Positions 1-64,000 of a DNA stretch of 64,000 nucleotides are shown here, piece after piece. The notes under the pieces were generated by a model. The model had not been told where the DNA came from and ran no database searches. It saw only the letters and a program-made list of their open reading frames with translations. Each line of letters begins with the position of its first letter. The first letter of the stretch is position 1. The translations under genes and the position numbers were made by a program. Origin of the DNA: SAR324 cluster bacterium SAR324-CTD7B (GTDB lineage: Bacteria > SAR324 > NAC60-12). The DNA lies in assembly GCA_002082305.1 (NCBI GenBank), contig LSNO01000081.1, positions 2,041 through 66,040 on the forward strand. The letters are read 5' to 3'.

Positions 1-9637: not shown

Positions 9638-10007
9638 GCCTGCTAACGCAATACAAAGTCGGGTAGCACCAAGTTTTGAGAATTGTTGCAAGAAATCACC
9701 GAATAACGAAAACAGTAATATTTTTCTTCGTTTCATCCTGAGCTTAATCAAGGTTTATAGATCTTGTGTATCTCCTTTTTTGCCTGCTTCCTGCCGGTTT
9801 TATCCCACTTGTTCGGCATATGCTCTGGAATCTTATCAAACTCTGGGTTTGATGAGAGGTACCTATCTGAGTTTATGGCGGATCTTGAAATGTAATCCGC
9901 TGCATCCCGGAGGTGTTGATCCGGTTCCAGGAAAATCTGGCCCAGAACCAGCTGATAATGCGGTAATTTCTGAAAGAAACTTACACAAGCTTAAAATTTA
10001 TGGATAA
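9630..10007 (+). CDS. yidD: Membrane protein insertion efficiency factor YidD; true start uncertain, probably internal
   Basis: Carries the conserved SCRFYPTCSAYALES motif and sits between rnpA and yidC. Confidence 0.75.
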   Translation: MSEPANAIQSRVAPSFENCCKKSPNNENSNIFLRFILSLIKVYRSCVSPFLPASCRFYPTCSAYALESYQTLGLMRGTYLSLWRILKCNPLHPGGVDPVPGKSGPEPADNAVISERNLHKLKIYG

Positions 10008-11769
10008 AAACACTTTACTGGCAGTAGTACTCTCAGGTGCAATTATGGTTGGATGGTATGCCATGTTCCCTCCGCCGGATCCGCCTCCTCGAGAGATTGT
10101 AAATACCGTAGATCAGGAATATACAGACAGGACCAAAAATTCGGTGAGACAAGAATCTACTGAACTTAATGTTGAAGATTCTACCCTTTCTTCAACTGTA
10201 CCTTCGTCATCAATTAAGGAAGTTGACAGTAGTTTACCATCAAAGGAAGTAACCATAGAAACAGAGAATTACAGGTTGGTTTTAGACACCAAAGGTGGAA
10301 TTGGAAAAAGTCTGCAGTTAAAACATTATAAACATACAAAGCCCAGGCTTACTTTGAGTACCTGGTTCCCATTTCTTACCAGCTTCATTGGTCCAGATTA
10401 TCTTGATGAAGTAACAGTGGACAACCGTGTACAAATGTTCGGGAATCATTTGGAAGGAGTACCCGCTTTTGCTCAAGAGTTTAAGGGAGATGCAAAAACC
10501 ACTGAAATGTTTCGCAATACTGTATTTTCTGCAAGTCAAGATCATGTTGTGCTGGAAGAAGGACGCCTGAATACTACACTCACTTTAACCTCACCCATAG
10601 TGAATGGGCTCCAGATGGTTAAAATCTTCGAAGCAAATCCTGATAGTTATATTTTAAATTATCGTATTCAGTTGATCAATCGCTCCAATGATGTTCGTCC
10701 TTTGGAAGTGCTTTATTTTTTTGGAGAACAGCGGCTTGCAGACAATGGCGGCGGAATGCAACAAGTTTCTCATGAAGGTCCAGTCTTTTTTTTCGATGAG
10801 AGTCTGCAGACTGAAAGCACTGAAAACATAGAAAATGAACTGCCCGTAACGCAAATGAAATGGTTAGGTGTTGAGGATCAATATTTTATTGGTGCGGCAG
10901 TTCCAATGACTCCGGTAAAGAACGGTTTTTTTAGAGCAGGATCATACATTTCTGAACCACAAGCTAATCAGTTGGGAGAGAGAAAATTGTCTCCATATTT
11001 TGGTGTAGCTCTACCGAAGACAAATTTACAGCCAAATCTTCTCGTTGAGTCAGATTTTAGAATGTTTTATGGCCCAAAAGAAGATCAAGAATTGCTGAAA
11101 TTTGGGCACAATCTGGAAATGTCTCACGACATGACTCTGGAAATTCTGGCAGCACCACTGTTGGATTTACTACGCCTGATTTACGGTTATGTTGGAAACT
11201 ACGGTGTTGCTATTATTATTCTGACGATTATAGTTCGTGTAGTTTTGTTTCCTCTGACTTTCAAGGGCATGAAAAGTATGAAGCGTATGCAGCAGTTAAC
11301 TCCGAGGATGAAGAAACTACAGGAAAAGTATAAAAAAAACAAAGAAAAGCTGAACAAGGAAATGATGGAGCTGTATCGTAAAAATAAAGTCAATCCGCTT
11401 GGTGGTTGTTTACCAATGCTGCTCCAGATCCCCGTGTTTTTTGCGCTTTATAGCTCACTTTCAAGTGCCGTTGAATTGCGACATGCACCTTTCATCTTTT
11501 GGATTAGTGACTTGTCGCAACCGGACGGATTGGGGATTACGCCCTTGCTGATGGGGGCATCTATGTTCATTCAACAAAAATTGACCCCACAAACCGCAAT
11601 GATGGACCCCACACAGGCGAAAATCATGCAAATGCTGCCCTTCATTTTTACTATTTTTACCTTCACTTTCCCATCCGGATTGACTTTGTATTGGGTAACG
11701 AGCAATATCCTTTCGATTGCCCAGCAGCAAATTATCAACCGGATCAAAACACCCGAGTTACAACACTGA
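10000..11769 (+). CDS. yidC: Membrane protein insertase YidC
   Basis: 589 aa with an N-terminal TM helix, a large periplasmic domain and the conserved C-terminal five-TM core (YGVAIIILTIIVR..., PLGGCLPMLLQIPVFFALY). Confidence 0.9.
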   Translation: MDKNTLLAVVLSGAIMVGWYAMFPPPDPPPREIVNTVDQEYTDRTKNSVRQESTELNVEDSTLSSTVPSSSIKEVDSSLPSKEVTIETENYRLVLDTKGGIGKSLQLKHYKHTKPRLTLSTWFPFLTSFIGPDYLDEVTVDNRVQMFGNHLEGVPAFAQEFKGDAKTTEMFRNTVFSASQDHVVLEEGRLNTTLTLTSPIVNGLQMVKIFEANPDSYILNYRIQLINRSNDVRPLEVLYFFGEQRLADNGGGMQQVSHEGPVFFFDESLQTESTENIENELPVTQMKWLGVEDQYFIGAAVPMTPVKNGFFRAGSYISEPQANQLGERKLSPYFGVALPKTNLQPNLLVESDFRMFYGPKEDQELLKFGHNLEMSHDMTLEILAAPLLDLLRLIYGYVGNYGVAIIILTIIVRVVLFPLTFKGMKSMKRMQQLTPRMKKLQEKYKKNKEKLNKEMMELYRKNKVNPLGGCLPMLLQIPVFFALYSSLSSAVELRHAPFIFWISDLSQPDGLGITPLLMGASMFIQQKLTPQTAMMDPTQAKIMQMLPFIFTIFTFTFPSGLTLYWVTSNILSIAQQQIINRIKTPELQH

Positions 11770-12027
11770 TCAGCTGTTCTGTTTTTCAGTCTTTTCCATA
11801 AAACTCAATTTTCCTGGTTAGCAGAAAACTTGATTTTGTTCAGAATTTCTGTTCTTCTCTATATGTTATAGTGTCAATAAAGGATCATTCATGAGCGAAA
11901 AGCTTTGCCTACTCATGATATATTTTGACTTGTTTTAATAGTTGGTTGAATAAACCAAAAGAATAAAACCATAACTTCATAAAGTTTAGTGCAGAGCTTT
12001 TTATAAAGTATAATTTTAGTTTCCTAT

Positions 12028-15000
12028 ATGTATCAATATCCTGAAAAACAAGGGCTTTACGATCCTCAATTTGAGCACGACAATTGTGGTGTGGGATTTG
12101 TAGTTCAGATAAAAAATCGGCAATCTCACCAAATTGTCGAGCAGGGACTGAGTTTACTCTGCAATCTGAGTCACCGGGGAGCACTTGGCGCAGATCCAGA
12201 TACAGGAGATGGTTCTGGAATTTTGATTCAAATTCCCCACCAGTTTTTTGTTGAAGAATGCCAAAGTTCCGGGTTCCATTTGCCTGAATCCGGAGAGTAT
12301 GGGATTGCCTCCATTTTTCTTCCTCAAGATCCTTATGCCAGAAGACATTGTGGCGAAGTGATTGAAAGTCACATTGTTGAAAAAGGGATGGATTTGCTGG
12401 GGTGGCGTGATGTTCCGATTGACAGAGGATACATTGGAAAACAGGCTCTTGCCACAATGCCAGCTATGCGCCAATTGTTCATGGGGCATCGCAGGTTTGA
12501 AAATTATAATCAGGACCGCTTTGAAAATAAATTGTATGTAACGCGTAAAGCCATACGTTCATCACTGCAGGATGTTGAAGGTTTTATGATTATCAGCATG
12601 TCCTCACGTACCATAATTTATAAAGGGATGCTGATTCCACATCAGATGGGGAAATTTTTCATTGATTTATCTGATAAACGCTTGAGGAGTGCTTTGGCGT
12701 TGGTACACACCCGTTTCCCGACTAACACCTTTCCGCGCTGGGATTTGGCTCAGCCTTTCAGAAATTTGGCTCACAATGGAGAAATAAACACACTGCGCGG
12801 TAATATAAACTGGATGCTGAGCAGGCGTCCGACTTTAAAGTCACCATTGTATGAGGATATCAGCGAACTGCAGCCCATCATTATTCCAAGAGGCAGTGAT
12901 TCCGCCTGCATGGACAATGTTTTCGAATTCTTGATTCAATCCGGCTATTCTCTCCCACATGCAATGATGATGATGGTGCCGGAAGCATGGGAGCAAAACC
13001 CGGAAATGACTCCTGAAAAACAGGCATTTTATGAATACCATGAACATTTAATGGAGCCCTGGGATGGTCCGGCATCTCTCACTTTTACAAATGGTGTTCA
13101 AATTGGAGCGACACTGGATCGTAACGGATTGCGTCCGTCGCGATATGTAGTGACAAAAGATGATCTGGTCATTATGGGCTCTGAAGTAGGAGCCGTCGAG
13201 ATTCCTCCGGAAAATATCAAATTTAAAGGGCGTTTACAGCCGGGCAAGATGTTTCTTGTTGATACCAAAGAGGGAAGGATTATTGATGATACTGAATTGA
13301 AAGCTAATATTTGTGACGCTCAACCTTATTCGCAGTGGCTGAAAGAGAATATGCTTGAATTGTCTGATTTGCCAAAACCGGATCAGGTACCGGAAACGGA
13401 TTTTGAATCACTTTTATTAAGGCAGAAAATTTTTGCTTATACCACCGAAGATATAAATTTATTATTAACTCCAATGTTTACAAACGGTGTTGAAGCTTCA
13501 GGTTCAATGGGGGACGATACGCCGTTAGCCGTGCTCTCAGACAAGCCGCGGCTGCTTTATGATTACTTCAAGCAAATTTTTGCACAAGTTAGCAATCCTC
13601 CGGTTGATGCAATCCGGGAAGAATTGGTGATGTCACTGACAAGCAGGTTGGGGTCTGAAAGAAATATTCTTGATCCCGGACCAAATCACGCAAAGATGTT
13701 GAAACTCTTTCATCCAATACTGAGCAATGAAGAGCTTGCACAAATTAAAGCACTCGATAAACAGGACTTCAGATCGAAAACTTTAAGTATGCATTTTGAT
13801 GCAGCTTCAGGTGTTGAAGGGTTTTCCAGAGCGCTTAAAGAACTTTGTGAAGAAGCAGAAAGTGCAGTGAATTCCGGTACAACTTTTGTGGTTTTGAGTG
13901 ATCGCGGTGCAGCTAAGGATCAAGTCCCAATTCCTGCCTTATTAGCAGTAGGGGCAGTTCACCATTACCTGACTCTCAAAAGGGTACGCTACAAAACGGG
14001 TATAATTGTGGAAACCGGAGAAGCGAGGGAAATTACACATTTTTGCTTACTTGTAAGTTATGGTGCAGGTGCGATCAATCCGTATCTGGCTATTGAAACT
14101 ATAGAACAAATGATTCAGCAAAAGGAGTTGCCTGAGGAATTAACGCTGGAAAAAGCTAATCAGAATTATTGTAAGGCCATTCGTAAAGGAATGTTTAAAG
14201 TTTTCTCGAAGATGGGAATTTCTACCATACAAAGCTATCGTGGCGCTCAAATTTTTGAGGCGATTGGACTGGATGAAGAACTGATACGGGATTATTTTAC
14301 AGGAACTCCATCCAGAATAAGCGGTGTTGGTATAAGAGAAATTGCCCAGGAAAGCTTATTGAGGCATGAAACGGCTTTGGAAAAAACTCCGGAAACTAGA
14401 GAAATATTGTCTGGAGGAGGATTATATCATTGGCGCAGAAACGGAGAATTTCATCAAATTAATCCGGTCATGACAAACACTCTACAGAGAGCTGTCCGCA
14501 AAAACAGTCAGGACGCTTATAATGAATTCTCACGTCTCGTCAATGAACAGAAACAGCGTTTTTCTACACCGAGAAGCTTGTTTGAGTTTGCAGAAGGAAC
14601 TCCAATTTCGCTTGATGAAGTTGAACCTGCTGCGGAAATTGTAAAGCGATTTGTGACTGGAGCGATGTCACTTGGATCGATCAGCTCTGAATCACACGAA
14701 ACTATGGCGATTGCCATGAATCGCATCGGTGGAAAAAGCAACAGTGGAGAAGGCGGTGAAGATTCTGCACGTTTTGAAAAACGAACAAACGGAGATTTCC
14801 CAAACAGTACTATTAAACAAGTTGCTTCAGGACGTTTTGGAGTTACAATCCATTATCTGGTCAACTGTACAGAAATCCAAATTAAAGTCGCTCAGGGTGC
14901 CAAGCCGGGAGAAGGCGGACAACTACCTGGGAATAAAGTCAGTGAGGAAATTGCAAAAATTCGCAATTCCACTCCCGGAGTGACCTTGATTTCACCGCCT

Positions 15001-16530
15001 CCGCACCACGATATTTATTCTATCGAAGATCTGGCTCAGTTAATTTTTGATCTGAAAAATGCTAATCCACAAGCAAAAATCAACGTTAAGCTGGTGGCAG
15101 AAGCAGGAGTTGGTACCATTGCTGCGGGAGTAGCAAAAGCTCATGCTGATGTCATCACAATCGCTGGTCACGACGGCGGGACTGGTGCGTCACCTTTGAC
15201 CTCGATAAAACATGCGGGAGTGCCGTGGGAACTTGGGCTTTCTGAAGCACAGCAGACATTAATGTTGAATCAATTGCGCGGTCGGGTACGTTTACAGACC
15301 GACGGTCAACTTAAAACCGGAAGGGATGTAGCGGTAGCGGCTTTGTTAGGTGCAGAAGAATTTGGTTTTGCGACTGTTCCATTGATTGCTATCGGCTGCA
15401 TTATGATGCGTAAATGTCACCTCAATACGTGTCCGGTCGGTATTGCCACACAAAATCCTGAATTACGTAAAAAGTTTGTTGGCAAGCCGGAACATGTCAT
15501 CAACTATTTCTTTTTTGTAGCAGAAGAACTACGGAATATCATGGCTAAACTGGGTTTTCGCAAAGTTGATGAAATGATAGGACGAACAGATATGTTGAAG
15601 CAGCGCACGAACGTAAACCATTGGAAAGCTGGAAAAGTTGATTTATCAGCAATCCTGCATCAGATTCCTGTGGGAGAAAAGGACACTCCTTACTGTACTC
15701 AGAAACAAGATCACGGACTGGACAAACAAATTGATCTTAAGCTGATTGCAGAATCTAAAGATGCGCTGGAACACAAAAAGGCAGTAGAGTTTGTGTTACC
15801 GATCAACAATGTGAACCGCTCAGTCGGTACTATGTTAAGTAGTCATATAGCCAAAAAATACGGTGCAGAAGGTTTGCCGGATAACACAATTCACTGCAAA
15901 TTTGTGGGTTCTGCAGGGCAAAGTTTTGGAGCATTCCTGGCTCATGGTGTTACTCTTGAGCTTGAGGGTGAAGCCAATGATTACACGGGAAAAGGTTTGA
16001 GCGGCGGCCGGCTGGTTGTTTATCCTCCCAAAAAATCTACATACAGTGCAGCTGAAAATATTTTAATAGGCAATACTGTACTGTATGGAGCAACTGGCGG
16101 AGAAGTTTTTTTCTGCGGTATTGCAGGTGAACGCTTTGCTGTCCGTAACAGTGGTGTAATGGCAGTGGTTGAGGGTGTTGGCGACCATGGTTGTGAGTAC
16201 ATGACAGGTGGAAGGGTAATTGTGCTTGGAGAAACCGGAAAGAATTTTGCCGCAGGAATGAGTGGTGGGATTGCTTATGTTTTGGTAGAGAACCAATCAT
16301 TCCATTCACGCTGCAACACTGAAATGGTTGAATTGGAAATTGTGAGTGAACTGCAGGAACAAAAATGGCTCCGGAAATGGATTGAGCGACATCAAGACTA
16401 TACAAAAAGTTACCGTGCGGCAAGTTTATTGGAAAACTGGGAAAAAACATTAAGTCAGTTTGTAAAAGTAATGCCGATAGAATACCGGGCGGTATTGGAA
16501 AAAATGAAAAATAAATCCTCGATTAAATAG
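12028..16530 (+). CDS. gltB: Glutamate synthase large subunit
   Basis: 1500 aa starting with the N-terminal amidotransferase CGVGFV, followed by the FMN and GXGXG domains. Confidence 0.95.
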   Translation: MYQYPEKQGLYDPQFEHDNCGVGFVVQIKNRQSHQIVEQGLSLLCNLSHRGALGADPDTGDGSGILIQIPHQFFVEECQSSGFHLPESGEYGIASIFLPQDPYARRHCGEVIESHIVEKGMDLLGWRDVPIDRGYIGKQALATMPAMRQLFMGHRRFENYNQDRFENKLYVTRKAIRSSLQDVEGFMIISMSSRTIIYKGMLIPHQMGKFFIDLSDKRLRSALALVHTRFPTNTFPRWDLAQPFRNLAHNGEINTLRGNINWMLSRRPTLKSPLYEDISELQPIIIPRGSDSACMDNVFEFLIQSGYSLPHAMMMMVPEAWEQNPEMTPEKQAFYEYHEHLMEPWDGPASLTFTNGVQIGATLDRNGLRPSRYVVTKDDLVIMGSEVGAVEIPPENIKFKGRLQPGKMFLVDTKEGRIIDDTELKANICDAQPYSQWLKENMLELSDLPKPDQVPETDFESLLLRQKIFAYTTEDINLLLTPMFTNGVEASGSMGDDTPLAVLSDKPRLLYDYFKQIFAQVSNPPVDAIREELVMSLTSRLGSERNILDPGPNHAKMLKLFHPILSNEELAQIKALDKQDFRSKTLSMHFDAASGVEGFSRALKELCEEAESAVNSGTTFVVLSDRGAAKDQVPIPALLAVGAVHHYLTLKRVRYKTGIIVETGEAREITHFCLLVSYGAGAINPYLAIETIEQMIQQKELPEELTLEKANQNYCKAIRKGMFKVFSKMGISTIQSYRGAQIFEAIGLDEELIRDYFTGTPSRISGVGIREIAQESLLRHETALEKTPETREILSGGGLYHWRRNGEFHQINPVMTNTLQRAVRKNSQDAYNEFSRLVNEQKQRFSTPRSLFEFAEGTPISLDEVEPAAEIVKRFVTGAMSLGSISSESHETMAIAMNRIGGKSNSGEGGEDSARFEKRTNGDFPNSTIKQVASGRFGVTIHYLVNCTEIQIKVAQGAKPGEGGQLPGNKVSEEIAKIRNSTPGVTLISPPPHHDIYSIEDLAQLIFDLKNANPQAKINVKLVAEAGVGTIAAGVAKAHADVITIAGHDGGTGASPLTSIKHAGVPWELGLSEAQQTLMLNQLRGRVRLQTDGQLKTGRDVAVAALLGAEEFGFATVPLIAIGCIMMRKCHLNTCPVGIATQNPELRKKFVGKPEHVINYFFFVAEELRNIMAKLGFRKVDEMIGRTDMLKQRTNVNHWKAGKVDLSAILHQIPVGEKDTPYCTQKQDHGLDKQIDLKLIAESKDALEHKKAVEFVLPINNVNRSVGTMLSSHIAKKYGAEGLPDNTIHCKFVGSAGQSFGAFLAHGVTLELEGEANDYTGKGLSGGRLVVYPPKKSTYSAAENILIGNTVLYGATGGEVFFCGIAGERFAVRNSGVMAVVEGVGDHGCEYMTGGRVIVLGETGKNFAAGMSGGIAYVLVENQSFHSRCNTEMVELEIVSELQEQKWLRKWIERHQDYTKSYRAASLLENWEKTLSQFVKVMPIEYRAVLEKMKNKSSIK

Positions 16531-16545
16531 CAGCAGTATTAACAA

Positions 16546-18081
16546 ATGGGAAAAGATACAGGTTTCTTAGAATTTGATAAAGAGAGCCCGCCGCTGCGTC
16601 CAGTGGATGAAAGAGTGCGTGATTTTCAGGAATATTACACTTTTTTGTCTGAAGAAAATTTGCAGCGTCAGGCCTCCCGCTGCATGGATTGCGGTGTACC
16701 GTTTTGTCACATGGGCTGTCCCCTGGGCAACATGATTCCCGACTGGAATGATCTTGTTTATCGTGGACACTGGAAAGAAGCTCTGGCTGCATTACACAGC
16801 ACCAATAATTTCCCGGAGTTTACCGGCCGTATTTGCCCTGCACCATGCGAGGACACTTGTGTTTTGAATGAACATTACACTTTGGATGCAGCAGAAAAAC
16901 AGCAAAAAGTGAATGTTGTCACAATTGAAGAAATTGAAAAGCACATCGCTGAGCGAGGTTGGGAAGAGGGCTGGATACAACCTCAACTGCCTGAAAAACT
17001 TACCGGTAAGTGCATTGCGGTAGTGGGTTCCGGTCCTGCCGGACTGGCAGCGGCACAGCAGTTGCGGCGTGCAGGACATGATGTGACTGTTTTTGAAAAA
17101 GACAATAGAATAGGTGGATTACTGGTTTACGGTATTCCGGATTTCAAGTTGGACAAAAAAGTGGTTACCCGACGCGTTGAACAACTCCGTGCAGAGGGGA
17201 TCAAGTTCCGGACAGGAGTCCATGTAGGCGTGGATTATTCAGTCAAAGAACTGCGGAACAGTTTTGATGCTATCCTGTTGGCAACCGGTGCGCAAAATGC
17301 GCGAAAGTTGATGGTCGAAGGCAGTGACTTAGAAGGAGTCCATTATGCAATGCACTATCTTCCGCAGCGCAATCGTGAAGTCGCCGGGGATTCCATTCCG
17401 GAAGAGCAAAAAATCGAATCCGGAAACAAAAAAGCAGTAATTCTCGGCGGCGGATTTACAGCAGCTGATTGTTTGGGTAACCTAAATCGGCAAGGTGCAG
17501 ATCCTAACATTCATCAGTTTGAACTGGTTGATATGGTGCCGCGTCCTACTCCAGTGCATAAAGAAGCGAATCCGGATTGTAGAGCCAATATTTTGACGGA
17601 AAAGATAATCAGCGACGACTCAGGCCGGGTTAAAGCTTTGCAGGCGGTTTGTGTAGAATGGAAATGGGAAGCAAAGGGAAACTCTGCGCCTGGTCGAATG
17701 ACGATGCAGCGTGTTCCGGGGTCAGAGTTTAGCGTGTCCACTGATTTGGTTTTTCTGGCATTGGGATTTTTGGGGCCAGAATTGGATGGATTACTGGAAG
17801 GACTGGGAGTTGAGTTGAATGTTCGTGTAGGAGAAAAACCTTTTACATCTGAGCAAGTTAAAAAATTGCTGAAAAACGCGCAGCCGATGTATGATATTTT
17901 TTCAGATGAAAATTTTATGACCAGTAAAGACGGTGTGTTCGTAGCAGGTGATGCAAATCGTGGTGCCTCGCTTGTAGTTTGGGCCATTTGGGAAGGGCGT
18001 GAGGCTGCACGTTGTATCGATAAATATTTGATGGGAACCACAAGTCTCCCAACGACACCTCAGGCAGAAGTGCTGGTATAA
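16546..18081 (+). CDS. gltD: Glutamate synthase small subunit (NADPH-dependent)
   Basis: 511 aa with Fe-S cysteine clusters and the FAD/NAD Rossmann motif VAVVGSGPAGLAAA. Starts 16 nt after gltB. Confidence 0.9.
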   Translation: MGKDTGFLEFDKESPPLRPVDERVRDFQEYYTFLSEENLQRQASRCMDCGVPFCHMGCPLGNMIPDWNDLVYRGHWKEALAALHSTNNFPEFTGRICPAPCEDTCVLNEHYTLDAAEKQQKVNVVTIEEIEKHIAERGWEEGWIQPQLPEKLTGKCIAVVGSGPAGLAAAQQLRRAGHDVTVFEKDNRIGGLLVYGIPDFKLDKKVVTRRVEQLRAEGIKFRTGVHVGVDYSVKELRNSFDAILLATGAQNARKLMVEGSDLEGVHYAMHYLPQRNREVAGDSIPEEQKIESGNKKAVILGGGFTAADCLGNLNRQGADPNIHQFELVDMVPRPTPVHKEANPDCRANILTEKIISDDSGRVKALQAVCVEWKWEAKGNSAPGRMTMQRVPGSEFSVSTDLVFLALGFLGPELDGLLEGLGVELNVRVGEKPFTSEQVKKLLKNAQPMYDIFSDENFMTSKDGVFVAGDANRGASLVVWAIWEGREAARCIDKYLMGTTSLPTTPQAEVLV

Positions 18082-18102
18082 CAATCGTTAAAACTAAATA
18101 TT

Positions 18103-18915
18103 GTGAGCAAAAACAAACTTATATTTTTGACTGCCTTCGTTGGTTTTGTGGGCCTAACTGTTTATGCTCTCTGGAAAGAAGTAAGCCGCGGCACTGCTCA
18201 ATTACAGTACAGCATCAGCGGTGTGATCCTTTCCGGTCCGGGAGCAAGAGGAATTGTCAAAACTGACAATGCTCATGTTTTGCTCTTTGATCCGGAAACA
18301 TTTGAATTGGTTGCTTCGAAAATTCTCAACCCTTTTTTACCGCCTTCAACATTTAGTATCGGACAGGATGACGCAAGTCAACCGCTCAGCGGCTCTTATC
18401 GCCTGCTTGTACTCACCGACAAAAATGGGGACCCAAATCTTCCTACAGCTGGAGAAGTCATTGGGCCTCTATCTCAGCCGTTACCTTTAGGAACTGAGGG
18501 AGTAAAATATTCTGTGGACCACCCTTTTCAGGTTTTTCCTGCGGAACTTTTGGCTGTCGAGACAGATTCTCCAGATACGAGTATCCGGGGCACAATCACC
18601 GTTGCTCCTGAATTGCAGAGTAAACTAGGTTTAGAAGATAGATTGGTGATCATGCTCTTTGATCCACAACAAGGCCGTCCTGTTGCCATCAAAATGCTCC
18701 CGAGTTTCAGGCCACCACAAAATTTCAGTATTGGCCAAACTAATGCTATGGGAGGTCAACAACTCAGTGGAAAGTATTCTCTCAGAATTCTTACTGATAA
18801 AAACAGTCAGCCGTTTCAATCTGTTCCTGGAGAAATAATAGGTCGTTCACAAGGTCTGATTTCTTTGGGAACCGGTGATTTGGAGTTTGAACTGGATCAG
18901 CCCTATATTCGCTAA
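18103..18915 (+). CDS. Hypothetical membrane-anchored protein with an internal tandem duplication
   Basis: One N-terminal TM helix. Two ~90-aa repeats (FSIGQDDASQPLSGSYRLLVLTDKNGDP... and FSIGQTNAMGGQQLSGKYSLRILTDKNSQP...). Lies 22 nt downstream of gltD. Confidence 0.55.
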   Translation: MSKNKLIFLTAFVGFVGLTVYALWKEVSRGTAQLQYSISGVILSGPGARGIVKTDNAHVLLFDPETFELVASKILNPFLPPSTFSIGQDDASQPLSGSYRLLVLTDKNGDPNLPTAGEVIGPLSQPLPLGTEGVKYSVDHPFQVFPAELLAVETDSPDTSIRGTITVAPELQSKLGLEDRLVIMLFDPQQGRPVAIKMLPSFRPPQNFSIGQTNAMGGQQLSGKYSLRILTDKNSQPFQSVPGEIIGRSQGLISLGTGDLEFELDQPYIR

Positions 18916-19096
18916 TCCATCGGCAATAATTAGGGTTTACTGAAAAAGTATTTATTTTGTCATTCCGGACTTGATTTGGGATTCAGATTCACGATCAGAT
19001 TGAGCACAGGATTTTAAACTGTATTCATGGACTCCAGGTCTTTTCTGCGCTTTGTCCGGAGTGATAATGGAGATGAATTGAAAGCGGCAAACCTGA

Positions 19097-19855
19097 TCAA
19101 AAAATTACTTCCGGTCTGGCTATATTGAGAGCTTGATCAATATTTTCACGAAAGCAGGCACGGTTAGGGAAACCTCCGGGCTGAAGATATTTTTCCGGAG
19201 GTATGCTCTGCTCAAGCTCACGATTCTTTTTTGTGACGGTCATCTTTTCTCCAGTACGTCCGAGTCCACTCATTTTGAATCGATAATGAGCCTCCAGTTG
19301 TTCGTCATGAATCCGGAGGAAACAGAGCACGTAGTCCATGTTGGGATATTCCCGTGAATCTGGAGGAATGAGCTTGACCTCAGTCCATTCTGATTTTCGT
19401 TTCTGATATTTTTCCAAAAAACGAAATTGAGTCGTGAAAGTTTGCAAATAATTTTGCAGGATTGGATGCAGGTTAATCTGTAAATTAAGCCGTCCACCTT
19501 CAGTTAGTGCTTCATCACCGCCAAAAAGCAGATATAATCCACCCTGTTTGTCAGTTATCTGGCAGTCTGTAGATAAATTGAAATTCCAGCCGAAAGTTAG
19601 TTCAGAGCCGGCCTGCAGTGCAATATCCTGAGCTGCTACTTGTTTTTCGAGAACTTCCCAGGGACCCCCCGTACCTTCTTTGAAAGCTTTTTTTAAACCA
19701 TGTGCAAGAATAATTTGGGAAGTTTTTACAGCAACAGTTTTGCTGCTCATGTTCCTGATTCGAAGTTGACCTTTTACAACTTCTCCCTGATTCCATGACT
19801 CTCCCTCAACTTCAATTTGATGTTCCAGAGGTTGCTGAAAATATACGCTTCTCAT
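19097..19855 (-). CDS. Hypothetical protein
   Basis: 252-aa ORF with no family recognised by eye. Confidence 0.45.
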   Translation of the reverse strand: MRSVYFQQPLEHQIEVEGESWNQGEVVKGQLRIRNMSSKTVAVKTSQIILAHGLKKAFKEGTGGPWEVLEKQVAAQDIALQAGSELTFGWNFNLSTDCQITDKQGGLYLLFGGDEALTEGGRLNLQINLHPILQNYLQTFTTQFRFLEKYQKRKSEWTEVKLIPPDSREYPNMDYVLCFLRIHDEQLEAHYRFKMSGLGRTGEKMTVTKKNRELEQSIPPEKYLQPGGFPNRACFRENIDQALNIARPEVIF

Positions 19856-19947
19856 TTGATCTCTTTAATTTACTGTTTTAAAGGCCTGGAAAACATGGAA
19901 ATTTAGGTCAGGCCGGATGTGATTATTAGTTTAGATTCCCGTAAACC

Positions 19948-21387
19948 TTAGCTGAATCTCTGCTGTGAACTTTTCTTCCTTCTTGCGACCCCAGTTTTTA
20001 TAGCGGCTTCCCGTACAGCTTTAGCAATTTTAGGTGCAACCGATGAGTCAAATACACTCGGAATAATATAGTCTGCACAGAGGTGTGATTCTTTTACAGT
20101 ACCGGCGATGGCGTGTGCAGTGGCCAATTTCATTTCTTCATTTATCGTACTGGCCTGACAATCAAGAGCTCCACGGAATATTCCCGGAAAACAGAGGACA
20201 TTATTGATTTGATTTGGATAATCACTGCGTCCGGTTGCCATCACGGCCACTACAGGTAAGGCTTCATCTGGACTGATTTCAGGGTCAGGATTTGACATTG
20301 CAAAAACAATTGGATCTTTGGCCATGCATTTTACATCTTCCTGATTGATCACATTGGGAGCGGAAACCCCCACAAAGACATCTGCTCCTGCAATTACATC
20401 TTTGAGAGTTCCAGAGTCCTGATTTGGATTTGTACTGTCAGCAAACCAGCGTTTACTGGAATTGAGATCGTTTCGTTTAGGATGTATTGCACCTTTGCTG
20501 TCACAGCCAATCAAGTTTTTTACACCAAGTTGTAGAATCATCTTGGAACATGCGGTTCCAGCTGCACCTGCACCGGAAACAACTACCTTTATGTCTTCAA
20601 CTTTTTTATCAACGAACTTTAGAGCATTGATTAAAGCGGCAGTCGTGACAACGGCAGTTCCATGTTGATCATCATGAAAAACCGGAATATCCAGCTCTTC
20701 CCGGAGTCTGCGTTCAATTTCAAAGCAGCGTGGCGCTGAAATGTCTTCTAAATTTATGGCACCAAAGCCAGGAGCAATGGCCTTAACAGTCCGTATAATT
20801 TCTTCGGTATCTGTGGTGTCTAGGCAAATCGGCCATGCGTCTATGTTGGCGAATTCTTTAAAAAGCATGGCTTTGCCTTCCATAACCGGCATGGCGGCTT
20901 TAGGGCCAATGTCGCCAAGTCCTAATACTGCAGTACCATCGGAAATCACTGCGACTGTGTTGCCTTTGATGGTCAGTTTGTATGCATCTTCAGGATCTTC
21001 GTAGATATCCATACAAATTCGAGCCACTCCCGGAGTATAGGCCATGGAAAGGTCATCACGGGTTTTGACGGGAATACGGTTTCGGATACTGATTTTTCCA
21101 CCCAAATGGACCAAAAATGTGCGGTCAGAAAAGTTGATAAATTCAACTCCCGGAAGGTTCTTGATTGCCGTTACTATTTGATCGCTGTGATCAGGATCAT
21201 GAGTAAAAATACTGATGTCACGAACTAAAACCCCGGCTTCAGGCTGCACGAGGTCAATCGCTCCTACTACTCCACCCATCTCAGAAATGGTTTTAGTCAC
21301 ACTGGCTAACATCCCAATCTTATTATCAATATTGAGACGAACGATTATACTGTTGCTAGCATTAAAAGCAGGTTGGCTGACTGTCAT
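19948..21387 (-). CDS. NAD(P)-dependent malic enzyme with N-terminal ACT domain
   Basis: Contains the malic enzyme signature AYTPGVA and the Rossmann motif VVVSGAGAAGTA, with an N-terminal ACT-like regulatory domain. Confidence 0.85.
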   Translation of the reverse strand: MTVSQPAFNASNSIIVRLNIDNKIGMLASVTKTISEMGGVVGAIDLVQPEAGVLVRDISIFTHDPDHSDQIVTAIKNLPGVEFINFSDRTFLVHLGGKISIRNRIPVKTRDDLSMAYTPGVARICMDIYEDPEDAYKLTIKGNTVAVISDGTAVLGLGDIGPKAAMPVMEGKAMLFKEFANIDAWPICLDTTDTEEIIRTVKAIAPGFGAINLEDISAPRCFEIERRLREELDIPVFHDDQHGTAVVTTAALINALKFVDKKVEDIKVVVSGAGAAGTACSKMILQLGVKNLIGCDSKGAIHPKRNDLNSSKRWFADSTNPNQDSGTLKDVIAGADVFVGVSAPNVINQEDVKCMAKDPIVFAMSNPDPEISPDEALPVVAVMATGRSDYPNQINNVLCFPGIFRGALDCQASTINEEMKLATAHAIAGTVKESHLCADYIIPSVFDSSVAPKIAKAVREAAIKTGVARRKKSSQQRFS

Positions 21388-21390
21388 AAA

Positions 21391-22500
21391 TTACTCCAAA
21401 AAGAGGTGATTTCTGTGAATAACCGGTTTACGTTGGGGGGCTTTCCCACTGGTCTTTGCCAGGTTTTGTTCTTTTATTTGGAGCCGCAATTCTTTGGCAG
21501 AACAATCAGCTCTTCCAACTCCGAGCCGTACACCTTCCTGATTGCATATTTCAACAAGGTCCTTGTTTTCAAATTGTCCTTCAACGCGTGTTACACCTTT
21601 GGCTAATAAACTCTTTTTATTTTTCATAAGAGCTTGTTCTGCTCCGCCATCGATGACCAAAGTCCCTTTGTTGAGTGCACCTGCCGCAAGCCATTTTTGA
21701 TAGCTTCGTATTTTTCGTCCGTGAGCAACAAAATGTGTTCCCCGTCGTTGTCCTTCCATTACATCACATACAGCTGCTGGAGATTTCCCATCCATGATGT
21801 ATGCATCGATTCCAAACGACATTGCCATTCCAGCCGAACGAACTTTACTTTCCATTCCTCCTTTTCCTCCGGCCGAAGTGACATGAATACAGTGTTGTAG
21901 AATTTCGTCAGTGAGTTCCTCCACTTTTTCTACAACAGTTGACTGCTTACCTTCCGGTGTTTCTTCTTCTTTGAGCAAACCAGGTGCAACGGTCAGGAAA
22001 AAAAGCTGATCCGCTCCAATAAGTGTTGCCAGATAAACGGCCAGTAAATCATTATCACCAAAATTGAGGTCCAATTCCTCTGTTGCAACAACATCGTTTT
22101 CATTAACAATTGGAACAATTTTATATTTGAGCAGATTTTCAAGAGTATTGCGAATATTGAGATAAGACTTCCGGAGACCAAAATCTCCACGTGTTAACAA
22201 TATTTGAGCTACCGTGGTTTTATGTTTGCGAAAAGCATCAGCATAAATTTGAATCAACCTGGCTTGTCCGACTGAAGCCAATATTTGATGTGACGCCAGG
22301 GTGTTTCTCGTTTCATCCACAGAACACAACTCCCGTCCGGCTCCAACTGATCCGGAAGTTACCACTAAAACATCGTGACCATGGCCCCGGATTATCGCAA
22401 TTTGTGCAGCCAGTTCGCCTATTAATTTATAATCCAACTTGCCATTCGATTGATGCAGAACATTTGTTCCAATTTTTATGACAATACGTTTAGATTTCAC
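21391..22500 (-). CDS. proB: Glutamate 5-kinase with C-terminal PUA domain
   Basis: Opens IVIKIGTNVL, has an amino-acid-kinase fold and a C-terminal PUA region. Confidence 0.9.
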   Translation of the reverse strand: MKSKRIVIKIGTNVLHQSNGKLDYKLIGELAAQIAIIRGHGHDVLVVTSGSVGAGRELCSVDETRNTLASHQILASVGQARLIQIYADAFRKHKTTVAQILLTRGDFGLRKSYLNIRNTLENLLKYKIVPIVNENDVVATEELDLNFGDNDLLAVYLATLIGADQLFFLTVAPGLLKEEETPEGKQSTVVEKVEELTDEILQHCIHVTSAGGKGGMESKVRSAGMAMSFGIDAYIMDGKSPAAVCDVMEGQRRGTHFVAHGRKIRSYQKWLAAGALNKGTLVIDGGAEQALMKNKKSLLAKGVTRVEGQFENKDLVEICNQEGVRLGVGRADCSAKELRLQIKEQNLAKTSGKAPQRKPVIHRNHLFLE

Positions 22501-22713
22501 TTTTAAAACAATCAGTAAATGCCAGTCCGATTCAGGGAAAAACTAGAGGGGCATGAAAATAAGAATATAGATTAAGTGCTTGTAGATATTATCATGAAAT
22601 CTGGAAGCTTTGCAAGCGTGAGGGAAATGACTTGCTGCTCAAAAACTGCGCTCCGTCAGCACAGATTCAGATATTGATGCAAATCTAATTTATTAAATTA
22701 TTCATCGCATATT

Positions 22714-23181
22714 TTATAATACTACTTCTGTATCAGGATCTGTCTCCTTTTGAAGACGGTTTTCATCTAAAACAGCTAGCCGCAACAACCATCTCTGGAT
22801 AATGGCATAGGAAAACAAAAGTAAACCCAATGCGCCTGCATAATGCCGAACCGGCTCAAAGTAAGAAAGCAAAAAACTTGATCCAAACAACAGTAAAAGA
22901 ATTTTATTGCAAACCGAGCAGCCAAAACCGACAAATCCTAAAATTCCACCTATTCCCGCTTTTTTAGTGGCACAGTGTGGTGCCTGAATACCGAAGAACA
23001 GGCCAATTAAAAGTGATTCAAAACTGAGAATTATATAATCCCAGCCATTCACCTCTGTCATGCGGATGAAAAAGGAATTGTTCCAAAGAGCAGTAATTGT
23101 TCCCAACAGCAAAAAAGCTGCTGAAGCAATAATCAAGGTACTCAGCCATTCCTTTAAGCTTAATTGTTTTAATAATTTCAT
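22714..23181 (-). CDS. Hypothetical integral membrane protein
   Basis: 155 aa with about four predicted TM segments. Confidence 0.45.
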   Translation of the reverse strand: MKLLKQLSLKEWLSTLIIASAAFLLLGTITALWNNSFFIRMTEVNGWDYIILSFESLLIGLFFGIQAPHCATKKAGIGGILGFVGFGCSVCNKILLLLFGSSFLLSYFEPVRHYAGALGLLLFSYAIIQRWLLRLAVLDENRLQKETDPDTEVVL

Positions 23182-23501
23182 TAGCAGTCCTTTAGGAAAT
23201 TACATTCCGTTCTGCACTCAAATTATTCCGAACCACAATGGATCAGATTCTTAATAAATGCAACAAGCTCATTTTCAATCAATTCAGTTTAGAATACTGG
23301 ATTTCCCGAAATTTGTGCTTCAGTCATAATTGATTTTATTATTACAGTTGGAAAGGCTCTGAGATAAGACGGGGATCATCGGATTGTACGATGGCAGTCA
23401 AAAGTTGAACAAAATTCAGGTAGTCAGATTTAGATCAGCAAAACAACCTCAAAGTGTGCAAAATGCGTAACAGTCAGAGCGGAGTTTTGTGACCAGTAGT
23501 C

Positions 23502-23897
23502 TTAGTTACCGGATGAAGATTCGATAGGTGGTGCAACTTTCTGTTCTAATTCAGCTGGAGGAATCTCCGGAGTTTTTTCTGCCTGCGTGTCTTCATCAGG
23601 AATGAGCATTTGTTCTGCAACAGGAATCGTTGTTGTGACAGGAGCCAAGTCCCGTACAACTGAATCACGGGCAGTATCTGAGGAAAGATATGCAAGAGAG
23701 AGAGAGGTCAGCATGAAAACAATCGCCACACCGGTTGTAATTTTACCTACACCAGTCATACTTCCCCGTACCGAGTTTGCCTGACCGACACTACCAAAAG
23801 CTGCACCAAGTTCAGCACCGCGTCCGGATTGAAGAAGAACAAAGAAGATAATCGAAATACAAGCAATAATATGGATAACTAGAATTAATTCAAACAT
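23502..23897 (-). CDS. secG: Preprotein translocase subunit SecG
   Basis: Opens MFELILVIHIIACISIIFFVLLQSGRGAELGAAFGS, the typical SecG N-terminus. Adjacent to tpiA. Confidence 0.85.
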   Translation of the reverse strand: MFELILVIHIIACISIIFFVLLQSGRGAELGAAFGSVGQANSVRGSMTGVGKITTGVAIVFMLTSLSLAYLSSDTARDSVVRDLAPVTTTIPVAEQMLIPDEDTQAEKTPEIPPAELEQKVAPPIESSSGN

Positions 23898-23923
23898 AAA
23901 AACTGGTCAAAAGAAAATTTTAA

Positions 23924-24676
23924 TTAACTGCCCGCAGCTACTATGAGTGGGAAGGCATCCGTTTTAAGACTTGCTCCACCTACAAGAGCACCGTCAATTT
24001 CAGACTGAGAAAGTAAAGTATCCGCATTTTCCGCATTTACACTTCCACCGTAAATTATTTGCATTTTATCCGCAACTTCAGGACTGGCCAGTGATTCCAA
24101 CTCTTTCCGGATTATCTTGTGCATGGAATTTGCTTGTTCCGGTGTGGCGGTTTTTCCTGTGCCAATAGCCCAAATCGGCTCATAGGCTACAACGCAGCGA
24201 TTCTGGTCATCTACCGCTAAACCAGACAATCCCATGCCTAACTGTGCAACCACCACTTCTTCGTGTTTTCCTGATTCTCGTTGTTCCAACGTTTCTCCAA
24301 TACAGAGAATAGGGCGGATACCATGTTTGAGCAGAGTTTCTGTCTTACTCCGGATGAATTCGTCTGATTCACCAAATAAAATCCTGCGTTCCGAATGTCC
24401 AACTATACACCACTGAACTCCGCATTCTTGTAATAACGGTGCAGATGTTTCTCCTGTAAAGGCTCCTGATGTTTCCGAGTGAACGTTTTGGGCGCCAACT
24501 GCGATTCGGGATCCTTTAACTGTATTATTCATTGAAGAAAGCAGAACATCTGGTGGACAAATCACTACTTCACAAGTCGTCTTTTCTAATATAGGACTGA
24601 GCACTTTCTGCATCGAGTCAATCAATGCAAACGAACCATTCATTTTCCAGTTTGCCGCAATCAGTTTGGCCCGCAT
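23924..24676 (-). CDS. tpiA: Triosephosphate isomerase
   Basis: Contains the AANWKMNG motif, the catalytic IGHSERR region and the AYEPIWAIGTG motif. Confidence 0.9.
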   Translation of the reverse strand: MRAKLIAANWKMNGSFALIDSMQKVLSPILEKTTCEVVICPPDVLLSSMNNTVKGSRIAVGAQNVHSETSGAFTGETSAPLLQECGVQWCIVGHSERRILFGESDEFIRSKTETLLKHGIRPILCIGETLEQRESGKHEEVVVAQLGMGLSGLAVDDQNRCVVAYEPIWAIGTGKTATPEQANSMHKIIRKELESLASPEVADKMQIIYGGSVNAENADTLLSQSEIDGALVGGASLKTDAFPLIVAAGS

Positions 24677-24913
24677 ATAAAAAATTTTATTAAAAAAGTC
24701 AGTATCGTAAAAAAGTCAATCCTTAGATTCTATGGTTTTTACCTGTTAAATACAAGATTTTTCATCAAATAACGGATAGTTTAATCGTAGCTATTGCGTT
24801 TTTTGAACTTTTTGATATATGTACGTGTTATCATTTTTTTGAAAATAAAATCAAATACAATAAATACTAAGTTTTTTACGGTAGTCAGTCATAGATAAAA
24901 TAATGGAGATAAT

Positions 24914-25162
24914 TTGGACAAATTAAGAAAACGCATTGACGAATTGGATGCAGAATTGTTGAAGTTGCTCAACGAACGTGCAGAATGCGTTGTTAAAATT
25001 GGAGCAATAAAGCAAAAAGAAGAGTCGAAAGTGGTCGTCCCTCAGCGGGAAAAAGAGTTGCTTAATCGCTTAACAACGCTAAATAATGGGCCAATGACAG
25101 AGAAAATGGTACACCGTCTTTTTCAGGAAATCATTGATACTCTCAAACAATTACAGGAATAA
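24914..25162 (+). CDS. Chorismate mutase (AroQ class)
   Basis: 82 aa opening LRKRIDELDAELLKLLNERAECVVKIGAIK, the AroQ helical fold. Confidence 0.8.
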   Translation: MDKLRKRIDELDAELLKLLNERAECVVKIGAIKQKEESKVVVPQREKELLNRLTTLNNGPMTEKMVHRLFQEIIDTLKQLQE

Positions 25163-25189
25163 TGTTTCAGTTTTGAGGTCTGGGCCTTG

Positions 25190-25699
25190 TTAACGGATTT
25201 CAAGAAGTTCAACCTCAAATTTAAGTGTAGCATCCGGAGGAATTGTACTGCCAGCACCTTGACTCCCGTAACCCAGATCCGGTGGAATTGTCAGTTCCCA
25301 CTTGTCTCCCACCTTCATTAATTGCAGGGCTTCTGTCCATCCGCGAATAACTCCATTAACAGGAAATGTAGCAGGCTGGTTTCGTTTGTAAGAACTGTCA
25401 AATTCAAATCCATCTGTAAGTTTTCCACGATAATGCACAGAAACGACACTGTCTGGTCCAGGACTTTCTGTTCCGGAACCTTCTGCAATTACATGGTACT
25501 GCAATCCACTTGCAGTGGTGATGGTGTCTGTTGAAGTTGTATTTGTCACTATTACCTCTTGATTTGAAGTTGACGTTTTTGGAACATTTTCTCCTGTTGA
25601 GGAAGTAACTGTTCCATTCTTGGAATTTATATAAAATGCTGCAGCTCCCACAATTGCTGCCAGTGCAAGAAGAAATATTCTGTTGTTAAATCCTTGCAT
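25190..25699 (-). CDS. FKBP-type peptidyl-prolyl cis-trans isomerase (secreted)
   Basis: Signal peptide plus an FKBP domain ([16 protein letters not shown]...VIRGWTEAL...IPPDLGYG). Confidence 0.85.
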
Positions 25700-25761
25700 A
25701 GAGCTTCTCAGAAAAAATAATGTCGAAGAATAAAAGAATTACTTAAATTAAATTCAATAAC

Positions 25762-26664
25762 TTATTTTACAGGAACTTCTTTAATTTTTACACCAACCGT
25801 ATCAAAAAAATCAGCCAGTGAATCCTTTATATGTTCTATATCCATGCGGTCTTTGAAAACTATACCAAGTGTTGCTTTCACCATTTCCGGATCCAGATGG
25901 TCTTGATGCAGCATGACTAGTGACCTGGCCCAATCCAAAGTTTCTGCAACTCCAGGCACTTTTTCCAGCTTTTGCTCCCGAATCAATTCCATAAAAATGC
26001 ATATTTGTTTGGCGAGACGCAGATCTATTCCAGGAACTTTGCTCCGCACAATCGCCAGTTCTTTTTCGTAATCTGGATAATCCATCCACAAATAAAAACA
26101 GCGTCGGCGAACGGCATCCGATAATTCTCGGGTTCGATTGCTGGTCAAAATCACATAAGGTTTTTCCTTGGCACGTATGCTGCCGATTTCCGGAATAGTA
26201 ATTTGCCATTCAGATAATATTTCCAGCAAAAAACTTTCAAATTCCTCGTCTGAGCGGTCCAGTTCATCAATTAATAAAACCGGTGGTTTGTGATGCGTAA
26301 TCGCCTGCAATAAGGGACGTTTAAGTAAAAAATCTTCACTGAAAATAGTGGACTCCCGTTCAGCCAGTGATTTGTCACTACCCTCTTCAAGTTTGATATG
26401 GAGCAACTGACGCTGATAGTTCCATTCATAAAGCGCCATATTTGCGTCAAGTCCTTCATAACATTGAAGCCGAATCAAATCTGTATCCAGTGCTTTTGCC
26501 ATTACTTTTGCGATTTCCGTTTTACCTACACCTGCAGGACCTTCAACCAATAATGGTTTTTGGAGAGTTTTTGCCAAATAGACTGACATTACGATTGCTG
26601 AATCAGCCACGTAATTTTGTTTCTCCAGCATTTGCCGGATTTGTTTTGTTTCATTTGAAAACAT
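25762..26664 (-). CDS. MoxR-like AAA+ ATPase
   Basis: Walker A GPAGVGKT, Walker B LLIDELDR and the MoxR helper-ATPase architecture. Confidence 0.8.
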   Translation of the reverse strand: MFSNETKQIRQMLEKQNYVADSAIVMSVYLAKTLQKPLLVEGPAGVGKTEIAKVMAKALDTDLIRLQCYEGLDANMALYEWNYQRQLLHIKLEEGSDKSLAERESTIFSEDFLLKRPLLQAITHHKPPVLLIDELDRSDEEFESFLLEILSEWQITIPEIGSIRAKEKPYVILTSNRTRELSDAVRRRCFYLWMDYPDYEKELAIVRSKVPGIDLRLAKQICIFMELIREQKLEKVPGVAETLDWARSLVMLHQDHLDPEMVKATLGIVFKDRMDIEHIKDSLADFFDTVGVKIKEVPVK

Positions 26665-26705
26665 AAATTATTCCGTTATTAGTCCCGTGCATTCGTTACG
26701 GCAAC

Positions 26706-27134
26706 TCAAGTTTGGTGTTGTGCAGCACAATCTTCAAGCGCATCCCACGCCAGTCTCATGCACTTGATGCGGCTCCGATGCGGTTTCAAGTCAATCAACG
26801 GACGCAGAGATTCTATAGTTTCAGGAATATCCTCAGTATCTTTTCGGAGGCTTTTACTAAACTCTTTACTGATCTGCAGTACTTCTGACAGAGTTCTTTC
26901 CAAAATAAACTCGCTCATCATTGAAGCCGAAGCAATACAAATAGAGCAGCCCCGTACTTGTGTCCTGCAGTCATGAATGGTTTCTCCGGACAACGCTAAA
27001 GTCAGTTCCAACTCATCTCCACAAAGCGGATTGAAAGCGGATGCCTTCAAATCCGGATGCTCCAAACATCCCGAATATTTTGGGTGTCGTGCATGATCCA
27101 GCAACAGATCCCTGTAAATAGAATTAGTACTCAT
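26706..27134 (-). CDS. sufU: SufU/IscU-like Fe-S cluster assembly scaffold (zinc-dependent sulfurtransferase)
   Basis: Conserved NPLCGDELEL and GCSICIASASMM motifs. Start taken at MSTNSIYRD (27134), one nt after the sufS stop. Confidence 0.75.
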   Translation of the reverse strand: MSTNSIYRDLLLDHARHPKYSGCLEHPDLKASAFNPLCGDELELTLALSGETIHDCRTQVRGCSICIASASMMSEFILERTLSEVLQISKEFSKSLRKDTEDIPETIESLRPLIDLKPHRSRIKCMRLAWDALEDCAAQHQT

Positions 27135-27135
27135 A

Positions 27136-28389
27136 TCAATCCAAAAAAATATCTCTAGCTCGATCAAGTGAGGAAAACAAACGGTCGATTTCTGAGACTT
27201 CGTTGTATATCCCAAAACTCATGCGAACGCTTGCCGCGACTCCGAGCCGCTCATGCAGAATTTGCGTGCAGTGGTGTCCGGCACGTACTGCAATTCCACT
27301 CTCGTCCAGAACTTGCGCGACATCGTGAGGATGCACATTCCGGAGGTTGAAACTCAACACGCCAGTTCGGTCGCAGGTATCCTGAGGTCCATAAAGTTCC
27401 AGATCTGAAAACTCTGCGAACCTGTTCAGCGCATGGGCAGTGAGTTCTTTTTCATGCTTTTGAATTTCAGAAATTCCGACATCAGATACATATTCCAAGG
27501 CTGCCGCCAATCCGGAAACTTCGGCCACGGGAGGAGTTCCCGCTTCAAATTTTTGCGGAGAATCCGCCCATGTGGAAGATTGCCGCCCGACTTGGCGAAT
27601 CATTCCGCCGCCGCCTTGAAACGGCTGCATTTCGTCGAGGCGTTCTTTTTTTGCGTAAAGCACCCCGATTCCTGTTGGACCATAAACTTTGTGTCCGGAA
27701 AAAGCGAGGAAATCGCAATCCAATCCGGAAACGTCTATCGGCATCCGTGCCACTGCCTGAGCTGCATCCACCAAAACCGGAATGCCGCGTTCGTGTGCCA
27801 TTTCTACGATTTTCGCAATGGGATTAACTGTTCCTAAAACATTGGAAACTGCAGTTACTGCAAGCAGTTTAACAGAATCTGTCAGCAATTCTTCCAACTC
27901 TTCCAATTCCAAAAGACCGACACTGGTGCTTCCGGCTTCCGGAGTGATTGGCCAGTACACCAATTCCGCTCCGGATGCTTGTGCGGCCATTTGCCAAGGT
28001 ACCAGATTGGAATGGTGTTCCATTTCGGTCACGATGATCCGGTCTCCCGTTTTTAAATTGTGTTGCGCCCAAGCTGAAGCAACAAGATTGATTGACTCCG
28101 TGGTTCCGCGGGTAAAAATTATATTTCCGGAATCCGTTGCGCCAATAAATTTCGCAATGCTTTCACGGCCTTCTTCGTAAATTTCCGTTGCTTCTTCGGC
28201 AAGCGTGTAAACTCCGCGGCTGACGTTACTGTTGTGAGTTGAATAAAAGTCCAACAGTGAGTCGATCACGCAGTTTGGCTTTTGAGTAGTAGCTGCATTG
28301 TCCAGATAAGCCAGAGGGAAGTCGTTAATTTCACGTTTGAGAATTGGGAAATCATCTCGTACTTTTGATGCCAACGGATGGTGTTGCAT
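27136..28389 (-). CDS. sufS: Cysteine desulfurase, SufS family
   Basis: PLP-lysine region SGHKVYGPTGIGVLY and the C-terminal catalytic cysteine loop RAGHHC. Confidence 0.9.
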   Translation of the reverse strand: MQHHPLASKVRDDFPILKREINDFPLAYLDNAATTQKPNCVIDSLLDFYSTHNSNVSRGVYTLAEEATEIYEEGRESIAKFIGATDSGNIIFTRGTTESINLVASAWAQHNLKTGDRIIVTEMEHHSNLVPWQMAAQASGAELVYWPITPEAGSTSVGLLELEELEELLTDSVKLLAVTAVSNVLGTVNPIAKIVEMAHERGIPVLVDAAQAVARMPIDVSGLDCDFLAFSGHKVYGPTGIGVLYAKKERLDEMQPFQGGGGMIRQVGRQSSTWADSPQKFEAGTPPVAEVSGLAAALEYVSDVGISEIQKHEKELTAHALNRFAEFSDLELYGPQDTCDRTGVLSFNLRNVHPHDVAQVLDESGIAVRAGHHCTQILHERLGVAASVRMSFGIYNEVSEIDRLFSSLDRARDIFLD

Positions 28390-28493
28390 TTTTTTGCGCT
28401 AAAAAACAACCACAGATTTGCGCGGATTAGCACAGAAATATTATCTGTTTTGTCCGTTTTGTCTGTGGCTAATATCAGGATTCAGGGACAAAC

Positions 28494-29279
28494 TTATTTC
28501 AATTCCATCATTGATTTTCCGGAACCGCCGCGACGGATGGTCACCATTTCACCGACAATGCTCAAAGCTATTTCTTCAGGAGTCGTTCCGGCAAAATCCA
28601 AACCTGCTGGAGAATGTACCCGCTTTAATTCTTCAGGAGCAACACCTTCATCGAGTAAATACTTAAAGACCAGTTTTGCCCGCTTGGTGCTGGCCACCAA
28701 ACCGATATACGGCCCATGTCCCTCCAAGGCCTTTTTGATCGAATGCTGGTCGCCTTTATGTTGAGTAACAACCACGACATAAGTCTGCGCCCCAATTTCC
28801 ATTTTGCTGAAATCCAAATCAGAAGTGATTAAATGTTCCGCCATCGGGAAGGCTTCACTGGTCGCTCCGGAATCGTTGACAGTGATGGAAAAATGAACCG
28901 TGTGAGCCAATTCTGCCAAAACCTCAGCGATGCGTCCGTGTCCTACAATCATTAATTCCGGACGTGGCATATATGGTTCTACATATACTTCCATTGTGCC
29001 GCCGCAAGGCATTCCAACACCTAAAATTTCATCATCGAGATCAAGGGGAACAATCCGGGTTTGGCCGTCACGCATACTTTCCAGAGAGGCTTCCCGCACT
29101 GCTTCCTCCGCGCAACCACCGCCGACCCAGCCGAATACGGTTTGTCCCTTGCTGTCAATAATAGATTTCGCTCCGGGTTTAGCGGAAACCGATCCGGTAA
29201 TTTTGATTACTGTTGCCACCGCAAACGGAACTTCCGCCGCATTAAATTCTGCTAATTTTTCAAAATATTCGTTGGACAT
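28494..29279 (-). CDS. XdhC/CoxI family molybdoenzyme maturation factor
   Basis: XdhC_CoxI N-terminal domain plus Rossmann-like domain (LMIVGHGRIAEVLAELA). Confidence 0.75.
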   Translation of the reverse strand: MSNEYFEKLAEFNAAEVPFAVATVIKITGSVSAKPGAKSIIDSKGQTVFGWVGGGCAEEAVREASLESMRDGQTRIVPLDLDDEILGVGMPCGGTMEVYVEPYMPRPELMIVGHGRIAEVLAELAHTVHFSITVNDSGATSEAFPMAEHLITSDLDFSKMEIGAQTYVVVVTQHKGDQHSIKKALEGHGPYIGLVASTKRAKLVFKYLLDEGVAPEELKRVHSPAGLDFAGTTPEEIALSIVGEMVTIRRGGSGKSMMELK

Positions 29280-29381
29280 TTTTTGTCGCTTTGCTTCTAG
29301 TAAAATTATAGGTAGTGATTCAGCAAGAACTTATTGTTCTGCAATGGCTTCCTCTGTTATTGAGTCTCAAATAATGTAATT

Positions 29382-29975
29382 TTAATCCGTACAAAACATC
29401 TTATAATCTTCCGGAGTATCCACATCCCGTAAAACGTTATCATTTCCCATTTCGACTTCCCGGACACACTCCGGATGTTTTAATACAATGTCCCTGCAGC
29501 CCTCACCTTTGTGTTGTAAAATAATGTCTCTGAATTGACTGGAAAACAAAACCGGATTGCCGCGCTGTCCTTTAAAAACTGGAACAATAATCAAAGAACT
29601 TTCAGAATCGAATAAATCAGTAAACTCATGAATTAAACGATTAAAATCGGAGGTTTCAATGAACGGTTGATCAGCAAGGCATATCAGCAAGCCTTCACTT
29701 TCCGCAGATGCAGCCTGTATTCCGGTTTGAATAGAGGATGTCATGCCCTCCATGTAGCGCAGATTTTCTACAAACCGCACCGGTTGCCCCTGTAAAACGT
29801 CTTCGATTTTTTCTGCTTCGTGACCAACCACTACCACTACTTCATCTACGTTTGAGGCACAGACCGATTTCACAAAGTTACGGATCAACACTTCCCCGCT
29901 GATTGGCAGGAGGAGCTTGTTTTTCACTCCCATTCTCCGGGATTCACCGGCGGCCAGAATGATTGCGGAAATCAT
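29382..29975 (-). CDS. MobA/MocA-like molybdenum cofactor nucleotidyltransferase
   Basis: Opens AIILAAGESRRMGVKNKLLLPISGEVL, the NTP_transf_3 N-terminal motif. Confidence 0.7.
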   Translation of the reverse strand: MISAIILAAGESRRMGVKNKLLLPISGEVLIRNFVKSVCASNVDEVVVVVGHEAEKIEDVLQGQPVRFVENLRYMEGMTSSIQTGIQAASAESEGLLICLADQPFIETSDFNRLIHEFTDLFDSESSLIIVPVFKGQRGNPVLFSSQFRDIILQHKGEGCRDIVLKHPECVREVEMGNDNVLRDVDTPEDYKMFCTD

Positions 29976-30009
29976 TGCAGAAAAAAACTAAAAATGCACC
30001 GTAATGTTT

Positions 30010-30588
30010 TCATTCCAATTCTGCTTTTTTGCCAAACTTTCTTTTGAGTTCAGACACAATAATTGAACCAACAAGTGATGCTGCTTTGACCGGTTCTGCT
30101 TCTGAAGGAACCTCATCCACATTGCCTCTTTCATTTTCTTGTGTAAGCAAATTGGAAAAATTCTGGATGAATTGTTCAAAGAGTTTGTTATTTACAGCTT
30201 CAATCATGCGTGAACCAAACTGAGCGATCCGGCCCGTGATAGACACAGTCATAATGCACGAAATTTCAGTGAATGTTTCATGCGCATTTAGAGAGAGTTC
30301 CATGTTCATCGTTGCTCCTCCTTTTCCGCTGATGTCTGCTCCTTTTCCTTCCATTGACAGTTCGTAAGTTGAACTGTCCCGTTGAGTGAATTCAACGTCG
30401 CCATTAAATTTGGCTGTCACAGGACCGATTTTAATTGTTACTTTGCCTTTGAAGTGATCCTCATCAATGGTCTCAGTGAGTTGTGCCCCCGGAACACAAA
30501 CTACTATTTTTTCGGGATTAGTGAGGACTGTCCAAACTGAATCGATATCCGCATTGACCAGAAATTTTTTGTCGGCTTTAACTTTCAT
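30010..30588 (-). CDS. CoxG-like SRPBCC family protein (carbon monoxide dehydrogenase subunit G-like)
   Basis: 192 aa with a CoxG/SRPBCC fold pattern. Clusters with the XdhC and MocA homologs. Confidence 0.65.
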   Translation of the reverse strand: MKVKADKKFLVNADIDSVWTVLTNPEKIVVCVPGAQLTETIDEDHFKGKVTIKIGPVTAKFNGDVEFTQRDSSTYELSMEGKGADISGKGGATMNMELSLNAHETFTEISCIMTVSITGRIAQFGSRMIEAVNNKLFEQFIQNFSNLLTQENERGNVDEVPSEAEPVKAASLVGSIIVSELKRKFGKKAELE

Positions 30589-30590
30589 TT

Positions 30591-31223
30591 TTATTTTGTA
30601 CCAAAAATTCTATCTCCGGCATCTCCTAATCCGGGTAAAATATAAGCATGGTCGTTCAATTTTTCGTCAATTGCAGCAACGAAAATAGGCACATCTGGAT
30701 GTACTTTATTAAAATATTCAATGCCTTCCGGTGCTGCCAACAGACAGACAAAGCGAATATTTTCTGCACCATTTTCCTTTAAACGTGTTACTGCCGCAGC
30801 AGAAGAATGTCCGGTGGCCAGCATTGGGTCCAGCGCCAATACCAGGCGTTGATTGATTAAATCCGGAAGTTTCATGTAATATTCAACTGCGACCAGTGTT
30901 TCTGGATCACGGTACAGCCCAATGTGGCCAACTCTCGCAGATGGAAGAAGTTCCATAAATCCATCCAACAATCCATTACCTGCTCTTAATATTGAAACCA
31001 GACAAAGCTTTTTCCCCTCCAGAAAAGGAGCATCCATTTTCATCAGTGGTGTTTCGATTTCTTCATAAATGAGCGGCAAGTCCTTGGTCACTTCGTAAGC
31101 CAGCAAAGTGCCTACCTCCCGGATCAATGTACGAAAACTCTGGGTGGAGGTGCTCTTTTTACGCATCAGCGAAAGTTTGTGCTGAACAAGTGGATGGCTA
31201 ATGACCTGTAAATTTTCCGGCAT
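30591..31223 (-). CDS. upp: Uracil phosphoribosyltransferase
   Basis: Opens [15 protein letters not shown], has a PRPP-binding loop and the C-terminal [17 protein letters not shown]. Confidence 0.9.
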
Positions 31224-31335
31224 TTTTATCTCCTGTTAATTCTATTTGACCGTTAATCATTTATGGTCTAGTACTTTACACTTCCAGACCGAGAAGAGCA
31301 AACCACAAAATATTAGCTAAGTAAGTGGGATTGAT

Positions 31336-32973
31336 TTAAGCTTGTTTGTCCTCTTGACGCTGTTCAGCACTCAGACGGCCAAGAGAATACTCATTCAAAT
31401 CAACAAATTTCATATATTTCGCCAGCAAAGGTTGTGCTGCTTCCACTTTCCGGAACATTTCCTGGGCAATACGACGATATCCGGTGTGTCCTTGTGGAGT
31501 ACTGCGAATTTCCGTCAGCCATATCAGGGCCCGTAAATTAATATGTACATACCAGCGAATATTGTAGCTCATTGGCACCACATATTGTGCTTCATAGGGA
31601 AAATCTTTAGCAATCGTTTCAAAGGCTTCAGCAGAACGGGCCATGGTTTCATGATACTCTGCACCTAAACCTGCATCTTCAATTTCATACGGTGTATCAT
31701 AACCAAAGCGTGTAGTCAGTGGTTGACGTTCCTGGGTGAGCATCCGGTGCCTCTGTAAATCACGGTACATGCCGTAATCCCCCAAAATATCGAAAGTGTA
31801 GAAAGGCATCTCCAAACCACGTTCCGGTTTATGCCGTCGGTGATTTCGCAAGGCAACAGTCTCTTCAATCAGTCTGGTTTTTTCTGAATCCGGTAGAGCG
31901 CGGACACGCTCACGTATTTGCTGTAAAGTCAATCCGGAGTGTGAGTAAAGCAAGGCTGCCAGAAGTTTGGTTTCCGCTTCCGGATCAAAATCTACCAGTC
32001 GAACTGCTTCCGCAGAGTCTGCTTTCAATTGCCCCAGATACTTTGAGTAAAATTTACTAATGAGTTTTTGCTGGGCCAGACTGAAATTTCGGAAATCCTG
32101 AAAATGCCGGTGTCCAGCTTCTGCACGCCGTACAAAAGAAGGAATTACTTTTGCTAATTCTTCGAAGGCAAATTGACCAATTTCGTTCAGTTCTCCGAAG
32201 GGCTCGGTTCTTAATTTCATTATCAGGGTTTCAAAAAAACGCCCGTTGCCAAAAACACCCATGTTCGTCAGAGTAGCAGATGGTAATAATCCACGGATAA
32301 TATCAAATCCACGTGCCCTGACGGAACGATCGTATGCGGCTTGACTAATCTCTGGATCACGAGGCAACTGTTTCCGGACGTGTGTCCGCAGTGGTTCAGT
32401 AAAGCGGACATAGGTTTCAAACAGGTTCCGGCAAGTTTCCAAATACAAATCACGGTGCGCGGAATTTAGTAAAGTTGGTTCTTGATAAAATCGGAACTCT
32501 TCATTTCCGGACAATCCGGTTATTTTTTCTGCAAAAGTTACGTAGCGAGTCGATTTTTCTAATGGAGAGCCTCCGATTCGTGCATCTTCCACAGTTTTGG
32601 TAGCTAAAATGGAAATATTTTCCAACGCCAGATGCGCTCCACCAAGTTCGCCAATAGAATCGTCACCATAGCCATCAAGTATCCTGTCATAAAATTTTTG
32701 TGCAGATTCAATGGCCAGTTCCGTCTTTTTTGCAGAATCCGATTGGTTTGAACCAGTTTGCATGTCAGAAAATCTGGATTCTTTTTCCTGAATAAAATCC
32801 CTGAGCAATAATGTGCGAAGTCCAAGAGTCGAACGGGAGTAGCGGGAAAAAAGCGCACCTTTGATTACCTCGGGAAGATTAGTGAGTACAAAAACAGAGC
32901 GGTCTGTATTGGTGACGTAAGAAGAAAGAATGACTTGTTCTTCGGGGGTGAAAACTTCGTTGGAGGTGCTCAT
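31336..32973 (-). CDS. Long-form ThyX/Thy1-domain protein (flavin-dependent thymidylate synthase family, ~545 aa)
   Basis: The C-terminal half carries QRHRMLTQERQPLTTRF (RHR motif) and NLRALIWLTEIRS, which align to ThyX motifs. The N-terminal half is a degenerate second Thy1-like domain. Confidence 0.5.
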   Translation of the reverse strand: MSTSNEVFTPEEQVILSSYVTNTDRSVFVLTNLPEVIKGALFSRYSRSTLGLRTLLLRDFIQEKESRFSDMQTGSNQSDSAKKTELAIESAQKFYDRILDGYGDDSIGELGGAHLALENISILATKTVEDARIGGSPLEKSTRYVTFAEKITGLSGNEEFRFYQEPTLLNSAHRDLYLETCRNLFETYVRFTEPLRTHVRKQLPRDPEISQAAYDRSVRARGFDIIRGLLPSATLTNMGVFGNGRFFETLIMKLRTEPFGELNEIGQFAFEELAKVIPSFVRRAEAGHRHFQDFRNFSLAQQKLISKFYSKYLGQLKADSAEAVRLVDFDPEAETKLLAALLYSHSGLTLQQIRERVRALPDSEKTRLIEETVALRNHRRHKPERGLEMPFYTFDILGDYGMYRDLQRHRMLTQERQPLTTRFGYDTPYEIEDAGLGAEYHETMARSAEAFETIAKDFPYEAQYVVPMSYNIRWYVHINLRALIWLTEIRSTPQGHTGYRRIAQEMFRKVEAAQPLLAKYMKFVDLNEYSLGRLSAEQRQEDKQA

Positions 32974-32982
32974 GCAAAGATT

Positions 32983-33567
32983 TTATGTCGCCGGTACTCC
33001 CAGAGAATTGGGCAGAGCTTCTGTCTGGTCTTTGGGGGAGGGCAGGTCATTATCCTCATACTTAGTATTGGAGTGAGATTTTGGGTCATAACTGTCTCTA
33101 AGTAAATCACGTGTAAAATCAAATGTATGACGAGAGGTATAGGCCATTGAAATCACTCCGGTGTCCATTCGAATGGCGTCTTTTGGGCATGCTTCAACAC
33201 AGAGTCCGCAAAAAACGCAGCGCAGTTCGTCGATGTCAAATACTACAGGATATTTTTCAACTGAAAGGTCCGGATGCTCACCAGCCTCAATGTGAATGCA
33301 TTCTGAGGGACAAACGGTTTCACACATATAACAGGCAACACAACTGAGAAATCCGTTATCAAGCCGAGTCAACCGATGTCGTCCGCGCCATCGTTCGGAA
33401 ACATGGCGTTTTTCTTCCGGATAGCTGACAGTCACCACATCTTTTGCACCAAAAAGGTTGCGCCAGAAATGGCTTACGGTTAGTCTCAGTCCACCAAAAA
33501 TTGCTGGAAGATACAAAGCTTCTTTTGCACCGTCCACCCGTTGAACCTGTTTAACTTTTAGTTCCAT
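32983..33567 (-). CDS. nuoI: NADH-quinone oxidoreductase subunit I (2x[4Fe-4S] ferredoxin)
   Basis: Two CxxCxxCxxxCP motifs (CVACYMCETVCP and CVFCGLCVEACP). Confidence 0.85.
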   Translation of the reverse strand: MELKVKQVQRVDGAKEALYLPAIFGGLRLTVSHFWRNLFGAKDVVTVSYPEEKRHVSERWRGRHRLTRLDNGFLSCVACYMCETVCPSECIHIEAGEHPDLSVEKYPVVFDIDELRCVFCGLCVEACPKDAIRMDTGVISMAYTSRHTFDFTRDLLRDSYDPKSHSNTKYEDNDLPSPKDQTEALPNSLGVPAT

Positions 33568-33620
33568 GTTTCCTCTGTGAATTCTTATTTTTTAATTTAT
33601 CAAATCATTTAAAATCATTT

Positions 33621-34256
33621 TTATGGGGCCAGGCGCTCAATTTTCCACGATTCATCATCAATTTTTGAATATAAAAAACGATCATGCAGACGGTTAGGCC
33701 GACCCTGCCAAAATTCAAAACTTTTTGGTTTAATTCTGAATCCTCCCCAAAAATCCGGCAATGGAATTTTACCATCTGCAAATTTTCGCTTTATTTCATC
33801 AAGCTTGATTTCCAGAATTTTCCTTGAGGATAACACAGAACGCTGGTCTGAAACCCAGGCGCCCAGTTGACTGCCGCGGGGTCGACCCAAAAAATATTTA
33901 AGTGACTCACTCGTCTCAACTTTTTCTGCAACTCCGTTTATGCTCACCTGCCGTTCCAAAGTAACCCAATTAAACAGCACAGCAACATTGGGATTTTCTG
34001 CTATTTGATCCGCCTTCCTGCTTTTATAATTGGTGAAAAACACAAAACCATTTGCATCAAACAACTTCAGCAGAACAGTTCTCAACATCGGTGCTCCGGA
34101 ATGATTGACTGTTGCGAGACTCATGGCATTCGGTATTGGTTCCGATTCATTCGCTTCCTTAAACCATGCTTCAAATTCCAAAAACGGATCAGGACTTAAT
34201 TGCTCTTTGGTCAGTCCTTCATTCTGGTAGCCCTGACGCTTGAAAGTTAAATCCAT
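33621..34256 (-). CDS. pdxH: Pyridoxamine 5'-phosphate oxidase
   Basis: FMN-binding split barrel, a LRTVLLK region and the C-terminal IEFWQGRPNRLHDR typical of PdxH. Confidence 0.9.
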   Translation of the reverse strand: MDLTFKRQGYQNEGLTKEQLSPDPFLEFEAWFKEANESEPIPNAMSLATVNHSGAPMLRTVLLKLFDANGFVFFTNYKSRKADQIAENPNVAVLFNWVTLERQVSINGVAEKVETSESLKYFLGRPRGSQLGAWVSDQRSVLSSRKILEIKLDEIKRKFADGKIPLPDFWGGFRIKPKSFEFWQGRPNRLHDRFLYSKIDDESWKIERLAP

Positions 34257-34290
34257 TAATTACTCCTAAACCCTTGCTTTTCTGGAATCA

Positions 34291-35364
34291 TCACGCAAAA
34301 GCTAGAATCACAAATGCAGTTACGAACAGGTTAATTAATGAAAGCGGCAAAAGTTTTTTCCAGCCGAGAGCCATCGTTTGGTCAAAGCGAAATTTCGGCA
34401 CTGTCCAGCGTAACTGAATTTGGAACCAGCAGAAAAATAGAGTGAAGACCGAAAACTTGATAATTTGCAGGATAGTCACCAGCCACTGTGGAGCACTTTC
34501 CCAAAGGTGTAGCCAGGGGACATGATACCCACCAAAAAATAGAGTCGTAATCAAGGAAGCTACACCAACGAGTGCCACATATTCCGCAAGCATAAAAGCA
34601 GACCAGCGCATTCCGGAATATTCGAGAAAGTATCCGGCAACGATCTCAGATTCGCCTTCCGGTGCATCAAACGGGGCTCGTTTAGTCTCTGCAACAAGTG
34701 CAGTAAAAAAAAGAACAAATCCAAGGGGTTGCGTAAAAACACCCCACATGGGAATCAGGCTTCCAAACCAGTATTCATTTTGTCCGTCCACAATTCCGCT
34801 TACTCGGGTAGTTCCGTAAACCATGAAAATACCCATCAATGCCAAACCCATGAAAACTTCATAAGAAATCATTTGAGCCGAGGCACGAGTACCCCCAAGT
34901 AGTGCAAACTTACTGTTTGAACTTGTTCCTGCGAGCACTGCTCCGTATACACTGAGTGAGGTGATGGCAAAAATAAAAAGCAGCCCGGGTTCGATATCTG
35001 TCACTTGAAAAGTAAAATCCCCAATGGGTCCTGCAATCGGAATGATGGCAAATGTAGCGACTGCTGCAATCAAACCAAAAAAAGGTGCAATCAGGTACAA
35101 AAACCCGTCAGCCCCTTTTGGCATCGTATCTTCCTTGAAAATGGATTTGAGGCCATCTGCAGCAAGATGCATGATTCCATGTCCGGTAAAATTTCCAATG
35201 TTCGCCCTGTTTGGTCCTACGCGGTCCTGAATCATGGCACTCCATTTACGTTCCATTAGAGTCAAAAAAGTACCCAACGGCAGGGCAAACAACAGAACAA
35301 TCACCACAATTTTAATTATGGCCAGAACTGCCGGAATCATAATTATTTCAAGTAAAATCTCCAT
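34291..35364 (-). CDS. nuoH: NADH-quinone oxidoreductase subunit H
   Basis: 357-aa polytopic membrane protein containing the NuoH/ND1 motif MIQDRVGPNR. Confidence 0.9.
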   Translation of the reverse strand: MEILLEIIMIPAVLAIIKIVVIVLLFALPLGTFLTLMERKWSAMIQDRVGPNRANIGNFTGHGIMHLAADGLKSIFKEDTMPKGADGFLYLIAPFFGLIAAVATFAIIPIAGPIGDFTFQVTDIEPGLLFIFAITSLSVYGAVLAGTSSNSKFALLGGTRASAQMISYEVFMGLALMGIFMVYGTTRVSGIVDGQNEYWFGSLIPMWGVFTQPLGFVLFFTALVAETKRAPFDAPEGESEIVAGYFLEYSGMRWSAFMLAEYVALVGVASLITTLFFGGYHVPWLHLWESAPQWLVTILQIIKFSVFTLFFCWFQIQLRWTVPKFRFDQTMALGWKKLLPLSLINLFVTAFVILAFA

Positions 35365-35399
35365 TTTCGTTTTTCTTAACTATTTTCAATAAGCTGGAC

Positions 35400-36626
35400 T
35401 TAGCGGTCCAACTCTCCGCCAATCATGTTAACAGAACCAAAAATCGGTACGATGTCTGCGACATAATGGCCAACTGTCATGGCCGGCATGGCTGCAACAA
35501 AATTAAAACAAGGCGGGCGCATTCGTACCCTCACTGGATCACCACTACCATCTGAAACGAGATAAAAACCGATTTCACCGTTTCCGCCTTCTGTCGGCAT
35601 GTATATTTCTCCTGCAGGAGGCTGATGTCCTTCCATGACCAGCTTAAAATGATCAATCAGTCCTTCGATATTTCCATAAACATCTTTCTTATCCGGATAA
35701 TGCATCATTCGTTCGTCTGTCATAAACGGCCCTTCCGGCATTTTGTCTGCAGCCTGTTCAATTATGCTGATGCTTTGTCTGATTTCTTCCATCCGGACCA
35801 AAAAGCGATCAAAACAATCACCTGTGCTTCCTACCGGAATTTCAAAATCAAGTTCATCATAAACAGAATACGAATCCGCCCTCCGGACATCAAAAGGTAT
35901 ACCGCAAGCCCGCAACATCGGTCCGGTAAAGCCATAGGAAAGTGCATCTTCTTTTGATATAGCTCCAACATCTTTTACCCGGTCAATGAAAATTTTATTG
36001 CGAGTGAGAAGTTTGTCACATTCCGTCAAGACTTCTTTCAATTTGGCTAAACGATCTGACAGGTCGCTCAAAAATCCGTCCGGAAGGTCAAAGGCATTTC
36101 CACCGAAACGAGTCCAATTTGTCGTCAAACGCGCGCCGGTCATTTCCTCTACAAGTTCCCAAAGGTATTCACGTGCCTTGATAAACCAGAGAAAAAATGT
36201 AAATGCACCAATCTCCATGGCTACTGCTCCCAGGCAAGTCAGATGGTCTGTGATCCGTGATATTTCACCCATGATTACTCTTGTAAATTCCGCACGTCTT
36301 GGAGCTTCTATTCCATACAGTTTTTCCACTGCCATTGAATAACCGATATTACACAGCAGGGGAGAAACGTAATTCAGCCTGTCTGTATAGGGAATGACCT
36401 GAATCCATTTTGAATTTTCTGATTCCTTTTCAAAACCTCGATGAAGGTAGCCAATTTCTGCTTCCATTCCAACAATCAGTTCACCATCCAATTGAGTGGT
36501 TAATCTGACAATCCCGTGCATCGCCGGATGTGCAGGTCCAATCTCAATGCTCATAACTGAGGCGGAAAAGTCTTCTCCGGTTGAAGCATCCTCAGAACGG
36601 GACTGAAGTACGGTCATATCTGTCAT
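35400..36626 (-). CDS. nuoD: NADH-quinone oxidoreductase subunit D (49 kDa)
   Basis: 408 aa with the PAMHG and RxxxxxEIxxSxxxxxE-like regions of NuoD. Overlaps nuoC by 4 nt. Confidence 0.9.
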   Translation of the reverse strand: MTDMTVLQSRSEDASTGEDFSASVMSIEIGPAHPAMHGIVRLTTQLDGELIVGMEAEIGYLHRGFEKESENSKWIQVIPYTDRLNYVSPLLCNIGYSMAVEKLYGIEAPRRAEFTRVIMGEISRITDHLTCLGAVAMEIGAFTFFLWFIKAREYLWELVEEMTGARLTTNWTRFGGNAFDLPDGFLSDLSDRLAKLKEVLTECDKLLTRNKIFIDRVKDVGAISKEDALSYGFTGPMLRACGIPFDVRRADSYSVYDELDFEIPVGSTGDCFDRFLVRMEEIRQSISIIEQAADKMPEGPFMTDERMMHYPDKKDVYGNIEGLIDHFKLVMEGHQPPAGEIYMPTEGGNGEIGFYLVSDGSGDPVRVRMRPPCFNFVAAMPAMTVGHYVADIVPIFGSVNMIGGELDR

Positions 36627-37183
36627 GCGTGCCTCCCGTATACGTGTCGTTCCTCAACTTCTTTTAGTTCCACTAAAGGCTGCTGTTTATCAATTGGATA
36701 GTCTTTACGGAGCGGATGTCCTTCAAATTCATCGTACATCAAAATCCGTCTCAAGTCCGGATGTCCCTCGAAAACAATCCCGAACATATCAAAACATTCT
36801 CGCTCATACCAGTCTACTGCTTTCCACAAATGATGAATTGAAGCTATTTTACAATCATCTTCAGCTAAACGAACCTTCAGCCTTAAACGTCGGGCGTGGG
36901 TCAATGACTTAAAATGATAAACCATTTCGAAGCGTGGAGTCTCATTCATTTCAAGACGGTCCACTGCAGTCAAGTCCATCATTATCTCAAAAGAACAGCG
37001 TGAATCGTCACGCAAAAAGCGGCAAACAGACTCCAATGCAGACCGTTCTATAATGACTGTTTCGTCACCCCGGTGAGAATGAAAACCGGTCACAGCACCC
37101 GGAAATTCCTGCTCGAGCATGGTTGTTAGTTCACATGCTTCCGGAGGTGTTTCCGTTTCCTGTGTGGAAATTTCTTCACTCAT
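36623..37183 (-). CDS. nuoC: NADH-quinone oxidoreductase subunit C (30 kDa)
   Basis: 186 aa with the characteristic YERECFDMFGIVFEGHPDLRRIL motif. Confidence 0.85.
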   Translation of the reverse strand: MSEEISTQETETPPEACELTTMLEQEFPGAVTGFHSHRGDETVIIERSALESVCRFLRDDSRCSFEIMMDLTAVDRLEMNETPRFEMVYHFKSLTHARRLRLKVRLAEDDCKIASIHHLWKAVDWYERECFDMFGIVFEGHPDLRRILMYDEFEGHPLRKDYPIDKQQPLVELKEVEERHVYGRHA

Positions 37184-37221
37184 TATTCTTTTAAAGGTTC
37201 ATGTTTGATGATAATCACCGG

Positions 37222-37914
37222 TTATTTTTCTTTAAGAGCAGCTTTATCTTTCTGCATTCTTGGAGAGTCATAACCAATATGCGGACTAACATTGACGAAA
37301 TCTTCAGAATACGTGAATCCAGGTGTGCTGATGCGGTTACTTTTTGGATTTTGTAAATTTTCAAAGACTTCTTTTTTGGATATTTCAAAATATCGATTTA
37401 GCTGATCTGCCTTTTGATCTTTATGCCTGATAGCAGTTGGAGTAATACCGTTGGCCGTTGGGCCATCATTTTGAATACTGTTTTGCAATTCCACCAATCC
37501 GTCCAGCACAGCTTCGGGTCGCGGAGGACAGCCTGCAATATAAAGATCAACCGGAATCAAACGGTCAATACCCTGAAGTACAGAATAATTTTGATAGAAT
37601 CCTCCGGAAGATGCACATGCTCCAAAAGCAATCACCCATTTTGGATCTGCCATTTGCTCATAAATCGTCTTTAGGATCGGCGACATTTTATGAGTGATTG
37701 TTCCAACTACCCAGAGAACATCCGCCTGTCTGGGAGAAAATCTGGGAATTTCTGCTCCAAAACGGGAAATGTCATAATGTGAACAGGCTGCGGCCATGTA
37801 CTCCATTCCGCAGCAAGCAGTTACAAACGGATACTGAAAAAGTGAAAATTTCCTGGACCAATTGACCACACTGTCAAATTTTGTGGTTTTAAAACCACCA
37901 TAATCTGTTTCCAT
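37222..37914 (-). CDS. nuoB: NADH-quinone oxidoreductase subunit B (20 kDa) with a ~60-aa C-terminal extension
   Basis: N2-cluster cysteine motifs [14 protein letters not shown] and GCPPRP. Confidence 0.9.
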
Positions 37915-37981
37915 AATTAGTTCCTGTTAAGTTAGCATTATTTGATATTTCTAAATTCCTCTCTTGTCATTGACAGAATTT

Positions 37982-38149
37982 TTAACAACTGACGTTCCAC
38001 TCCTGGAGATATATCATTTGAACCGTGCTTTTTGGTACCGGAAAGGTGTCCCTTCCATTTGAGAAAATAACATGAGAACCTTTTTGACGAACAACTTGAA
38101 ATCCCATTTTTTTTAGGTTTCTCTCAATTTCCCTGTATTTAAACGGCAT
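37982..38149 (-). CDS. hicA: HicA-family mRNA interferase toxin (55 aa). It is absent from the ORF track because it is shorter than 60 aa.
   Basis: Manual minus-strand translation gives MPFKYREIERNLKKMGFQVVRQKGSHVIFSNGRDTFPVPKSTVQMIYLQEWNVSC. The FxxVRQKGSH motif is diagnostic of HicA. Overlaps the hicB stop by 11 nt. Confidence 0.65.
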   Translation of the reverse strand: MPFKYREIERNLKKMGFQVVRQKGSHVIFSNGRDTFPVPKSTVQMIYLQEWNVSC

Positions 38150-38360
38150 ATTGTTCTTGTAATGCAGTCAACTCATTCCTAATGAGACGTTCTGCATTAA
38201 TTTGTTCAAGATGATAGTCCATTATCATTTCAACAACATTTTTCAGTTCTTGAACAGCTTCCTTCTCTGAGTAAGCAAATGCAAAAAGATTGGGCTGATC
38301 TTTCACTTTAGCCAGATAACCATCTCCATCTTTTTCAATAGTTGTTTGCATATTGCCCAT
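38139..38360 (-). CDS. hicB: HicB-like antitoxin (UPF0150 family, short form)
   Basis: IEKDGDGYLAKVKDQPNLFAFAYSEKEAVQELKNVVEMI resembles the HicB N-terminal domain. Paired with hicA. Confidence 0.55.
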   Translation of the reverse strand: MGNMQTTIEKDGDGYLAKVKDQPNLFAFAYSEKEAVQELKNVVEMIMDYHLEQINAERLIRNELTALQEQYAV

Positions 38361-38432
38361 TTTTCACGAAATTATTCTTTTAACGCTGGTCACAGCTGCA
38401 TTTTGAGGTTAAAGAAAAAACAATTTAATGAA

Positions 38433-38795
38433 TTACTCCCATTCCAGCGCACCTTTTTTCCAATCGTAAGCCAAACCAAGAATCAGTATTCCCAAAAAGA
38501 CTGAGCTGGCCACAAAACCAAACCACCCTAATTCACGAATCTGCACTGCCCAGGGATAAAGAAATACCACCTCTACGTCAAAAATTAGAAAGACCAAAGC
38601 AGTCATATAAAATTTAACATCATATCGATGTCCTGCCATTCCATCTCTAAGCAAACCTGATTCAAAGGGGGTCTCCTTAACTTCTCCTCTAAGTTTTGGT
38701 CCCAGAAACAGGCCGATACAGCTAAACGCACCTGCCAGAATGATTCCCAGCACAATCATAATCAATATCGGCAGGTAGCCTGATGCAATGGTCAT
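38433..38795 (-). CDS. nuoA: NADH-quinone oxidoreductase subunit A
   Basis: 120-aa three-TM protein with the ND3-like motifs ETPFESG and YMTALVFLIFDVEVVFLYPWA. Confidence 0.85.
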   Translation of the reverse strand: MTIASGYLPILIMIVLGIILAGAFSCIGLFLGPKLRGEVKETPFESGLLRDGMAGHRYDVKFYMTALVFLIFDVEVVFLYPWAVQIRELGWFGFVASSVFLGILILGLAYDWKKGALEWE

Positions 38796-39015
38796 AAGAG
38801 TAAATAGTTTTACAGGTTTCAGGTTTTTTGAGAACAGTCGGTTTTTTGTCTATGATTTCCTTTATCCCTCTTTTCAAAATATACTGCTAATACAGGAGTA
38901 AAAAGGGAAAGGTTAAAACCCGATTGTTGCACCGTATCAGCAACAAAAAATAGATCCTTCAGCTCAAAATTAGTGTCCCACACAAATCGCAAATTGTAAA
39001 TACATTTCAATTGTT

Positions 39016-40941
39016 TTAACGTACAGTCACACCCGGATTCACGTCTTCCGGAGCTTCAATCAAAACGAGTTTTCCATTATCGTCAGAAAAAAGAATCATG
39101 CCTTCAGAAACTTCGCCCATCAATTTGACCGGTTTCAAGTTTGCAACGACAAGAACTCTCCGATCAGTCAATTCTTCAGGAGTGTAGAATTCAGCTGCTC
39201 CGGAAACTATAGAACGCATACGTCCTTCTGCTAAATCGACTTCAGAACAGAGCAGCTTATTTGATTTTTCCACCTTCCGACAAGATCTGATATGGCCAAC
39301 TTTTAGTTCCATTTTCTGAAAATCGTCAAAAGCCAGCCACTCTTTTCCCTTCTCCGCCGGCTTACTTTCTATTATTTCTGTCAGTTGATCTTTTACAACA
39401 GATTCATTTTTGGCAGAAATTTTCATTTTTGGAAACAACGGTGTTGGTTCCGGCAGTTCCGTTCCCGCTACCAATACTCCGGGAGTAAGTTTCTCAAAAG
39501 GAATTGCCCCTGTACCAAGTCCGAGAGATTTACGAGCCTCGCACATCTTTTCCGGCATTACTGGATCCAGCAAGCCAACCAGGATTCTTGCCATATCCAG
39601 TGCAGTATAAAGGATAGTTCCCAAGAGCTCCCTGTCTTCCGGTTGCCCTGCCAGGCTCCATGGCTTGCAGCTGTCAATGTATTTGTTGACCTGGCTGCTG
39701 AGCCACGCTATGTGTTCCAGAGCACGATGCGGCTGAAAAGCAAGAATGTATTCCCGGCACGTTTCCACTCCTTTGCTAAACGAATTCCGGAGATCTTTTT
39801 CCAGTTCTCCAACTTCACCCAAAGGAGGTACGCAGCCCTCAAAATTATTTCGGCTCATACTTATCGAGCGGTTGAGTAAATTTCCAAAGTTATTGGCTAA
39901 ATCACCGTTGTAACGTGTGATAGCCAAATCTTCAGTAAAATTTGAATCCTCACCAAAACTCATGTCACGCAATAAAAAATAACGTAGGGCATCCACACCA
40001 AGTTGATCTTTCATGGCCAGTGGATCAACCACATTACCAAGAGATTTACTCATCTTGCTGCCTCCTACGACCCAGTGACCGTGAACCACAAGTTTTTTAA
40101 AGACAGGCAAACCTGCGGCCTTGAGCATACACGGCCAGTATATTCCATGCGTTTTTAAAATGTCCTTGCCTATTATGTGGTGTACATGCGGCCAATACTT
40201 TGTATACTTTTCTCCTTCCGGCCAGCCTAAGGCGCTCGCATAATTAAGCAGCGCATCAAACCAGACATAGGTGACAAAGTTTTTATCAAAAGGTAGATCA
40301 ATACCCCAGGCTAACCGGCTTTTAGGGCGGGAAATACACAAATCCTGAAGAGGTGCTTTTAGAAACTGTATTAGCTCATTGCGGTAACGTCCGGGATATA
40401 TCCAGCTTTCATTTTGCTTCAACTCTTCAAGCAGCCAATCCTGGTAAGCACTCATTTTGAAGAAATAATTTTGTTCCTGATAAAATTCAGGTGGTGTTTG
40501 ATGGTCCGGACAATTTCCGTCCTCCAACTCTGCTTCGTCCAAAAAACGTTCGCAACCGACGCAATAAAGACCTTCGTATTCTTTTAGATAAATTTCACCC
40601 TGATCATAAATTTTTTGCAGGATTTGCTGAACACAGGCTTTGTGTTCAGGATCAGTCGTGCGAATAAACTGATCAAAATCAATATGCAGATGCGGCCACA
40701 TTTCACGAAATTCCCGGCTGATCTCGTCCACAAATGCTTGCGGCTCAACATCAGCTTTGGCGGCAGATTCAACTATTTTTTGTCCATGCTCATCGGTGCC
40801 GGTTAAAAAATAAGTGTCATCACCAAACAGTTTACGAAAGCGTGTCAATACATCAGTCACAATCGTAGTGTAAGCATGACCAATGTGTGGATGGCTGTTT
40901 ACATAGTATATTGGAGTGGTAATGTAAAAGGTGTCGGTCAT
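39016..40941 (-). CDS. metG: Methionine--tRNA ligase with C-terminal tRNA-binding (EMAP-like) domain
   Basis: HIGH motif (HPHIGHAY), KMSKS motif, zinc knuckle and C-terminal tRNA-binding domain. Start taken at MTDTFYITTP. Confidence 0.95.
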   Translation of the reverse strand: MTDTFYITTPIYYVNSHPHIGHAYTTIVTDVLTRFRKLFGDDTYFLTGTDEHGQKIVESAAKADVEPQAFVDEISREFREMWPHLHIDFDQFIRTTDPEHKACVQQILQKIYDQGEIYLKEYEGLYCVGCERFLDEAELEDGNCPDHQTPPEFYQEQNYFFKMSAYQDWLLEELKQNESWIYPGRYRNELIQFLKAPLQDLCISRPKSRLAWGIDLPFDKNFVTYVWFDALLNYASALGWPEGEKYTKYWPHVHHIIGKDILKTHGIYWPCMLKAAGLPVFKKLVVHGHWVVGGSKMSKSLGNVVDPLAMKDQLGVDALRYFLLRDMSFGEDSNFTEDLAITRYNGDLANNFGNLLNRSISMSRNNFEGCVPPLGEVGELEKDLRNSFSKGVETCREYILAFQPHRALEHIAWLSSQVNKYIDSCKPWSLAGQPEDRELLGTILYTALDMARILVGLLDPVMPEKMCEARKSLGLGTGAIPFEKLTPGVLVAGTELPEPTPLFPKMKISAKNESVVKDQLTEIIESKPAEKGKEWLAFDDFQKMELKVGHIRSCRKVEKSNKLLCSEVDLAEGRMRSIVSGAAEFYTPEELTDRRVLVVANLKPVKLMGEVSEGMILFSDDNGKLVLIEAPEDVNPGVTVR

Positions 40942-41111
40942 ACGAGTTGAGCAACTATGAATTATTTCTACAAAGTCAAAAAACACCTCTAAAGATTATT
41001 TTTCGACAGATCGGCGAGGAGTGTTTTAAGTATTAGGACTGCACATTTCCTGTGAAATACAGCCGTCATTAAATATAAATTACTTTTTACAAATATAGTT
41101 TCAGCTGGAGA

Positions 41112-41405
41112 TTATGCAGCAGGAAGTTTAATTTCCGGGTCATCTGGATGAGGACTAAAAAGAACAAGTGTTTTTCCAATAACCTGCACAACTTCAAGAC
41201 CCTTAATTCTGCCCACCGCATTGGCACATTCTTTTTTTGATAAAGAGCAACTGTCAAGAACTTTTAGTTTAATCAATTCATGGTCCAGCAGCAGGGTTTC
41301 AATTTCTCGCTTGTTTTCAGGTGAAAGTCCATGCTTGCCAAGATTCACTAACGGTTTTAACGGATGGGCCAATGCACGTAAATATCTTTTTTGTTTTCCT
41401 GTCAT
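41112..41405 (-). CDS. yhbY: YhbY/CRS1-family RNA-binding protein (ribosome assembly)
   Basis: 97 aa with LTGKQKRYLRALAHPLKPLVNLGKHGL, the CRM domain signature. Confidence 0.8.
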   Translation of the reverse strand: MTGKQKRYLRALAHPLKPLVNLGKHGLSPENKREIETLLLDHELIKLKVLDSCSLSKKECANAVGRIKGLEVVQVIGKTLVLFSPHPDDPEIKLPAA

Positions 41406-41407
41406 GT

Positions 41408-41701
41408 TTAATTTTCCTGATCTATCACCCTCGGTACTTTGAAAAATCCATCTTCAAGATACGGACTAAACTGTTCAGGAGAAACTGGTGACTTTACCAT
41501 TTTATCTTTCCGGCTGTCTCCTATATGGCTTTCATCTACATTGGTAACAACGTCCGGAATTTCGGCAGTTTTCAACAATTCAAAGTATTCCATAATCCCA
41601 GAAAACTGTTCTGCAAAAACTTCCGTTTCTTTTTCTGTTAATTCCAAAGAAGAAAGTCGGGCAATCTTTTGTACTTCTTCCGGGCTGAATTTAGTTGTCA
41701 T
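41408..41701 (-). CDS. gatC: Asp/Glu-tRNA amidotransferase subunit C
   Basis: 97 aa opening EEVQKIARLSSLELTEKETEVFAEQFSGIMEYFELL. Confidence 0.85.
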   Translation of the reverse strand: MTTKFSPEEVQKIARLSSLELTEKETEVFAEQFSGIMEYFELLKTAEIPDVVTNVDESHIGDSRKDKMVKSPVSPEQFSPYLEDGFFKVPRVIDQEN

Positions 41702-42135
41702 GTTGGTTGCATCATTAATTTAATTTCTGCCTGTGCCGCCAATTTGCCATCGACACTTGCTTTGCCTTCAAAGACCCAAAAGTTTCGACGCTGATTGCTC
41801 AAAGTTGTTTCCAATATCAACTGATCACCAGGAACAACAGGAACCCGAAATTTGGCATTATTTATTCCTGCAAAAAAAACAATTGCACCAGCTTCAGTCT
41901 CTCCCTTTCCGGAATTGATTACAAGTCCGGCTGTTTGTGCCAAAGCTTCGATGATCATCACACCGGGCAGCACTGCCTGTTGGGGGAAATGCCCCAGAAA
42001 AATTTCTTCGTTTCCGGAAACATTTTTCAGCGCTTTACAGTATTCTCCATCACGAACTTCCAGCACCCGGTCTACCAGTAAAAAAGGGTAGCGGTGCGGC
42101 AGAATATTCTTGATTTCCTCCAAATTCATCATCAA
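41698..42135 (-). CDS. fabZ: 3-hydroxyacyl-ACP dehydratase FabZ
   Basis: Opens ILPHRYPFLLVDRVLE and contains the hotdog-fold motif GHFP. Confidence 0.9.
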   Translation of the reverse strand: MMMNLEEIKNILPHRYPFLLVDRVLEVRDGEYCKALKNVSGNEEIFLGHFPQQAVLPGVMIIEALAQTAGLVINSGKGETEAGAIVFFAGINNAKFRVPVVPGDQLILETTLSNQRRNFWVFEGKASVDGKLAAQAEIKLMMQPT

Positions 42136-42656
42136 CTTCCTCCATCTTGTTTTAGTTCATTGTATGCATCAATCACTTTTTGAGTAAGATCAGTTGTGTC
42201 TTCCTTCATATACAAAATTACCTGTGCAGCATTTTTTTCAAGAACCAAATCAAGTTTCTCTTTGATGGAAATACTGCGGATCACAGTTTTGAGTTCTTTG
42301 AAAATAACTTCCGTTAAGCGTCGTTCTTCCAGCCTCATTTCCTGTTCAATGGAGCGAACTTTTTCACGCAGTTGCTGCTGTCGTGCAATCAATTCCTGTT
42401 CTTTATTTGCCTTGGCTTTGGGAGTCAACAACGGATTGTTCCGCAGGTCCTCAGCAAGTTTTCGGAGTTCTGACTCTTCAAGTTTAAATTCCTGCTGCTT
42501 TTGACGTCCTCGACGCTCCAGTATATTTTTGGAACGAATTCCAGGTTCAGACTGGTTAAGAGCTTGGTTCAGGTCAACAACTCCAATCTCAAAGGCAGAG
42601 GCTTGAGTGAACATGGAAAAAGAAGCAAGAGCAAAAATAGCAAATAAATATTTCAT
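42132..42656 (-). CDS. skp: OmpH/Skp-family periplasmic chaperone
   Basis: Signal peptide (MKYLFAIFALASFSMFTQASA) followed by coiled-coil, K/E/R-rich helices typical of Skp. Start taken at MKYLF. Confidence 0.75.
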   Translation of the reverse strand: MKYLFAIFALASFSMFTQASAFEIGVVDLNQALNQSEPGIRSKNILERRGRQKQQEFKLEESELRKLAEDLRNNPLLTPKAKANKEQELIARQQQLREKVRSIEQEMRLEERRLTEVIFKELKTVIRSISIKEKLDLVLEKNAAQVILYMKEDTTDLTQKVIDAYNELKQDGGS

Positions 42657-42718
42657 GACTTTGTTTTTACTAGTGATTATCTTTCCAGCAGAAGAAGTAA
42701 AACTCCAATTAAGCAGTT

Positions 42719-44629
42719 CTACGTCATGTACCATAGAATCAGGAAAGTTCCAAGGGTGAAAATGAGGGCATAATTCTGTATCAATCCATTCTGGAGGGGG
42801 CGAATAGTGTTGCCAACCGAACGTGCAACTGCACCGGTTGTGTTGACAGCCCGGTCAATCACGTTTTGATCAAACAGGCCCCAAAGTAAGTGGGTCGATA
42901 GTAAACGTCCCGGCTGAATGATTAACGAATTATACAATTCATCGACATACCATTTATTAAGAGAAAGTTGATATGCCCATTCCCATTTGCTTCTCAATCC
43001 GGAAGCAATTTCAAATCCTGAATGATACAAACGACTTGCCATAAACCAGGCAAAAAGAGCAAATACTACAGACAGAATCATCAGCGTCCACTCAGTCGAA
43101 ACATTTCCATGACCTGCTGGAATTTCTGCAAAGAAATCATGAAAGTAAACTTCTATTCCATTGGGAATAACATGAAACACATGTGGAACCCCAAAAAAAC
43201 CACCTATAACGGCAAGTGCCGCTAAAATCATCAGTGGTAAGGTCATTGATAAAGGAGACTCCCGTACATGTTCAGTAACGTGTGAATCAACCCTTGAATC
43301 CCCGTGAAATGTCAAATAGATCATCCTAAACATATAAAATGCGGTCATGCCGGCAGTCAAAAATCCAATACCCCAAAGCCACGGGCTTCCAAATGGAGAA
43401 CTGAAGGCTTTCCAGAGAATTTCGTCTTTGCTGAAAAAACCGGAGAAAAACGGGATCCCTGAAATAGCCAGTGTACCCAACAACATGGTTACATAAGTGA
43501 TCGGCAACTTGTTTTTCAGTGCACCCATTTTCCGCATATCCTGCTCATGGTGAATTGCCAGAATGACGGAACCGGAACCCAAAAAAAGTAGTGCCTTAAA
43601 AAAAGCGTGTGTCATTACGTGGAAAACTCCTGCGCCAAAAGCTCCGACTCCCATTGCCAGAAACATGTAACCCAACTGACTGACCGTTGAATAAGCCAGG
43701 ACCCGTTTGATATCAGTTTGCGTAATGGCGATGGTTGCCGCCAAAATGGCAGTGGTTGCCCCAACGACAGCAATGACGTTCATTGTAAAAGGAGCCAGTA
43801 CAAACAAGTGACTTAAGCGGGCAACCATGTACAGGCCGGCAGTTACCATAGTTGCCGCATGGATCAACGCAGAAACCGGAGTAGGCCCTTCCATGGCGTC
43901 TGGAAGCCAGACGAAAAGAGGGATTTGCGCTGATTTTCCGGTTGCTCCAAGAAAGAGCAGCAAAGTAATTGCCGTGACCAATGTTCCACCTTCAGTGAGG
44001 CGGGTGGAAGCTTCTGCATTGACTGTGGCAAATTCGATGGAACCAAATGACAGGAAAATCAACATTACTGCTGACAACACGCCAAAATCACCGACTCGAT
44101 TGAAAAGGAAAGCTTTTTTGGCAGCTTCGGCGGCAGAATCTTTTTCGAAATAATAACCTATCAACAAATAGGAACAAAGACCAACTCCTTCCCAGCCCAC
44201 GAACATCAGCAAAAAGTTGTCACCGAGAACCAGCAGCAGCATGAAAAACACAAATAAATTCAGGTAGGCAAAAAAGCGGTAGTAGCCGGACTCTCCTTTC
44301 ATGTATCCCACAGAATATACATGAATCAAAAAACCGACTCCGGTGATTATGAGTAAATACAGTCCTGAAAGTTGATCGACTGTAAAATTTATCCCTGCTT
44401 CAAAATTTCCTGAGGCAATCCAGGTATAAAGGTGTTCATTGAGAACATTCCCCTCTGCCTCAAGCATCTGAAAAAACAGAACTAGCGACTGGGCAAATGC
44501 CATTCCGACTGCCAGTGGACCGACAAAGGTAACAAAACGTGTACCAAAACGTTTCCCCAAAAAACCGTTTAGGATAAATCCCAGCAGGGGGAATGCCGGT
44601 ACAAGCCAAATTTGTGACATAGCTACCAC
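42719..44629 (-). CDS. nuoL: NADH-quinone oxidoreductase subunit L
   Basis: 636-aa antiporter-like subunit carrying the ND5/NuoL motifs. Confidence 0.9.
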
Positions 44630-44925
44630 TTTAATAAATTAAACTCATCAATATTCAGAGTTTTTCGTGTTCGAAATATTGAAAGAATTATCGATAAGCC
44701 GACCACCGCTTCTGCAGCGGCAACCACAATGATAAAAAAGATAAAGACAACACCGGTCATTGAGTCCAAGCTCCTGGCGAAAGTCACAAATGACAAGTTG
44801 ACTGCGTTGAGCATCAGTTCAATGCTCATAAATATCACAATGACGTTGCGGCGCAGCATCACACCCAGTACCCCAATTATAAAAAGGAGTGCACTCAACA
44901 ATAAAATATGTTCAATGGGAATCAT
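44623..44925 (-). CDS. nuoK: NADH-quinone oxidoreductase subunit K
   Basis: 100-aa three-TM protein containing [11 protein letters not shown], the NuoK motif. Confidence 0.9.
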
Positions 44926-44933
44926 AAAAAGAC

Positions 44934-45446
44934 TTACTGAAAACGTCGTTTTGCAATCACAACCGCCCCAATTACCGCAACTAGCAGGAGAATAGCTATT
45001 ATTTCAAATGACAAAATATAATCTGTAAAAAGCAGGCGTCCAATTAGAGTAATCGAACCAACTTCTTCTACAACCTCAAGCGGATATTCCCCCTTCGATC
45101 CAAGCTGTAATTCGTTTGCTGTGAATAGACCGGCAATTTGAATAAAAATTCCCAATGAGAGAAGCCCAGCCAAAATTTTTCCCACGGACCATTTGTTGAC
45201 ATACTGTTCAGAGTCCTTTGAGGAAAGCAGCATCAACACAAAGAGGAAAAGAACCATGATTGCGCCAGCATAAACCAAAACCTGAATGACTGCTACAAAC
45301 TCTGCGTTGAGCATTACATAGATAGCTCCTAAACAAAAAAACGTGCCCACCAAAGACAGCGCACAGTGTATTGGATTCCGTAAAAAAAGGACACCCAGCG
45401 CACCCAGCACGCTCAGTACAGCAAAAATGTAAAAAATTGTTAACAT
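44934..45446 (-). CDS. nuoJ: NADH-quinone oxidoreductase subunit J
   Basis: 170-aa membrane protein with the ND6-like pattern. Confidence 0.8.
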
Positions 45447-45481
45447 AGTTTTTAAATTACGGCATGAATAATGGTGGACTA

Positions 45482-47119
45482 TTAAATAGCTGTCATTTCC
45501 GGTACAACTTTTTTACCAGGGTCTTTTGTATTTTTCGTCAGTTCAATTCCAAAGCTTCCAATTTTATCAAAACTAATTCCGGTAAATGCCTTTGCCTCCT
45601 GAACCATTGCGTTAAAAACTTGTGGAATACTTTCGAAACTACTTTTGTGCCCCAGAGCCTGCGATAATTCTGAAATAATCTGCCACTCCGGGCGAGTCCT
45701 GCGTAAAGCCTTGACGGCAATTTCAGTCGACTGAACACGCTGATTTTTGTTGGTATAGGTTCCTTCTTTTTCTGAATAAAACTGTCCGGGAAGTACAACG
45801 TCAGCCATTTCACTCCAGGAATTGTGGAAAACTCCAATATGAATTACCAGCTGTGTTCGCTTTATTATTTCCTTAAACTCCAATTCGTTTTCAAATGGGT
45901 TGCCCAGTACGAAGACTACTTTCAATTCACCTTCGATCACTTTTTTAAGTTTTTTGTTCTTCTGGTCTCCCTTGATATGAAGCGCCAGGGCTCCAGCCCG
46001 GTTGGGAGTTTTGTCTGTAGTGATGAGGGTGTTGATGAAAAAATCACTTTCACTTTGTTCCCATGTCGGAAAGGGACAAAAGATGTTTTCAGAAGAGAAT
46101 CCTTCTTTCAGAAGTTTTTGAATTAAAAATAATTCTTCGTTGCTCGCATGAGTGTCGGTAAGTGCAAGAACCTCCTGGGGAAGCGGCTTCAGCTCTCTGA
46201 TTCGTTCCGCAATTGCACCGTATGCTTTTTCCCATGAAATACCTTCGAGATTCTCTCCAATTAGTCCCAAAGGCTGATTTATTCTGGATTTTTTTTCATT
46301 CATTTTTCTGTAAGTCAAACGACCTTCATCACACAACCACCATTTATTGACATTTTGGTTTTCGTGAGGTTTGAGTCGAAACACTTCGTTACGGTCATGT
46401 TCTATCGTAACATTGCAGCCCGTAGAGCAGCCGGTACAAATGGAATGATTTTTTTTCAGTTTCCAAACGCGACGCTTGAAGCGGAACTCCTTTTCCGTGA
46501 TGGCGCCGACCGGACAAATGTCCGCCATGTTTCCCTGAAATTTATTCGTCATCGGTCTGTCTGTATAGGTATCCACGGCCAATTCATGTCCACGGTTAAA
46601 CATGCCGAATTCGTTGGTACCGGTGATTTCCCTGGTAAATCTGTCACAGCGAGAACATTGTATGCAACGGTTACGTTCAAGGGCTACAAAAGTACCAATG
46701 TCGCGCCAACCGTTAACCCGTTTTGAATAATCCATTTCCGATTTACCGGAACCATATTTAAAGGAATAATCCTGCAGTGTACATTCTCCGGACTGATCAC
46801 AGATCGGACAATCGAGAGGGTGATTAATCAACAGAAACTCGTTAACAAGTTTCCGACCCTCTTCAACTTTTTGATTGAAAGTTTCGATCTTCATGCCTGC
46901 AGTTGCATCGACAGAACAAGCGGTTTGGAGTTTTGGTGCAGGTCTGCCATTACCAAGATCGATCACATCCACTAGACACATTCGGCAGGTGGCGACTATA
47001 GACATTCCGGGATGGTAGCAATAATGAGGAATTATTTTTCCGCAACGTAAAGCGGCAGAAAGGACTTTTTCGCCCGGCTCATATTCAACCGGCTCACCAT
47101 CAATTTGAAATACAGGCAT
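45482..47119 (-). CDS. nuoG: NADH-quinone oxidoreductase subunit G (75 kDa, short form)
   Basis: N-terminal 2Fe-2S and 4Fe-4S cysteine clusters (CYHPGMSIVATCRMC, CPICDQSGEC). Start taken at MPVFQIDG (47119), just after the nuoF stop. Confidence 0.85.
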   Translation of the reverse strand: MPVFQIDGEPVEYEPGEKVLSAALRCGKIIPHYCYHPGMSIVATCRMCLVDVIDLGNGRPAPKLQTACSVDATAGMKIETFNQKVEEGRKLVNEFLLINHPLDCPICDQSGECTLQDYSFKYGSGKSEMDYSKRVNGWRDIGTFVALERNRCIQCSRCDRFTREITGTNEFGMFNRGHELAVDTYTDRPMTNKFQGNMADICPVGAITEKEFRFKRRVWKLKKNHSICTGCSTGCNVTIEHDRNEVFRLKPHENQNVNKWWLCDEGRLTYRKMNEKKSRINQPLGLIGENLEGISWEKAYGAIAERIRELKPLPQEVLALTDTHASNEELFLIQKLLKEGFSSENIFCPFPTWEQSESDFFINTLITTDKTPNRAGALALHIKGDQKNKKLKKVIEGELKVVFVLGNPFENELEFKEIIKRTQLVIHIGVFHNSWSEMADVVLPGQFYSEKEGTYTNKNQRVQSTEIAVKALRRTRPEWQIISELSQALGHKSSFESIPQVFNAMVQEAKAFTGISFDKIGSFGIELTKNTKDPGKKVVPEMTAI

Positions 47120-47130
47120 GGAAAACTCGT

Positions 47131-48390
47131 TTAAGTAGTGGCATAATAATTCCGGAACTCCTCCGGAAATTTGTTTACAATACTTTGAATCGGCAACGCG
47201 GCGGCATCCCCCAAAGCACAAAGAGTGGTCCCCAACATGTTTCCGCCGACTCGGTCAAGACGCTTCAATTTTTCTTCACTTCCGTTTCCATTGAGAAAAT
47301 CCCGGACAATTTGACGAGACCAGTGAGTTCCTTCGCGGCAGGGCGTACACTGTCCGCAGGATTCATGGGCGTAAAAACGGGTAATGCGGTGGAGTAATTT
47401 CACTACATCGGTGTCTTCATCAAAGACCATCATTGCCGCAGACCCCATCATGGTCCCTATTTTTGCCAAATCATCAAAGTTATAAAGCACATCAATTTCA
47501 TCGGCTTTCATGACAGGTGAAGAGGAGCCTCCGGGAATTACACCTTTAAGCTTCTTTCCATTCCGGATGCCTCCGCCGATTTCGTAAATAATGTCTTTCA
47601 TACTGACATCCATCCGCAACTCATAAACTCCCGGACTATTTACATGACCACTCAAGCTCACTAAATGCGTCCCTGAATTATTTTGTGGACCAAAACTTTT
47701 GAAAGATTCCACTCCTCCATCGCTAAAAATAAAGGGCAAACAGGCCAATGTTTCAACATTGTTTACACTCGTTGGGCATCCGTTGAAGCCTGAAACTGCA
47801 GGGAAAGGAGGTTTTACTCTGGGCTGTCCGCGTTTGCCTTCCAATGAATCCAGCAGTGCGGTTTCCTCACCGCAAATATAAGCACCTGCGCCGGTGTGGA
47901 TAGTGATATCCAAATTAAAGCCGCTGCCCAGCGGGTCGTGTCCAAGAAGCCCGTCTGCATATAATTCATCAACAGCAGCATTTAAGGTCTTGATGGCTGG
48001 AAAAAATTCACCACGAACATAGACATAAGCATGATGACAACCAACAGCATAACTTCCAATCATCAGGCCTTCCAAAAAAAGGTGAGGATCTTTTAGCATC
48101 AGTTCGCGATCCTTACAAGTCCCCGGTTCAGATTCATCAGCATTGGCAACCAGATAACTGGGTTTACCGGTTCCTTTTGCCATGAAGCTCCATTTCAAAC
48201 CTGTCGGGAATCCAGCTCCGCCCCGTCCGCGTACTCCGGATTCTTTGACTTCCTGCACAACTTCTTCCGGCTTCATGCCAAATACTTTTTTCAAAGATTT
48301 AAACCCACCAGTTTTTTTGTAACCGGCCAGGGATTTATCGTATTTGGGATTTCTGATATTTTTAAAAAGAACAAGGGTTTCTTCTAGCAT
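47131..48390 (-). CDS. nuoF: NADH-quinone oxidoreductase subunit F (51 kDa)
   Basis: NADH/FMN binding motifs (GRGGAGFPTG, GAGAYICGEETAL) and the C-terminal 4Fe-4S motif ESCGQCTPCREG. Confidence 0.9.
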   Translation of the reverse strand: MLEETLVLFKNIRNPKYDKSLAGYKKTGGFKSLKKVFGMKPEEVVQEVKESGVRGRGGAGFPTGLKWSFMAKGTGKPSYLVANADESEPGTCKDRELMLKDPHLFLEGLMIGSYAVGCHHAYVYVRGEFFPAIKTLNAAVDELYADGLLGHDPLGSGFNLDITIHTGAGAYICGEETALLDSLEGKRGQPRVKPPFPAVSGFNGCPTSVNNVETLACLPFIFSDGGVESFKSFGPQNNSGTHLVSLSGHVNSPGVYELRMDVSMKDIIYEIGGGIRNGKKLKGVIPGGSSSPVMKADEIDVLYNFDDLAKIGTMMGSAAMMVFDEDTDVVKLLHRITRFYAHESCGQCTPCREGTHWSRQIVRDFLNGNGSEEKLKRLDRVGGNMLGTTLCALGDAAALPIQSIVNKFPEEFRNYYATT

Positions 48391-48392
48391 TT

Positions 48393-48920
48393 TTACTGTT
48401 TCAGTTGATCAATCAATTTGTTCATTTTGTCCGGAGTTACCTGCTCATGATAGTCCTCATTTACAATGATCGCAGGTGCAAAACTGCACGCTCCAATACA
48501 CTCCATTTCTTCAATGCTGAATTCACCATCAGCTGTCGTATGTCCTGCGTGAATGTTTAGTTTTTTTTCTGTGTGTTCCAACAACTCTGTTCCTCCAACG
48601 AGGCAACATGGTACGCAAGTACAAACCTGCAAATGGAATTTCCCGGGACGTTTCAAACGAAACATAGTGTAAAAGGTAACCACGCCTTCAACATGAGTAA
48701 GCGGCACTTCGCAAATGTCTGCCACGTGCTGCATCCACTCTTCCGTCAACCAACCATCATTTTCATTCTGAGCCAGAAGTAAAATTGGAATCAGTGCATT
48801 TTGCTTGATGGGATAACGACTCAGAAGATTGTCAACTTTAGTCTGAATGTCCTTGGAGAACAAATTAAAACCTCTTTTTTCGATGCATTGTAGAAATAAT
48901 ACGAGTCTTAGTTCTATCAA
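48393..48920 (-). CDS. nuoE: NADH-quinone oxidoreductase subunit E (24 kDa)
   Basis: Thioredoxin-like 2Fe-2S protein with CTCVPC...CIGACSFAP cysteines. Confidence 0.85.
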   Translation of the reverse strand: MIELRLVLFLQCIEKRGFNLFSKDIQTKVDNLLSRYPIKQNALIPILLLAQNENDGWLTEEWMQHVADICEVPLTHVEGVVTFYTMFRLKRPGKFHLQVCTCVPCCLVGGTELLEHTEKKLNIHAGHTTADGEFSIEEMECIGACSFAPAIIVNEDYHEQVTPDKMNKLIDQLKQ

Positions 48921-49101
48921 ATACTACCAAAAAATCAATAAAATTCGTTTATCAAAGGTGTTTTTTATATTAAATGTTTTGTGCTTCCTGTGTGTATCAT
49001 TAATTTTTTATTATTAAAACCAACTATTATTTGTATTATATTCTTAATGTTGACTTTTTATTTATAGTCGAATGCCATTTAATCACTTTTTATCGTCATA
49101 A

Positions 49102-49131
49102 TTGACAACTGTTTTTATTCAAAGGTATTAT
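49102..49131 (+). promoter_or_regulatory. Candidate sigma-70 promoter for ilvB (TTGACA-N18-TATTAT)
   Basis: Sequence TTGACAACTGTTTTTATTCAAAGGTATTAT about 100 nt upstream of the ilvB ATG, inside an AT-rich divergent intergenic region. Confidence 0.35.
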
Positions 49132-49230
49132 TATTTAATATTTTTTCACAATGTTTGCGTTTTTACTTGAGGCGGCAATAAAATAGTGGTATATTTTAGG
49201 TTAAACTATACATTTGTCTAAACTAAGAAC

Positions 49231-50952
49231 ATGAAAAAACGCTTGAACGGTTCTCAAATTTTAGTTGAAGTCCTGAAGAAACAAGGAGTTGAGTATATTT
49301 TCGGATATCCCGGTGGTGCTTGTATGCCGATTTTTGATGCACTTGTAGATGCTCCGGAAATAAAAATAATTTTAGTACGTCACGAACAAGGGGCAACACA
49401 CATGGCGGACGGTTACGCGAAAGCTACTGGAAAAACCGGAGTGGTTTTGGTGACTTCCGGACCCGGGGCGACTAACACCGTCACTGGTATACTCACTGCT
49501 CATATGGATTCAGTACCTCTTGTGGTTCTAACAGGACAAACCATCACGCCCAATTTGGGTAAAGATGCTTTTCAGGAGGCCGATGTGTTTGGTGTAACAA
49601 TGCCTGTAGTCAAACACAGTTATCTGGTCAGGGATGTAAAAGACTTGTCAAGAATTGTTAAAGAAGCATTCCATCTTGCCTCAACAGGTCGTCCCGGGCC
49701 CGTTTTGGTAGACTTACCCAAAGATGTGGTTTCTGAAGAATGGGCAGAAGATTTTTCCGCAAAGATGGATCTGCCGGGCTATTCAGTACCTAAAAGTGGG
49801 AACTCCAACAGCATTAAAAAAATCTCTGAGTTGCTGGCAAAATCAAAACGCCCGTTGCTTTATGTTGGGGCTGGTGCAGTAATTTCCTCAGCAGGAAAAC
49901 AAGTAAAAAAACTGGCAGAAAAACTTCGGGCTCCTGTTACCACAACTCTGCTTGGAAAAGGGAGTATTTCTGAAATGCACCAGCTTTCAGTTGGAATGCT
50001 GGGTATGCACGGAACAGCTTATGCCAACAAGGCAGTTATCGAGTGTGATCTGATTATGGCAATCGGCGCACGCTGGGATGATCGCATTACGGGCAAAGTT
50101 AGTGAATTTTGTCCAAACGCCACAAAAATACATATAGACATCGATCCTGCTGAATTTGGAAAAATCATTCAACCGGACATCAGCGTAAATGGAGATGCAG
50201 CTTTGGTCCTGGATGAATTGATTCCTCTGGTAAAGCCGCTTGACACCAAAGAGTGGCTGAAGAAAATTGAGAACTGGAAAAAGAAACACCCCTTAAAATA
50301 TCCAAAGCGTGGAGGTTTGCGCGCACAACATGTTTTAGCTGAACTGGACCGTTTAACCGGATCCAATGCTATTATTGCTACGGATGTCGGCCAACACCAG
50401 ATGTGGGCGGCCCAATTCTGCAAATCCCTCCGCGAACGCCAATGGCTGTCCAGCGGAGGAGCTGGAACCATGGGATACGGATTCCCCGCAGCTATTGGAG
50501 CGCAACTTGGAAACCCAGAAGATCTTGTAGTTGCTGTTGTGGGTGACGGCGGTTTCCAAATGACTATGTCGGAGCTGGCAACGGCTGCAATTAACAAGTT
50601 GCCGCTCAAAATTTTGATTATCAACAACAGCTATCTGGGCATGGTTCGGCAATGGCAACAGCTGTTTTTTGATAACCGTGAAAGCGGAGTAGACATGGAA
50701 GGTAATCCGGATTTTGTCAAAATTGGTGAAGCATACGGAATCAAGGGTTTTCATCTTAGGCGTGCAGGTGATGTGACAAAAGTGTTAAAAAAAGCTCTAG
50801 CCTATAACGATGGTCCCTGTATTATTGAAGCAGAAGTGGTCAAAGCTGATAATGTTTTTCCGATGATTCCTGCAGGAGCCGCTGTCAGCGATATGTTAAT
50901 TGATGAACCTCCGGCAAGCAAGAAACTTAAAAAGCCCGTTGGCAGTACTTGA
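49231..50952 (+). CDS. ilvB: Acetolactate synthase large subunit
   Basis: ThDP enzyme with a GYPGGA N-terminal motif and a GDGGFQM ThDP-binding motif. Confidence 0.9.
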   Translation: MKKRLNGSQILVEVLKKQGVEYIFGYPGGACMPIFDALVDAPEIKIILVRHEQGATHMADGYAKATGKTGVVLVTSGPGATNTVTGILTAHMDSVPLVVLTGQTITPNLGKDAFQEADVFGVTMPVVKHSYLVRDVKDLSRIVKEAFHLASTGRPGPVLVDLPKDVVSEEWAEDFSAKMDLPGYSVPKSGNSNSIKKISELLAKSKRPLLYVGAGAVISSAGKQVKKLAEKLRAPVTTTLLGKGSISEMHQLSVGMLGMHGTAYANKAVIECDLIMAIGARWDDRITGKVSEFCPNATKIHIDIDPAEFGKIIQPDISVNGDAALVLDELIPLVKPLDTKEWLKKIENWKKKHPLKYPKRGGLRAQHVLAELDRLTGSNAIIATDVGQHQMWAAQFCKSLRERQWLSSGGAGTMGYGFPAAIGAQLGNPEDLVVAVVGDGGFQMTMSELATAAINKLPLKILIINNSYLGMVRQWQQLFFDNRESGVDMEGNPDFVKIGEAYGIKGFHLRRAGDVTKVLKKALAYNDGPCIIEAEVVKADNVFPMIPAGAAVSDMLIDEPPASKKLKKPVGST

Positions 50953-51058
50953 TCTCTGAAATAGGTGAAAAATCAGCTTTCATTACCGTTTAATTTTTAT
51001 ACTTTATAATCGATGCCCTGCTGAATAGTCGATCATAATTAATCACAATCAGGCTTTT

Positions 51059-51550
51059 ATGGAAGAAAAATTTGCAATCAGTATTTATGTTTGTAACAAG
51101 CCCGGAGTTCTTGTCAGGCTTGCTCAAACATTTGCGCGTCGTGGTTACAACGTGGACTCACTGGTCGTTTCACCGGCACACAACACCAACTTTTCAAGAA
51201 TTACAGTAGTAGTACAAGGTGTACCAAGCTCATACGACCAAATACTGCGGCAACTGAATAAATTAGTTGATGTTGTTCACGCCGCCAGTCACCCTTCTAC
51301 GGATATTGTGGATCGGGAGATGGCATTATTTAAAGTAAGGGCAAAGCCTGATCAGCGTGCAGAAATTTTCCAGATTGTAGAGGTGTTTCGTGCAAAAACA
51401 GTAGACATTACGGATCAGTCTCTTGTGATTGAAACGACCGGCGATTCCTTAAAAATCGATGCCCTTGAAAAACTACTGGAGCCAATGGGGCTTGTGGAAA
51501 TGGTGCGTTCCGGGAAGTTGATAATGAAGAGGGGACTTGAGGAAACCTGA
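51059..51550 (+). CDS. ilvN: Acetolactate synthase small (regulatory) subunit
   Basis: ACT domain (ISIYVCNKPGVLVRLAQTFARRGYNVDSL) directly after ilvB. Confidence 0.85.
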   Translation: MEEKFAISIYVCNKPGVLVRLAQTFARRGYNVDSLVVSPAHNTNFSRITVVVQGVPSSYDQILRQLNKLVDVVHAASHPSTDIVDREMALFKVRAKPDQRAEIFQIVEVFRAKTVDITDQSLVIETTGDSLKIDALEKLLEPMGLVEMVRSGKLIMKRGLEET

Positions 51551-51591
51551 GAACCACTCTGCCCTTTCCAGTACATATATTTGGTGAAGTT

Positions 51592-52536
51592 CTATCTGTT
51601 CAATTTTACTGGAAGAACCTCTACAGTTTCTTCCAGTAAAAATTCTTTTTGAATGATACTTTGAATCGAAGCAGCTAATTTTTGAAAACACACTTTTCTA
51701 TTGGAAGTTTTCCGAAATAATAATCCAACTCTTCTGGCAGGCGCAGGGTTTTTAAACGGAATATATTTGATAGAAGCATTTTGAATTAGATTATTATAAT
51801 CAATTGCAGTTTGTGGAATCAGGGTAATTCCAATACCAGTAGATACCATATGTCTGATTGTTTCCAGACTTGTACCCTGGAAATCTTTTCTTTCTTTGGT
51901 CATGGCTTGTGAACAAACATCCATAACCTGCCCTCTCAAGCAATGACCTTCTTCCAGTAATAATAGAGTTTCATCCTGCAAATCCTCTATCTTGATAGAT
52001 AATTTAGCAGCAAATGGGTGCTGATTGTTAGCAGCAACATAAAATGGTTCTGTGTATAGAATGATCTCTTCAAGTCCTCTCATTTCTAGAGGAACTGCTA
52101 AGATTCCTGCATCCAATGTTCCTTCACTCAGTTTTTTCAACATAACTTCTGTTTGAACTTCCTGTAAGATAATTTCCAGTTGAGGATAGGCTTGATTTAT
52201 AGGTTGCACAATCAAGGGCAAAAGATAAGGTGCTATTGTTGGAATTAGACCAACATTGAGTGTACCGCTCATTGGATCTGTATAGGTTGAAACCATATTT
52301 TCAATGGAAGCCGCATCAGCCAAAATTCTCCGTGATATTTTTACTATTTCTTCACCAATGGGTGTCAAAAAGACATTTCTGGTGGTTCGTTCTACCAGTT
52401 GAGCGCCAATGTGGTCTTCTAATTTTTTTAGTTGTCCGCTCAAAGTGGGTTGGCTCACAAAACATTTCTCTGCTGCTTTTCGAAAATGTTTTAATTCGCC
52501 GATGGCTGAAAGATATTCCAGATCTCTCAAATTCAT
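51592..52536 (-). CDS. oxyR: LysR-family hydrogen peroxide-sensing regulator OxyR
   Basis: N-terminal HTH (LRDLEYL...VSQPTLSGQLKKLE). Both redox cysteines are conserved in context: EEGHCLRGQVMDVC versus E. coli EDGHC199LRDQAMGFC208, followed by TSLETIRHMV. Start taken at MNLRDLEYL. Confidence 0.8.
   Translation of the reverse strand: MNLRDLEYLSAIGELKHFRKAAEKCFVSQPTLSGQLKKLEDHIGAQLVERTTRNVFLTPIGEEIVKISRRILADAASIENMVSTYTDPMSGTLNVGLIPTIAPYLLPLIVQPINQAYPQLEIILQEVQTEVMLKKLSEGTLDAGILAVPLEMRGLEEIILYTEPFYVAANNQHPFAAKLSIKIEDLQDETLLLLEEGHCLRGQVMDVCSQAMTKERKDFQGTSLETIRHMVSTGIGITLIPQTAIDYNNLIQNASIKYIPFKNPAPARRVGLLFRKTSNRKVCFQKLAASIQSIIQKEFLLEETVEVLPVKLNR
51608..51651 (+). terminator. Intrinsic terminator hairpin for ilvBN: 11-bp perfect stem TACTGGAAGAA/TTCTTCCAGTA with a 10-nt loop, then a U-rich tract AAAATTCTTTTT. 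It overlaps the 3' coding end of oxyR on the opposite strand.
   Basis: The perfect inverted repeat was read directly from the sequence. It lies in the convergent junction between ilvN and oxyR. Confidence 0.45.
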
Positions 52537-53197
52537 TAAACACTCCTCAAACAAAAGGTTAATCTGTATTAATTGATGTTACCAATCAGAATAACAAAAT
52601 TAAAAGATTAAACAAATCAATTTAAATATTTTATATTTACACTGAGTTCATTGAGGGCTAAAGGGGAGTTTATACCCGGGGTTTAGAGCAGACTTGAGCA
52701 TGAGAAAGAGGGATATGGAACTTCAGTCAGCAGGCTGATGGCGTTATAGCTTTGGCTTCAAGTCTCTTGTTTTATCACACAATCCAGCAGATCTTTTCCA
52801 TGCTGTTCAGATCATAACCACTTTCGTCAATGTTGACCTGTTAGTCCACATCACCATTGACAACGATATAAAAACCCTTGCCATGCATTCCAAGCCTGCC
52901 CTTCGAAACATCTAGTTCAAGGTCGAGTTTCTTGGAGTATTCATCTTTAAACTGTCTTCGGGCATCTGATCTCAATTGGAAATGGGCATTGTCGTTATCT
53001 TCTTCGTTATTTCGGTTGGGTGCTCACTCTGAGATTTCTCTAGTCGGAATGCAAAGATTGCAAGAAGCACCTTCTCATTTGAAAGTTTTTAATGACTTTG
53101 CCAAGGCGTATTGTTGTTCCTTCATTTCTTCGCTGCTCTCTATCGATCATTGAATTGATAGTCAATGCCTGTCAAAGTCATCGAAACAAACGATTAG

Positions 53198-55489
<2,292 letters not shown>

Positions 55490-55523
55490 TCCATGTCTGC
55501 GGAATGGTTCATAGAGAGAAGTA

Positions 55524-55757
55524 TCACAAAAAATGTGAAACAAGATATTTCCGGATATCTTTTGCTTCTTTCATTGGACCATCTTGAGTTATTAGGCAGG
55601 GGACCATCACATCCCCTGTCAGTTCTACAAGTTCTTTCGCATAGTCCGGATTCAGGCGGATATCCTTGAATGTAAATTTATCTTTTATTTTTAGCGTGGA
55701 AATCGTATTCAGCACAATCTGCGAATATTCACAGTCTTCATAAAAATAAAGTTCCAT
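55524..55757 (-). CDS. Glutaredoxin-like / NrdH-like small thioredoxin-fold protein (CxxS active site)
   Basis: 77 aa with an N-terminal Y-E-D-C-E-Y-S motif and a thioredoxin-fold pattern (VPCL...G). Lies between katG and the peroxiredoxin. Confidence 0.55.
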   Translation of the reverse strand: MELYFYEDCEYSQIVLNTISTLKIKDKFTFKDIRLNPDYAKELVELTGDVMVPCLITQDGPMKEAKDIRKYLVSHFL

Positions 55758-55844
55758 TCACTGTGTGTCAGATTAAAATTCCCAAAAAAAAAGGCGGTCT
55801 TAATTGAGACCGCCTGTATGATTTTAAAAAAGATTTCCAGTCGC

Positions 55845-56303
55845 TCAGCTGTTAACCTTTTTGCACTCAGCTAAAAGCTCGCCAATAATGCGCTCTCCAT
55901 CTGCCATAACGGAATATCGAACCGAGCCTTGCTTGTCTACTATAACTGTTGATCGAGCTGCGAATCCCTTATTCTCCAAATAAGCCCCATAAGAAGTCGA
56001 CATGGCGCCTTTTGGATGGAAATCCTGCAGCAGTGGATAAGACACACCGCCAAGGGATTCGGCCCATTTTTTATGTGAATGTTTACTGTCAATGCTCACA
56101 CCCAATACTTGAGTGTCTGCCTCCTTGAATCGATCAATCATCGACTCAATTTTGGGTATTTCCCTGCTTCATGTGGCTGTCCAATCTAATACATAAAACA
56201 CCAGCATTACATTCTTTTCTCCCTTGAACTCACTCAGGGAAAACTCCGTATCAAACTGACTGGCCAATTTAAAATCCGGTGCTTCCGAACCAACTGCAAT
56301 CAT
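55845..56303 (-). CDS. Peroxiredoxin (Bcp/PrxQ-like) with an in-frame TGA (56169..56171) at the peroxidatic cysteine position. Putative selenocysteine-containing peroxiredoxin; alternatively a pseudogene.
   Basis: Manual translation from the ATG at 56303 gives MIAVGSEAPDFKLASQFDTEFSLSEFKGEKNVMLVFYVLDWTAT[TGA]SREIPKIESMIDRFKEADTQVLGVSIDSKHSHKKWAES.... This aligns with Bcp (...VVLYFYPKDDTPGCTTEA...GISPDSPESHKKFAEK...). The TGA falls exactly on the TxxC peroxidatic Cys. The ORF track lists only the C-terminal part, 55845..56141. Confidence 0.6.
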
Positions 56304-56425
56304 TAATACCTCCAAAGAATTATTTGAAAAAGCCCTGAAAACAACATGAATTCAGAGTAAACGTAAACTGTGACTAACAGCCGAAAGATGGGGATAACTC
56401 GGTTGTCAAATTGATCTGACTAAAC

Positions 56426-57469
56426 TTATTTACTCAGTTGATTCAATGATTGTCCGATCGGCAAAAACGGAAGAACATTCCTTCCCAACTCTTTGTCAGC
56501 AATCACCTTGTTTACTTTGGGGAGAATGCTGGCCATTGTTTCTAGCAGAATCCGCTCCCGGGTAATATCTTTGGCCATTTTATATTCTTCATAGATCAGA
56601 TTAAATCTTTCTGATTCACCAATGGCGACCAACACCTTTTCTTTGGCATAACCCTTTGCACTATTGATCAATTGTGCAGCTTCTCCTCTGGCTTTCGGAA
56701 CAAGATTGTTTCTGTAACCTTCTGCATCATTGATCATTTTTTCACGGTCCTCACGGGCACTTACCACATCTTTAAAAGCTTCTTTTACCGCGTCCGGAGG
56801 ATGAACATCCTGCAGTTTCACATTCTCAATCTTAATTCCGCCTTTGTAACTGTTCATTGTTTGCTGAAGAAGCAGAGCAGTAGTATCTTCAATTATTCCT
56901 TTTCCAACAGTCAGTGCTTGCGTAACTGAAGAATCACCGATAACTTCACGCATCGCGGATTCAGCGGCAGATCTCACAGTTACATCCGGATTAGTCAGAC
57001 TATAAAGATAATTTTCCAAATCAGAAATGCGATACTGCACAATGAACTGCACATCAATGATGTTTTCATCTCCGGTGAGCATTAATGATTCTTTTAAAAC
57101 ACGTCTGTATTTGGCAGGAGGTCCAGTCTGTATTGTACGGAATCCAATCTCAAGTCTCCGCACTGCAGTTACCGGAGCAATCTGGACGGTTTCGATCGGA
57201 GACGGTAAATGATAATGCGGTCCCGGTCCAACCACTTCTGTAACCTCTCCAAAACGCTTGATGACTCCCTGTTCTTCAGGATCAATAATAAAAATACCTG
57301 TTGCCAACCAAACGATAATTGCTAAAATTATGATGTAGGAAAATACCCCTTTTTTTGGCAGACCAATCTTAAACTTATCCTGAAGATTGCTGAGGAGTTC
57401 ATCAATATCGGGAGGTTTCGGCCCTTTTTCCCAAGGTGATTTATTTGGCGGTTTGTTCCAGGTACCCAT
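56426..57469 (-). CDS. hflK: HflK/HflC-family SPFH (band 7) domain protein
   Basis: N-terminal TM helix, SPFH domain and coiled-coil C-terminus. The proline-rich cytoplasmic N-terminus (GPKPPDIDELLSNL) is typical of HflK. Confidence 0.75.
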   Translation of the reverse strand: MGTWNKPPNKSPWEKGPKPPDIDELLSNLQDKFKIGLPKKGVFSYIIILAIIVWLATGIFIIDPEEQGVIKRFGEVTEVVGPGPHYHLPSPIETVQIAPVTAVRRLEIGFRTIQTGPPAKYRRVLKESLMLTGDENIIDVQFIVQYRISDLENYLYSLTNPDVTVRSAAESAMREVIGDSSVTQALTVGKGIIEDTTALLLQQTMNSYKGGIKIENVKLQDVHPPDAVKEAFKDVVSAREDREKMINDAEGYRNNLVPKARGEAAQLINSAKGYAKEKVLVAIGESERFNLIYEEYKMAKDITRERILLETMASILPKVNKVIADKELGRNVLPFLPIGQSLNQLSK

Positions 57470-57711
57470 TTTAAATTTTCATGTTTAAGATTTTGATAGA
57501 TTAGACAATAAATTAAGCGAAGACTGCGGAAAATACAAGCTTAATGCTCACATGCATACAAAATAATTGAAAACAGTATTTTGATGAACTAGTTTACAAA
57601 GTCTATAATTCACAATTGTTTGTCATTCCTGCTTTCGCGGGAATGGATAATTTTCAGGTAATTGTCTAATCTTGATTGCTAACAAGCAATACATTGTTAA
57701 TGCAGAATGAC

Positions 57712-58617
57712 TTATGCAGTCAGTACCTCAACTCCACTTTCAGTAACCAGCAAAGTGTGTTCCCACTGAGCAGATAACTCTCCGTCCACAGTCACAGCCG
57801 TCCAGCCGTCACCCAAAACTCTGCATTCATAACTGCCCATGTTGATCATCGGTTCAATTGTGAAGATCATATTTTCCTGAATGGTTACACCTGTCCCCGG
57901 CTGACCGAAATGCAGTACCTGTGGAGGCTCGTGAAATTCCACTCCAACTCCATGTCCTGCAAAATCTCTGACTACCGAAAAGCCGTGTTTTTCCGCATGC
58001 TGCTGAATAGCGTGGCCAATGTCCCCAAGCGTATTAGATGGACAAACCTGTTCTATCCCCAGTTCAAGACATTCCCGTGTGACTTCCACCAATTCCCGCG
58101 TTTTTTCCGGAACATCGCCAATGATAAACATTCTGCTGGCATCTCCAAAATAGCCGTCCAAATCGCAGGTAACATCAATATTCACAATATCACCGCTCTG
58201 CAGTGCCTGATTGTTTGGAATACCATGACAAATGACATTGTTCAGTGAACTGCAGACACTTTTAGGAAACGGCATCCTGCGTCGACCTTGACCGTGCCCG
58301 TAATTCAATGGAGCCGGAATTGCGCCGTTAGCCAAAGTTTCACGATAAACCCACCCGTCTATTTCATTTGTGGTCACTCCCTCACCGATTCGTTCCTCAA
58401 CCATATCGAGCAGAATTTTTGTAAGTTGGCTGCTTTTGCGGATACCTTCAATCTGTTTCTCGGTTTTAATAATAACTTGACGCCATTTAGGCTTAGGTTT
58501 TGTCTCAGGCAACGGCACCTGTTTTTGCCCTTTTTCCATGTGGCATTTTTTATATTTTTTACCGCTTCCGCACCAGCAGGGTGCATTTCGGGGAATTGTA
58601 TTTGCTGCTGTTTTCAT
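57712..58617 (-). CDS. map: Type I methionine aminopeptidase with N-terminal SEC-C zinc-binding motif
   Basis: SEC-C motif PCWCGSGKKYKKCH followed by the MetAP pita-bread fold with the metal ligands D, D, H, E, E. Confidence 0.85.
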   Translation of the reverse strand: MKTAANTIPRNAPCWCGSGKKYKKCHMEKGQKQVPLPETKPKPKWRQVIIKTEKQIEGIRKSSQLTKILLDMVEERIGEGVTTNEIDGWVYRETLANGAIPAPLNYGHGQGRRRMPFPKSVCSSLNNVICHGIPNNQALQSGDIVNIDVTCDLDGYFGDASRMFIIGDVPEKTRELVEVTRECLELGIEQVCPSNTLGDIGHAIQQHAEKHGFSVVRDFAGHGVGVEFHEPPQVLHFGQPGTGVTIQENMIFTIEPMINMGSYECRVLGDGWTAVTVDGELSAQWEHTLLVTESGVEVLTA

Positions 58618-58650
58618 ACTTTCACTAAAAAAACTGCTCTTGTTGACTTA

Positions 58651-59505
58651 TTATTTCAGGAAATCAAGTAAACGGCCAAATCTATATCCGCCAAAAATAT
58701 TTTCATCAGGATCGTGCGACCAGTAGATAATCTGTCCTTTTCCGGCAACTGTTTTCAGATCAACAAAACCCCAGTAACGACTATCTGCACTGTTGTATCG
58801 GTTATCTCCCATCGCAAATATTTTACCTTCCGGAATCTTAATCGGACCAAAGCGGCTGACCGGAGTTGAGGACATTAAACCCTGCGCCAGTCGGGTTCTC
58901 CGTTCATTTGGTTCATAATATGCGTAAGGCTCATCAAGTTGTTCTCCATTTATGAAAACCTGGTCTTTCCGAATTTCCAGTGTCTCACCAGGCAGCCCAA
59001 CTGCGCGTTTTATGTAGTCAACCGAAGGGTCACTCGGAAATGGAAAAATGATAATATCTCCCCGCAGTACAGGTTTTTTAAAAAGTTTGATATCTGTGAA
59101 GGGAATCGGTGAGCCATAGGAATACATACTGGCAAATATGTGGTCTCCAATCTGAATAGTCGGCAGCATCGATCCGGATGGAATTTGATAAGGTGCAAAC
59201 AAATAGGTCCGGACAATGGTTGCCACTACAACCGCAAAAATCAGAGCCTCGGTCCATTCCCTGATTGTGCGGTTCGGAATCAGAAGGTCCAGGCGCAAAA
59301 ACCCCTTTGCTGCTTTCAAAAGATCCGCCTCATTTTTCATGATTTCTTCTGCCTGAGGGAGCTTCCGGACACGGCTCAAAAAAATATACGAGTTTGGAAA
59401 TACCCTGTTCTCCAGCTCAGTAAGGTCGTTTAGAGCAACATCACTGACTCCTTTTTTCCGGAGGTTTTTAAATGATTTTTCTGAAAGTTTATAGGTAACA
59501 AACAT
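58651..59505 (-). CDS. lepB: Signal peptidase I
   Basis: Box B IPSGSMLPTI (catalytic Ser), box D with the catalytic Lys (YIKRAVGLPGE), box E GDNRYNSADSRYWG. Confidence 0.85.
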   Translation of the reverse strand: MFVTYKLSEKSFKNLRKKGVSDVALNDLTELENRVFPNSYIFLSRVRKLPQAEEIMKNEADLLKAAKGFLRLDLLIPNRTIREWTEALIFAVVVATIVRTYLFAPYQIPSGSMLPTIQIGDHIFASMYSYGSPIPFTDIKLFKKPVLRGDIIIFPFPSDPSVDYIKRAVGLPGETLEIRKDQVFINGEQLDEPYAYYEPNERRTRLAQGLMSSTPVSRFGPIKIPEGKIFAMGDNRYNSADSRYWGFVDLKTVAGKGQIIYWSHDPDENIFGGYRFGRLLDFLK

Positions 59506-59723
59506 CTTGAATTACACTTATTTTCTGATTTAAATCTTTTGTTTTACTGACCTGAGTCAGTTTGTCTTTGAATCCAAACTGAATAATTCCGGGTATCTGC
59601 ATTCAACGACAAATTAAAATAAGACCAGGAGTTGACGTCTGGCACAACTCTTCAAAGGGTGGTCTTCCATTCTGAATTGCTTTGAGTAAATAGTCAAATT
59701 ATCGTATAGTCCTGCCGTCACAA

Positions 59724-60791
59724 TTAACTGGCCGAATACTCAGGTTCTCCGCGAAAATCCAACCAGCCCCGAAACAGTGAATAACCCATCACCCACGGCA
59801 GCACGTGCTGCTGGCAAATAAAGACAAGCCAGTCTTTGAGCGAAAGATCCCGCAAATTTGCAAAGCGCAGACTTGCTCCGGCAGTCATTAGCAGGCACAA
59901 AAGGTAGGCACTTCCTGCCAGAAACAAACTCTTTCCGGATAAACCGAAAAGCTGTGATCCAAGAAAAACAATTTGAGAAAGCACAAATAAAGAGTATAAT
60001 TTCTTCTTCAAATGCGGAATTTTGAGACCAATTATCTGATGTGCGTCCAAATCATTACGGTAACGGCGGGGAAATCTCCGAGACAATAAACCGTCATAAT
60101 AATATCTTCGTGCTAAAACCAGCGGCCGTAAATAGCTTGAAGGTAGAGGTGGATGTTCCACAATCAGTTCGGGAGCAAATATAATCGGAAATCCTGCAGC
60201 TAAAATGCTGAACGCTAAATCTGTGTCCTCCCGGAAAGGAATAAGATAAGCCGGATGAAAATGTGCTAAGTTTCGGCGGACCAGAAAATTACATGTTGGG
60301 TAGCGTCCGCCGTCAATGTTTTCGGTTTGATGCGTGAATGGCGTAGCCCGGCTGCGTTGAGTGACTTCTGTACGGCCCTCAAATGCTCCGGCTTCCGGTT
60401 TTTGCTGAATTAGCGTAAGTGCATTTTTTACCCAGTCCGGATGTGGAATAACATCCGCGTCCATAAACCCGATCCATGTTCCGGAAGATAAAGCAACTCC
60501 GGCATTACGGGCATTGCCTGGACCGGAATTCGGAATTGTAGTCCATTGAAGCTGTAACTCAGAGCGTGCTTTAAACTGCTGCAGCATTTGCAAAGTTTCA
60601 TCTGTGGAACCATCGTCTGCAACTGTAACTTCAAAACAGGATTTTTGCGCAGTTTGTTTTTCAAGGGCTTCAAGACAGATTGACAGCAGTTTTGCGCTGT
60701 TGAAAGCAGGAATCACGATTGAAAGAACTTCCGCTTTTTGTTTACTTTGCGGTGAAGATTCCAGTTCAACTTTTTTTTTAATATAACCCAT
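59724..60791 (-). CDS. Family 2 glycosyltransferase with C-terminal membrane domain (annotated start probably too far upstream)
   Basis: GT-A fold motifs LSIVIPAFN, VADDGSTDET and MDADV (DXD). Confidence 0.7.
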   Translation of the reverse strand: MGYIKKKVELESSPQSKQKAEVLSIVIPAFNSAKLLSICLEALEKQTAQKSCFEVTVADDGSTDETLQMLQQFKARSELQLQWTTIPNSGPGNARNAGVALSSGTWIGFMDADVIPHPDWVKNALTLIQQKPEAGAFEGRTEVTQRSRATPFTHQTENIDGGRYPTCNFLVRRNLAHFHPAYLIPFREDTDLAFSILAAGFPIIFAPELIVEHPPLPSSYLRPLVLARRYYYDGLLSRRFPRRYRNDLDAHQIIGLKIPHLKKKLYSLFVLSQIVFLGSQLFGLSGKSLFLAGSAYLLCLLMTAGASLRFANLRDLSLKDWLVFICQQHVLPWVMGYSLFRGWLDFRGEPEYSAS

Positions 60792-62094
60792 GCCACAGCA
60801 TTCTCTTGATCCGGAGTTGTCCGGTTTTATTCATAATTTGCGGGCTTCCCTGCCCTATCTGGAAGAGTTCCATCAGCAAACTTTCGTGGTTCAACTAAGC
60901 GGAGATTTGCTTAATGGTCACAATTTCAGAGTAATTGAAGATTTAGCGCTCTTGCAACAAGTTGGTATCAGAATCGTTTTGATCCATGGCGCAGAAACAC
61001 AGATCCGCAAGTTTCTAACTGATGGTGGTCTTGTTTGCCAAACTGAAGACGGTATTCTTGTTGCGGAAGAAACACATTTACCGCTGATTGAACAGGCAAT
61101 TTCTTCTGCAAACTGGCAGTTACTGACTCGGTTCAGGAGTTGTAGTCGGCAGCTTCAAACCTTAACCGGTCATTTCATGTTTGCAGAGAAAAAATCTTTT
61201 TCCGGAAATTTCGGTACACACTTCACTGGAAACGTTTGCGGACTTGACCTGGAAACACTCCGTCAGGAAATTTCAAACTCAAAGCTTGTTATACTACCAC
61301 CTTTTGCACTGGGAGAAAAGGGACGATTGTGGATTCTTGATCCAAATCAGGTTGCCTTTGAAGTGGCAACGCGCTTACGTGCAAAAAAATTTATTGTACT
61401 GGATACATTAACATTGCCGCAAATTGATGGCTCAGATTCTCTGGAAATGACAACAGAAAGTGTTCAGCAATGGTTGAAAAAAAATCCGGATTTACCTTCA
61501 TCACAGCGCCTGCAATTGAATGTACTGACTGAAGCCTGTGTTCATGGTGTTGAACGGTGTCATTTGCTGGACGGCAGGGTTGAGGGTGCCCTGCTAGCAG
61601 AACTGCTTACTCCAAAAGGAGCCGGAGTAATGATTACAAACAGTTCATACAAACGCACTCGTCCTGCACAGCTTAGCGATTTGCAGTCTATTTTGGAAAT
61701 CCTCAAAAGTCCGGTTCAGCATGCAGCAATTGTTTTACGCACGTCTTCCTACATTGAACAGCAAATTGATAATTATCTGGTGTTTTGTATTGATGAAGAC
61801 GTTGTTGGTTGCTGCGAAGTTATTTATTATCCAGATGGTTCTGCTGCAGAAATTGCCAGTCTGGCAGTGAATAAATCATATCGTAATCAGGGGATCGGCA
61901 GTGAACTGATCCAGGCTGCTTCTGAAAAAATCCGCTCTGGAAACTGCAAACTTGCATTCGCTTTAAGTACTGCCACCTCACATGTTTTTACTCAATGCGG
62001 ATTTCGTGAAATAAGTCCGGAAGAACTTCCGGAGCAAAAGCGTAAAAACTACGACTTTCAGGAGTCAATTGTTTACGGAAGGAATATGGATTGA
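60790..62094 (+). CDS. argA: Amino-acid N-acetyltransferase (N-acetylglutamate synthase): amino-acid-kinase domain plus GNAT domain
   Basis: The N-terminus ELSGFIHNLRASLPYLEEFHQQTFVVQLSGD parallels E. coli ArgA [28 protein letters not shown]. The C-terminal GNAT motif is YRNQGIGSELI. Confidence 0.8.
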   Translation: MPQHSLDPELSGFIHNLRASLPYLEEFHQQTFVVQLSGDLLNGHNFRVIEDLALLQQVGIRIVLIHGAETQIRKFLTDGGLVCQTEDGILVAEETHLPLIEQAISSANWQLLTRFRSCSRQLQTLTGHFMFAEKKSFSGNFGTHFTGNVCGLDLETLRQEISNSKLVILPPFALGEKGRLWILDPNQVAFEVATRLRAKKFIVLDTLTLPQIDGSDSLEMTTESVQQWLKKNPDLPSSQRLQLNVLTEACVHGVERCHLLDGRVEGALLAELLTPKGAGVMITNSSYKRTRPAQLSDLQSILEILKSPVQHAAIVLRTSSYIEQQIDNYLVFCIDEDVVGCCEVIYYPDGSAAEIASLAVNKSYRNQGIGSELIQAASEKIRSGNCKLAFALSTATSHVFTQCGFREISPEELPEQKRKNYDFQESIVYGRNMD

Positions 62095-62103
62095 TTACAG
62101 GTT

Positions 62104-62742
62104 TTACGGCAAGACAACAACTTCTACCCGGTTGTTTAAGCTTCTTTGAGTAGGTGAAGCTTCGCGGAAGCGCGGACGTGTTGAACCAAAACTCTTAACT
62201 GTAATTTTTGTGGGATCCAGCCCGTTTTCAATAAAGAATCGAGCAATCTTCGAGGCACGTGCTCCAGCCAGTTCCCAGGTTGAATCCCAATTATCCGGCT
62301 GTTTTTTTTCCGTATGTCCTTCGATTTGAATTTTGTTGGGCAGGAGGAAGATGAGTTTGGAGAAGCGGGTCATTTCCTTGACTGCCTTTGCATTCAACTT
62401 GGCAGAATCTGTTTTAAAATATGCACTTGCTTTGAAAGAGACAACAACCCCCTTTTCTTCAACATTGATATTTGCGTCATCTCCCAACTCACTTTCCTCC
62501 AACTGCTGGGCAATCTGCTCAACGATGGAGTCTTTACCCTCATTCAAAAACGGAGTACCAGCCGGTAGAGGTTTAAAACTCGCAGCCAGGCTTTTGAATT
62601 TCATTGTTTCATATTTGCACGATGAAAAGAGCAAGATGAAAAAGCAAAGCAGGAGCGTTACCAAATCACCATAAGTAAAAATCCACTCCTGATCGAACGG
62701 AACACAAACTTCGCAATCATCCTCATCAATGAGTTGTCCCAT
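62104..62742 (-). CDS. motB: Flagellar motor stator protein MotB paralog 2 (OmpA-like C-terminal domain)
   Basis: Plug/TM segment WIFTYGDLVTLLLCFFILLFS with the conserved Asp, then a C-terminal OmpA-like peptidoglycan-binding domain (GHTEKKQPDNWDSTWELAGARASKIARFF...NNRVEVVVLP). Confidence 0.7.
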   Translation of the reverse strand: MGQLIDEDDCEVCVPFDQEWIFTYGDLVTLLLCFFILLFSSCKYETMKFKSLAASFKPLPAGTPFLNEGKDSIVEQIAQQLEESELGDDANINVEEKGVVVSFKASAYFKTDSAKLNAKAVKEMTRFSKLIFLLPNKIQIEGHTEKKQPDNWDSTWELAGARASKIARFFIENGLDPTKITVKSFGSTRPRFREASPTQRSLNNRVEVVVLP

Positions 62743-62780
62743 CTCAGGTACGCAGTATTAAGTTAAGGGTTGCAGAGAAA

Positions 62781-63437
62781 CTAGCGTGTTTGATCTTCAG
62801 GAAGGAGCAGAATCTGTACACGTCGGTTCAAGTTACGTTTATAAGCTGTATCCGGATTAAATCTTGGACGGGAATCACCATATCCGGCTACCTGGATACG
62901 ATCTACTGGAATAAGTTTTGATTCCAGAAAAGCGGCAATCACGCTTGCTCGTGCTACAGAAAGTTCCCAGTTTGATGGATATTTCTGATTTGAATCAGAT
63001 TCATCGGTGTGTCCGGATATTTCAATATTGTTCTGCAGCTGCCCAATAATCGGCAGCATCTTGATCAAAGTCTTTTTTGCTTTCTCAGAAATTGATACAG
63101 AACCTTGTTCAAAGGCCACTGTTTTGCTGAATGTAACCTCCAGTCCAGCCTTTGAGGCATTGATTGACACATCATCAGGTACATCCAGCTGTTCAAGCTC
63201 CTTTGAAGCTTTATCTAAATTTGAAGATTGTCCACTGAAAATAAAGGGACTGCCCGGCGGCATGCTTTTGAAACTTTCAGAAATTTGCCTGCTTTTTTCG
63301 ATATCAGTCTTGCACATGGAAAAGAGCAAAATGAAAAAGCAAAGCAGCAGCGTTACCAAATCACCATAAGTAAAAATCCAATCCTGCTCAAAAGGAATAC
63401 AAACTTCACAATCTTCCTCATCAATCATCTGACCCAT
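62781..63437 (-). CDS. motB: Flagellar motor stator protein MotB paralog 1 (OmpA-like C-terminal domain)
   Basis: Opens MGQMIDEEDCEVCIPFEQDWIFTYGDLVTLLLCFFILLFS. The C-terminus has GHTDESDSNQKYPSNWELSVARASVIAAFL...NRRVQILLLP. About 60% identical to the downstream paralog. Confidence 0.7.
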   Translation of the reverse strand: MGQMIDEEDCEVCIPFEQDWIFTYGDLVTLLLCFFILLFSMCKTDIEKSRQISESFKSMPPGSPFIFSGQSSNLDKASKELEQLDVPDDVSINASKAGLEVTFSKTVAFEQGSVSISEKAKKTLIKMLPIIGQLQNNIEISGHTDESDSNQKYPSNWELSVARASVIAAFLESKLIPVDRIQVAGYGDSRPRFNPDTAYKRNLNRRVQILLLPEDQTR

Positions 63438-63462
63438 TATTTACTCCTTTTTCAGGTTCAGA

Positions 63463-64000
63463 TCAATCTCCACCTTCAGCGGCGGCTTCACCGCCGCCTT
63501 CAAACTTCAAAGCTTCATACATTGTTTTTTGAACGGGCGGCAGATAGTTCATCAAGTCGTTTTCAATAAAATCCGGACGCTGTCCGCCCTCAATGTAAAG
63601 CACGCCGTCACGGATCATTTCCATCAAAACTTTTTCCTCACCCGCATAGCCTTCAAGCTTCTTTTTGGCTGGAGCAAAAATAGTATTCGCAAAAAGGGAT
63701 CCATAAAAGGTGGTAATCAAAGCCACAGCCATTGCAGGGCCAATAGCGGAAGGATCATCAAGGTTCTGGAGAAGAAGTACCAGTCCAACCAGCGTTCCAA
63801 GCATTCCCCAGGCAGGGCAGAGAGAAGCCATTGTTCCAACCACAGCAATTTCATTATCCTTGCCGGACATTGTATATTTTACTTCGTGAGCCATCATGTT
63901 CACTATTGCCTCCCGGTCAGCACGGTCCACCACCAGTCTTAATCCTCCGCGCAGGAAAAGGTTTTCGACGCTGGGCAGTGCGTCTTCAATTGCCAGAATA
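63463..64000 (-). CDS. motA: MotA/PomA-family stator proton channel, N-terminally truncated by the window end
   Basis: The C-terminal TM3-TM4 region (GMLGTLVGLVLLLQNLDDPSAIGPAMAVALITTFYGSLFANTIFAPAKKKLE) matches the MotA/TolQ/ExbB family. The ORF continues beyond position 64000. Confidence 0.75.
   Translation of the reverse strand, partial: ILAIEDALPSVENLFLRGGLRLVVDRADREAIVNMMAHEVKYTMSGKDNEIAVVGTMASLCPAWGMLGTLVGLVLLLQNLDDPSAIGPAMAVALITTFYGSLFANTIFAPAKKKLEGYAGEEKVLMEMIRDGVLYIEGGQRPDFIENDLMNYLPPVQKTMYEALKFEGGGEAAAEGGD

Follow-up and report, generated by a model that had tools for sequence, protein, structure and literature searches.

The window analyzed here, a 64,000-nucleotide stretch of a SAR324 genome, carries metG, nuoA, a 73-aa ORF, a 55-aa ORF, and nuoB in that order (Table 1). 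The original prediction had read the two small ORFs as a HicB-HicA toxin-antitoxin pair, and its description of their layout was accurate. Both ORFs were found at the predicted positions of the minus strand; they overlap by 11 nt, with the antitoxin gene first (hicB-hicA), and lie between nuoA and nuoB on the same strand as these genes. The RQKGSH motif was found at residues 21 to 26 of the 55-aa ORF. The gaps, given as about 70 and 65 nt, measured 72 nt from the nuoA stop to the 73-aa ORF and 67 nt from the stop of the 55-aa ORF to the nuoB ATG. In total, nuoA and nuoB are 518 nt apart in the window. The exact NuoA protein occurs in 610 collection blocks, and in the contigs that we read the 73-aa ORF always came directly after it. 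Elsewhere in the complex I array of the window, nuoH is separated from a nuoI-like ferredoxin gene by a pdxH-like gene, followed by thyX and upp.

Table 1. Features of the nuoA-nuoB region, in positions of the window
Feature	Positions	Strand	Evidence or remark
metG	39016-40986	minus	first of the ordered genes metG, nuoA, 73-aa ORF, 55-aa ORF, nuoB
nuoA (120 aa)	38433-38795	minus	upstream flank of the insertion; PF00507, 111.7 bits
nuoA-hicB spacer (72 nt)	38361-38432	minus	GTTAAAA heptamer at 38378-38384
hicB	38139-38360	minus	short single-domain antitoxin gene; 73 aa from the first ATG
55-aa ORF (hicA fragment)	37982-38149	minus	PF07927, 41.8 bits
hicA pseudogene, whole extent	37938-38149	minus	tblastn with intact-type HicA; includes the original stop at 37938-37940
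A8 homopolymer in hicA	38107-38114	minus	KK codons; second indel-prone run, in frame in the window
A5 homopolymer in hicA	38029-38033	minus	frameshift site; two A more than the A3 of intact alleles
nuoB leader (23 nt)	37915-37937	minus	AGGA ribosome-binding site; follows the original hicA stop immediately
nuoB (230 aa)	37222-37914	minus	downstream flank; PF01058, 94.7 bits; followed by nuoC, nuoD, nuoH

We scanned the coding strand for signals that could separate the two ORFs (hereafter, with the rest of the hicA sequence, the cassette) from the nuo genes. No sigma70-like promoter was detected between positions 37100 and 39100 by a consensus scan, which may not fit SAR324 promoters, and no terminator-like site was detected within the cassette. 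An Rfam scan of positions 37000 to 39200 returned only a chance-level match (E 0.95) inside nuoA. Since all of these genes share one strand and no promoter- or terminator-like site was seen inside the cassette, co-transcription of the pair with nuoA and nuoB would be the default and simplest expectation.

We then compared the 55-aa ORF with the HicA profile, PF07927. At 41.8 bits (E = 1.2e-10), the ORF exceeded the cutoff of 27, in support of the proposed HicA identity, but the match was partial and covered only profile positions 1 to 38 of 58. A joined, frame-repaired reading of the gene scored 54.5 bits and covered positions 1 to 55 of the same profile. Accordingly, the 55-aa ORF consists of 40 genuine HicA residues, which include alpha1, beta1 to beta3, and RQKGSH, followed by 15 out-of-frame residues (STVQMIYLQEWNVSC). 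Beyond the run "CCAAAAAGCACGG", three-frame translation showed that the -1 frame reads ...KKHGSNDISPGVERQLLKILSMTREEFRNIK and a stop, which is a typical HicA C terminus; this frame is open for 29 more codons and ends at 37938-37940, 23 nt from the nuoB ATG. By tblastn, residues 1 to 40 of intact-type HicA mapped to 38030-38149 and residues 40 to 69 to 37941-38030 in the -1 frame, each at 100% identity. A database search with the joined reading gave 167 HicA homologs, nearly all of which are 69 aa long and contain ...PVPKHGS.... Therefore, the intact state is CCA AAG CAC (A3, encoding PKH), and the window has gained two A residues (A5). The 55-aa ORF is a fragment of a frameshifted hicA pseudogene and not the complete toxin gene that had been proposed.

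Intact-type HicA aligned end to end with PDB entry 1WHZ (E = 2.5e-5). In the predicted structure of the closest intact HicA allele (pLDDT 88), alpha1 spans residues 5 to 14, beta1 to beta3 residues 18 to 39, alpha2 residues 48 to 57, and alpha3 residues 62 to 66. Both alpha2 and alpha3 lie past the frameshift at residue 40, and the complete dsRBD-like fold (alpha1-beta1-beta2-beta3-alpha2) is absent from any single frame of the window hicA. Because both C-terminal helices are lost, the truncated product is, judging from this model, most likely unfolded and non-toxic. Across 24 HicA homologs, G24 and S25 never vary, and H26 shows at least 90% conservation. The 55-aa product keeps this GSH motif, and some residual activity may be conceivable.

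To place the window allele among its relatives, we surveyed 60 related loci, which were classified by tblastn and inspected directly. We assigned them by NuoB identity to the window to sublineages A (at least 98%, including the window), C (93%), and B (92%). In sublineage A, hicB was mostly intact, and hicA carried the A5 run in 22 loci (the window and 21 others) from independent assemblies. The A3 run was found in L004, L005, L017, L018, L107, and L135. Several of the sublineage A loci bear other changes in hicA. The A8 run is one base shorter in L008, L016, L102, and L103, which creates a second frameshift; it is two bases shorter in L004, and an A-to-G change within it (M15V) is present in L009 to L011, L101, and L104. 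L004 and L005 combine A3 with a stop in place of S43, L003 has a 17-bp deletion, and L107 has a stop in place of K4 together with a frameshift. hicB is interrupted by a stop at codon 5 in L017 and L107 and at codon 54 in L105. The short contig L017 (733 bp), the only one of sublineage A with an intact hicA, was considered as an intact pair on this account, but was rejected because of the stop in its hicB. No fully intact hicB-hicA pair was found in the sublineage A loci surveyed.

In sublineage B, a deletion joins hicB codon 63 to hicA codon 50 in 11 loci, hicB and hicA are both intact in L018, and L135 has an intact hicA next to a hicB that is cut by the contig end. A small cupin-like ORF lies between nuoA and hicB in this sublineage. 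In sublineage C, L019 and L020 carry intact pairs and L141 carries frameshifts in both genes. Both partner genes are thus intact in L018, L019, and L020, whereas the window keeps hicB and has a frameshifted hicA. At least six different lesions are present in hicA; inactivation of the toxin has occurred on six or more separate occasions in this subclade. N-gaps fall exactly at the cassette in 4 of 16 related scaffolds, which is consistent with co-existing variants.

The lesion of the window sits in a homopolymer, and the scaffold gaps indicate that assemblers struggle at this site; both would be expected if the frameshift were a sequencing or assembly error and hicA were really intact. However, the identical A5 run recurs in the 22 loci, whose records in ENA, NCBI, and JGI trace back to unrelated projects and assemblers, and therefore it is not a sequencing error. 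Two-base errors in runs of 3 to 5 nt are atypical of Illumina data. Moreover, other alleles show substitutions and deletions, which go beyond run-length noise. We give almost no credence to an artefact.

A second alternative takes the 55-aa ORF as a functional short HicA that is neutralized by HicB and co-expressed with complex I, as the original prediction had envisaged when it coupled an active mRNA interferase to this operon. The score above the Pfam cutoff, the preserved RQKGSH motif, the intact hicB with its 11-nt overlap, and the GenBank label would all fit such a pair: the exact 55-aa sequence is deposited as a "type II toxin-antitoxin system HicA family toxin" (e.g., HBD28892.1). On the other hand, the match stops at profile position 38, the last 15 residues occur in no intact homolog while the true C terminus is still readable in the -1 frame, and the shift removes alpha2 and alpha3. 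Close relatives carry additional and different inactivating lesions in hicA, and sometimes in hicB. Taken together, these observations make an active toxin in this genome very unlikely. The GenBank name also contradicts the prediction that the ORF would hide from annotation, although most metagenome gene callers did skip it.

We also considered recoding, in which full-length HicA (with one additional Lys) would be made in small, regulated amounts through programmed -1 ribosomal frameshifting at the A-run or through transcriptional slippage. Shifting by -1 at CCA AAA AGC would give ...PKKHGSN... and leave the frame open to the original stop; beyond the site, this frame still matches intact-type HicA at 100% identity, and both lesion-prone sites are homopolymers. 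However, A CCA AAA AGC is not an X XXY YYZ heptamer, and a 91-nt segment that covers its surroundings and the sequence downstream folds no more stably than shuffled sequences (z = +1.24). Runs of five A are too short for efficient transcriptional slippage. Furthermore, intact relatives are in frame with A3, sister contigs add frameshifts and stops beyond rescue by any single recoding event, and a recent lesion would also explain the identity of the downstream frame. We regard recoding as extremely improbable, and we treat the window hicA as a pseudogene in what follows.

The antitoxin assignment called for a different approach. The 73-aa ORF scored 16.8 bits against PF21748 (UPF0150-like), under the cutoff of 27.3, and gave no NCBIfam match. 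All 25 members of its family that we tested matched PF21748 weakly (best E 0.0025), and none of the 25 reached the cutoff. A HicB profile search of the PDB returned nothing significant, with chance matches to levanase only. Database searches gave 180 HicB homologs; the family consists of approximately 72-aa proteins that are 66 to 84% identical to the 73-aa ORF and are named HicB by several sources, and the exact 73-aa sequence is listed in UniRef as a HicB family antitoxin and likewise carries the HicB name in GenBank records. These relatives adjoin homologs of the HicA described above in Thioglobus, Bathymodiolus symbionts, Kentrum, Achromatium, Chlorobaculum, and others, with neighboring pairs such as BHECKSOX_534/535 and TI05_05855/05860. 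By tblastn, hicB followed by an overlapping hicA was found in 10 non-nuo loci as well as in the nuo-embedded loci.

The AlphaFold (AF2) model of the 73-aa protein (pLDDT 94) has three strands and one long helix at residues 32 to 71. Its top Foldseek matches in the PDB (2dsy, 6g1c, 6g1n, 6u0i, 6g26, 6hpb_B, 1wv8, and 4p78) are HicB/UPF0150 N-domains, with probabilities of 0.9 to 1.0 and modest E values of 0.07 to 1; against 6g1c, the TMq was 0.60 and the rmsd 1.6 Å over 50 columns. Neither a second domain nor a C-terminal RHH/HTH DNA-binding domain was seen in the model of this 70- to 73-aa protein. Because the sequence profiles stay below their cutoffs, the HicB assignment rests on fold and gene linkage: the profile check proposed for HicB fell short, and the identity stands by the modeled fold and the adjacent hicA. 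On this basis, we assign the 73-aa ORF as a short HicB of one domain that, according to the model, has no DNA-binding domain. Family members and L018 begin at the second ATG (38351); therefore, this is probably the true hicB start, and the window HicB would be a 70-aa product (MQTTIEKDG...). Since this HicB is modeled without a DNA-binding domain and the pair has no evident promoter of its own, hicB and hicA are probably expressed passively from the nuo transcript.

We next examined the nuoA-nuoB junction in other lineages. The cassette is present there only in the SAR324 sublineages whose NuoB is at least 92% identical to that of the window. Sister lineages without the cassette keep the metG-nuoA-nuoB synteny. 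Their nuoA-nuoB spacer measures 117 nt in the tier with 90% NuoB identity, about 120 nt in the 87% tier, and 25 nt in the very abundant 78% tier, and none of these three tiers showed any hic similarity. A locus with 75% NuoB identity (L021) has approximately 21 nt between the two genes and no cassette. As a wider background, we used 76 diverse genomes among the matches listed for a NuoA search, with NuoA at most 58% identical. Among these listed matches, none of the 76 genomes carries a hic gene at the nuoA-nuoB junction, and in 75 of the 76 the two genes are no more than 160 nt apart. A comparison of relatives at this junction, which the original prediction had proposed, thus confined the cassette to one SAR324 subclade and found the site empty elsewhere. 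The placement is unusual to this extent, as had been suggested; however, the complex I array of the window is itself interleaved with unrelated genes (pdxH-like, thyX, and upp), so an embedded foreign gene is less remarkable than it appeared.

The GC content of the cassette is 34 to 37%, compared to 43 to 46% in the flanks. This low GC content, the empty sites in lineages with 78 to 90% NuoB identity, and the lack of hic genes at the junction in the 76 other genomes together argue that the cassette was acquired. We compared the divergence of the cassette with that of its neighbors. Between sublineages, nucleotide identity is 81 to 83% for nuoA and 85 to 87% for nuoB but 94 to 97% for hicB and 90 to 93% for hicA. 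Likewise, dS is 1.4 to 1.6 for nuoA and 0.76 to 0.99 for nuoB, compared to 0.13 to 0.25 for hicB, and hicB dN/dS is about 0.1. A mosaic allele was found in L106, in which nuoA and nuoB are identical to those of the window and 18 of 19 differences in the 3' third of hicB match the orphan hicB of L111, as in a gene-conversion tract. The L111 copy lies in a different context, where it adjoins peroxiredoxin-like and SQR-like ORFs. That the cassette has diverged less than nuoA and nuoB on either side of it, and that L106 has a conversion tract, indicates that the cassette recombines. Sequence comparison thus suggests that it was exchanged among the sublineages after their divergence; alternatively, a single old insertion may have been held under unusual constraint.

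A more specific scenario starts from the intact copies in L018, L019, and L020. There, an unregulated HicBA transcribed within the complex I operon would have spread between diverged sublineages by homologous recombination, with the conserved ends of nuoA and nuoB as arms. This would amount to a selfish use of an essential operon, for transmission as well as expression, and would have been followed by repeated inactivation of the toxin. The low cassette dS relative to the flanks and the L106 tract are compatible with such spread, but we consider the scenario as a whole unlikely.

The persistence of hicB beside a broken hicA raises the possibility that the antitoxin is kept for a function of its own, e.g., anti-addiction against incoming HicA of the same family. 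The identical 73-aa protein is present in 522 contigs (828 collection blocks) next to broken hicA, the dN/dS of hicB between sublineages is low, the same HicA/HicB family occurs at 65 to 80% identity in many marine taxa, and a second orphan hicB accompanies a truncated hicA in another context (L108 to L116). Such conservation could reflect a retained function, which a description of the locus as a decaying remnant underplays. Conversely, hicB has nonsense or frameshift alleles in L017, L105, L107, and L141, sublineage B carries hicB fusions formed by C-terminal deletions, and the few changes in L104 and L107 of sublineage A are mostly non-synonymous (6 versus 1). In addition, the low dN/dS comes from comparisons with lineages in which the toxin is still present, and the identity across contigs may reflect recent clonal expansion only. 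A separate role for hicB is possible on these grounds, but we find it doubtful.

Where the cassette came from was approached through its copies outside the nuo operon. The HicBA module also occurs in unrelated contexts (L127 to L140). A GTTAAAA or GTTAGAA heptamer precedes hicB by 32 to 47 nt in the window and in seven loci with unrelated flanks, and the 3' part of the nuoA-hicB spacer is a leader common to hicB copies in unrelated contexts. In L127 and L132, imperfect palindromes of 57 to 80 nt follow directly after hicA and are bounded by ACCTAAC (RYYYAAC) and GTTAAGC. An imperfect palindrome bounded by such heptamers is the layout of integron attC sites. HicAB modules have been documented as integron cassettes in Treponema denticola and in metagenomic integrons (PMC4909258, PMC7370490). 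In the window copy, no attC was found, and only 23 nt separate the hicA stop from nuoB. The ACTTAAC sequence after the hicA stop was considered as a remnant of an attC R'' site and rejected: the same nuoB leader motif, TTAACA(A)GGAAC ahead of the nuoB ATG, is common to the window and the cassette-less L145, which makes it probably native sequence. A repeat search in the cassette yielded only short pairs such as often arise by chance; neither terminal repeats nor a target-site duplication was seen. Since the window has no attC and its heptamer is probably native nuoB leader, we put forward an integron-type origin as a suggestive hypothesis, by analogy with the copies elsewhere.

Overall, we consider it very likely that the locus represents a horizontally acquired hicB-hicA type II cassette that was inserted at nuoA-nuoB in one SAR324 subclade and is decaying in this genome. 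According to this model, the cassette would have entered a short nuoA-nuoB spacer and, like a promoterless gene cassette, would probably be expressed passively from the nuo transcript. In the intact sister copies, the 69-aa HicA would be a dsRBD-like, His-dependent mRNA interferase, and the approximately 70-aa single-domain HicB would neutralize it, presumably by direct binding. In the window, the change from A3 to A5 shifts the hicA frame after codon 40 and leaves a product with alpha1, beta1 to beta3, and the catalytic-site motif; with both C-terminal helices gone, it would most likely be non-toxic. The intact window hicB would then be an orphan that erosion has yet to reach, or else an antitoxin gene kept for an "anti-addiction" role.

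Several features connect this cassette to known HicAB systems, such as those of E. coli (6hpb), Burkholderia pseudomallei (6g26), and Yersinia pestis (HicA3B3, 4p78). They have in common the PF07927 match, the GSH motif, and, for intact alleles, the dsRBD-like alpha-beta3-alpha fold of HicA, as well as the N-terminal beta3-alpha fold of HicB and the arrangement as two small overlapping genes. Unlike these systems, the window pair is antitoxin-first, lies inside a nuo array, has a frameshifted toxin gene and no evident promoter of its own, and encodes an approximately 70-aa HicB with one domain and a long helix but no RHH/HTH domain. In this last respect it resembles proteins of Thermus thermophilus, which are similarly short and also lack a DNA-binding domain. 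TTHA0281 (2dsy; probability 1.00, TMq 0.54) and TTHA1013 (1wv8) are the best structural matches of the 73-aa protein, and the HicA-like TTHA1913 (1WHZ) is the best, full-length sequence match of intact-type HicA. However, identity to the Thermus UPF0150/HicB-like proteins is only 18 to 22% for HicB, and the C-terminal helix of the marine family (residues 32 to 71) is much longer.

The toxin-antitoxin cassettes of integrons (PMC4909258, PMC7370490) offer another comparison, as they too are small, apparently promoterless, AT-rich two-gene units found in many unrelated contexts. The palindromes after the L127 and L132 copies and the GTTAAAA heptamer at a fixed distance upstream add to this likeness, whereas the window copy lacks an attC and sits in a housekeeping operon. 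Degenerate toxin-antitoxin loci and orphan antitoxins resemble the SAR324 locus in that the toxin is lost first, by independent lesions, while the antitoxin persists longer, and in the presence/absence polymorphism among close relatives. Unlike them, the SAR324 remnant is fixed at one precise site in an essential respiratory operon of a very abundant uncultured marine lineage, and its sequence has diverged less than that of the flanking genes. Literature searches on HicA/HicB with nuoA and on SAR324 with toxin-antitoxin systems returned nothing relevant; as far as the literature searched, the nuoA-nuoB junction is a new and unpublished location for a known kind of element.

The locus reveals no new mechanism, and in this genome it reveals no regulation that would couple mRNA decay to respiration. 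The practical consequences concern annotation and assembly: the GenBank "HicA family toxin" calls for the 55-aa ORF are truncated pseudogene fragments, and strain heterogeneity at the cassette breaks metagenome scaffolds there. What is of most interest is the evidence for spread and recombination of the cassette at a fixed operon site, together with the intact copies in the sister sublineages. In a highly abundant, uncultured group of dark-ocean bacteria, the SAR324 locus exemplifies the stages through which a toxin-antitoxin cassette passes in nature: precise insertion within a respiratory operon, spread and recombination between sublineages, repeated and independent toxin inactivation, and a slower decay of the antitoxin are all visible.

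Four of 16 scaffolds, near-identical in other respects, are interrupted by runs of N marking gaps that coincide exactly with the hicA region or the beginning of nuoB. In one of them, L005, the 5' end of nuoB is duplicated across the gap. Together, these features point to strain-level heterogeneity that breaks assemblies at this spot.

In the related loci L108 to L116, hicB was found in a second context, as an orphan followed by just the first ~15 codons of hicA. Upstream of it lie peroxiredoxin-like and sulfide:quinone-oxidoreductase-like ORFs, named by reading the translations alone. The gene-conversion tract in hicB of L106, a locus with nuoA and nuoB identical to those of the window, apparently came from this orphan allele. 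Among the hicBA copies in contexts unrelated to nuo, two are followed by attC-like palindromes. The inverted repeat CCATCGTTAAAACGATGG flanks the pair on both sides at two others, L139 and L140, and this suggests that these copies reside in cassette arrays.

Coordinates of features in the window and in the compared loci
Feature	Location	Strand	Remarks
attC-like imperfect palindromes (ACCTAAC ... GTTAAGC)	L127:1271-1355; L132:1897-1960		3' of non-nuo hicBA
Second, orphan hicB	L108-L116, e.g., L111:2504-2716		87% identical
N-gap scaffolds	L003, L005, L007, L008; ~4225-4600 (locus coordinates)		hicA region
NuoB C-terminal extension	window 37222-37480	minus	residues ~145-230
metG, mechanical ORF	window 39016-40986	minus	656 aa from GTG
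Pyridoxamine-phosphate-oxidase-like/ThyX region	window 33621-34256 and 31336-32973	minus
Long nuoA-nuoB gap	L032:3360-3720		~352 nt
96-aa ORF	L018:3447-3737; also L117-L124		between nuoA and hicB; sublineage B

Other features were observed in and next to the nuo array of the window. NuoB carries an ~85-residue C-terminal extension past its Pfam domain (residues 34 to 143); the extension is encoded by a low-GC stretch (33 to 39% GC) and is conserved across the other SAR324 sublineages. Public gene calls give metG 641 aa, versus the longer mechanical ORF, so its translation probably begins 15 codons after the GTG. The nuoD-nuoH interval holds no nuoE, nuoF, or nuoG. A pyridoxamine-phosphate-oxidase-like gene lies between nuoH and a nuoI-like 2x[4Fe-4S] ferredoxin gene, which is followed by a double-length ThyX (545 aa) with two Thy1 stretches.

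One of the 76 background genomes, from an uncultured gammaproteobacterium (L032), has a long nuoA-nuoB gap, and hic similarity is absent from it. In SAR324 sublineage B, the 96-aa ORF at this junction matched Cupin_2 (PF07883) at 22.6 bits, below the threshold of 27.2. Its presence beside hicB in this sublineage means that some SAR324 strains have multiple accessory genes at the nuoA-nuoB junction.

Follow-up and report, generated by a model that had tools for sequence, protein, structure and literature searches.

A predicted selenocysteine-containing peroxiredoxin, AhpE-like, from a SAR324 bacterium of the sea, with a SECIS-like hairpin and a glutaredoxin-like neighbour

To our knowledge, the only biochemically characterised selenocysteine (Sec)-containing peroxiredoxin is PrxU of Eubacterium acidaminophilum, reportedly described by Sohling et al. 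in 2001. This enzyme has been cited as experimental precedent (PMC13188914). The GOS selenoproteome of 2008 (Zhang & Gladyshev) contains the entry "Prx, pfam00578, TxxU", with 253 sequences from 34 samples, which is sixth in its table by sequence count; two reads of its Dataset S1, JCVI_READ_1010494 and JCVI_READ_1092743, are annotated with U (MLFFYPLDWTYTUSKEIPKLES...) (PMC2398784). A survey of 2016 counted 91 Sec-peroxiredoxin genes in 78 organisms, and placed two single-cell genomes of SAR324 among its "orphan SelD" cases, in which SelD was detected without other Sec components or selenoproteins (PMC5029168). These two assemblies are incomplete, and their listing was all that a literature search on SAR324 and selenocysteine or selenoproteins turned up. 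Outside the selenoproteins, AhpE is a one-Cys peroxiredoxin that is reduced by the glutaredoxin homolog mycoredoxin-1 (Mrx1) (PMC4360819).

The gene described here (prx) is located in a 64-kb window, the whole stretch of DNA that was analysed, from a marine SAR324 bacterium. With a probability of about 0.92, we read it as encoding a Sec-containing AhpE-like peroxiredoxin, in which UGA-45 is decoded as Sec. The comparative sequence evidence strongly supports the view that Sec would replace the peroxidatic Cys and would be decoded via a downstream SECIS-like hairpin.

Reading frame and subfamily of the peroxiredoxin gene

On re-analysis of 55845-56303, all coordinates and sequence statements of the original prediction were confirmed. 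The following features were distinguished:

55845..56303, minus strand: predicted Sec-peroxiredoxin gene, 152 codons plus a terminal TGA stop; AhpE-like, AhpC/TSA family
56169..56171, minus strand: in-frame TGA (codon 45), predicted to specify selenocysteine at the peroxidatic site of TxxU
56309..56313, minus strand: Shine-Dalgarno sequence GGAGG, 5 nt 5' of the ATG at 56303, read from the sequence
55784..55815, minus strand: intrinsic-terminator-like hairpin AGGCGGTCTC..GAGACCGCCT followed by a T-run, 30 nt past the prx stop, from a terminator scan and the sequence

The frame runs from the ATG at 56303 to the terminal TGA at 55845-55847 and contains a single internal stop, the TGA at 56169-56171, in the context ...FYVLDWTAT(stop)SREI... 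of the minus-strand translation. Its N-terminus has the MI.VG start common to every homolog. Once Cys is placed at codon 45, a match to Pfam AhpC-TSA (PF00578) is obtained at 1.1e-34 and 119.5 bits (cutoff 26), which spans positions 1-123 of the 124 in the model. The motif T42-A-T-U45 is present, and homolog alignments show R117 to be invariant and T42 to be conserved. A window-wide scan for other ORFs bridged by one TGA returned, besides prx, only antisense or overlapping artefacts.

The nucleotide sequence of prx is 100% identical across six independent metagenome or MAG contigs, and the exact sequence of its 98-aa C-terminal fragment recurs in public assemblies (607 index blocks), among them the NCBI MAG GCA_016764275.1. 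The nearest species-representative genome among the matches listed is the SAR324 MAG FRAM18_bin343 (identities: Prx 92%, OxyR 97%, HflK 94%). As the original prediction had anticipated, the gene is fragmented in sequence records: the ORF list gives only pieces of 48 and 98 aa, and public calls are either 98-aa fragments or full-length code-4 proteins with W.

An assignment to the Bcp/PrxQ type, which had initially been proposed, was not borne out. AhpE (Rv2238c or an AhpC/TSA homolog) takes each of the first seven places among the PDB matches, with E-values from 3e-27 to 2e-26 over residues 1-135 of 152; the next class, 2-Cys Prx1, follows at 3e-22, and the BCP structures rank far lower, at about 1e-12. 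All NCBIfam models stay below their cutoffs. The best-scoring one is that of the PrxU equivalog (NF040737, peroxi_PrxU), with 72.9 bits against a cutoff of 270, and membership in this equivalog was rejected, as was membership in Bcp (PRK09437; 43.7 bits, cutoff 140) or PrxQ (NF053650; 41.6 bits, cutoff 260). Based on the PDB ranking and the NCBIfam scores, the protein is best described as AhpE-like, a placement given by the ranking of PDB sequence matches, and is neither Bcp/PrxQ nor a PrxU equivalog.

One active-site residue deviates from the family. In the window and in the six identical contigs, Val-38 (GTA) occupies the position at which the PxxxTxxU motif has Pro, and Pro is found there in all other, non-identical Sec-type homologs. 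The Val-for-Pro exchange is a lineage-specific substitution and no argument against homology; it could lower the activity of the enzyme.

Conservation of codon 45 and of the downstream hairpin

The comparison set comprised 93 sequences: the window, 80 loci from species-representative genomes and twelve metagenome contigs. The 80 loci are the best 80 of at least 582 stretches encoding a relative of the window prx in such genomes; they share 47-92% identity with it and belong to SAR324, Binatia, "Deltaproteobacteria"/Myxococcota, Planctomycetota, Acidobacteriota and a few other taxa. Codon 45 is TGA in 92 of the 93 sequences (47-100% protein identity), including 79 of the best 80 (of at least 582), and never TAA or TAG. 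The lone exception is a Planctomycetota homolog with GGA (Gly). No gene examined carries a further in-frame stop, and what the orthologs retain is the TGA itself, in a gene neither split nor absent. The dN/dS values within SAR324 range from 0.04 to 0.23 on either side of the TGA, with dS often saturated (about 0.2 for the window against L013, the closest genome among the matches listed), and both halves of prx are under purifying selection.

A search with the C-terminal fragment also retrieved Cys homologs (35-48% identity) with the motifs FYPLDFTPTCS, FYPLDWTPICS and WYPLDWSPTCT, in which Cys falls on the TGA column. The codon at this position is TGC (P0133, P0145, P0154, P0158 and others). 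The proposal that the TGA occupies the place of the peroxidatic Cys was thereby upheld, the C of the Cys homologs aligning with the U.

Downstream of the TGA lies the candidate decoding element:

56125..56149, minus strand: SECIS-like hairpin, 10-bp stem UUGAGUCGAU/AUCGAUUCAA with loop GAUUG, from an MFE fold

Its stem begins 20 nt and its loop 29 nt past the UGA, and the 76 nt around it fold with z = -3.15 relative to dinucleotide shuffles. The 8-bp hairpin originally described at 56127-56147 is present and extends to these 10 bp; the distance of 21 nt given for it is exact for the shorter stem.

Coding alone does not explain how regularly a hairpin is seen at this distance in the orthologs. 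In most of the 80 homologs (the best 80 of at least 582), a hairpin loop starts 24-33 nt past the UGA, and the stem sequences vary. Counted from the T of the TGA, the 45-nt stretch that begins 9-12 nt further on is the most stable of the whole gene, with a mean folding energy of -18.7 kcal/mol, compared with -8 to -13 across most of the gene. Against within-gene synonymous-codon shuffles, this stretch has a mean z of -1.8 and lies below zero in 95% of the 80 genes, whereas four control stretches subjected to the same shuffles give mean z values of 0 to -0.4. For a hand-specified 11-bp helix in fixed register, 67% of the cells are paired, as opposed to 32-49% with the partner strand slid, and the covariation score is 0.272 as opposed to about 0.10-0.13. 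Four Cys homologs show no excess structure (z of +2.0, -0.8, -0.55 and +1.1). RNAalifold returned no consensus structure for the gap-free alignment of 80 sequences, because the register of the helix and the size of the loop shift between lineages; the hand-specified helix count and the alignment-free synonymous-shuffle test with its control stretches were used in its place. The post-UGA stretch, which lies where a bacterial SECIS element would be expected, is under selection for its structure over and above its coding function.

The criteria of bSECISearch are an apical loop 16-37 nt past the UGA, a loop of 3-14 nt and an early G in the loop. The window hairpin agrees with these criteria in distance, loop size and early G. 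A G in the first two loop positions occurs in only 16 of the 80 MFE loops, among them those of the closest SAR324 relatives. According to a review, some true bacterial SECIS elements misfit the bSECISearch model (PMC9312934).

Searches for the Sec machinery gave negative results within their range. Neither selA, selB nor selD was detected with Pfam and NCBIfam among the long ORFs of the 64-kb window or in the fetched flanks, and tRNA-Sec was found neither by ARAGORN (window and 60 loci) nor by Rfam (window). Candidates in the window matching selA, selB or selD in size proved to be malic enzyme, MetRS and NuoH (Pfam/NCBIfam), and a class-V aminotransferase considered as a selenocysteine lyase was identified as SufS. 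To the left of the window edge, an exact-protein look-up retrieved just acetyltransferases and unannotated genes, with no Sec machinery.

Three other readings of codon 45 were weighed against its decoding as Sec. That a chance nonsense mutation struck the catalytic codon of a gene now decaying is highly improbable: across several phyla, 92 of 93 sequences have retained the TGA, without further stops or frameshifts, dN/dS is 0.04-0.23 on both halves, and six independent contigs carry the gene at 100% identity. Such decay would fit the splitting of prx by gene callers into 44-aa and 98-aa pieces, the active-site change from Pro to Val in the window population and the Sec machinery not being seen in the window. 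No greater probability is given to the production of two polypeptides, which present annotations suggest: one N-terminal with 44 residues, and one C-terminal with 98 residues that starts at Met-55. In SAR324 there is indeed an ATG past the TGA (Met-55), and gene callers use it, but an ATG within 20 codons of the TGA is present in just 15 of the best 80 homologs (of at least 582), so the downstream part is generally no separate gene. Moreover, Met-55 lies inside the conserved hairpin with no evident ribosome-binding site, the nine codons that separate the TGA from Met-55 show conservation at the protein level, and the 98-residue product would have neither the catalytic residue nor the initial half of the AhpE-type thioredoxin fold.

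Slightly less remote, and still very unlikely, is the recoding of UGA-45 as Trp, Cys or Gly via an altered code or near-cognate suppression. Many database entries give W under code 4, and the Planctomycetota homolog with GGA encodes Gly. All full-length-looking database homologs show W at codon 45, the remainder being truncations of 98-104 aa; however, this W is a code-4 translation of TGA, because one of these homologs, P0001, also runs past its terminal TGA (..VNSWATVNLF). An altered code is opposed by the 13 of 46 long window ORFs that TGA terminates, prx included (its homologs end at the same point), and since TGA ends these ORFs, the standard code applies in this genome and the gene caller is the source of the W. 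Furthermore, Trp or Gly at the peroxidatic site would give a dead peroxidase, at odds with strong purifying selection, the Cys homologs use TGC, and a conserved downstream hairpin is a hallmark of SelB-dependent decoding. Decoding of UGA-45 as Sec is thus the preferred reading.

Neighbouring genes and proposed catalytic cycle

Three further genes of the locus were considered:

55524..55757, minus strand: 77-aa glutaredoxin-like protein with N-terminal CEYS (CxxS); Pfam Glutaredoxin and GST_N_3
53303..55489, plus strand: katG, catalase-peroxidase, divergent from oxyR; NCBIfam catalase/peroxidase, 1272 bits
51592..52554, minus strand: OxyR-type LysR regulator; NCBIfam OxyR PRK11151, 326.6 bits (cutoff 329), match from residue 7

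The original prediction had pointed to katG and a glutaredoxin-like gene beside prx. Both are adjacent to it, although only the glutaredoxin-like gene is linked to it in a conserved manner, its homologs lying directly 3' of the Sec-prx in 30 of the best 80 genomes (of at least 582), in several phyla and at identities down to 29%. The N-terminal motif at these 30 loci is CxxS in 26 cases and CxxC in 4. In addition, Prx-Grx fusions of about 250 aa are encoded by the Sec-type P0108 and by many Cys homologs. The 77-aa protein is likely to be the reductant partner of the Sec-peroxiredoxin.

The link to katG did not hold up. This gene has a GC content of 56-65%, compared with about 40% around it, with sharp edges, and it is missing at all 80 GTDB loci (the best 80 of at least 582). 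In the SAR324 relatives L007-L012 its slot, divergent from oxyR, is occupied by genes for rubrerythrin, a CCG-domain protein and DUF3501; L013 carries ORFs at this site that match in size and orientation, and L005, a contig of the same population as the window, carries yet other genes. The GC contrast, the absence from relatives and the differing contents of the slot argue that the adjacency results from a recent cassette swap. By its sequence features, katG appears to be a horizontally acquired, recent and population-specific insertion with no conserved functional link to prx. A functional katG-prx operon was rejected, katG being on the opposite strand, GC-rich and missing from relatives. The oxyR gene keeps its syntenic position in SAR324 relatives; it probably starts at an ATG located 18 nt into the TTG ORF as listed. 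The prx gene is located in an oxidative-stress neighbourhood consisting of oxyR and, in the window population, the acquired katG.

The adjacency of the glutaredoxin-like gene, the fusions, the recycling of AhpE by Mrx1 and the presence of C147 lead us to propose a catalytic cycle, of which both the steps and the donor are putative. During translation, the hairpin at 56125-56149 would recruit SelB and Sec-tRNA(Sec), and UGA-45 would be read as Sec. The selenolate of Sec-45, aided by Thr-42 and Arg-117, would reduce H2O2 or organic hydroperoxides and be converted into a selenenic acid. Two routes of resolution may be envisaged: (i) Cys-147 might form a selenenylsulfide with the oxidised Sec-45, or (ii) the adjacent 77-aa monothiol (CxxS) glutaredoxin-like protein might act directly, presumably with glutathione, in analogy to mycoredoxin-1, which reduces the one-Cys AhpE. 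The C-terminal Cys (C147) is present in 64 of the best 80 homologs (of at least 582) and missing mainly in the Binatia type. We found no biochemical study of this Sec-peroxiredoxin subtype in the literature.

A broader reading, to which we give somewhat less than an even chance, is that the Sec-containing AhpE-like peroxiredoxin and its adjacent or fused CxxS glutaredoxin-like protein work together as a dedicated two-component selenoperoxidase, one that would occur widely among uncultured members of SAR324, Binatia, Myxococcota, Planctomycetota and Acidobacteriota; SAR324 would be a genuine Sec user, and the enzyme of the window population would work with Val in place of an active-site Pro regarded as essential. 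As a part of the same tentative reading, no curated model would recognise this system, and genome records would therefore systematically truncate the peroxiredoxin.

Comparison with known selenoproteins and peroxiredoxins

The main weight of these results lies in annotation, given that prx and hundreds of its orthologs are stored as 98-aa "AhpC" fragments or as proteins with a spurious Trp. If the Sec reading is true, SAR324, which is among the most abundant deep-ocean lineages, gains a selenium-dependent peroxide defence and, having earlier been classed as "orphan SelD", becomes a genuine selenocysteine user. The prx gene offers an explanation for the "orphan SelD" of the SAR324 single-cell genomes (PMC5029168), and suggests that this label may be an artefact. 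The conserved pairing with a monothiol glutaredoxin-like gene also suggests an electron donor for this subtype of Sec-peroxiredoxin.

The basic picture remains unchanged and the finding is already known, as Sec-peroxiredoxins of the TxxU type are a family that is well established, and abundant, among marine selenoproteins. The window protein shares 83% identity over 119 residues with JCVI_READ_1010494, and since the reads of GOS Dataset S1 carry U, its orthologous group has been catalogued as a selenoprotein since 2008. The original prediction had called the family known but sparse: the former is right in view of the GOS catalogue, while the latter does not agree with at least 582 stretches in species-representative genomes or with the sixth place in the GOS table. 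The additions made here are modest: (i) the assignment to SAR324, (ii) the AhpE-like type, (iii) the breadth across phyla, (iv) the monothiol glutaredoxin-like partner, (v) the mis-annotation in databases and (vi) the Val-for-Pro exchange in the window population.

Among the described systems, the GOS "Prx (TxxU)" belongs to the same orthologous group as the window gene, with which it shares its motif (TxxU), Pfam family and marine origin. The GOS catalogue gave neither taxon, genomic context nor subfamily, whereas the gene analysed here is placed in SAR324, is predicted to be AhpE-like and is paired with a monothiol glutaredoxin-like gene; it also differs from the GOS motif in that the window population has Val instead of Pro. 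PrxU of E. acidaminophilum is similar in having Sec at the peroxidatic position of an AhpC/TSA-fold peroxidase, but its model comprises 233 positions, compared with the 152 residues of the window protein, and its host is a strict anaerobe of the Firmicutes.

AhpE of Mycobacterium tuberculosis (Rv2238c) is the closest solved structure and is nearly equal in size (153 aa, compared with 152 aa here), and its recycling by the glutaredoxin-type mycoredoxin-1 matches the glutaredoxin-like neighbour and the fusions described above. Unlike the predicted SAR324 enzyme, AhpE uses Cys instead of Sec, has no counterpart of Cys-147 and operates in a mycothiol-based, actinobacterial thiol system. Bcp/PrxQ (E. 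coli Bcp) shares the superfamily fold and the position of the PxxxTxxC motif, but is clearly more distant.

Active-site variation and upstream region of the peroxiredoxin gene

The selenocysteine (Sec)-containing peroxiredoxin gene (window 55845-56303, minus strand), whose Sec codon is the in-frame TGA at codon 45 (56169-56171), carries GTA at codon 38 (56190-56192): in the SAR324 population of the window, Val takes the place of Pro in the PxxxTxxC/U active-site motif. This codon, separated from CCN by a two-nucleotide change, is fixed on six independent contigs with a gene 100% identical in nucleotide sequence to that of the window, while Pro is kept at this position in all of the remaining, non-identical Sec-type homologs. 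Purifying selection continues to act on the Val38-containing gene: dN/dS is approximately 0.2 between the window and L013, the closest species-representative SAR324 genome.

Only one homolog lacks TGA at the Sec codon. This locus, of the Planctomycetota MAG BC2.32 (L067), contains GGA (Gly; 10132-10134), one nucleotide from TGA, and retains a strong hairpin downstream of it. An error introduced during sequencing or polishing could account for the GGA codon, as could a recent inactivating change or some other cause.

Approximately 30-50 nt upstream of the peroxiredoxin start codon, an inverted repeat (CTGAA-N11-TTCAG; 56335-56355) was distinguished, which is conserved among SAR324 relatives with saturation of synonymous sites: it is common to the window and L013, and L014 and L016 contain near-matches. 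It is possibly an operator for some regulator.

Annotation of the peroxiredoxin family in databases

Among the database proteins of this family (P0001-P0035, P0048, P0108; P0036-P0120), dozens are full-length and show Trp at the Sec codon, and some of them extend beyond the true TGA stop; these are therefore products of short contigs whose genes were called with genetic code 4. Most of the remaining proteins are fragments of 98-104 aa, and the few with a source name are labelled AhpC.

Other genes of the window

A molybdenum-hydroxylase maturation cluster (25762-30588), encoding an XdhC-family factor, MocA cytidylyltransferase, CoxG and a MadB/MoxR-type AAA ATPase, adjoins genes for SufS and SufU. 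Assignment of this SufS as the selenocysteine lyase SclA was ruled out (208 bits versus a cutoff of 525), and the protein is a cysteine desulfurase. Three ORFs (18103-18915, 19097-19855 and 22714-23181; 155-270 aa) matched none of the Pfam or NCBIfam models at E <= 1e-5.

The oxyR-katG region

The following features were distinguished in this region:
51592-52554, OxyR ORF, listed start TTG
52555-55523, slot beside oxyR
53303-55489, katG, within the slot

Since the OxyR profile match starts at residue 7 (Met) of the listed ORF, the true start of oxyR is probably the ATG located 18 nt downstream of the TTG. The gap between oxyR and katG (52555-53302; approximately 750 nt) contains only short ORFs (41-91 aa).

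The GC content of katG is 56-65%, versus approximately 40% for the genome, with sharp compositional edges, and katG was not found at any of the 80 best-matching peroxiredoxin-homolog loci of species-representative genomes. The slot, divergent from oxyR, encodes rubrerythrin, a CCG-domain protein and DUF3501 in SAR324 relatives, and is occupied by other genes in a contig from the window's own population (L005). It appears to be an exchangeable cassette for peroxide defence next to oxyR, with a katG of horizontal origin.
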